Positions 1 through 32,000 of a stretch of 32,000 nt of DNA are shown piece by piece. The DNA comes from an uncultured Balneolaceae bacterium (GTDB lineage Bacteria > Bacteroidota > Rhodothermia > Balneolales > Balneolaceae): contig CAZFAJ010000016.1 in the NCBI GenBank assembly GCA_964517005.1, forward strand, positions 1-32,000. The letters run 5' to 3'. The notes below the pieces were generated by a model. The model ran no database searches. It saw only the letters and a list, made by a program, of their open reading frames with translations, and had not been told where the DNA came from. Position 1 is the first letter of the stretch. The number at the start of each line of letters is the position of its first letter. Made by a program: the position numbers and the translations under genes.

Positions 1-29
1 TCTTTTGCCTGATACTCATGAATTTTCAT
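1..29 (-). CDS. sucC: Partial CDS (first 9 codons; the gene runs off the left edge): succinate--CoA ligase beta subunit-like N-terminus
   Basis: The reverse complement of 1-29 reads ATG AAA ATT CAT GAG TAT CAG GCA AAA GA = MKIHEYQAK(E/D). This matches the highly conserved SucC N-terminus (M-x-[IL]-HEYQ-[AG]-K). Only 9 residues are visible. Confidence 0.4.
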
Positions 30-195
30 TTTTTAAATGCAATTTTTGAATTATAAAAAGCGGGTATAATACCGGATATTCTAACAATTTTTTAGTTGGT
101 TCAATAATACCGAAACCGGAAAGCAAATAAAAGGATTCTGAACGGAATGCCAGGGATTAAATCAAAAAGTGATAATTTTAACCGTTCTCTTTTAC

Positions 196-1143
196 TTAAG
201 TCATTAGAATGTTGCCAACTTCAAATATGATTACACTTTTATCATTGCTGGTAACAGGCGTGAGAGTAAGATTTATACTCCGGCAGTATTTTTTGCAGAG
301 TGAAAGGCCCAACCCGGGCTGGCGAGCTTTATTTGTGTAAAAAGGCAAGAATAAACGATCAAAATCGGGATATTTATTTCCATTAATTCTGTTTTCAATT
401 TCAATAATTCCACTATTTTTGAACCGGATGATAACCGTATCATCTTCCAGGTTTTCGGAAGCCTGAAGAGCATTGTCAACCAGTTCTTTCAAAATATTAC
501 CGAGGAGATAAAAATCTGATGTAATGAATTTAATATTTTTGTCATAATCAATATCCAGACGGTGCATATTTGAGTGGCTGATAAATCGTTCCAGGGAATC
601 TATAAACGGATTAATTTCAAAAGTTGTGATATTGGCAGAAACCGGTTGAGCAAATTTTTCGATACGGTTCAGCAAAAGGAAAGTATCACGAAGGCCTGCA
701 TCAATCTTGCCAAGAATTTTTATCTTTGAAGATGACGTTTCCTCATCCTGAAGCATTTCCACATAACCTGAGATACCTGATAGCGGTGATCGAAGCTGAT
801 GAACAATCTGTTCAGCTATTCTTGCGTAGTGCGAAAACAGAGCCTGCTCTTTATCTCCCGGCAATATGTTAAATGTTATCTGAGTAACTGACTTTCCTGA
901 GTATTGTATTTCTTCCTTTTCGAGGCTGTAAAGAGAGTCTTTTACACTTATTATATCAAGGGCTTCAAGATTTTTATCTGTATCAAGAATAGTTTGTATT
1001 GTTCTGTTTTTAATCAAATCCTTTCCCCGGTCGAAAAGAAAACAGGCTTTTTGATTTGCATCAACTATAGCCTGACTCTCTGTTTCCACGACAAGTACGG
1101 GCTTATCTATATGTCTTATAATATCATTCAGAGACTGATCCAT
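196..1143 (-). CDS. Cytoplasmic sensor histidine kinase (N-terminal PAS-like region, HisKA, HATPase_c); no TM segments and no adjacent response regulator
   Basis: H-box 'HQLRSPLSGISGYVEMLQDE'. N-box 'LKELVDNALQAS'. G2 box 'PGLGLSLCKKY'. The N-terminal ~100 aa are PAS-like. The G1 (DxGxG) box looks degenerate ('IENRINGNK'). Confidence 0.85.
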   Translation of the reverse strand: MDQSLNDIIRHIDKPVLVVETESQAIVDANQKACFLFDRGKDLIKNRTIQTILDTDKNLEALDIISVKDSLYSLEKEEIQYSGKSVTQITFNILPGDKEQALFSHYARIAEQIVHQLRSPLSGISGYVEMLQDEETSSSKIKILGKIDAGLRDTFLLLNRIEKFAQPVSANITTFEINPFIDSLERFISHSNMHRLDIDYDKNIKFITSDFYLLGNILKELVDNALQASENLEDDTVIIRFKNSGIIEIENRINGNKYPDFDRLFLPFYTNKARQPGLGLSLCKKYCRSINLTLTPVTSNDKSVIIFEVGNILMT

Positions 1144-1600
1144 TTATCCAGAGGAAGTTATGCCTGTCTTTTTAAATCCAAAATTACAATGCACGTATAT
1201 GTATGACTGACTAATATTAAAAAGGTTTCTGGCATAGTGTTAATAATTATTTTAAACCAAATTGTTCCCGGTTCATTTTTTTTGGAGGTCAGGTTTACAG
1301 AAAACGACTTCCGGATACTACACTATAGGTATCGGCTGGAAAAAAAGATAATTAAGAATTTAACAAATATTATTTGTGATAGCTGCTTCATTCACTTCAT
1401 CAGCCGGTATTTCAATGCCCTCTTCGAAGAATATTTATGTAACAATTTTTAAGAGATGATACATGTCACATCTTTTTTCAGCAAAGTAAAAAAATGATTT
1501 TCCCGGGCAGAAGAGGAATGTTTTCCTGCAGGCGGAAAAATTTACCTCTGTAATTATTTTTTAAAAGCTCATTTCGCAAGCATTAGAAGATATTTAGAAA

Positions 1601-1615
1601 TGGCATAGCAATTGC
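1601..1615 (+). promoter_or_regulatory. Candidate sigma54 (-24/-12) promoter for the flgB operon
   Basis: TGGCAT-AGCAA-TTGC matches the consensus TGGCAC-N5-TTGC(W) with correct GG/GC spacing. It ends 33 nt upstream of the flgB ATG (1649). Confidence 0.55.
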
Positions 1616-1648
1616 CTGAACAAATGCAGTTGAAAAATAACAAATACT

Positions 1649-1999
1649 ATGAAACTGATAGATAGCACACATACGAAACTTCTTGCGAAAGCCATGGATG
1701 TATATACGCTTCGCAATAAGATAACTGCAGCTAATATATCAAACATTGACACACCTGGCTATAGAAAAGGAACTGTAAAGTTTGAAGAAGAGCTGAGCAG
1801 GAGGCTTGATTCAGGCCTGACAAGCAAAAAACAAGTGGATGATTTACATCCGGTTATCTCACAAACTGATGAAAAGCCCATAATTGAGAATGAACTGATG
1901 GAGCTTGCAGATACACAAATCAGGGTTCAAATGGTAACCCGTGCTTTGCGACACAATTTTGAACAGCTGCGGATGGGCATTATCGGCCGGGCAGGATAA
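1649..1999 (+). CDS. flgB: Flagellar basal-body rod protein FlgB
   Basis: The N-terminal rod-family motif 'AANISNIDTPGYRK', the 116 aa size and the position ahead of flgC. Confidence 0.93.
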   Translation: MKLIDSTHTKLLAKAMDVYTLRNKITAANISNIDTPGYRKGTVKFEEELSRRLDSGLTSKKQVDDLHPVISQTDEKPIIENELMELADTQIRVQMVTRALRHNFEQLRMGIIGRAG

Positions 2000-2019
2000 T
2001 TTAGAACAGGAACAGAAAC

Positions 2020-2505
2020 ATGGATCGATTCTTTTCAGTCTTTAAAACCACAGGTAATGCGTTATCCGTTCAGCGGCGACAGGTACAAATTGCATCAGAA
2101 AATATTGCGAATGCACAGACCACTCAAACCGGCCGTGGAACATACAGGCCCAAGAGATTAGAACTATCCCAGCCGGATAATGACGGCTTCCGCCGCGCGC
2201 TTCTGAATTCTGAAATGAAAATGAGAACAACAGACGTCCGTCACCGTTCAATTCCACAGGCTGAAAGAGACTATCGTGGTACTGTGGATATGGGGCCTAA
2301 GGCAGAGATGATTGAACAGGATAAATATCGATTCGAATATGACCCGATGCACCCTGATGCAGATGATAACGGGATGGTTCGCTATCCTGATATAGACCTG
2401 ATCGAGGAAATGACACGACTGATTAGTGCAAACAGACTCTATGAAGCGAATTTAAGTGCACTTGAAGCGGAAAAAGAAGTAATCAAACGATCATTTGAAA
2501 TTTAA
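2020..2505 (+). CDS. flgC: Flagellar basal-body rod protein FlgC
   Basis: 'ASENIANAQTT' at the N-terminus and 'LISANRLYEANLSALEAEKEV' at the C-terminus. These are the typical FlgC termini. Confidence 0.95.
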   Translation: MDRFFSVFKTTGNALSVQRRQVQIASENIANAQTTQTGRGTYRPKRLELSQPDNDGFRRALLNSEMKMRTTDVRHRSIPQAERDYRGTVDMGPKAEMIEQDKYRFEYDPMHPDADDNGMVRYPDIDLIEEMTRLISANRLYEANLSALEAEKEVIKRSFEI

Positions 2506-2507
2506 AA

Positions 2508-2765
2508 ATGAAGATGGATAACAGTATTAACAATATCGGGCAAAACAGCTCTCTTCTCCGGGGTTTTCAGCGGGTTTTTGACCAGCCAGCCTCATCCCGG
2601 GCAGACAAACCTGCAGGCAGGCAAGATCAAATCGATTCAGGCTTGGAACTGTCAGATAAACAGGATAAGAGGAAAACAGTTGACGTCAGGTTTTATGCAA
2701 GCAGCGGAAGTGTATCGACTGTGAATCCCGGTGATAAAGGAAATCATTTTGATATTAATATCTGA
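2508..2765 (+). CDS. Hypothetical small hydrophilic protein (85 aa) inserted between flgC and fliE; weak FlgM-like pattern
   Basis: The ATG lies 2 nt after the flgC stop, so the ORF is tightly packed in the operon. The protein is Ser/Asp/Gly/Pro/Lys-rich and probably disordered. The 'MKMDNSINNIGQ' start and the 'GLELSDKQ' segment recall FlgM, but the C-terminal sigma28-binding helices are not evident. Confidence 0.5.
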   Translation: MKMDNSINNIGQNSSLLRGFQRVFDQPASSRADKPAGRQDQIDSGLELSDKQDKRKTVDVRFYASSGSVSTVNPGDKGNHFDINI

Positions 2766-2799
2766 CATTTCGAAATATAAAATCCAGAAAGTTAAGTAA

Positions 2800-3120
2800 A
2801 TGGCACAGGAAGCAATCAATCTAATTCAATCCATTCAAAAACAGCCCGGCTCAGAAGGAATGAGTGAGCTGCGGAGGCTCCGGACTTCTGATACCGGTGA
2901 TGAGTCATTTGCAGATATGATACGGGAGGCAGTCAATTCCGTAGACCAGATGCAAAAGAGCGCCGAAAACAGTGCGGAGGCGGTGATAGCCGGCGACGAA
3001 GAGAATATACACGAGGTGATGATTTCTATGGAGAAAGCTCAGCTCAGTTTCCAGTTAATGGTCGAAATAAGAAATCGGGCTGTTGAAACCTATCAGGAAC
3101 TCAGCAGAATGCAGATTTAA
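2800..3120 (+). CDS. fliE: Flagellar hook-basal body complex protein FliE
   Basis: 'FADMIREAVNSVDQMQKSAE' and the C-terminal 'MISMEKAQLSFQLMVEIRNRAVETYQELSRMQI' are canonical FliE. Length 106 aa. Confidence 0.95.
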   Translation: MAQEAINLIQSIQKQPGSEGMSELRRLRTSDTGDESFADMIREAVNSVDQMQKSAENSAEAVIAGDEENIHEVMISMEKAQLSFQLMVEIRNRAVETYQELSRMQI

Positions 3121-3136
3121 TCTCAGAAAAATATAG

Positions 3137-4753
3137 ATGGCACGATATATAACAGCATTTAAAAACTTTTTTAGTCCGCTAAGCGGTGCCCAAAAAGCAC
3201 TATTTGGCCTATTTTCCCTTGGTATTATTTTAATTATGGGACTGATGTTCTACTGGGCACTTCAACCGAGTTATACAATACTGTTTGGTTCGCTTGCCCC
3301 CGATTCAGCAAATGAAATTGTTGAAGAACTGCAAAGCCAGGGAGTTCCGTACCAGTTACGTGATAATGGAAAGACAATTGCCGTACCAAGGAGCCAGGTA
3401 TATGATTTGCGTTTGAAATTTGCTGCTCAGGGAGTAACCGGAAGTGAATACAAGGGATATGAACTTTTCGATGAAAATTCACTGGGAATGACCGATTTTA
3501 TGCAGCGGTTAAACCAAAAACGGGCACTTGAGGGCGAGCTGGCACGAACAATCAACAATCTCGACCAGGTTGACGGATCCAGAATTCATATTGTTATGCC
3601 AGAGCGTTCACCTTTTCAGGAAACTACTGTGGAGCCCTCCTCATCTGTGATATTGAATTTAAACAGGGGCAGAAAACTTGCAAAAGATCAGATTGAAGGG
3701 ATCGGCTCTTTGATTGCAGGCAGTGTGGAAGGCCTTACCATCGATAATGTTGTGATTCTTGATCATCTTGGGAACCGGATTTCTGAAAACGTGCTTGTGA
3801 GCAGTGAAGTTTCTGCAAGCTCAGCCCAGATCCGGGTACGCCAGGATATGGAAACCTATCTCACGAATAAAGGGCAGTCTATGCTCGACCGGGTACTTGG
3901 GCCGGGAAACAGCATTCTGAGGATCTCAACAGAACATAACTTTGATAAAGTGTTAAGGGAATCTGACATTATTGACCCGGAAAGCAGAACGATTATTTCC
4001 GAAGAGCGCCGAACTACCCGGAATGCAGATGAATCGAGAGAAACCATTCGGGCGAATGAGGAGATCGAACCTTTTGTAAGAAATACCCGGGAAGATGAAT
4101 CAACAGTTCAGGTCAGAAATTACGAAGTAAACAAAACAAGAGAACAACAGGAAAAAGGAGTAGGAGAGATTACAAGAATCAGCGCATCCATCCTGCTCGA
4201 TCATAAGCCGGTTGTTGGCACAGATGAAAATAGTGACATGACCTATGAACCTTACTCAGATGACGAAATAAATGAAATTCAAAGAGTAATGAGCAGTGCA
4301 ATTGGTATAGACCCGGCAAGAGGAGATGAGGTGGTAGTTACCCAGATTCGATTTCAGGATCCTTTTGCGGATGACACGGGAACGGGCGGATGGCTGCTGC
4401 AAAATCTGCCAATTTCTGATATCGTAAGATACCTGTTTCTGTCTGTAGTAATGATTGTAATTGCAGTAATGGTTTTCAGAATGACTAAAAATTTCAGTGT
4501 TGAGCTTGATCCGCTGATAGCCGGTAATGATAATTCCGGCAAATCTCTCAAAGAAGGAGATGATAAGAAATATCTGGAAGGAGAAACAACAGAAGAACAG
4601 GATGATATTTACGGGAAAAAACTGAGTGATGAAGCAAGAAGAAAACTAAAAAGATCAACTCAGAGAACTGAAGAGATAAATAATTTTGTGGATGAAAGCG
4701 CTGCTGAGGCAGCTGCTCTATTGCGAACCATGATTAACCAGCGAACAGTATAA
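3137..4753 (+). CDS. fliF: Flagellar MS-ring protein FliF
   Basis: 538 aa with an N-terminal TM ('ALFGLFSLGIILIMGLMFYWAL') and a YscJ/FliF-like region ('LGMTDFMQRLNQKRALEGELARTI'). There is a second TM near the C-terminus, followed by an acidic tail that would bind FliG. Confidence 0.95.
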   Translation: MARYITAFKNFFSPLSGAQKALFGLFSLGIILIMGLMFYWALQPSYTILFGSLAPDSANEIVEELQSQGVPYQLRDNGKTIAVPRSQVYDLRLKFAAQGVTGSEYKGYELFDENSLGMTDFMQRLNQKRALEGELARTINNLDQVDGSRIHIVMPERSPFQETTVEPSSSVILNLNRGRKLAKDQIEGIGSLIAGSVEGLTIDNVVILDHLGNRISENVLVSSEVSASSAQIRVRQDMETYLTNKGQSMLDRVLGPGNSILRISTEHNFDKVLRESDIIDPESRTIISEERRTTRNADESRETIRANEEIEPFVRNTREDESTVQVRNYEVNKTREQQEKGVGEITRISASILLDHKPVVGTDENSDMTYEPYSDDEINEIQRVMSSAIGIDPARGDEVVVTQIRFQDPFADDTGTGGWLLQNLPISDIVRYLFLSVVMIVIAVMVFRMTKNFSVELDPLIAGNDNSGKSLKEGDDKKYLEGETTEEQDDIYGKKLSDEARRKLKRSTQRTEEINNFVDESAAEAAALLRTMINQRTV

Positions 4754-4764
4754 ATTGTATTTCA

Positions 4765-5817
4765 ATGGTAGACCAGATGTTAATGGATACTGAACAGGAT
4801 GATTTTATTGAAGATCCGAAAGATCTGACAGGTGTACAAAAAGCTGCAGTTTTTTTGATCTCTTTTGGTGTTGAAAAAGCATCAAAGGTGCTTAAAGAAT
4901 TGCGGGATCCTGAAGTTGAAAAGATCACAAAAGCTATTTCGGAAATGAAGAATATAAGTCCGCCCGTAGTGGATTCGGTAATGGATGAGTTCTACGATCT
5001 TATGTCAGAGCGGAAGTTCCTGGTTGAAGGCGGACATGATATTGCCAAAAATTTACTTGAACAGACAAAAGGTAAAAATCAGGCGGATGAAATGTTTCGT
5101 AAATTTGAAGCCGAAAGAGGGGAAGACGCGTTTAGCATCATTCAGAATAGTGAAGTTGAAAATATTGTTCACTTTTTAAAAAATGAACATCCGCAGATTG
5201 CAGCCGTAATACTGGCACATCTTAAATTGAATAAATCGGCAGAGATTTTAACCCATCTTCCGGACGATTTTCGTGGAGATGTTGCCCTTCGAATGGCACG
5301 CCTGGGGAAAATTTCCAACGAGGTAGTCGAGGAATTGTCGCACGTTATTAAAGATCAGCTGAGCAGTGAGTATACAGATCGCAACAACATTCAAAAAGGT
5401 GCTTCAGCTGTAGCCGGAATTTTGAATGAATCGGATATTTCTACTGAGCGCAGTGTGCTGGAATCGATTGAAGCCATTGATCCCGATCTTGCAAAAGAGA
5501 TTAAGGATCAGATGTTCCTCTTTGAAGATATCCTTGAGCTGGATGACAGAACCATGCAAACCATCGTATCAAAGCTTGATAAGCAGGATATGGTTACGGG
5601 TCTGAAGGGAGTTGATGAAAAAATTAAGGAAAAATTCCTTTCTAATATGTCAACCCGGGCCAAAGACATTCTTGTGGATGATCTTGAAGCCATTGGCCCC
5701 GTACATGTTAAGAAAGTAGAAGAGGCACAACAGAACATTGTGAAATCAATTAAGCAGATGGATCAGGAAGGAAAGATATCTATCCGAAATAAAGATACCG
5801 ATCAAATAATTGAGTAA
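4765..5817 (+). CDS. fliG: Flagellar motor switch protein FliG
   Basis: 'GVQKAAVFLISFG', 'EHPQIAAVILAHL', 'MFLFEDILELDDRTMQTIV' and 'MSTRAKDILVDDLEAIGPV' are all FliG hallmarks. Confidence 0.96.
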   Translation: MVDQMLMDTEQDDFIEDPKDLTGVQKAAVFLISFGVEKASKVLKELRDPEVEKITKAISEMKNISPPVVDSVMDEFYDLMSERKFLVEGGHDIAKNLLEQTKGKNQADEMFRKFEAERGEDAFSIIQNSEVENIVHFLKNEHPQIAAVILAHLKLNKSAEILTHLPDDFRGDVALRMARLGKISNEVVEELSHVIKDQLSSEYTDRNNIQKGASAVAGILNESDISTERSVLESIEAIDPDLAKEIKDQMFLFEDILELDDRTMQTIVSKLDKQDMVTGLKGVDEKIKEKFLSNMSTRAKDILVDDLEAIGPVHVKKVEEAQQNIVKSIKQMDQEGKISIRNKDTDQIIE

Positions 5818-6535
5818 GAAAATGATAGAAACAATCACAGATAACAGCAGGATACAGGGTATCAGGATTAATTACGAATCGTTATTCAGCGGACAAAACC
5901 GTGACTTTGATTCTGACGAAGGCAATACATCACGAAGTGAAGAAATTTATACTGCGGAACAGGTTAAAAATCTTATTGGGGAACATGAAAAGCAGCTGCT
6001 GGAACAGATGGAAGCTGAGCTTGAATCAGCAAAAAAAGAGGCATACAGAAAAGGGTTTGAAACCGGCCTGAATAAAGCAAAAAGTGAAATGAACAGTAGC
6101 ATTGGCTCTGTCCTAAATGCGTTGAAAAGCGTTGATGCTCATGTAGATGAACTCATGAACCAGGTTAAACCTCATATAGCGACGATGGTATTCGAGCTCG
6201 CGGAAAAAATACTTGCCCTGCCTGTAAAAAATGAGATACTTAATGAACGTGTATCAAATGAGATAGAACAGATAATCAATGATCTTGAGTCGAACACAAG
6301 GGTTACAGTAGATGTTGCGGAAAGCGATTTAAAAATTGTAGAGAGCCGGATTGAAGCCATGCCGGATTCAGACCATATAGTCCTGCGGGCTTCGGGTGAA
6401 CTGAATCCCGGTGAGTACCGGGTAGATACAAACCGGGAACAGATAGTAAAGCAATTCAGAAAAAATCTGCAGGATTTCAGAGAATCGGTAAATCTTGCGG
6501 AAATAACCGACACAGATACTGAAACGGAGTTGTAA
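5810..6535 (+). CDS. fliH: Flagellar assembly protein FliH (export ATPase regulator)
   Basis: The gene lies between fliG and fliI. It has a coiled-coil region 'LEQMEAELESAKKEAYRKGFETGLNKAKSE' and a FliH/YscL-like C-terminal half. The start is either TTG at 5810 or the in-frame ATG at 5822. Confidence 0.85.
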   Translation: MSKKMIETITDNSRIQGIRINYESLFSGQNRDFDSDEGNTSRSEEIYTAEQVKNLIGEHEKQLLEQMEAELESAKKEAYRKGFETGLNKAKSEMNSSIGSVLNALKSVDAHVDELMNQVKPHIATMVFELAEKILALPVKNEILNERVSNEIEQIINDLESNTRVTVDVAESDLKIVESRIEAMPDSDHIVLRASGELNPGEYRVDTNREQIVKQFRKNLQDFRESVNLAEITDTDTETEL

Positions 6536-7875
6536 TGCTGCTAACCTATATCCATGAAATATCAGATCGTATGAATGAGCTTTCGCCGGATGCAAAACGG
6601 TTTGGGAAAGTATCATCCGTCATCGGGACTGTTATAGAGGCAACAGGCCTTCGGGCATCCGTGGGAGAATTGCACACGATTCATACGGAATCGGGCTATA
6701 AGATAAGAGCAGAAGTTGTAGGTATAAAAAATAATAGAACCTTATTAATGCCGCTTGACCGCGTTGAGGGGATAAAAGGCGGTTGCCTTGTAGAACCTAC
6801 CCCTGGTTCACTGAGTATTAAAGTATCTGATGCCCTGCTTGGGCGTGTGATTGATGCAAACGGCACCCCGATCGACGGAAAAGGGCCTGTTACTCAAAGT
6901 GTTGATTTTCCGGTGCACAATGATCCTCCGGGACCGCTTGAAAGAAAAAATATTGATACCGTTATGACAACCGGCATCCGGGCAATTGATGCGTTCATAA
7001 CAGCAGGAGAAGGACAGAGAATGGGTATTTTTGCCGGATCAGGTGTCGGAAAAAGTACTTTAATGGGTATGATTGCCAAAGAGGCATCTGCTGATGTAAA
7101 TGTGATTGCTATGATTGGTGAGCGTGGCCGTGAAGTGAAGGAGTTTATCGAAGATATACTGGGCGAAGAGGGATTGAAGAAATCCGTAGTGGTTGCCACA
7201 ACATCAGATAAAGCGGCAATGAGCAGAGTGAAAGCTGCCTATACAGCCTCAGCTGTTGCTGAGTACTTCAGAGATTCAGGTAAAAATGTATTGCTTATGA
7301 TGGACTCGGTAACCAGGGTTGCGATGGCCCAGCGTGAGATCGGGCTGGCTTCCGGTGAACCTCCTACAACAAAAGGATATACTCCCAGTGTATTTGCAAT
7401 GTTACCGAAACTCTTAGAGCGTGCGGGAAGGACAAAAAAAGGCAGTATAACCGGCCTTTATACAGTACTTGTCGATAATGACGACATGAACGAACCCATA
7501 GCTGATGCGGTAAGATCTATTTTGGACGGCCACATTGTACTATCCCGGAAAATGGCTCACAAAAATCACTACCCTGCCATTGATGTACTCTCAAGTGTGT
7601 CGAGAATCATGACACAGGTTGTGGAACCTGAGCATCTGCAACTATCACAGAAAGCAAGAGAGTTGCTCGCCATCTATGCTGAGGCAGAAGATCTGATCAG
7701 TATAGGCGCATACACGAAAGGATCGAATCCGGGTATTGATGAAGCTGTAAGTAAAATTGATGATCTCAATAAATTTTTAAAACAGAATACCGGCGATGCT
7801 GAAGAGGATGACCTGTGGAAAATGCTGAGTCACATTGTGAGCAGTGTATCTGAAAAATCAAAAAGCGGCAACTAA
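6535..7875 (+). CDS. fliI: Flagellum-specific export ATPase FliI
   Basis: Walker A 'GIFAGSGVGKSTLMGMI' and Walker B 'VLLMMDSVTR'. The fold is F1/T3SS-ATPase-like. The start overlaps the fliH stop (TAATG). Confidence 0.97.
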   Translation: MLLTYIHEISDRMNELSPDAKRFGKVSSVIGTVIEATGLRASVGELHTIHTESGYKIRAEVVGIKNNRTLLMPLDRVEGIKGGCLVEPTPGSLSIKVSDALLGRVIDANGTPIDGKGPVTQSVDFPVHNDPPGPLERKNIDTVMTTGIRAIDAFITAGEGQRMGIFAGSGVGKSTLMGMIAKEASADVNVIAMIGERGREVKEFIEDILGEEGLKKSVVVATTSDKAAMSRVKAAYTASAVAEYFRDSGKNVLLMMDSVTRVAMAQREIGLASGEPPTTKGYTPSVFAMLPKLLERAGRTKKGSITGLYTVLVDNDDMNEPIADAVRSILDGHIVLSRKMAHKNHYPAIDVLSSVSRIMTQVVEPEHLQLSQKARELLAIYAEAEDLISIGAYTKGSNPGIDEAVSKIDDLNKFLKQNTGDAEEDDLWKMLSHIVSSVSEKSKSGN

Positions 7876-7886
7876 ATCATTTTTGC

Positions 7887-8330
7887 ATGTTTAAATTTAA
7901 ACTACAATCAGTTCTGAATGTCCGTCTCTATAATGAGAAAACGGAAAAACAGAATCTTTCGCAGCTTTTTACAGAACGAAATAATCTGATTAGCGAGATG
8001 GAACTGAAAGCCCGGCAAATCAAGGGATTTTCCGAAAACCAGGCCGGTGCGCATGAAAGTAAAAACGTCCGGGAGAAATTGGTCCAGGAATTTTTACTGT
8101 CACAATTAAAGGAAATATGGGAACTGGAAAAAACACTAAGAATAAAGAATAGTCAGATCGAACAACAGCGGGAAAAGTTAATTGAAGCGAATAAGGAGGT
8201 TCAGATTCTTGAAAAACTTAAACAAAAAGCATTAGTAGAGCACCTCAGAGAAGAAGAACGAAAGGATCAGAATTTTCAGAATGAAGTGGCAACACAAATG
8301 TTTTATAAACCACAGGAAGAATGGATTTAA
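7887..8330 (+). CDS. fliJ: Flagellar export chaperone/stalk protein FliJ
   Basis: 147 aa, all coiled-coil. The N-terminus 'FKFKLQSVLNVR' is typical of FliJ, and the gene sits directly after fliI. Confidence 0.85.
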   Translation: MFKFKLQSVLNVRLYNEKTEKQNLSQLFTERNNLISEMELKARQIKGFSENQAGAHESKNVREKLVQEFLLSQLKEIWELEKTLRIKNSQIEQQREKLIEANKEVQILEKLKQKALVEHLREEERKDQNFQNEVATQMFYKPQEEWI

Positions 8331-8908
8331 AAAAGATTGGTATATCTGTAGGGATTCTTGCAGGATCATTTTTGGTGATTCTTATCATTATGTATCTGCT
8401 GTTTCCGGTATTGAATCCGGGGGAGGCCGAAAAGCAGGAATTGGCAATGGCTGAAGAGCAATCCGAAAATCAACTGAATCGAATCAGTGAAACAGTGAAT
8501 AGTGAAAACGAATACTCAGCAGATGTTGCACCTGGCATAACAGAAGATGTTAACAACGATTCAATAAGCCTGGCGGAACCTGATGTGCTTTCTCAGAATG
8601 ATATGAGTATTGATGAAAAGAGGTATATCGAACAAATTGATTCACTGAAGCAGGTGGTGGAAAATTTAAAAAAGGAACATGAACTGGAGTTGCAGGAAGT
8701 CACAAATGTTCAATTCGAAGAACAAGTGCAGGAAACAACCAAAACCCTTCTCAGTATGGATGAAGATGCACTGGCGCCAATCGTAAATGAATTGGAAGAA
8801 CCGATTCTTATAAAATTATATAACACGGCAACCGGCATGCAAAAGCGAAAATTACTTCAGTCATTAGAACCTGAAAAGGCATCCAGAATTTTAAAATTAG
8901 TTATGTGA
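8321..8908 (+). CDS. Flagellar-operon membrane protein with C-terminal MgtE_N-like domain (YlxF/FlbB/MotE-like)
   Basis: N-terminal TM 'ISVGILAGSFLVILIIMYLLF', then a coiled coil. The C-terminus 'MDEDALAPIVNELEEPILIKLYNTATGMQKRKLLQSLEPEKASRIL' resembles the MgtE_N repeat. The fliJ-X-fliK position is the same as B. subtilis ylxF. Confidence 0.6.
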   Translation: MDLKKIGISVGILAGSFLVILIIMYLLFPVLNPGEAEKQELAMAEEQSENQLNRISETVNSENEYSADVAPGITEDVNNDSISLAEPDVLSQNDMSIDEKRYIEQIDSLKQVVENLKKEHELELQEVTNVQFEEQVQETTKTLLSMDEDALAPIVNELEEPILIKLYNTATGMQKRKLLQSLEPEKASRILKLVM

Positions 8909-10572
8909 TGATTCAGTTATTTACGCAACCCAAATCAATACAAGTACTGTCAGCCTCTGAAAATTCTCAGGGAGTAAAAATAAATTCCCATGATCATCAG
9001 AGTGAAGGCGGCTTTGGCAAGCAGCTATCTGATGTTTTGCAGAAATTTATGGGATACGGTGAGCAGCAAAAGAACCATGAGTTTTCAGAAGAAAAAAGCG
9101 GAACTCTTGTAACTTCTGAGGATTCTTCTGTCGTTCATACTGCACTCCATTCAAAAGAGTCGGAACAAGTTCAAATCAGGCTTATATCTGAGAAAAAGTT
9201 CATTTTGGAAGAGCATCATGCAAAAAACGGGACTTCTAATAAATTCAGCTCAGCCGGCATAACAAAGTCAATCACAGATGCTTCTTCTGAAAGTGTAAAC
9301 CCAAAAAAAGTTTTAAAGAATTTTGATCATAAAAGTACTGCCCCCGGCATAGTGGCTCAAAATGTTCAGAACGATTCAGTAAATTTGGTTGCGGAAAAAT
9401 CCATGAAGGGACAGGTGAGTGAAGTAAAATCGAACGGGGCCAAACAAGACGTGCAAATGGAAAAAACCGGGATCACTCTGAAGGAGGTTTTTGCCGGGAA
9501 TGTTCAAAACTCAGTGAGCAATGCTGAAGCTGAAAATTCCCCTAAAATCAGTGAAGGTACTATTAAAAATGCAGTGGTGACGGATGAAGGAAACAAAAAT
9601 AAAAATATTTTTAAACCCGGCCGTTCATTTCCGGGATTGAACTTTCAAAACAACCAAAGTTCTGAAAAAACGGGAGTCATAAATTCACAGGTAGCTGATC
9701 ATTCAGGAATAGAAAACAGGCAGGGAAATAATCCCGCTGCAAATAAACCTGTCAGAGAATTTATTAACAGCCAGGCCGCCGGAATCTCTGTATCAAAGGA
9801 GCCGGTACCTGCTGCTGAAAAAAATACAAAAACGTCAGATCGCTTAAATCATTTTAAAATCGATGGCGACGGGGAGAGGGATTTACTGAAATCCACAGAA
9901 CGGATGGATTTTCAGCGCACGGAAAAAGCTGCTTATAACAAAACCCCTTCCGGGCAAAAAATTAATACTTTCAGCAGTTTTGATCAGGTTGTGCCACAAA
10001 CAGACAGCAAGGAACCTGCATCTAAAGCAGCTGGAGAATTATTCGGCACGGATTTAAATGAAAAGAAGCTCAGCAATACCCGTGAACCGGTAGCTATAAG
10101 GCCGGAACAATCTGTTTTGTTTCAACAAGCTGAGCGAAGGAATTTATCAGTAAGGCTTGCAAAAATTGTGAAACAGGAACTTCAATCCGGAAAAATGCAG
10201 GGTCAGGGCTGGAAAAAACATCAATTCACCCTGGATGACGGAACAAAGGTGCAGCTGTCTCTCCGGAAAACGGAGGGTGTGATACAGCTTCAATTGGGGT
10301 CGGTAAACAGTGAGCTGAATAAACTGATTCAGCAGCATGCACAAGAAATCCGGCAACACCTTGAAGAGCAGATGAATGCGGAAGTAAACCTTCAATTTCA
10401 GGAGGCAACACCCGAAAATGGAAATGGTCTTTTTTCTGATAATAATTCCGGCAGCGAACCCTCTGACGGAAAAAATCAGGAAAAGATGACCGGTAACGCC
10501 GACAAGCAACTGCCTCATGAAGGCAGAAGAACTCGGTTATTTGGATTTAACAGTAATGAATGGACAGCCTAA
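8905..10572 (+). CDS. fliK: Flagellar hook-length control protein FliK
   Basis: 555 aa with a long, polar, low-complexity N-terminal/central region. The C-terminal Flg_hook-like domain is 'FTLDDGTKVQLSLRKTEGVIQLQLGSVNSELNKLIQQHAQEIRQHLEE'. The gene lies before flgD. The start is GTG at 8905 or ATG at 8908. Confidence 0.8.
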   Translation: MMIQLFTQPKSIQVLSASENSQGVKINSHDHQSEGGFGKQLSDVLQKFMGYGEQQKNHEFSEEKSGTLVTSEDSSVVHTALHSKESEQVQIRLISEKKFILEEHHAKNGTSNKFSSAGITKSITDASSESVNPKKVLKNFDHKSTAPGIVAQNVQNDSVNLVAEKSMKGQVSEVKSNGAKQDVQMEKTGITLKEVFAGNVQNSVSNAEAENSPKISEGTIKNAVVTDEGNKNKNIFKPGRSFPGLNFQNNQSSEKTGVINSQVADHSGIENRQGNNPAANKPVREFINSQAAGISVSKEPVPAAEKNTKTSDRLNHFKIDGDGERDLLKSTERMDFQRTEKAAYNKTPSGQKINTFSSFDQVVPQTDSKEPASKAAGELFGTDLNEKKLSNTREPVAIRPEQSVLFQQAERRNLSVRLAKIVKQELQSGKMQGQGWKKHQFTLDDGTKVQLSLRKTEGVIQLQLGSVNSELNKLIQQHAQEIRQHLEEQMNAEVNLQFQEATPENGNGLFSDNNSGSEPSDGKNQEKMTGNADKQLPHEGRRTRLFGFNSNEWTA

Positions 10573-10587
10573 ACAGCGAGGAAAAAA

Positions 10588-11256
10588 ATGGAAATTAATG
10601 GAATAAGTCAGGCATTGGCAGGAAACGCACAAAGCGCCGCCGGTGCAAATGGTCAGCTTGGCAAAAATGAGTTTTTACAACTTCTGGTTGCACAGCTTCA
10701 AAACCAAGATCCGATCAATCCAATGGAAGGTACGGAGTTTGCAACGCAGCTGGCCCAGTTTAATTCGGTTGAGCAGCTGATCAATATGAATACCGGCATT
10801 GAAAATCTTACCCAAATGCAGGAAATCATGAGCAACGGGTTGAACAATTCACTGGCATCTTCTCTTGCCGGCAAATCTGTGAAGGTTCTTGGCAACCAGA
10901 TATCGACTGCTGAAAACGGCAGTACAGATATCAGTTTCAGAATTAATCAACTGGCTTCTGATGTGGAACTTACTGTTCGTGATTCCAATGGCACTGTGCT
11001 GCATACAGATACTTTAAAAAACCTTGGTGAAGGTGATCACGAATGGAGCTGGAGTGGTAAAACGAATGACGGGCGTAAAGTACCCGAGGGAGTTTATACA
11101 GTTGAGATCAACGCAAAGAATGGTGATCAAAATATTGCAGCTCTTCCATTTATGGAAGGAGAGGTTGAGAAGGTAAGATTTACCGGAGAGGGTGTAAAAC
11201 TTCTTGTAAATGGAGTTTTGGTCTCGCTCGGTGATGTAGAAGAGATTGGAGTATAA
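10588..11256 (+). CDS. flgD: Flagellar hook capping/assembly protein FlgD
   Basis: 'LGKNEFLQLLVAQLQNQDPINPMEGTEFATQLAQFNSVEQL' is the FlgD signature. The C-terminal half is Ig/Tudor-like. There is an AGGA Shine-Dalgarno upstream. Confidence 0.96.
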   Translation: MEINGISQALAGNAQSAAGANGQLGKNEFLQLLVAQLQNQDPINPMEGTEFATQLAQFNSVEQLINMNTGIENLTQMQEIMSNGLNNSLASSLAGKSVKVLGNQISTAENGSTDISFRINQLASDVELTVRDSNGTVLHTDTLKNLGEGDHEWSWSGKTNDGRKVPEGVYTVEINAKNGDQNIAALPFMEGEVEKVRFTGEGVKLLVNGVLVSLGDVEEIGV

Positions 11257-11377
11257 TATTTCACCTGATCTTAAATCAAAATAAATTTTTAAAAAATTTC
11301 AAACAAACAAAAACAAAAACGGGAAATACTCCCGGCAGCCAACTAACAAAGGCTAAATTAAAAAAAGAGGATCAATT

Positions 11378-12994
11378 ATGTCTTTAATGAAATCACTAAA
11401 CTCAGGTGTTAGCGGCCTTCGGGCTTTCCAAACAAAGATGGATGTAATCGGTAACAATATTGCCAATGTCGACACGACCGGCTTTAAAAGTTCCAGGGCA
11501 ACATTTTCTGAAATGCTGAGCCAGCGAATCGGCTCGGGCGGAGGATCACAATCATCACCCCAATCAGGTGCACAGGTAGGTTTGGGAGTACGGCTGGCAG
11601 CAATCGACCGTGATTTTAACCAGGGCGGATTACAAACTACAGGCCGGCAAACGGATCTTGCCATAGAAGGACAAGGTTTCTTTATGGTTAATGAAGGAAC
11701 GCAGCCATTTCTTACACGGGCAGGTAATTTTGCCTTTAACAGAGATGGATTTCTCGTAGATCAGGCGGGAAGGAACGTCCAGGGCTTTAATGCAAATAGC
11801 GAGGGCAATATCATTGCTGGCGGTGCCACAGATGATATACGTATAGATTTTGAAAACATACTCGATCCGCAGGCAACCGAAAATATCTTTGTCGCCGGAA
11901 ATCTGAATGCTGATACAAGTACAAATCAGGTTATTCAGTCGCGTTCTGCATTTACAACCGCCGGCGGTGCACTTGCTACATCAACAAGCCTGATTAATGA
12001 TCTTACTCAAACAACAACTGCACTTGCAGCAGGTGATCAGATTGAATTTGAGTTTACTCTTAATGACGGAACCGCTCTTACAGCAACACATACATTTGCG
12101 GCCGGAGATACAGTGGAGGATATGATAACCTCACTCAATGCAGCATTGGCTGGTGAAGGAAATGTGAGTCTTGTTGATGGAATACTTGTCCTGAGATCAG
12201 ATACACTTGGTGATAGCAGCCTGAATATAAACAGCGCTGCTGTGACAGGAGCCGGTGATATCAATATGCCGGGTTTCCAGGTTACACAGGCCGGATCTAC
12301 AGGCAGCCAGACAATCAGCACAACGGTATTTGACGGTTTGGGCCGTGCTCATACACTTCTGATAAACGCAACCCAGACAGATGTAAATACCTGGGAATAT
12401 GAAGCAAGTTTCCTGGATGGTGAGGAGATTACAGCCGGTGGAACAGGTACAATCGAATTTGATGAGTCGGGAAGTCTTACATCCGACAACACATTTGAAA
12501 TCGGTTTTGATCCGGGAAATGGCGCCGGCCCCATGAGCTTTAATGTGAACCTGGGCAATCCGGACGATGGATCAAGGATCTCACAATTCTCTGGTTCATC
12601 ATCTGCAAAAATCACATCCCAGGATGGATTTACAGAAGGACGGCTGGTTGATTTCAGCTTTGACGGAGACGGATTCATCAACGGGATATTTAGTAACGGC
12701 AGAAATGTTCAGCTTGGACAACTTGCGATAGCTGATGTAGCCAATAATAATGGCCTCGAAACAGTTGGAAGCGGACTCTTCAGAAATACGGTTGCTTCCG
12801 GAGATATATCAATAAATACAGCAGCCAATATGGAAGCTACAAATTTAGCGGCCGGTGTTCTGGAAGGCTCGAATGTTGATCTTGCCAGAGAATTTACTGA
12901 GATGATCACTTCACAGAGAGCATTTCAGTCAAATGCGCGGGTGATAACAACCGCAGATGAACTGCTGGCCGAAACGGTTGCACTGAAGCGATAA
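11378..12994 (+). CDS. flgE: Flagellar hook protein FlgE
   Basis: N-terminus 'MSLMKSLNSGVSGLRAFQTKMDVIGNNIANVDTTGFK'. C-terminus 'EMITSQRAFQSNARVITTADELLAETVALKR'. A strong SD (AAGAGGA) lies 7 nt upstream. Confidence 0.96.
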   Translation: MSLMKSLNSGVSGLRAFQTKMDVIGNNIANVDTTGFKSSRATFSEMLSQRIGSGGGSQSSPQSGAQVGLGVRLAAIDRDFNQGGLQTTGRQTDLAIEGQGFFMVNEGTQPFLTRAGNFAFNRDGFLVDQAGRNVQGFNANSEGNIIAGGATDDIRIDFENILDPQATENIFVAGNLNADTSTNQVIQSRSAFTTAGGALATSTSLINDLTQTTTALAAGDQIEFEFTLNDGTALTATHTFAAGDTVEDMITSLNAALAGEGNVSLVDGILVLRSDTLGDSSLNINSAAVTGAGDINMPGFQVTQAGSTGSQTISTTVFDGLGRAHTLLINATQTDVNTWEYEASFLDGEEITAGGTGTIEFDESGSLTSDNTFEIGFDPGNGAGPMSFNVNLGNPDDGSRISQFSGSSSAKITSQDGFTEGRLVDFSFDGDGFINGIFSNGRNVQLGQLAIADVANNNGLETVGSGLFRNTVASGDISINTAANMEATNLAAGVLEGSNVDLAREFTEMITSQRAFQSNARVITTADELLAETVALKR

Positions 12995-13028
12995 AATTAA
13001 ATCGGGTATCCTCCGGTTTATTTAAAAT

Positions 13029-13069
13029 AGCCCCTTTTCCATTAACCCGGAAAGAGGGGCTTTTTTTTT
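13029..13069 (+). terminator. Rho-independent terminator after flgE
   Basis: AGCCCCTTTTCC-attaaccc-GGAAAGAGGGGCT forms a GC-rich stem with one bulge. It is followed by a T9 run and begins 35 nt after the flgE stop. Confidence 0.85.
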
Positions 13070-13169
13070 GATATCAGGATAATACCCGATACTCCGGATA
13101 GATCTTACCGGGTGGTAATATCTCAAGAGCAATCATCAATTGCTTCAGAATTAAAACTAAAAACCTGTT

Positions 13170-13196
13170 TAAGTTCACAAACAATTCGTCCGATAA
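13170..13196 (+). promoter_or_regulatory. Candidate sigma28 (FliA)-dependent promoter for motA-motB (and possibly fliL onward)
   Basis: TAAGTTCA-N11-TCCGATAA compares with the enterobacterial consensus TAAAGTTT-N11-GCCGATAA. The -10 element ends 45 nt upstream of the motA GTG. It lies just after the flgE terminator, and fliA is encoded in the same locus. Confidence 0.6.
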
Positions 13197-13241
13197 TAAA
13201 AAGAGAAACGAAACCCATTTTTAAACAAAAATCTATAATCA

Positions 13242-14120
13242 GTGGATAAGTCAACAGTTTTTGGTTTGGCGGGCGCCTTTGCTCTTGTTTTAAGCGCAAT
13301 CATTTTCCAGGGTGAACTTGGATTGTTCTTAAGCCTTTCCTCAATTCTAATTGTTGGCGGAGGTGTAGTGATGGTTACGATTGTGAATTATAGCTTTGAT
13401 GATTTAAAAAATACATTTGTAAGCCTTCTTGATAATCTCAGGAATAGCGACATGGATCTGCGGACCGATATTGAACTGATCAATATGTTTTCACGGAAAG
13501 CAAGGCGAGAGGGTCTGCTCGCAATGGAGCAGGATATCCAGCTGATCGATGACCCGTTCTTGAAAAACGGAATGATGTATCTGCTTGACGGAATCAAAAA
13601 AGATACGCTTGTTAGTATAATGAATGATCAGATGGAGAGCGCCGAAAGATCAATGGAAAAAAGTGTAAATGTTTTGGCCTCTATGGGTGAGTATGCACCT
13701 GCTTTTGGTATGATCGGGACTGTGATCGGACTGGTGTTAATGCTTCAAAATATCCAGGATCCGGAATCTCTGGGTGTTGGGCTGGCAATTGCCCTGATTA
13801 CTACTCTATATGGTACCATTCTCGCAAATATGATTTTTGTCCCCCTATCCGGAAAACTTGAACATCTTGGCGAAAAACAGCTGACCAGGAAAAGACTATT
13901 TAAAACAGCAATTATTTCAATCAAGGATGAAGAAAACCCCCGGATTATGGAAAATAAATTACTGAATTTTTTATCTCCCGGAGAAAGGGCCGCGTATCTG
14001 GCTTACTACGACAAAGAAAATTTCGATAAAAAGCGTGAAGACAAGCTCTACAATAACTGGAAAGATTATCAAACAATATCATGGGAAAATCTGGTGGAAA
14101 ATCTGGCGGCAATTGGTTAA
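13242..14120 (+). CDS. motA: Flagellar stator protein MotA/PomA family
   Basis: GTG start giving 'MDKSTVFGLAGAFALVLSAII', the canonical MotA N-terminus. 'YAPAFGMIGTVIGLVLML' and 'ALITTLYGTILANMIFVPL' match the TM3/TM4 motifs. Confidence 0.95.
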   Translation: MDKSTVFGLAGAFALVLSAIIFQGELGLFLSLSSILIVGGGVVMVTIVNYSFDDLKNTFVSLLDNLRNSDMDLRTDIELINMFSRKARREGLLAMEQDIQLIDDPFLKNGMMYLLDGIKKDTLVSIMNDQMESAERSMEKSVNVLASMGEYAPAFGMIGTVIGLVLMLQNIQDPESLGVGLAIALITTLYGTILANMIFVPLSGKLEHLGEKQLTRKRLFKTAIISIKDEENPRIMENKLLNFLSPGERAAYLAYYDKENFDKKREDKLYNNWKDYQTISWENLVENLAAIG

Positions 14121-14800
14121 TGACCTATGCCGATTTTATTACTCTTATGATGATATTCTTCATTGTTCTGTACACTTTTACCCCGGGTGTGGAGAAAAAT
14201 AAGTTTACCGCAATCATTGGCGCTTTTCAGGGCAAAAGAGGGGTGCTTCAGTATGAATCTGTTTTTAGTGATGAATCTCTTCAAATAGATATTCAGAGGG
14301 CAAAAAACTGGGATGAGATGTATCAGAAAATTCAGAATGAAGACCTGCAAGATCAGGTTGAAATTGATATTATACCGGATGGAGTCCGCATAATAATGGG
14401 AGAAGCTGCACTTTTTGAAACCTATTCTGCAAAATTACTTCCCGAATCACACGATTTACTGTTAGATATCGCAAACGGAATTGAAAGATATACTCTTGAA
14501 GAAATCGATGTTATTGATATTCAGGGGCATACGGATAACCGCGCGATACGCGTATCAGCAGATCGCAAGTATGAGTCTAACTGGGAACTTGGTTCCGGAA
14601 GATCCCTGTCGGTGATGCATTTTTTAGAAGAAAACGTTAGCCTCAAACCGGAAAAATTCAGTATCCGGAGTTTCGGTGAATACAGGCCCCGCGTGCCTAA
14701 CACAAGTCCGGAGAATATGCAGCGGAACAGAAGAGTTGAGGTTTTTATCAGGTATGCACCAGTAGGTGTAGGAAAAAATAAAAATACAGCAACAGATTAA
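14081..14800 (+). CDS. motB: Flagellar stator protein MotB (OmpA-like peptidoglycan-binding C-terminus)
   Basis: 'NWLMTYADFITLMMIFFIVLY' contains the conserved channel Asp. The OmpA-like motifs are 'IQGHTDNRAI', 'SNWELGSGRSLSV' and 'RNRRVEVFI'. A start at 14081 retains the conserved Trp. The alternative is ATG 14120 (TAATG with the motA stop). Confidence 0.93.
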   Translation: MGKSGGKSGGNWLMTYADFITLMMIFFIVLYTFTPGVEKNKFTAIIGAFQGKRGVLQYESVFSDESLQIDIQRAKNWDEMYQKIQNEDLQDQVEIDIIPDGVRIIMGEAALFETYSAKLLPESHDLLLDIANGIERYTLEEIDVIDIQGHTDNRAIRVSADRKYESNWELGSGRSLSVMHFLEENVSLKPEKFSIRSFGEYRPRVPNTSPENMQRNRRVEVFIRYAPVGVGKNKNTATD

Positions 14801-14819
14801 ATAAACATAGGATTTTGTT

Positions 14820-15332
14820 ATGGCAGAAGAAGAAGAAAAATTAAATGACGCTGATCTGCCGGAGGAAAAAGATTCAGAAAAATCCTCCGGAAAAAGGAAT
14901 AAATTTTTAAAAGCTGGAAAAATTTTCCTGCTGATAGGCGTAATTGTTGGCCAGGGAATTGCTGCTTATGCAATTATTAAAAATAATTATCCTGATATAA
15001 AGGAGACAATTGATGGCTTCAGTCAGAAGGGAGGGGTCTATTATAAGGTAGATAATATTATTATTAATCCTGCTCATTCGGATGGAGAGCGATATTTAAT
15101 ACTCTCACTGGCCTTTGAAATGAACAATAGCAATGATGTTGCAATGGCAGATAAAATGAGTGTGGAAATTATCGACAGGGTGAATTCACATCTTATTCAA
15201 AAATCAGCAAGTGAGTTAAGTTCAGTAGAGCAGCGGGAAGTGATTAAAAAGGAGCTCTCAGTTGAGATAAATGATCTTCTCGGGAAAAAAGCGGTACGGA
15301 ATTTGTTCATTACTAAATATGTGATACAGTAA
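14820..15332 (+). CDS. fliL: Flagellar basal body-associated protein FliL
   Basis: Single TM 'IFLLIGVIVGQGIAAYAII'. 'YYKVDNIIINPAHSDGERYLILSLAFEM' is the FliL core motif. The gene sits before fliM. Confidence 0.9.
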   Translation: MAEEEEKLNDADLPEEKDSEKSSGKRNKFLKAGKIFLLIGVIVGQGIAAYAIIKNNYPDIKETIDGFSQKGGVYYKVDNIIINPAHSDGERYLILSLAFEMNNSNDVAMADKMSVEIIDRVNSHLIQKSASELSSVEQREVIKKELSVEINDLLGKKAVRNLFITKYVIQ

Positions 15333-15347
15333 TGAATAATAAAATGA

Positions 15348-16295
15348 ATGCCGCAAGTAACATATAAATCCGATTTAGGTTCTGATGCCAATAGTGGTGT
15401 TGTTAAGCCATATGATTTTAAGCAGCCCAAACTGGTTAGTAAGGAAATCATTCGTTCCATGCGCAACATTCACGAGATGTATGCAAGGAATGTAAAACGT
15501 GTGTTTGCCAATGTGCTTAACCACAATATAGAAGTAAGGCTTACTGATGTAGAGCAGGTTATCTTTTCTAAATATCTGAATGATATTGATCCCCCATCGG
15601 CCATTTTTCTTTTCAATATCGAAGAGCTTGGTGACTGGGCGGTGCTGCAGATGGAATCCGGTTTTTGCATCTATTGCGTTGAACGGCAAAGCGGGGGTGA
15701 TAAATTTACCCTGGATGAAAAAAGGATGCTCAGCCGTACCGAGGAGAGAATCATGGGACGAGTCGTTGACAAGTGCTTTAAGGATCTGAGTCATGTGTGG
15801 TCATCATTTTTTCCCTTTACAGTTATTAATCACATTTATGAAAGCAAACCGGGAAACATCAGAACAATATCAGCGCATGACCCCGGTATCGTAATCAGGT
15901 TTTTGGTCAAGTTTGATAAATACCAAATACCGCTTTCACTTTGCTATCCTTATGCCCTTCTGAAAGAACAACTTCTTGGAAATTCTTTTAGTGTGGATAA
16001 AAACAATTTTACCGGCGCCCTCTCTTCCATCGAAAAGAAAAATTTTGAGCAGGATCTGAAACAGGCCGATATCACACTCAGCACAATTCTTGGTGAATCG
16101 AGTGTATCACTGAACAGGCTTATCGATTTAAAAGAGGGAGATCTGATTATACTGGACCAGCAAATCGATGAGCCTCTAAAAATTAAAGTCAACAATCAGA
16201 TTAAAATGAACGGTTACCCGGGGTCAATGAAAGGGAAAAAGGCAGTAAAAATTTTCAATATTCAAAAAAACAGTAACGATCGTCTTGATCTTTAA
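15348..16295 (+). CDS. fliM: Flagellar motor switch protein FliM (lacks the N-terminal CheY-P binding peptide)
   Basis: 'VKPYDFKQPKLVSKE', 'FLFNIEELGDWAVLQME', 'LSRTEERIMGRV' and the C-terminal SpoA-like 'LKEGDLIILDQQIDEPLKIKVNN'. An in-frame TGA at 15345-15347 excludes an upstream extension. Confidence 0.93.
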   Translation: MPQVTYKSDLGSDANSGVVKPYDFKQPKLVSKEIIRSMRNIHEMYARNVKRVFANVLNHNIEVRLTDVEQVIFSKYLNDIDPPSAIFLFNIEELGDWAVLQMESGFCIYCVERQSGGDKFTLDEKRMLSRTEERIMGRVVDKCFKDLSHVWSSFFPFTVINHIYESKPGNIRTISAHDPGIVIRFLVKFDKYQIPLSLCYPYALLKEQLLGNSFSVDKNNFTGALSSIEKKNFEQDLKQADITLSTILGESSVSLNRLIDLKEGDLIILDQQIDEPLKIKVNNQIKMNGYPGSMKGKKAVKIFNIQKNSNDRLDL

Positions 16296-16313
16296 AAAAG
16301 GTAATGTGTAATC

Positions 16314-17291
16314 ATGGAAAATTGGAGAAAAGCAATACAAAATTTTAAGCCGGCATTGGAATTACTGCTGGGAGAAATGTCCGGGGTTAAGGCAGGCCTG
16401 GAGCTTCAAAAACAGGAAATGGCAGATGTAAAAGAGACAACCAAATTTTTTGACGGTTTTAAAATTTATAAAACCATTGAGGAAAAGTTTCAGGTTGAAG
16501 CGCTGATTGGTTTTAAAGGCGATTGGACCGGGTTATTCCCTGATTTTATAAAGCAGTTGCCGGAACAGGAAGAACCTGAAACAGAGAAGCTGGTTTACCG
16601 TGAAATCACGGAGTCACTCTCCGCGCTGATATCAGAATCTCTTGAAAATACCGGAGTTGAACTTCGGATTGATCCCTTTTCAGAAATCTCGAGTGAAAAA
16701 GTGAAAACCGTTCTGAACCTGCAGAAATACGTGGTTTCTGTATTTCAGATGAAGCCGGAGGATCAGGCTGACTCCGTTGATGCAGAACTTGTTTTTGCTA
16801 TTTCAATCCCGAATGAACAAATAGCTGGTGAAATTCTGGACAAATGGGATGGATCTAATCAAATAATTGCTCCTGAGTTTTCTGAAATTTCACTAAATGT
16901 AGCCAAAAATATGAACTCTGCTTCCAGTGAGCCGGGGGACGAGGGCACTGCAAGATTTAGAAATGATGAGGGAATGAATGTAGAATTTGAGCCTTTTGAT
17001 AAATCACAGAATGTAAAAAACAGCAGGGAGATTCGAAATATTAACATGCTGAAAGATGTTGAAATGCAGGTCTCTGTAGAGTTGGGGAGAAAACGAATGC
17101 CTCTTGGAAAGATTTTGCAGTTAATGAAAGGATCTGTTATTGAACTCGAAAAGCTCGCCGGTGAACCGGTTGATATTCTTGTAAACGGACGCTGTATTGC
17201 AGTGGGTGATGTTGTTGTTATTGATGAGCACTTTGGTGTACGGATTACCAGGCTGATGGCTGCGCATGAATCAATGAAAAAAGTCTCCTGA
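16314..17291 (+). CDS. fliN: Flagellar motor switch protein FliN with long N-terminal extension (FliY-like architecture)
   Basis: The C-terminal SpoA/FliN domain is 'VSVELGRKRMPLGKILQLMKGSVIELEKLAGEPVDILVNGRCIAVGDVVVIDEHFGVRITRL'. About 240 aa precede it. I could not discern a CheC-type D/S-x3-E-x2-N-x22-P motif in that region. Confidence 0.88.
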   Translation: MENWRKAIQNFKPALELLLGEMSGVKAGLELQKQEMADVKETTKFFDGFKIYKTIEEKFQVEALIGFKGDWTGLFPDFIKQLPEQEEPETEKLVYREITESLSALISESLENTGVELRIDPFSEISSEKVKTVLNLQKYVVSVFQMKPEDQADSVDAELVFAISIPNEQIAGEILDKWDGSNQIIAPEFSEISLNVAKNMNSASSEPGDEGTARFRNDEGMNVEFEPFDKSQNVKNSREIRNINMLKDVEMQVSVELGRKRMPLGKILQLMKGSVIELEKLAGEPVDILVNGRCIAVGDVVVIDEHFGVRITRLMAAHESMKKVS

Positions 17292-17292
17292 T

Positions 17293-17907
17293 ATGGATTT
17301 TGATAAATTTGGCAAACAGCTAAAAAGCAATCCCCGGAAAACACTGCGTTTTGTAGCCGGCTTTTCAGTTACGCTTATTGTCCTCTGGTTACTTGTTCTG
17401 ATGCAGACGAATTCCTGGAAAAATGAGAGCTATGTAGATCTTCAGAATCTTGAGAAAATCTCAGAGAAGTCAGGCCTTCAAATGGAAAAAGAGCCTGAGG
17501 CTGAATCAATTTTGCCCGACCCGGAGAAAAGATCTTCAGCTCCGGGTTATGGAACCGTTATTTTTCTGTTATTTGCCGTTGGCAGCGCTTACTATTTTTT
17601 AAATAAAAAAAGTAAAAAGACCCTACACGATAAACCATCAGCGAATATAGAGTTACTCGAATCCATCCCTGTTTCCGCCGGAAATAACCTTGTAGTGGCC
17701 GGAGTTAATGATGAATACTGGATTATGAGTTCGGGTGAATCAGGATTGGAAATACTGAAGGTATTCAACCGGTCGGAATGGAAGCAGCGTGATAAAATGC
17801 GGGGCACAGATCCTGTAAAAAAAACACTGTTTGCAGAACTGTTAAATGGTTTTCAGAAAAACGGAGATGCCATAAACGGCAAGGCAGGAATAACAAATGA
17901 AAACTGA
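17293..17907 (+). CDS. fliO: Flagellar biosynthesis protein FliO/FliZ-like, with an extra N-terminal TM region
   Basis: The gene lies between fliN and fliP. The FliO-like core is TM 'GTVIFLLFAVGSAYYFL' followed by 'LLESIPVSAGNNLVVAGVNDEYWIMSSGESGLEILKVF'. The additional N-terminal TM is 'FVAGFSVTLIVLWLLVLM'. Confidence 0.7.
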   Translation: MDFDKFGKQLKSNPRKTLRFVAGFSVTLIVLWLLVLMQTNSWKNESYVDLQNLEKISEKSGLQMEKEPEAESILPDPEKRSSAPGYGTVIFLLFAVGSAYYFLNKKSKKTLHDKPSANIELLESIPVSAGNNLVVAGVNDEYWIMSSGESGLEILKVFNRSEWKQRDKMRGTDPVKKTLFAELLNGFQKNGDAINGKAGITNEN

Positions 17908-17980
17908 AGCATCAATAGTGCATACCGTTGGAAGTATTCCGGGAAATTTTAGGTCTGTAAAAACCAGGGCAGGTTTTAAA

Positions 17981-18739
17981 ATGATAAAATCACTGATACT
18001 GCTCATTGCTTTAACAGGTTTTAGTATTTTCTTTCTTCCTTCGGAAAGCATTGCACAGGCATCATCGCAGGCACAAACCGGGGTAAATATAAACATCGGG
18101 GGAGATGTAGAAGATTTCTCAGTAGCAATCCAGGCACTGATTCTTTTAACAGTACTTTCTTTCGGCCCGGCCATTGTCACAATGATGACCAGCTTTACAA
18201 GAATTATCGTTGTCTTTTTCTTTTTAAGGATGGGGCTTGGCACTCAGCAGTCGCCACCCAACCAGGTTCTGCTGGGACTGGCACTCTTTATGACAATTTT
18301 TATTATGGCCCCCGCATTTAATGAAATTAATACCTTCGCAATAGAGCCATACATAGATGAGGAAATCACACAGACGGAAGCATTGGGAAGAGCGGCACTT
18401 CCATTAAAAGAGTTTATGGTAAATCAGACACGCGAGAAAGATCTGCTTATGTTTATGGATCTTGGAAATATTGACCCGGTTGCAGGTCTCGATGAATTAC
18501 CTATCTATGTTGTTGTGCCCGCTTTCGTGATTAGTGAACTCAGAATTGCTTTCCAGATCGGTTTTTTGATCTATCTTCCGTTTATGGTGATAGACCTTGT
18601 TGTAGCATCAATTCTGTTATCGATGGGTATTTTGTTCCTTCCTCCGGTACTTGTATCGCTGCCGTTTAAAATACTCGTTTTTGTTTTGACAGATGGCTGG
18701 TTTTTACTTGTGGAATCCATGATAAGAAGTTTTAATTAA
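17981..18739 (+). CDS. fliP: Flagellar export gate protein FliP
   Basis: 'FTRIIVVFFFLRMGLGTQQSPPNQVLLGLALFMTIFIMAP' is the FliP signature. I prefer the ATG at 17981, which gives the signal-peptide-like 'MIKSLILLIALTGFSIFFLPSESIAQA'. The longer ORF from ATG 17897 overlaps fliO by 11 nt and is the alternative. Confidence 0.93.
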   Translation: MIKSLILLIALTGFSIFFLPSESIAQASSQAQTGVNINIGGDVEDFSVAIQALILLTVLSFGPAIVTMMTSFTRIIVVFFFLRMGLGTQQSPPNQVLLGLALFMTIFIMAPAFNEINTFAIEPYIDEEITQTEALGRAALPLKEFMVNQTREKDLLMFMDLGNIDPVAGLDELPIYVVVPAFVISELRIAFQIGFLIYLPFMVIDLVVASILLSMGILFLPPVLVSLPFKILVFVLTDGWFLLVESMIRSFN

Positions 18740-18740
18740 T

Positions 18741-19010
18741 ATGAATACGGAAGTCGGTTTATTTTGGTTACAGGAAGCGCTGACAGCTATGGTGGTTTTA
18801 GCCGGACCGATTCTTGCCGGTGCATTGATCATCGGTCTGGTTGTAGCCCTGTTTCAGGCTGTTACAACTATACAGGAAATGACTCTCGCATATGTTCCTA
18901 AAATGTTAGTTGTTGTGGTGATGTTGTTCTTTTTGTTTGGCTTTATGCTGGAATATGCAACAGATTTTATGGAGCGTATTTTTGCTTTTATTGCCACGAT
19001 TAATGAATAA
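18741..19010 (+). CDS. fliQ: Flagellar export gate protein FliQ
   Basis: 89 aa. 'AGPILAGALIIGLVVALFQAVTTIQEMTLAYVPKM' is canonical FliQ. Confidence 0.95.
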   Translation: MNTEVGLFWLQEALTAMVVLAGPILAGALIIGLVVALFQAVTTIQEMTLAYVPKMLVVVVMLFFLFGFMLEYATDFMERIFAFIATINE

Positions 19011-19110
19011 ACCGGAATTTTTTGAGAGGAATTGAAGCCATATTAAAAGTATGCTTTTTATATAAGCATGCCACTAACGAACGTAAGAAAGAATTATTCA
19101 GGAATATCAG

Positions 19111-19887
19111 ATGGAGCTTCTTCAGGTTGAAATTATTCTAACCTCTTTTCTCATTTTTGTGAGAGTTGGTGCTCTGATGGCAACAGCTCCATTTTTCAGT
19201 AATGGGTCAATACCCGTTCAGGTAAAGGTTTTTTTATCACTTGTGCTCGCAGTAATGCTTTTTCCTGTAATTCCGGTTCAGGATATGAGCATTCCTCTTG
19301 ATGCAAATATGCTTCAGATTGTAATTGCTGTAATTAAGGAGTTACTGGTTGGAATAGCTCTCGGTTTAACGGGACAAATTCTTTTTGCATCTCTTCAAAT
19401 TGCGGGTGAATTGATGAGTTTAAACATCGGAATTGCTTTTGCGAGTTTAATTGATCCTGTAAACCAAACGCAGCAGTCCATTATTGGCCAACTTTTCGTA
19501 TTGCTCGGCACATTCATCTTTATAAGCACCGGTGGTGACGGATACTATATCCGGGCTCTGGCTCACAGTTTTGATATTGTACCTGTTGGTACGGTTGCCG
19601 CACATGCAGCCGCGCCTGTTTTTATCAATCTGGCCACGCGTCTTTTTATTACAGGAGTGCAAATTGCATCCCCATTTATTATTGTTCTTTTTTTGATGGA
19701 TCTTTCATTTGCCATTTTTGCCAGGATCATGCCCCAGGCAAATGTCTTTTTTATTGCACTTCCGCTAAAGGTGGGAGTCGGGTTTGTATTACTGCTATGG
19801 GTATTGCCTTTTGCGCCAACAGCTTTTGATATGATTTTTACTCAAATATGGGATTCACTGGCTAAAATAATGGAAGCAATCGGATAG
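19111..19887 (+). CDS. fliR: Flagellar export gate protein FliR
   Basis: 258 aa polytopic membrane protein. The 'FLIFVRVGALMATAPFF' N-terminus is typical of FliR, and the gene follows fliQ. Confidence 0.93.
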   Translation: MELLQVEIILTSFLIFVRVGALMATAPFFSNGSIPVQVKVFLSLVLAVMLFPVIPVQDMSIPLDANMLQIVIAVIKELLVGIALGLTGQILFASLQIAGELMSLNIGIAFASLIDPVNQTQQSIIGQLFVLLGTFIFISTGGDGYYIRALAHSFDIVPVGTVAAHAAAPVFINLATRLFITGVQIASPFIIVLFLMDLSFAIFARIMPQANVFFIALPLKVGVGFVLLLWVLPFAPTAFDMIFTQIWDSLAKIMEAIG

Positions 19888-19918
19888 GCAAGAGACAAAA
19901 AGAAATAAAATGCTCAAG

Positions 19919-20338
19919 TTAAATTAAAGGCTTCAGCAAATTGATCAGCTTTCGGTTGCGATCGAGCCTGTATACATCGAAATCGCTATCCAGTGAGATA
20001 ATGTATTTGATCTGCAGTGTCTCAGCAGCCTGTAAGAGAGAAGCGTGAGCTAAATCAGCCGGAAGATCTTCATATTTTTTTATAAGGGCATGTATTCTGG
20101 CAAGTTCCCACTGCTCAGTATTGTGGAGTTCTATTCCGCCTTCATAAACCCAGGATAGAAAATCGAGGCGAACCTGTGAATTGAAATCAAGCATGTAAGA
20201 TGCTTCAGTTACGACAGGCCATGTAGTAATTAAACGGCCTTCGTACTTTTCCATGAAACGATAAACGATTCGGTGATATTGATCACTCCGGTCAAAGAGA
20301 GCAATAACCGGACCGGCATCAATCAGAGCGCTTTTCAC
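19919..20338 (-). CDS. vapC: PIN-domain ribonuclease toxin (VapC family)
   Basis: 139 aa. Acidic PIN residues occur in 'LIDAGPVIALF', 'VVTEASYML' and 'ISLDSDFDVYRL'. The GTG start overlaps the upstream RHH gene by 20 nt. Confidence 0.85.
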   Translation of the reverse strand: MKSALIDAGPVIALFDRSDQYHRIVYRFMEKYEGRLITTWPVVTEASYMLDFNSQVRLDFLSWVYEGGIELHNTEQWELARIHALIKKYEDLPADLAHASLLQAAETLQIKYIISLDSDFDVYRLDRNRKLINLLKPLI

Positions 20339-20567
20339 GGATTTTTGATTTAATTTCTGATTTGTAGGATACAGAACGGTTATGATCGCCGCTGCTGTGC
20401 TTTCCGAAATACTTTTTTCCGGTTATGAAGGGTTGATTGTATGTTTTTTCTTTTGCCATATACTCTACGAGCGCTTCTTTGATGATTTCGGAACGGGATA
20501 TATCTTTTTGATTTGACAAAACTTCCAGTTCATGTTCAATTTCTTTGGGTAGCCTTACCGATCTCAT
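20319..20567 (-). CDS. vapB: Ribbon-helix-helix (CopG/RHH) antitoxin paired with the PIN toxin
   Basis: 'MRSVRLPKEIEHELEVLSNQKDISRSEIIKEALVEYMAKE' has an RHH beta-strand plus two helices. The gene is 82 aa, lies immediately upstream of the PIN gene and overlaps it. Confidence 0.8.
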   Translation of the reverse strand: MRSVRLPKEIEHELEVLSNQKDISRSEIIKEALVEYMAKEKTYNQPFITGKKYFGKHSSGDHNRSVSYKSEIKSKIREKRSD

Positions 20568-20767
20568 GCCGAAAATATTTTAAATTTATTGTTATACAAA
20601 ATGTATTACTTTATTAAAAAATAATCAAGCCTCCTTAAAAATAATCCATTTTCAGGGGGCAACGGAATGTATAATATATAAGAGATTTCTGAATAAATTT
20701 TTGGTAACTCCAAAGCATCTGAGACCGCTTTTTGAGAAGGGATTGATTTTAAAATTTAACTGCCAGG

Positions 20768-21529
20768 CTAATATTGGGAAATTTTGTTTTGTAAGGTAGA
20801 ACGAAGTTGTAGCAGTAATTTACCAACAATTTGAGATATACGGGCTTCAGTCAGACCCATAAGAAGTGCAATCTCTTTTAAGGTAAGGTCTTCATAATAG
20901 TAAAGGGCAAGGATAAGCCTTTCTCTCTCCTTGAATTGATTGATAGCCATTTTAATTTGCTTTGACATGCTCTCTTTCTCAAGATTTGAATCTGGTTGTT
21001 CAGAGGCGCTGTTTTCCAACTGATCTAAAACTGGTTGGTCAGATTCATGAGGATGAACGGTCTGATCAAGCGATAAAACAGCTCTTTGCTGAACATTACT
21101 TAATAAGCTTTGGTAGTTCTCAAGGCTCATCTCCATCTTTTCGGCTACCTCTTCATCATCCGGCTGGCGTCCCAGTTCCTGCTGAAGCTGATCAATAACT
21201 TCCTGTGCTTTTCCAAACTGTGTTCTGTCGGTTCGCGGAAGCTGATCGATGGATCTGAGGTAATCAATAATATTTCCGCGAATCCGGTAATAGGCAAACG
21301 TGTTAAATTGAATCTCTTTAGAACAGTCGTAATTTTCAAGTGCCTGAAGCAAACCCATGATTCCGGCGCTTTCAATATCTTCATATTGTGATAATGCAGT
21401 TTCCGGCCTGCGAACCTTTCCTATGATGCTCTTTACCAGTGGCATTGCTTCTGTAATAATGGCATTCCGTAATGCGATTGTCGGTTCTTCACAGTATGAA
21501 TCGACCAATTCCTGAAGAGATAAATTCAT
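20768..21529 (-). CDS. fliA: Flagellar sigma factor FliA (sigma28 / SigD family)
   Basis: Region 2 is 'FNTFAYYRIRGNIIDYLR'. The region 4.2 HTH is 'YYEDLTLKEIALLMGLTEARISQIVGK'. The protein is 253 aa and sits downstream of flhA/flhF. Confidence 0.93.
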   Translation of the reverse strand: MNLSLQELVDSYCEEPTIALRNAIITEAMPLVKSIIGKVRRPETALSQYEDIESAGIMGLLQALENYDCSKEIQFNTFAYYRIRGNIIDYLRSIDQLPRTDRTQFGKAQEVIDQLQQELGRQPDDEEVAEKMEMSLENYQSLLSNVQQRAVLSLDQTVHPHESDQPVLDQLENSASEQPDSNLEKESMSKQIKMAINQFKERERLILALYYYEDLTLKEIALLMGLTEARISQIVGKLLLQLRSTLQNKISQY

Positions 21530-21598
21530 AGATAATAATTCAATTTTCGAAGCATTCTATCCGGTAATAAGAATTCAGTTCTGAGTCGCATTTTAAAA

Positions 21599-21808
21599 TC
21601 AGGTTTGATGTGTGGTTGCAGAGTGATCCGATTTTGTAGTAGAGGTTTCTTTAATGATATCAATCAGGAAGACAGATATTCTTGTTGTTATCACCAATAC
21701 AGAAAATATGATTACACTTTTCAACATTGATTGTTCAATACCTGATCCTGAAAATGTTAAAAAGGAAAACAAAAGCAGGGAAACGATTGCGTAAATTCGG
21801 ACTAACAT
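21599..21808 (-). CDS. Hypothetical small membrane protein (69 aa, two predicted TM helices)
   Basis: 'VRIYAIVSLLLFSFLTFSG' and 'SVIIFSVLVITTRISVFLIDII'. The ORF is co-oriented between the FlhF-like gene and fliA, in the slot normally held by flhG. I recognised no homology. Confidence 0.4.
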   Translation of the reverse strand: MLVRIYAIVSLLLFSFLTFSGSGIEQSMLKSVIIFSVLVITTRISVFLIDIIKETSTTKSDHSATTHQT

Positions 21809-21851
21809 ATATATGGGGATTTTGATTACGGTTAAATATAATATCTATGAA

Positions 21852-23225
21852 CTAAAAATCATCACTTTTTAAATTTTTCAGACTCCACTCAACAATTTTT
21901 TCAGAAGTTGTATTATTGTAAGAGTCTGTGTGAAGAAAACCGGTTTTAGTCTTGAGATAATATTTGTATATGTAAAAATTACCGGGACTGTCAACACAGT
22001 AGTCCACATTTGAAAATGAGATGTAATCCGGCTTAAAATAGTGATTCGCCGGCAGCTGATGAATTACCTGCTCGGGATCAAACAGGCTATGAGTTACAAA
22101 ATGGTGTTCAGGTTCTAAAGGACCGTCAAATAGCAAGCTATATTCATTCCATTTTTGAGCTACTCCATCAAGTTCTAAAGGCAGAGCCTTTGTTTTTATG
22201 AAAAAAGTGGAGCCCTTTCCTTCACTGTTAAGTATCTGCCTCCATTCTGCATTGGTTGAAATAGTGTAACCCGGAATTTCATCCGATAAATTAACGCTCT
22301 TCAGCAATGAGGGTTGATCTGAAATAAGTACGGGCCGGAAGGTATCGGCCAAAAAATTCCGATTGTGACTTATCAGGAAGTTGATGACATTATCAATTCC
22401 GGAGCCTGACAAACCTGAAAAGAGGTAAACGCCGTTCGCAGAGTCCGGATTTTTTGGCTGTAACTCATTTGTAAGAATTTTTTTTATCTGATTCAGCTGA
22501 ATTTCCGGTTGTCCGCTGGGAAGCATCGTATTGCTGAACCAATGATTTAAAAGATCAGGATGAAATTTTTTAGATAGCAGATGGCGGTAAACAGGATTCC
22601 CCGAAATATCTGGCATTAATTCATTTCCTATCCTTCTTGTAATACGCTCAAGCTGCTGAAGCCGCTGCTGAATATGCTCAAAATGAAAGTTGACGGACGG
22701 CGTATCATTAACATCTAAATAATGATTTCTCTTCGCCTCTTCGGGAAGGGAATCCCGGTAAATTTTATTCTCTTTATCAGGAGATTTTTCCGCTTTTCTC
22801 TTTTTTTGAGGTGGATAGGTATTATAACTATTGCTGCTTTTTTCAAAATAAACACCAGGGGTTTTCTCTTTTAACGTGCTTTTAACCCGAGAGTCTGGGT
22901 TGTCCCGATCACTTACCGGGGAGTTATCTGTTCCTTTATGAGATTCACTGTTATTCTCCATAAATTTATTTATGGATCTGTTTCCTTTGTCAAATAGTTC
23001 TTCAAACTGGCCCAAAAGAGGCTTCAGGAGATGAACCGGTTTTTTTGTTTTGGCATCTGAGCGATATCTGTCAATTTCAGATTCGTCTATAGCAACAGTT
23101 ATTGAAGCAGGTATACCGGGCCTTGATTCGGCAGACTCAAGGATAACGAACTTATTGTTAAAGAGAAGTGAGGCCTTATCACGAGCCTCTGAGAGATTTA
23201 CTCCTTTTACTTTTCTGATGTTCAT
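21852..23225 (-). CDS. flhF: FlhF-like flagellar placement protein with degenerate GTPase motifs
   Basis: The N-terminus 'MNIRKVKGVNLSEARDKASLLFNNKFVILES...ITVAIDE' resembles FlhF ('MKIKKF..EA......G..AVIL.S...V.V.AA.D'). A basic, disordered middle region follows, like the FlhF B-domain. The NG-like C-terminal half has 'VYLFSGLSGSGIDNVINFL' where FlhF has 'I.L.GPTGVGKTTT.AKLA'. The ATG overlaps the flhA stop (ATGA). Confidence 0.65.
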   Translation of the reverse strand: MNIRKVKGVNLSEARDKASLLFNNKFVILESAESRPGIPASITVAIDESEIDRYRSDAKTKKPVHLLKPLLGQFEELFDKGNRSINKFMENNSESHKGTDNSPVSDRDNPDSRVKSTLKEKTPGVYFEKSSNSYNTYPPQKKRKAEKSPDKENKIYRDSLPEEAKRNHYLDVNDTPSVNFHFEHIQQRLQQLERITRRIGNELMPDISGNPVYRHLLSKKFHPDLLNHWFSNTMLPSGQPEIQLNQIKKILTNELQPKNPDSANGVYLFSGLSGSGIDNVINFLISHNRNFLADTFRPVLISDQPSLLKSVNLSDEIPGYTISTNAEWRQILNSEGKGSTFFIKTKALPLELDGVAQKWNEYSLLFDGPLEPEHHFVTHSLFDPEQVIHQLPANHYFKPDYISFSNVDYCVDSPGNFYIYKYYLKTKTGFLHTDSYNNTTSEKIVEWSLKNLKSDDF

Positions 23226-25330
23226 AATTCAACGGGTTCCTGAAGTTGAGGTTCTGATTTCTGGAGTTCAATTTTATCAAATTTTTTAATCTGGGTATCA
23301 ATTGTTAAATCGTTGTAAGATAGCACTACCACATCGGGAATTACCGATACAAGGAAATCGTAAATAGCAGGCCTTAGTACCGGCGAAGTCAGAATGATTG
23401 GCTTGTGTCCATCTGCAATCATATTTTCAAATATTTTATTACAGGCCACATAAAATTTCTCAACAGTATCGGGAGTGAATCCGAGTGTGCTTGGGTGAAG
23501 GTTTCCTTGCTGTGCCTGGGTAATAAGATGAGACTCAAGAGCGCTGTCGAATACGGAGACGGTTACACTCCCTGTTGGATCACTGTACATTTTTGTAATT
23601 TTATCTGCCAGGCTGTTTCGCACATATTCAGTGAGCACTTCAGGATTCTGAGTTTTTCCATGATAATCTGCAATCGTTTCAAGAATAGTGTTGAGATCGC
23701 GAATGGGCACTTGTTCCTTTAAAAGGCGTTTTAATACTTTTTGAATGTTACCGTAGCTCATCTTTTCAGGGATCAACTCTTCAACAACCGCCGGTGATGA
23801 TTCCTTTAAATTTTCAATAAGTTTTTTCACCATTTGCCGGTCAAGTAATTTGTATGCGTTACGTTTAATGATCTCAATCAGATGAGTAGTGATTACAGCT
23901 CCGGCCTCAATAATGGAGAGGCCGAATTTTTCAGCCTCGGCTCTGTTTTTGGAGTTTACCCAAACGGCATCCATACCAAATGCAGGATCCTTGGTTTTTA
24001 CTCCCGGAAGCTCAAGATCGAGATCAGCAGGTAACAGCACCATATGATATTCCGGCAGAAGATCTCCTTTTCCCTGCAGTATGCCACGCATTTTAATTAC
24101 GTATTCATTAGCGTCCAGCTGGATGTTATCCCGGATACGAATGGGGGGGACAAGAATCCCAAGCTCAATTGCAAGTTGCTTGCGCAAAGACGACATCCGG
24201 TCAAGTAGGTCTCCACCCTGTTCAGGATCTACAAGCGGGATTACACTATAGCCGATTTCCAGTTCGAGTGTATCCATCAGCAGGTAATCCTCAATTTTAT
24301 CATCCGGTGAATTCAGCTGTTCTTTTTCCTCGTTAGCCAGAGCCAGGTCCTGTTCATCCTCCTTGCTTTTTTTGTTAGCCTGATAAGCTAAAAATCCTGC
24401 AAGAAGCCAAAAGGGCAAAGCCGGCATTCCCGGAAGTGCACCCATTATGAAAATAAATGCAGCTGAGAGAGCAATCACTTTAGGACTGCCAAATAACTGG
24501 CCGGTGATCTCTGTACTTAAATTGCCTTCAGATGCAGCCCTGGTAACAATAATACCGGCTGCCGTCGAAATCAAAAGGGAGGGGATCTGGCTTACAAGGC
24601 CATCGCCGATTGTGAGAAGGGTATAAGTAGCGGCTGCATCACCGATATCCATACCTTGCTGCATAGTTCCAATTACAAGGCCGCCGATAATATTGATAAA
24701 GGTAATTAACAGCCCTGCAATCACATCACCGCGAACAAATTTACTGGCTCCGTCCATGGCGCCGTAGAAATCACTTTCCCTGGATATTTCTTCTCGTCTT
24801 TTTTTTGCCTCCTCATCTGACAATAATCCGGCGTTGAGGTCTGCATCAATAGCCATCTGCTTGCCGGGCATTGCATCAAGGGTAAAACGGGCTGAAACTT
24901 CTGCAATCCGTGAAGCTCCCTTGGTGATTACAACAAAGTTAATGATTACCAAAACAGCAAAAATAATTACCCCGATAACGTAATTGCCCTGCACAACAAA
25001 ACTGCCAAAAGCCGCAATCAGGTTTCCTGCAAATCCTTCACTGAGAATAAGCCTGGTTGAAGCAACATTAAGGGATAACCGGAATAGTGTCAGTATCAAA
25101 AGCATGCCGGGAAACACAGCAAACTCCAGAGGTTTATTGGTGTAAAAAGCTACCAGCAGAACAATCACGGACAGGGAAACACTCATTGCCAGAAAAAAAT
25201 CGAGCAGGCCTGGCGGAATAGGCAGCACCATAATCATCAGGATCATGAGAATGCTCGACGAAACCAGAATATCCGACCGGCTCATTAGAAAAGCTATCCA
25301 TCCCTGTTTGTTTGGTTTTACTTCTTTCAT
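23222..25330 (-). CDS. flhA: Flagellar export apparatus protein FlhA
   Basis: 702 aa. The N-terminal polytopic domain contains 'RFTLDAMPGKQMAIDADLNAGL', 'FYGAMDGASKFVRGD' and 'IGDGLVSQIPSLLISTAAGIIVTR'. A large cytoplasmic C-domain follows. Confidence 0.97.
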   Translation of the reverse strand: MKEVKPNKQGWIAFLMSRSDILVSSSILMILMIMVLPIPPGLLDFFLAMSVSLSVIVLLVAFYTNKPLEFAVFPGMLLILTLFRLSLNVASTRLILSEGFAGNLIAAFGSFVVQGNYVIGVIIFAVLVIINFVVITKGASRIAEVSARFTLDAMPGKQMAIDADLNAGLLSDEEAKKRREEISRESDFYGAMDGASKFVRGDVIAGLLITFINIIGGLVIGTMQQGMDIGDAAATYTLLTIGDGLVSQIPSLLISTAAGIIVTRAASEGNLSTEITGQLFGSPKVIALSAAFIFIMGALPGMPALPFWLLAGFLAYQANKKSKEDEQDLALANEEKEQLNSPDDKIEDYLLMDTLELEIGYSVIPLVDPEQGGDLLDRMSSLRKQLAIELGILVPPIRIRDNIQLDANEYVIKMRGILQGKGDLLPEYHMVLLPADLDLELPGVKTKDPAFGMDAVWVNSKNRAEAEKFGLSIIEAGAVITTHLIEIIKRNAYKLLDRQMVKKLIENLKESSPAVVEELIPEKMSYGNIQKVLKRLLKEQVPIRDLNTILETIADYHGKTQNPEVLTEYVRNSLADKITKMYSDPTGSVTVSVFDSALESHLITQAQQGNLHPSTLGFTPDTVEKFYVACNKIFENMIADGHKPIILTSPVLRPAIYDFLVSVIPDVVVLSYNDLTIDTQIKKFDKIELQKSEPQLQEPVEL

Positions 25331-25331
25331 G

Positions 25332-26405
25332 CTAATTAATATTCTTTTGTTTTAATTTGTAAACATATGCAAGGATCTCTGCAACAATCTGGAAGTAATC
25401 TTCCGGAACCGTTTCATCTTCTCGGGTTGATGCGTAAAGTGCCCTGGCCACAGGAGGGTTTTCAATAATCGGAATGTCAAACTCTGCTGCATGTGAACGT
25501 ATTTTCAAGGCCCTTTTCCGCATACCTTTAGCCTTAACAACTGGCGCGCTGTTATTTTCAGGATCATACTGAAGAGCAACTGCATAGTGTGTTGGATTGG
25601 TGATTACCACATCAGATGACATTACTGCATGATCCAGCCGCTTTTGCTGAGAAAAACTGAGCGCAGCCTGCCGGCGCTTGTTTTTCATATGCGGATCTCC
25701 TTCCATCTGCTTGTGTTCGTCCCGCACTTCCTGTTTCGTCATTCGGAGTTCTTTCTTGTGTTGAAAACGCGTATACATCGCATCCATGATGGACAGAATA
25801 ACTAGTGCTGTCAGAATTCGTGTCATAAGCAGTAAAATGAGCCGACCGGCTTCCGCGAGGGTTACACTCATAGGCATTACAAGCATGGTGATAAAAAGTT
25901 CAAGCTCATTGCTGAGTGTGATAAAGATGATTGTTCCGATAATAAATATTTTGCTTAGACCTTTAACAAGCTCTGCAATTCCACGCATCGAAAACACCTT
26001 TTTAAAACCTTTCATCGGGTCGATCCGGTTTGGTTTGGGCTCAATGGCTTTAGGTGCAATTACAACCCCGGTCTGTAAGAGGTTAGCAAGAAGCGAAACC
26101 ACAAGCAGAGCGAGTAGTAATGGACTAATTACTTTAAATCCAAGTACTAACGTGGTTTCAAGAATTTGTAACGCCTGTTCGCTGTTGCTGATGGGCTGAT
26201 CAAGATTAATAAAAATTTGCCGGAATAATGATTGAAACTGGTTATAAATCCATCCTCCGGAATAGAGAATAACCATTACCGATATCAACATCAGAAGTAC
26301 GGATGATACCTCTTGGCTTTTAGGTACATTCCCCTCTTCACGAGCTTTTTCAAGCCGCAGTGCGGTGGGATCTTCAGTTTTATCTTGTTTATCCTGTTCA
26401 GGCAT
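25332..26405 (-). CDS. flhB: Flagellar export switch protein FlhB
   Basis: 'DKTEDPTALRLEKAREEGNVPKSQE' at the N-terminus. 'RMTKQEVRDEHKQMEGDPHMK'. The autocleavage site is 'NPTH' in 'VVITNPTHYAVAL'. Confidence 0.96.
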   Translation of the reverse strand: MPEQDKQDKTEDPTALRLEKAREEGNVPKSQEVSSVLLMLISVMVILYSGGWIYNQFQSLFRQIFINLDQPISNSEQALQILETTLVLGFKVISPLLLALLVVSLLANLLQTGVVIAPKAIEPKPNRIDPMKGFKKVFSMRGIAELVKGLSKIFIIGTIIFITLSNELELFITMLVMPMSVTLAEAGRLILLLMTRILTALVILSIMDAMYTRFQHKKELRMTKQEVRDEHKQMEGDPHMKNKRRQAALSFSQQKRLDHAVMSSDVVITNPTHYAVALQYDPENNSAPVVKAKGMRKRALKIRSHAAEFDIPIIENPPVARALYASTREDETVPEDYFQIVAEILAYVYKLKQKNIN

Positions 26406-26771
26406 TCAAATCAATTTCGGATATCCACTCAGGTTATCTATTCAGTTTCCTTAAATGGATGATCATGTATAAATCCGGTTTTATTTATCGGATATCTGCT
26501 TGATATCATCCGGGTCTGTTCCAAATCTGCTGTTCGGATATATATCAAAAAGAATACCAGATTGTGAATTGGCACTTCAGGCTATTAAAAGAGATTGGCT
26601 GCCACATCCGGTCACCATTTATTTCCGCAATGCGGTAAATATTTCCTCAAATGGAAAAATCTGATGGTATGTGATCTGAAATTCCATTTCTAAATGAATA
26701 ATGTGCTTGAAGGCATAAAAAAGCTGTTTTTTAAGAAAATTTTGAAGAATGGAAAAGTGATTGGATTTACA

Positions 26772-26786
26772 TGGCACGAATATTGA
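26772..26786 (+). promoter_or_regulatory. Possible sigma54-type (-24/-12) promoter for the flgF operon (imperfect -12)
   Basis: TGGCAC-GAATA-TTGA has a perfect -24 element, but the -12 reads TTGA instead of TTGC. The distance to the start codon (33-39 nt) mirrors the flgB candidate. Confidence 0.35.
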
Positions 26787-26819
26787 AACAGATCTGATCA
26801 AACGTGAAAAAAAATTAAT

Positions 26820-27566
26820 TTGATTATGATCGACCGGTTAACACACTCTATGCAGGCTCTTCAGCGGCTGATGAAAGCGCAGGAGGTTACAGCAAATAAT
26901 ATAGCAAATCTGAATACTCCGGGATTCAAATCAGACAAACTATTTTATCACTCCTTTATTGAACAGCTGAATGGCGAAACTTCTTCAATAGTGCGCCCGC
27001 AGCAGACAATCAATATGGGCCAGGGAAATTTTGAGTCAACAGAAAATCCGTTTGACCTGGCAATAGAGGGCAAGGGTTTTTTTAAAATTGATTTGGATGG
27101 GCAGGAGCTTCTGACCAGAAACGGCCGTTTCAGGCTCAATGCAGATGGGTTTCTGGTTAATGACGAAGGAGCGAATGTAATTGGCGAAAACGGTGCCGTG
27201 TCGGTTCCCCTTCTGCATGAACAATCCGGAACAGCAGAAACTGAGCAGAGAATTGAGATTTCCAAAGACGGAACGGTATTCGTAAATGATGAAAAAATTG
27301 ACAAGATCCAGCTTGCAACAGTTGAGAATTTACCCGGTCTTCAGCGTCATGCTGCAGGTTACTACGTGGCTCCTCCGGATGTGGAAGTGATTAATGATAC
27401 TGATAGTGCAGTTTTGCAAGGCTTTTTTGAATCGGGTAATGTAGATCCACTACAGGAAATGGTTGCTATGATGAATCATGCAGGCATGTTTGAAGCACAG
27501 CAAAAAGTTATGCTAACCACCGATGAACTGCTCTCGCGGGCTACAAACACAATTGGCCGGTTTTAA
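26820..27566 (+). CDS. flgF: Flagellar basal-body rod protein FlgF
   Basis: 'AQEVTANNIANLNTPGFKSD', 'GKGFFKI' and 'LTRNGRFRLNADGFLV'. The protein is 248 aa and lies upstream of flgG. The start is TTG 26820 or ATG 26826. Confidence 0.92.
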   Translation: MIMIDRLTHSMQALQRLMKAQEVTANNIANLNTPGFKSDKLFYHSFIEQLNGETSSIVRPQQTINMGQGNFESTENPFDLAIEGKGFFKIDLDGQELLTRNGRFRLNADGFLVNDEGANVIGENGAVSVPLLHEQSGTAETEQRIEISKDGTVFVNDEKIDKIQLATVENLPGLQRHAAGYYVAPPDVEVINDTDSAVLQGFFESGNVDPLQEMVAMMNHAGMFEAQQKVMLTTDELLSRATNTIGRF

Positions 27567-27664
27567 ATGAATATGACAGGCATGGGCTGTTACATAAATA
27601 TGTATGATTTGAAAAATAAGCCTGATACAGAAGAACTTTTTAATCCATAAATAAAACCATCATT

Positions 27665-28462
27665 ATGCCAACACGAGCACTAAGTACAGCAGCACTCGGA
27701 ATGAGTGCACAGCAAAGATCGGTAGATAATATTGCCAACAACCTGGCTAACGTAAATACAACGGGATTCAAACAGAGCAGCATCGCATTTCAGGATCTCT
27801 TTTATCAAAATGTGGAAATCTCGAAACGAGGCACATCATCAAATCAAATTAGCAGTGTTCCATCCCAATTGCAGCTTGGCCATGGATCGCGTGCTGTTGC
27901 CAATATCCGGAATTTTACACAGGGACCGTTAAGTGAAAGCGGGAATCCGCTGCACCTGGCCATTAACGGAAGCGGCTTTTTGCAGGTTGAAATGCCTGAT
28001 GGCAGTGTGGCTTACACCCGTGATGGAAATCTCTCACTGGATTCAACCGGCCGGGTTGTAACTCAATCAGGGCTGCCTTTAGCAGATTTTATTGAGGTGC
28101 CTGAGGATATTCAGGGATTAAATATCTCAAAAGAGGGTATTGTAACAGCTCGCCTAAACGGTGAGGGTGATACGATTGAGCTGGGACAGATTGAACTTGC
28201 GAAATTTGTCAATACGTCCGGCCTTACCGCTTTGGGTGACAATCTGTATTCACAAACAGAGGCTACAGGGCTGCCGATTTTCGGTACACCCGGCATGGAA
28301 GGATTCGGAACAATTGAACAGGGTTTTCTGGAACAGTCGAACGTGGATATTGTAACTGAAATGGTGAACCTGATATCGGCTCAAAGAGCTTATGAAACCA
28401 ATTCCAAGATGGTGCAGACAACCGAAGATATGATGGCAATGACCAATGCGATAAAACGATAA
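27665..28462 (+). CDS. flgG: Flagellar distal rod protein FlgG
   Basis: 'RALSTAALGMSAQQRSVDNIANNLANVNTTGFK', 'GSGFLQV', 'AYTRDGNLSLDSTGRVV' and the C-terminal 'LISAQRAYETNSKMVQTTEDMM'. Confidence 0.96.
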   Translation: MPTRALSTAALGMSAQQRSVDNIANNLANVNTTGFKQSSIAFQDLFYQNVEISKRGTSSNQISSVPSQLQLGHGSRAVANIRNFTQGPLSESGNPLHLAINGSGFLQVEMPDGSVAYTRDGNLSLDSTGRVVTQSGLPLADFIEVPEDIQGLNISKEGIVTARLNGEGDTIELGQIELAKFVNTSGLTALGDNLYSQTEATGLPIFGTPGMEGFGTIEQGFLEQSNVDIVTEMVNLISAQRAYETNSKMVQTTEDMMAMTNAIKR

Positions 28463-28479
28463 ATGAATCTTCCTGAATT

Positions 28480-29160
28480 ATGATATTAATAACAACTCTG
28501 ATCCTCATCTTTTCCATCACAGGATATATACAAATTCGTGAGGCTAAACTTGAAAAGAAAATCGTGAATCTTTCTGAAGAGTATCTTCATGAGATCTATC
28601 ACGAAACCGAATTTGAAGTTGAAGTTAAATGGATGCCTCCTGCTCTTAAAAAGCTCAATCAAACTGAGGTTAATGATATTCGTTTCCAGAACAGGGAACT
28701 TCCTAGAGGCCTGGTTTCTGCAGAAGTATTGTCAGAAAAAGGTATTCATCCGGTACAACTCTCTGTAAAGGTTAAGTTGAATTTGCCGGTAGCAGGGTCA
28801 AGGCTGTTAAAAGGCGATGAGTTTGCAATAGATGACCTGCACATTAAAAAAACTGATGTTACATCCCTGAAAGAGCTGCCCCTGCTTGTTCTGGATAATA
28901 ACACCTGGATCGCAAAGAGAGATATTGAACCGGGAGAATTTATATATGAACGGGATGTCGCCAAAGGAAATATCCTTCAAAGAGGACAACAGATTACAAT
29001 GATTTATGATGAGAGAAACCTGGCAATTGAAATGAACTGTGAAATCCGGCAGCCGGCGTCACCTGGAGAAGTTACAATTCTGAGATGCAGCGATACGGGT
29101 AAAAGATATGAAGCAATATTAAATGAAAACAAAATGGCATCATGGATAAAAACACTGTAA
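28480..29160 (+). CDS. flgA: Flagellar P-ring assembly chaperone FlgA
   Basis: N-terminal signal/TM segment. The C-terminal SAF-like region is 'IAKRDIEPGEFIYERDVAKGNILQRGQQITMIYDERNLAIEMNCEIRQPASPGEVTILR'. The gene sits before flgH and flgI. Confidence 0.85.
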   Translation: MILITTLILIFSITGYIQIREAKLEKKIVNLSEEYLHEIYHETEFEVEVKWMPPALKKLNQTEVNDIRFQNRELPRGLVSAEVLSEKGIHPVQLSVKVKLNLPVAGSRLLKGDEFAIDDLHIKKTDVTSLKELPLLVLDNNTWIAKRDIEPGEFIYERDVAKGNILQRGQQITMIYDERNLAIEMNCEIRQPASPGEVTILRCSDTGKRYEAILNENKMASWIKTL

Positions 29161-29759
29161 AAGACGACTTCGTTAAATTTTTAATTACGTTACTGCTGGT
29201 GCTGCTCGCGCAGGATCTCGCAGCTCAGCGATCCCTCTATTCTGATGTAAAAGCACACCAGGTGGGAGATGTAATCACGGTTATCCTTACTGAAAACATC
29301 AGCGGTTCATCCAGCAGCGACGCACGAACAAGATCGAGCCGTGATGGAAGCACGTCAAATACGTTTGAAGGAAGTGTATTTCCCGCATCAGCTACTTTTG
29401 GAGCTAATTCGAGTGTTGATTTTAACTCGGATGACCGGATTTCTTCAAACCAGAGACAACTTCTGCGTGGCACCCTTAGTGTGCGGATTGAAGATGTTGA
29501 AGAAGGGGGAAACTTCTTGATATCGGGTAAGAGGTCGATGGAAATCAGCGGTGAGTCGTACGAAATGACACTGAGTGGATATATCAGGGGAACGGATATC
29601 AACGATGCAAACGAAGTTCTCTCATATCGTATAGCTGACGCAGACATCGTCTACTACAATGAAGAGGGCCAGTTTACAGACGAGAGAAGAAAAAAACGGA
29701 CATTGATGTGGATTATCCTTGGAGCCATAACCGGCGCTTCTGCTGCCATGGCAAGCTGA
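29142..29759 (+). CDS. flgH: Flagellar L-ring protein FlgH (no lipobox cysteine)
   Basis: 'SLYSDVKAHQVGDVITVILTENISGSSSSD' and 'GTLSVRIEDVEEGGNFLISGKRSMEISGESYEMTLSGYIRGTDI' are FlgH core motifs. The 205 aa ORF contains no Cys at all. Confidence 0.92.
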   Translation: MDKNTVKDDFVKFLITLLLVLLAQDLAAQRSLYSDVKAHQVGDVITVILTENISGSSSSDARTRSSRDGSTSNTFEGSVFPASATFGANSSVDFNSDDRISSNQRQLLRGTLSVRIEDVEEGGNFLISGKRSMEISGESYEMTLSGYIRGTDINDANEVLSYRIADADIVYYNEEGQFTDERRKKRTLMWIILGAITGASAAMAS

Positions 29760-30916
29760 TGAAATTTATAAATATGCAGATCATGTATACGAAATATTTA
29801 CTACCAATCGTCCTGTTCTTCACATTCAGTGTTGGCACCCCGGTTTTTTCCGAAGCTCAAACAAGATTGAGTGATCTTGTTGAAATTAACAGAGCTCAAA
29901 AAATGGAATTAATCGGTTATGGCCTTGTGGCCGGGCTTGATCGATCGGGTGATCGTGCACTTAACCGCAGAGGAGCAGTGTTTACGGTTCAATCGATTGC
30001 CAGTATGCTTCGAAAATTTGATGTGAATGTAGATACAGATCATCTCAGAACAAGAAATGTGGCTGCAGTAATCGTAACTGCTACCATAGGCCCATACCAT
30101 GCACCGGGAAGTGAACTTGATGTGACGGTTTCTTCACTGGGTGATGCAAGCAGCTTAAATGGCGGTGTATTACTCCAAACGCCACTAATCAATCCTCAGA
30201 CCGACCGCGTATATGCATTTGCACAGGGTCCGCTTATTGTGGGCAGTATCAATAATGAAATAGCAGGTGCCCGTGTTGGAAGAAATCCAACACTTACAGC
30301 CACTGTGCCGGGGGGAGGCAATGTTGTAAACAGTGAAATGTATCAACCTGACCCAAATGAACCACTTGGTCTTATATTGAGAAATCCGAATTTTAACAAT
30401 GCTTCGAGAATCGTGGACGCTATTAACGATCGTTTTGAAACGGAAATCGCAAGTGCCAGGAATGCGGGATTTGTTTCTGTTGAGTGGCCCGATGGTTTTG
30501 AGGATACAGGTGATCTCAGCTTTTTTACCAGCGTGGTAATGGATCTTGAAATTGATGTGGATATGCCCGCACGGGTTGTAATTAATGAACGAACCGGAAC
30601 TGTGGTAGCCGGCGGAGATGTCTTAATCGGCCAGGTTTTGGTATCTCACGGGAACATCAGAATTCAGTCGCAGGTATTTCCATTCGTATCACAACCACTT
30701 CCATTCAGCAGGGGCGGAGAAACTGTGGAAAGCGCCACCTCTGAAGTTGCTGTTACGGAAGAATCAGCCAATAACATTGTTATTGAACAAGATACCAGGG
30801 TAGTTGACCTGGCAAACTCATTAAATGAACTCGGCCTTTCACCCAAAGATATTATATCGATTATGCAGGCGATAGACAGAGCGGGTGCGCTAAAAGGTAA
30901 ATTAATCGTGATGTAA
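29759..30916 (+). CDS. flgI: Flagellar P-ring protein FlgI
   Basis: 'LIGYGLVAGLDRSGD', 'FTVQSIASMLRKF', 'NVAAVIVTATI' and 'LNGGVLLQTPL'. I prefer the ATG at 29759, which overlaps the flgH stop (TGATG) and gives a signal peptide 'MKFINMQIMYTKYLLPIVLFFTFSVGTPVFSEAQ'. The ORF track's 29708 start would add 17 unlikely residues. Confidence 0.94.
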   Translation: MKFINMQIMYTKYLLPIVLFFTFSVGTPVFSEAQTRLSDLVEINRAQKMELIGYGLVAGLDRSGDRALNRRGAVFTVQSIASMLRKFDVNVDTDHLRTRNVAAVIVTATIGPYHAPGSELDVTVSSLGDASSLNGGVLLQTPLINPQTDRVYAFAQGPLIVGSINNEIAGARVGRNPTLTATVPGGGNVVNSEMYQPDPNEPLGLILRNPNFNNASRIVDAINDRFETEIASARNAGFVSVEWPDGFEDTGDLSFFTSVVMDLEIDVDMPARVVINERTGTVVAGGDVLIGQVLVSHGNIRIQSQVFPFVSQPLPFSRGGETVESATSEVAVTEESANNIVIEQDTRVVDLANSLNELGLSPKDIISIMQAIDRAGALKGKLIVM

Positions 30917-31000
30917 AATGAAACGTAAACAGAGATGTCAACCGGTATTGAGTGCACATGCCGGTGAAATTATCACACATTTGAAATTTAGATAAAGAAC

Positions 31001-31306
31001 ATGGACCCAATAAATATTCTTCAAAATTCATCTGTAAATACCAGGGAATTAAAAGATAAAAAATTATCGCAACAAGAAGATGTAAGCATGGAATTTGAAA
31101 GAATATTTGCCAGGCAAATGATAGAGCAAATGACAAAAAACATGTTTGATAACAGTGGTAGCGAGGGAATTTTGAAATCCGGAACCAGCATGTATAAAGA
31201 GCAGATTACGGATGTACTGGCTGATGCATTTGCTGAACAGGAGCCTTTAAAAATTGCACAAATGATGAGAAACTACTGGGCATCAAAAACAGACTCAGAA
31301 TCTTAA
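31001..31306 (+). CDS. flgJ: Rod-binding protein (FlgJ N-terminal domain only; no muramidase domain)
   Basis: 'VSMEFERIFARQMIEQMTKNMF' and 'SMYKEQITDVLADAFAEQEPLKIAQMM' align with the E. coli FlgJ N-terminal 'ARQVEGMFVQMMLKSMR' and 'SMYDQQIAQQMTAGKGLGLAEML'. The protein is 101 aa. Confidence 0.8.
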   Translation: MDPINILQNSSVNTRELKDKKLSQQEDVSMEFERIFARQMIEQMTKNMFDNSGSEGILKSGTSMYKEQITDVLADAFAEQEPLKIAQMMRNYWASKTDSES

Positions 31307-31327
31307 ATACACATAACAGATCCGAAA

Positions 31328-31840
31328 ATGATATCACACCAAAAAACAAAAATTAAATCACTGGGCGATAGCCTTGCAAAACTTCATAACGAATATAATG
31401 AGGCAAGAAATTTACTTGATGATCAGATGCAGGCTGTCATCTATAATGACTTGATTTGGCTGAACAGCCTGATTGATAACCAGGTGACAAAATATGAAGA
31501 GATTCAAAAAACGGAAGAGCTCTTCAGGAAAACACTTATAGAGTTATTTCAGTATTACTATCCCGAAGCTACCCATCCTTCATTAACAAAACTTTTGGAT
31601 GCGATTGAAGAACCAACCGAAGATCTGGACAAACTTCGAAGGGAACTATATGATCAGATTGAAAAGACAGAAAAACTTCGGCTGAGTCTGATGGATCTTC
31701 TTGATTTTGCAAGAAATCACAATACTGAAACAATTACAGCACTGTCGCAAATCGCGCAACAGATTTATCAGAATTATAATGCAGAAGGGAATATGAATGC
31801 AGCCGAAATGAGCAGCCTCGGGCTAAATCAAAAAGCATGA
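31328..31840 (+). CDS. flgN: FlgN-like flagellar export chaperone (for FlgK/FlgL)
   Basis: 170 aa, all-helical. 'LAKLHNEYNEARNLLDDQMQAVIYNDLIWLNSLIDNQVTKYEEIQKTEELFRK' fits the FlgN pattern, and the gene lies immediately upstream of flgK. Confidence 0.5.
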   Translation: MISHQKTKIKSLGDSLAKLHNEYNEARNLLDDQMQAVIYNDLIWLNSLIDNQVTKYEEIQKTEELFRKTLIELFQYYYPEATHPSLTKLLDAIEEPTEDLDKLRRELYDQIEKTEKLRLSLMDLLDFARNHNTETITALSQIAQQIYQNYNAEGNMNAAEMSSLGLNQKA

Positions 31841-31844
31841 AAAA

Positions 31845-32000
31845 ATGAGATCACTATTTGAAATATCAACACGCGGACTGTTAAGCGCAAGAGCAGCATC
31901 CGAGACGGTATCCAACAATATTGCAAATGCTCAAACCCCCGGTTTTTCGAGGCGGCGGGCAGTATTGACAGAAGAAGTACAGAGGCTGCAATCAGGTGTA
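31845..32000 (+). CDS. flgK: Hook-associated protein 1 FlgK, N-terminal 52 codons (truncated by the window end)
   Basis: My own translation from ATG 31845 is MRSLFEISTRGLLSARAASETVSNNIANAQTPGFSRRRAVLTEEVQRLQSGV. This is the rod/hook-family N-terminal motif in the FlgK arrangement (sGL...q.al.v.snNIAN..T.G[FY]sR). Confidence 0.8.
   Translation, partial: MRSLFEISTRGLLSARAASETVSNNIANAQTPGFSRRRAVLTEEVQRLQSGV

Follow-up and report, generated by a model that had tools for sequence, protein, structure and literature searches.

An FlhF orthologue without nucleotide-binding motifs in a Balneolaceae flagellar operon that lacks flhG

The gene lying directly downstream of flhA in the 32-kb stretch of Balneolaceae DNA analyzed here (hereafter the window) is an flhF orthologue, by descent as well as by position, whose product lacks the nucleotide-binding motifs of the family. 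The site and number of flagella are considered to be governed by a conserved nucleotide switch made up of FlhF and FlhG, and flagella are misplaced or missing when the GTP-binding motifs of FlhF are mutated in model species. In this lineage the flagellar cluster is otherwise intact and strongly constrained, yet the nucleotide motifs of FlhF and, at the loci examined, the flhG gene are both gone. Judging from the sequences, the protein is probably a nucleotide-independent scaffold derived from FlhF that would keep the FliG-binding N-terminus of its ancestor.

The gene (21852..23225, minus strand) was called as an ORF of 457 aa plus stop with an ATG start, and this start overlaps the stop codon of flhA as ATGA (...gaattATGAacatc...); the initial annotation, which placed a 457-aa frame directly after flhA with such an overlap, is thus borne out by both the ORF coordinates and the overlap sequence. 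The upstream, translationally coupled flhA (23222..25330, minus strand) matches PF00771 with an E-value of 1e-260, and is itself preceded by flhB (25332..26405, minus strand), assigned through the PF01312 match of the identical gene in loci L004 and L005. On the other side lie a conserved ORF of 69 aa that contains two hydrophobic segments (21599..21808, minus strand), which in relatives is preceded by flhG, and fliA, coding for sigma-28 (20768..21529, minus strand; TIGR02479, E 8.8e-68). The small ORF has no family match in Pfam or NCBIfam, is represented by homologues of 69-77 aa at every Balneolales locus examined, and has a dN/dS of 0.04-0.12. The order flhB-flhA-pseudo-flhF-small ORF-fliA is repeated in L001, L003, L007, L008 and L009, and a location immediately 3' of flhA, as expected of flhF, was found at six further loci besides the window. 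Scans for pseudo-flhF loci gave two in genome contigs and, in metagenomes, none in a first scan and one in a second, while at least six proteins were recovered when the clade's 13-sequence profile was used in a word-indexed search for homologues. A sequencing or frameshift artefact is ruled out by the presence of the identical sequence on independent ENA, JGI and NCBI contigs.

The homology to FlhF proposed in the initial annotation holds, and the evidence for it is transitive but strong, passing through FlhF proteins of other Balneolales that still bear a P-loop. An hhalign comparison of the clade profile with 26 such proteins gives a probability of 99.95 and an E-value of 8e-38 over 429 columns, end to end. 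These relatives score above the gathering threshold of PF00448, and their top PDB match is B. subtilis FlhF (2px0, E 1.3e-25). For the window protein itself, the sole credible NCBIfam match is precisely the FlhF model TIGR03499, although a weak one (E 1e-6, 29 bits against a cut-off of 174.15). A Pfam search returned no match to PF00448 even at an E-value of 10, nor any other family for either the window protein or five clade members, and PDB sequence searches with 5- and 13-sequence clade profiles yielded noise only. The 13-sequence alignment is also too divergent for search patterns to be derived from it. An unrelated protein that stands behind flhA by chance and never had a P-loop is nevertheless ruled out by the full-length profile alignment together with the fold.

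In the predicted model, the architecture of FlhF is retained as an N-terminal module resembling the FliG-interaction domain (FID), a disordered linker and an SRP-type NG fold. The FID-like module spans residues 1-48 (23082..23225, minus strand), is supported by the TIGR03499 alignment and the AlphaFold2 (AF2) fold, and aligns by hhalign with the N-terminus of P-loop-bearing FlhF. It is predicted to adopt a beta-alpha-beta-beta arrangement, with a pLDDT of 94-97 for residues 1-40 and of 86 for residues 41-50. The FlhF-like character initially assigned to this N-terminus is supported by the TIGR03499 alignment of the full protein, which starts with the first residue of the protein and the first position of the profile; clade N-termini scanned alone match the model in four of 12 cases (best E 4.1e-5), the 52-residue N-terminus of the window protein not reaching an E-value of 0.01. 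In the PDB, neither the N-terminus by itself nor a 12-sequence N-terminal profile retrieved an FlhF FID entry or any chain.

The middle region, residues 49-177 (22695..23081, minus strand), had been described as basic, and is mildly so (pI 9.15, with 26 Lys and Arg against 22 Asp and Glu). AF2 predicts this linker to be disordered, with a pLDDT below 50 at residues 55-65 and 92-175; it contains a conserved helix at about residues 68-92 and a motif, GVYFEKS at residues 124-130, of which GV.F..S is conserved across the clade. The helical N sub-domain of the NG module follows at residues 178-262 (22440..22694, minus strand; AF2 helices 177-254), aligns with the N domain of P-loop-bearing FlhF and falls within the Foldseek matches to the NG modules of FlhF and Ffh. 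Residues 263-457 (21855..22439, minus strand) form a G-like sub-domain without nucleotide-binding motifs, predicted as alternating beta strands and alpha helices and aligning with the G domain of the same relatives. The model has a mean pLDDT of 74.7, and of about 85-94 in the NG part, values that were obtained from an alignment including the P-loop-bearing relatives, a five-sequence model being poor (pLDDT 40). That the C-terminal half has an SRP-type NG fold, previously judged by eye, is corroborated by Foldseek, whose best match is S. putrefaciens FlhF (8r9r, E 2.5e-8, TM-score 0.75), followed by B. subtilis FlhF (2px0, TM-score 0.69) and then by Ffh and FtsY.

Three stretches of the G-like sub-domain had been read in the initial annotation as eroded G motifs. 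Their residues and nucleotides proved exact on re-check, and the by-eye alignment to SRP-type motifs is upheld by profile-profile alignment with P-loop-bearing Balneolales FlhF, in which LFSGLSGSGIDNVI lies opposite LFAGPSGAGKTQLI, TFFIKTKALPLE opposite HVFIDTPSLSTE, and DYISFSNVDYC opposite DYVAITHLDEV. The degenerate G1 or P-loop, GLSGSGID (residues 271-278; 22392..22415, minus strand), aligns to GPSGAGKT, so that GKT reads GID, with Lys replaced by Ile and Thr by Asp. At G3, FFIKTKALP (residues 341-349; 22179..22205, minus strand) faces VFIDTPSLS and the Asp has become Lys, while at G4 FSNVDY (residues 404-409; 21999..22016, minus strand) faces ITHLDE, where B. subtilis has TKIDE, THLDE thus reading SNVDY. 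No intact GxxGxGK[ST], DxxR (G2), DTAGR or TKxD occurs in the aligned columns of the window protein.

This loss is a property of the whole clade: a survey of orthologues, as initially suggested, shows the P-loop Lys and Thr and the G3 Asp to be missing in all 13 members, and it is therefore neither chance nor sequencing error. The position of the G3 Asp is occupied elsewhere in the clade by I, E, V, L or A, and G274 is the sole invariant residue of the degenerate G1. In the clade the motif columns, with an entropy of 1.4-1.8, show no preferential conservation over the domain as a whole (mean 1.68), whereas in the P-loop-bearing relatives they stand out as the most conserved ones (0.56-0.98 compared with 2.04).

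According to a review, flhF and flhG are consistently encoded together (PMC12826062). At the loci of the clade, the partner gene has been deleted from the operon. We found no MinD-type Walker A motif (KGGxGK[ST]) in the 32-kb window, which rules out a relocation of flhG inside the cluster, nor in the other clade loci examined; flhG is present only at the syntenic P-loop-bearing loci L006 and L010, directly downstream of flhF. As the survey took in 9-32 kb of MAG sequence at each gene, the clade genomes may carry an flhG elsewhere.

The P-loop-bearing relatives are themselves informative. They keep GxxGxGK[ST], the G3 Asp and TH[LM]DE, and are already non-canonical in that they lack DxxR and the G3 Gly and Arg and have His in place of the G4 Lys. 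Moreover, the activator motif DQAxxLR was found in none of 120 Balneolales FlhG sequences. As read from these alignments, the motif erosion of FlhF is stepwise, the P-loop-bearing relatives representing an intermediate state in which the P-loop persists while the catalytic residues of FlhF and the activator helix of FlhG are gone. This stepwise erosion, the clade loci without flhG and the Balneolales FlhG without DQAxxLR are new here; the missing flhG at the locus and the departure of the nearest P-loop-bearing relatives from canonical G2, G3 and G4 had both escaped the initial annotation.

The clade has a single origin, being recovered as a bipartition in 100 of 100 neighbor-joining bootstraps, and FlhA identities are congruent with it (74-97% inside the clade against 65-69% to P-loop-bearing loci). 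Its pseudo-flhF is not a pseudogene and evolves under purifying selection. Frames stay open over the full length although dS reaches 0.7-1.2 and identity falls to about 20%, and dN/dS is 0.23-0.24 overall, compared with 0.02-0.03 for flhA, flhB and fliA, with 0.15-0.27 in the folded segments and 0.38-0.48 in the linker. The most conserved part is the N-terminal module (identity 77-81%, dN/dS about 0.16). The clade has also acquired conserved residues of its own, namely W328, W359, H374, H379, P392, F397 and G429, which occur in 0-4% of P-loop-bearing relatives.

A protein on which selection still acts after the loss of all its nucleotide-binding motifs and of flhG is probably a nucleotide-free scaffold, and the nucleotide independence postulated in the initial annotation fits the sequence data. 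The first 44-60 residues of FlhF, which define the FID, bind FliG (PMC11236974), and by analogy the likely partner of the FID-like N-terminus would be the product of the window's fliG (4765..5817, plus strand), which carries FliG_N, FliG_M and FliG_C (E 1e-31 to 1e-36). In the mechanism that we propose, the conserved N-terminus would bind FliG and so seed assembly of the MS-ring and C-ring beside the export gate, the body with its NG shape would be a passive module for docking or localization, and the GTP-driven dimer cycle and the FlhG checkpoint would both be absent. The data presented here document descent, architecture, fold, motif loss, the missing flhG at the locus and purifying selection; a lack of nucleotide binding, binding to FliG, and a part in flagellar placement or initiation are what we infer. 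In Vibrio, mutations in the GTPase motif of FlhF are reported to abolish polar localization and flagellar formation (PMC6092412), and in P. aeruginosa the binding of FlhF to FliG is reported to be GTP-regulated (PMC12713375). This counts against the proposal, since a nucleotide-free FlhF would have had to rewire these steps.

A bolder version of this reading, which we hold to be rather unlikely though worth stating, is that the clade swapped the whole FlhF-FlhG nucleotide switch for an FlhF-shaped placement factor that is ligand-free or differently liganded, its pocket and dimer face having been rebuilt as a new binding surface (W328, W359, H374, H379 and F397). Such a factor might work together with the conserved small membrane protein of two hydrophobic segments whose ORF follows the gene. 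If true, the replaced switch would be a mechanistically distinct route to siting and counting flagella. It is also unlikely that the remodelled pocket has kept the ability to bind a nucleotide or some other small ligand, in which case the protein would be a pseudo-GTPase that binds nucleotide without hydrolysing it, or would sense a new ligand, instead of being a ligand-free scaffold. The invariant G274 and the conserved H374, H375, H379, W328 and W359, which sit on strands and loops around the old pocket region, speak for it, as does the retention of GxxGxG and the G4 Asp in the window protein, which makes a residual phosphate or nucleotide contact possible in this one member. However, the Lys and Ser/Thr that hold phosphate and Mg2+ are missing in 13 of 13 sequences and the G3 Asp in all, G4 is unconserved, and the old motif columns are conserved at the domain average.

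It is less probable still that the protein was repurposed away from placement, for instance as an assembly factor for FlhA and the export gate or as a regulator of FliA, in which case its FlhF-like shape would reveal little about what it does now. The ATGA overlap implies tight coupling to flhA, the gene stands directly upstream of the conserved small membrane ORF and fliA at all loci, and its surface is partly newly conserved, all of which would suit such a role; but conservation is highest in the FID-like N-terminus that it has in common with bona fide FlhF, which argues for a retained ancestral function related to FliG, and no direct support for another partner was found. Least probable of all is a decaying relic, useless since the loss of flhG and kept open merely by its coupling to flhA and its position upstream of fliA. 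Evolution about ten times faster than that of the neighbours, with 60-69% identity where FlhA has 96-97%, the want of a Pfam match for the window protein, and a conservation relative to FlhA divergence below that of the single available P-loop-bearing pair are what decay would produce. Against it stand a dN/dS far under 1 in every folded segment, a length and architecture maintained among members at 20-25% identity, the newly conserved residues specific to the clade, and the confident fold prediction. We therefore retain the nucleotide-independent scaffold as the preferred reading. The lineage, together with the intermediate state of its relatives, offers a natural dissection of the GTP-requiring and GTP-free functions of FlhF and a concrete protein for testing scaffold-only models. 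With these proteins carrying the annotation 'hypothetical protein', such organisms would be counted in genome surveys as having no FlhF.

Compared with canonical FlhF (B. subtilis 2px0/2px3, S. putrefaciens 8r9r), the window protein has the same position after flhA and the same succession of FID-like N-terminus, linker and NG module. The two differ in their motifs, GSTGAGKT, DTYR, DTAGR and TKIDE in B. subtilis against GLSGSGID, no DxxR, IKTKA and SNVDY here, and in that canonical flhF has flhG encoded alongside whereas the window gene has none downstream. The nearest detectable relatives of the clade are the P-loop-bearing Balneolales FlhF (for example WP_349355645.1 of Gracilimonas sp. BCB1, a 'hypothetical protein'), which an exhaustive search recovered at E-values of 1e-14 to 1e-4; their operons have the same gene order with the same small ORF downstream, and they differ from the clade in matching PF00448 and in being followed by flhG. 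A further parallel is TipF of Caulobacter, a flagellar placement factor whose degenerate enzyme domain has lost catalysis, but it has an unrelated EAL fold, still binds its nucleotide ligand c-di-GMP and shows no homology.

In the literature searched, nothing joins FlhF with a pseudo-GTPase, which agrees with, and does not prove, the view of the initial annotation that such a variant has not been characterized, and no account of an SRP-family pseudoGTPase was found. PseudoGTPases such as degenerate septins and the N-terminal domain of AAGAB have a GTPase fold that lost its G motifs and was kept under selection as an interaction module. The window protein resembles them in its retained fold, orthologue-wide motif loss and purifying selection; however, the known examples are of Ras-like or septin type (TRAFAC) and mostly eukaryotic, whereas the window protein has an SRP-type (SIMIBI) NG domain and is encoded in a bacterial flagellar operon.

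The window carries a nearly complete flagellar gene cluster over its 32 kb. A first block, on the plus strand, includes flgB, flgC, fliE, fliF, fliG (4765-5817), fliH, fliI, fliJ, flgD, flgE, motA and motB, and continues with fliL, fliM, fliN, fliO, fliP, fliQ and fliR; a middle block, on the minus strand, comprises flhB, flhA, an flhF-like gene, a 69-aa ORF and fliA; and a last block, on the plus strand, contains flgF, flgG, flgA, flgH, flgI and flgN. FliI is the sole long ORF of the window with a true Walker A motif. As the initial annotation had stated, the flhF-like gene (457 aa; 21852-23225, minus strand) directly follows flhA (23222-25330, minus strand; PF00771, E = 1e-260), its ATG overlapping the flhA stop codon in ttATGAac. 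The expected position of fliK, between fliJ and flgD, is occupied by two plus-strand ORFs, one of 195 aa (8321-8908) with no Pfam match at E = 0.01 and one of 555 aa (8905-10572) with none at E = 0.001. Between fliR and fliA lies a two-gene cassette (19919-20567, minus strand), coding for an 82-aa ribbon-helix-helix protein (PF01402, E = 1.9e-5) and an overlapping 139-aa partner with no Pfam match; as this partner is PIN-like by eye, the cassette is probably a toxin-antitoxin pair. Among related loci, it is found in L001 and L004 and is missing from L003, L007 and L009. In the GTDB copy of contig CAYVBJ010000010.1 (L001), a masked N run at about 10390-10500 breaks fliA at its 3' end, and the apparent 274-aa FliA is therefore an artefact.

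The FlhF-like protein has no Pfam match even at E = 10, and profile searches gave no sequence match in the PDB. The only credible family match is the FlhF model TIGR03499 (E = 1e-6; residues 1-276 against profile positions 1-210), with 29 bits, far under the 174-bit cut-off. An exhaustive profile search covering 1.84 billion cluster representatives recovered 37 relatives, which form two groups. Group one, hereafter the clade (P0001-P0012, together with P0042, which belongs to the cluster of P0009), has degenerate P-loops such as GLPGSDIH, FSSFSGTNIT or FSSLEGTDPL. Group two (P0013-P0039) bears GxxGxGK[ST], exceeds the gathering score of PF00448 with TIGR03499 as top NCBIfam match, and its profile finds B. 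subtilis FlhF (2px0) as best PDB match (E = 1.3e-25). Both groups can be aligned end to end (hhalign probability 99.95, E = 8e-38, 429 columns), and this alignment bears out the proposed FlhF homology with eroded G motifs: LFSGLSGSGID pairs with LFAGPSGAGKT at G1, so that GID stands opposite GKT, FFIKTKALP with VFIDTPSLS at G3, and ISFSNVDY with VAITHLDE at G4. The degenerate motifs GLSGSGID, FFIKTKALP and FSNVDY occupy residues 271-278 (nt 22392-22415), 341-349 and 404-409, respectively.

An AlphaFold model, which draws signal from the P-loop-bearing relatives in its 39-sequence alignment, has a mean pLDDT of 74.7. Residues 1-40 (pLDDT 94-97) and 41-50 (86) adopt a beta-alpha-beta-beta fold resembling the FliG-interaction domain (FID) of FlhF, the linker is disordered, and the NG part, with its SRP-type N and G domains, reaches about 85-94. 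The best PDB structure match is S. putrefaciens FlhF (8r9r; E = 2.5e-8, TM-score 0.75), and SRP, FtsY and FlhF NG domains are also among the best matches, including B. subtilis FlhF 2px0 (TM-score 0.69). The middle region, annotated as basic, is mildly so (pI 9.15) and predicted disordered; all descriptive statements of the initial annotation were in fact correct. Based on the profile alignment to P-loop-bearing FlhF and on the FlhF-type fold, the protein is very probably an FlhF descendant that kept its architecture and lost its nucleotide-binding residues. Within the fast-evolving disordered linker, a motif GV.FE[KR]S (residues 124-130; 22836-22856, minus strand) is kept clade-wide, recurs as GV.FERS in part of group two, and may represent a linear binding motif.

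The loss is shared by the whole clade: the P-loop Lys and Ser/Thr and the G3 Asp are missing in 13/13 sequences, G4 being variable. Conservation within the domain peaks at the G1, G3 and G4 columns in group two (entropy 0.56-0.98 versus a mean of 2.04), whereas in the clade these columns are no better conserved than the domain average (1.37-1.78 versus 1.68). The clade bipartition was recovered in 100/100 bootstraps of a neighbour-joining tree on a divergent alignment, and FlhA identities are congruent (74-97% within the clade, 65-69% to group two loci), which points to a single motif loss in one organismal lineage. The genomes compared are MAGs or metagenome contigs; relatives carrying organism names are all Balneolales, Balneolaceae or Gracilimonas, and clade members are annotated 'hypothetical protein'.

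The clade loci also have no flhG, which codes for the MinD-like ATPase partner of FlhF. Group two loci L006 (Gracilimonas sp. BCB1) and L010 show the order flhB-flhA-flhF-flhG-77-aa ORF-fliA, and the window, L001, L003, L007, L008 and L009 the order flhB-flhA-X-70-aa ORF-fliA. No MinD-type Walker A occurs in the 9-32 kb around the gene in these six loci and L011, and no MinD/FlhG-type KGGxGK[ST] anywhere in the window, where spacers of just 43 and 69 nt flank the small ORF and thus leave no flhG remnant. This 69-aa ORF (21599-21808, minus strand), between the flhF-like gene and fliA, has two hydrophobic segments and no family match. All Balneolales loci examined, whether or not they have flhG, carry a homologue of 69-77 aa at this position. 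The dN/dS of the ORF is 0.04-0.12, and its product may be a membrane protein that partners FlhF or FlhG. In L004 and L005, some gene callers skip it and predict instead an ORF of 46 aa on the opposite strand.

Erosion appears to have been stepwise. B. subtilis FlhF carries GSTGAGKT, TTDTYRIAAVEQL, DTAGR and TKIDET. Group two FlhF (e.g. L006 6001-7524) keep G1 and the G3 and G4 Asp and have no G2 DxxR, with D[TS]P[SP] replacing DTAGR and TH[LM]DE replacing TKxDE. Several are annotated 'hypothetical protein', as they score under the TIGR03499 cut-off. Balneolales FlhG (L006 7529-8326, L010 6421-7212) have only about 15-18 residues ahead of Walker A, and 0/120 FlhG orthologues (P0043-P0162) show a motif resembling DQAxxLR, which in canonical systems stimulates GTP hydrolysis by FlhF (PMC12826062). 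From these features of FlhF and FlhG, FlhF-FlhG catalytic coupling looks to have been lost already across the order, beyond the window's clade, which would afterwards have lost nucleotide binding and flhG.

One could regard such a protein as a functionless relic. In comparisons of the window with L001 and L003, the flhF-like gene indeed evolves about 10 times as fast as the genes beside it (60-69% identity, FlhA having 96-97%); its rate was set against that of P-loop-bearing FlhF in a single pair. Among the folded parts, identity is lowest (51%) in the first half of the G-like domain, where G1 and G2 used to lie. However, its dN/dS is 0.23-0.24 (residues 1-88, 0.16-0.17; linker, 0.38-0.48; N domain, 0.15-0.17; G-like domain, 0.19-0.22), with 0.02-0.03 for flhA, flhB and fliA at dS 0.45-0.96, and its length is conserved. 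It is clearly under purifying selection and not a pseudogene. Also counting against a relic, W328, W359, H374, H379, P392, F397 and G429 (former G domain; 21855-22439, minus strand) are present in at least 8/9 full-length clade members and in 0-4% of group two, and may form a newly evolved surface or pocket. With GxxGxG and the G4 Asp retained, the window protein may bind a residual or new ligand in a remodelled pocket; as a family trait, such binding finds no support.

In S. putrefaciens FlhF, the first 44-60 residues form a structured FID; the NG domain of FlhF docks to a polar landmark, and its block on FliG-FliM/N assembly is released by FlhG-stimulated hydrolysis (PMC11236974, PMC12826062). 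FlhF mutants in GTP binding have mislocalised or lost flagella in several species, the requirement being variable. We infer that in this clade the protein would act as a nucleotide-free scaffold, whose N-terminus would still bind FliG (4765-5817) and whose NG-shaped body would provide a fixed site for docking, with other means taking over release and the control of number. The operon context would allow a new role at the export gate or with FliA, but conservation is highest in the ancestral FID-like N-terminus, which argues against it. Taken as a whole, FlhF descent with the scaffold mechanism seems to us moderately probable.

In the one literature library searched, we found no relevant paper treating FlhF as a pseudo-GTPase, a pseudoenzyme or a degenerate protein. 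The clade protein departs from the FlhF GTPase family in three defining features: its G motifs are eroded, it scores under the curated cut-offs, and its locus has no flhG. At the sequence level, it has the characters of a pseudoGTPase. By descent it is an FlhF orthologue, and it would work like an FlhF reduced to its scaffold.
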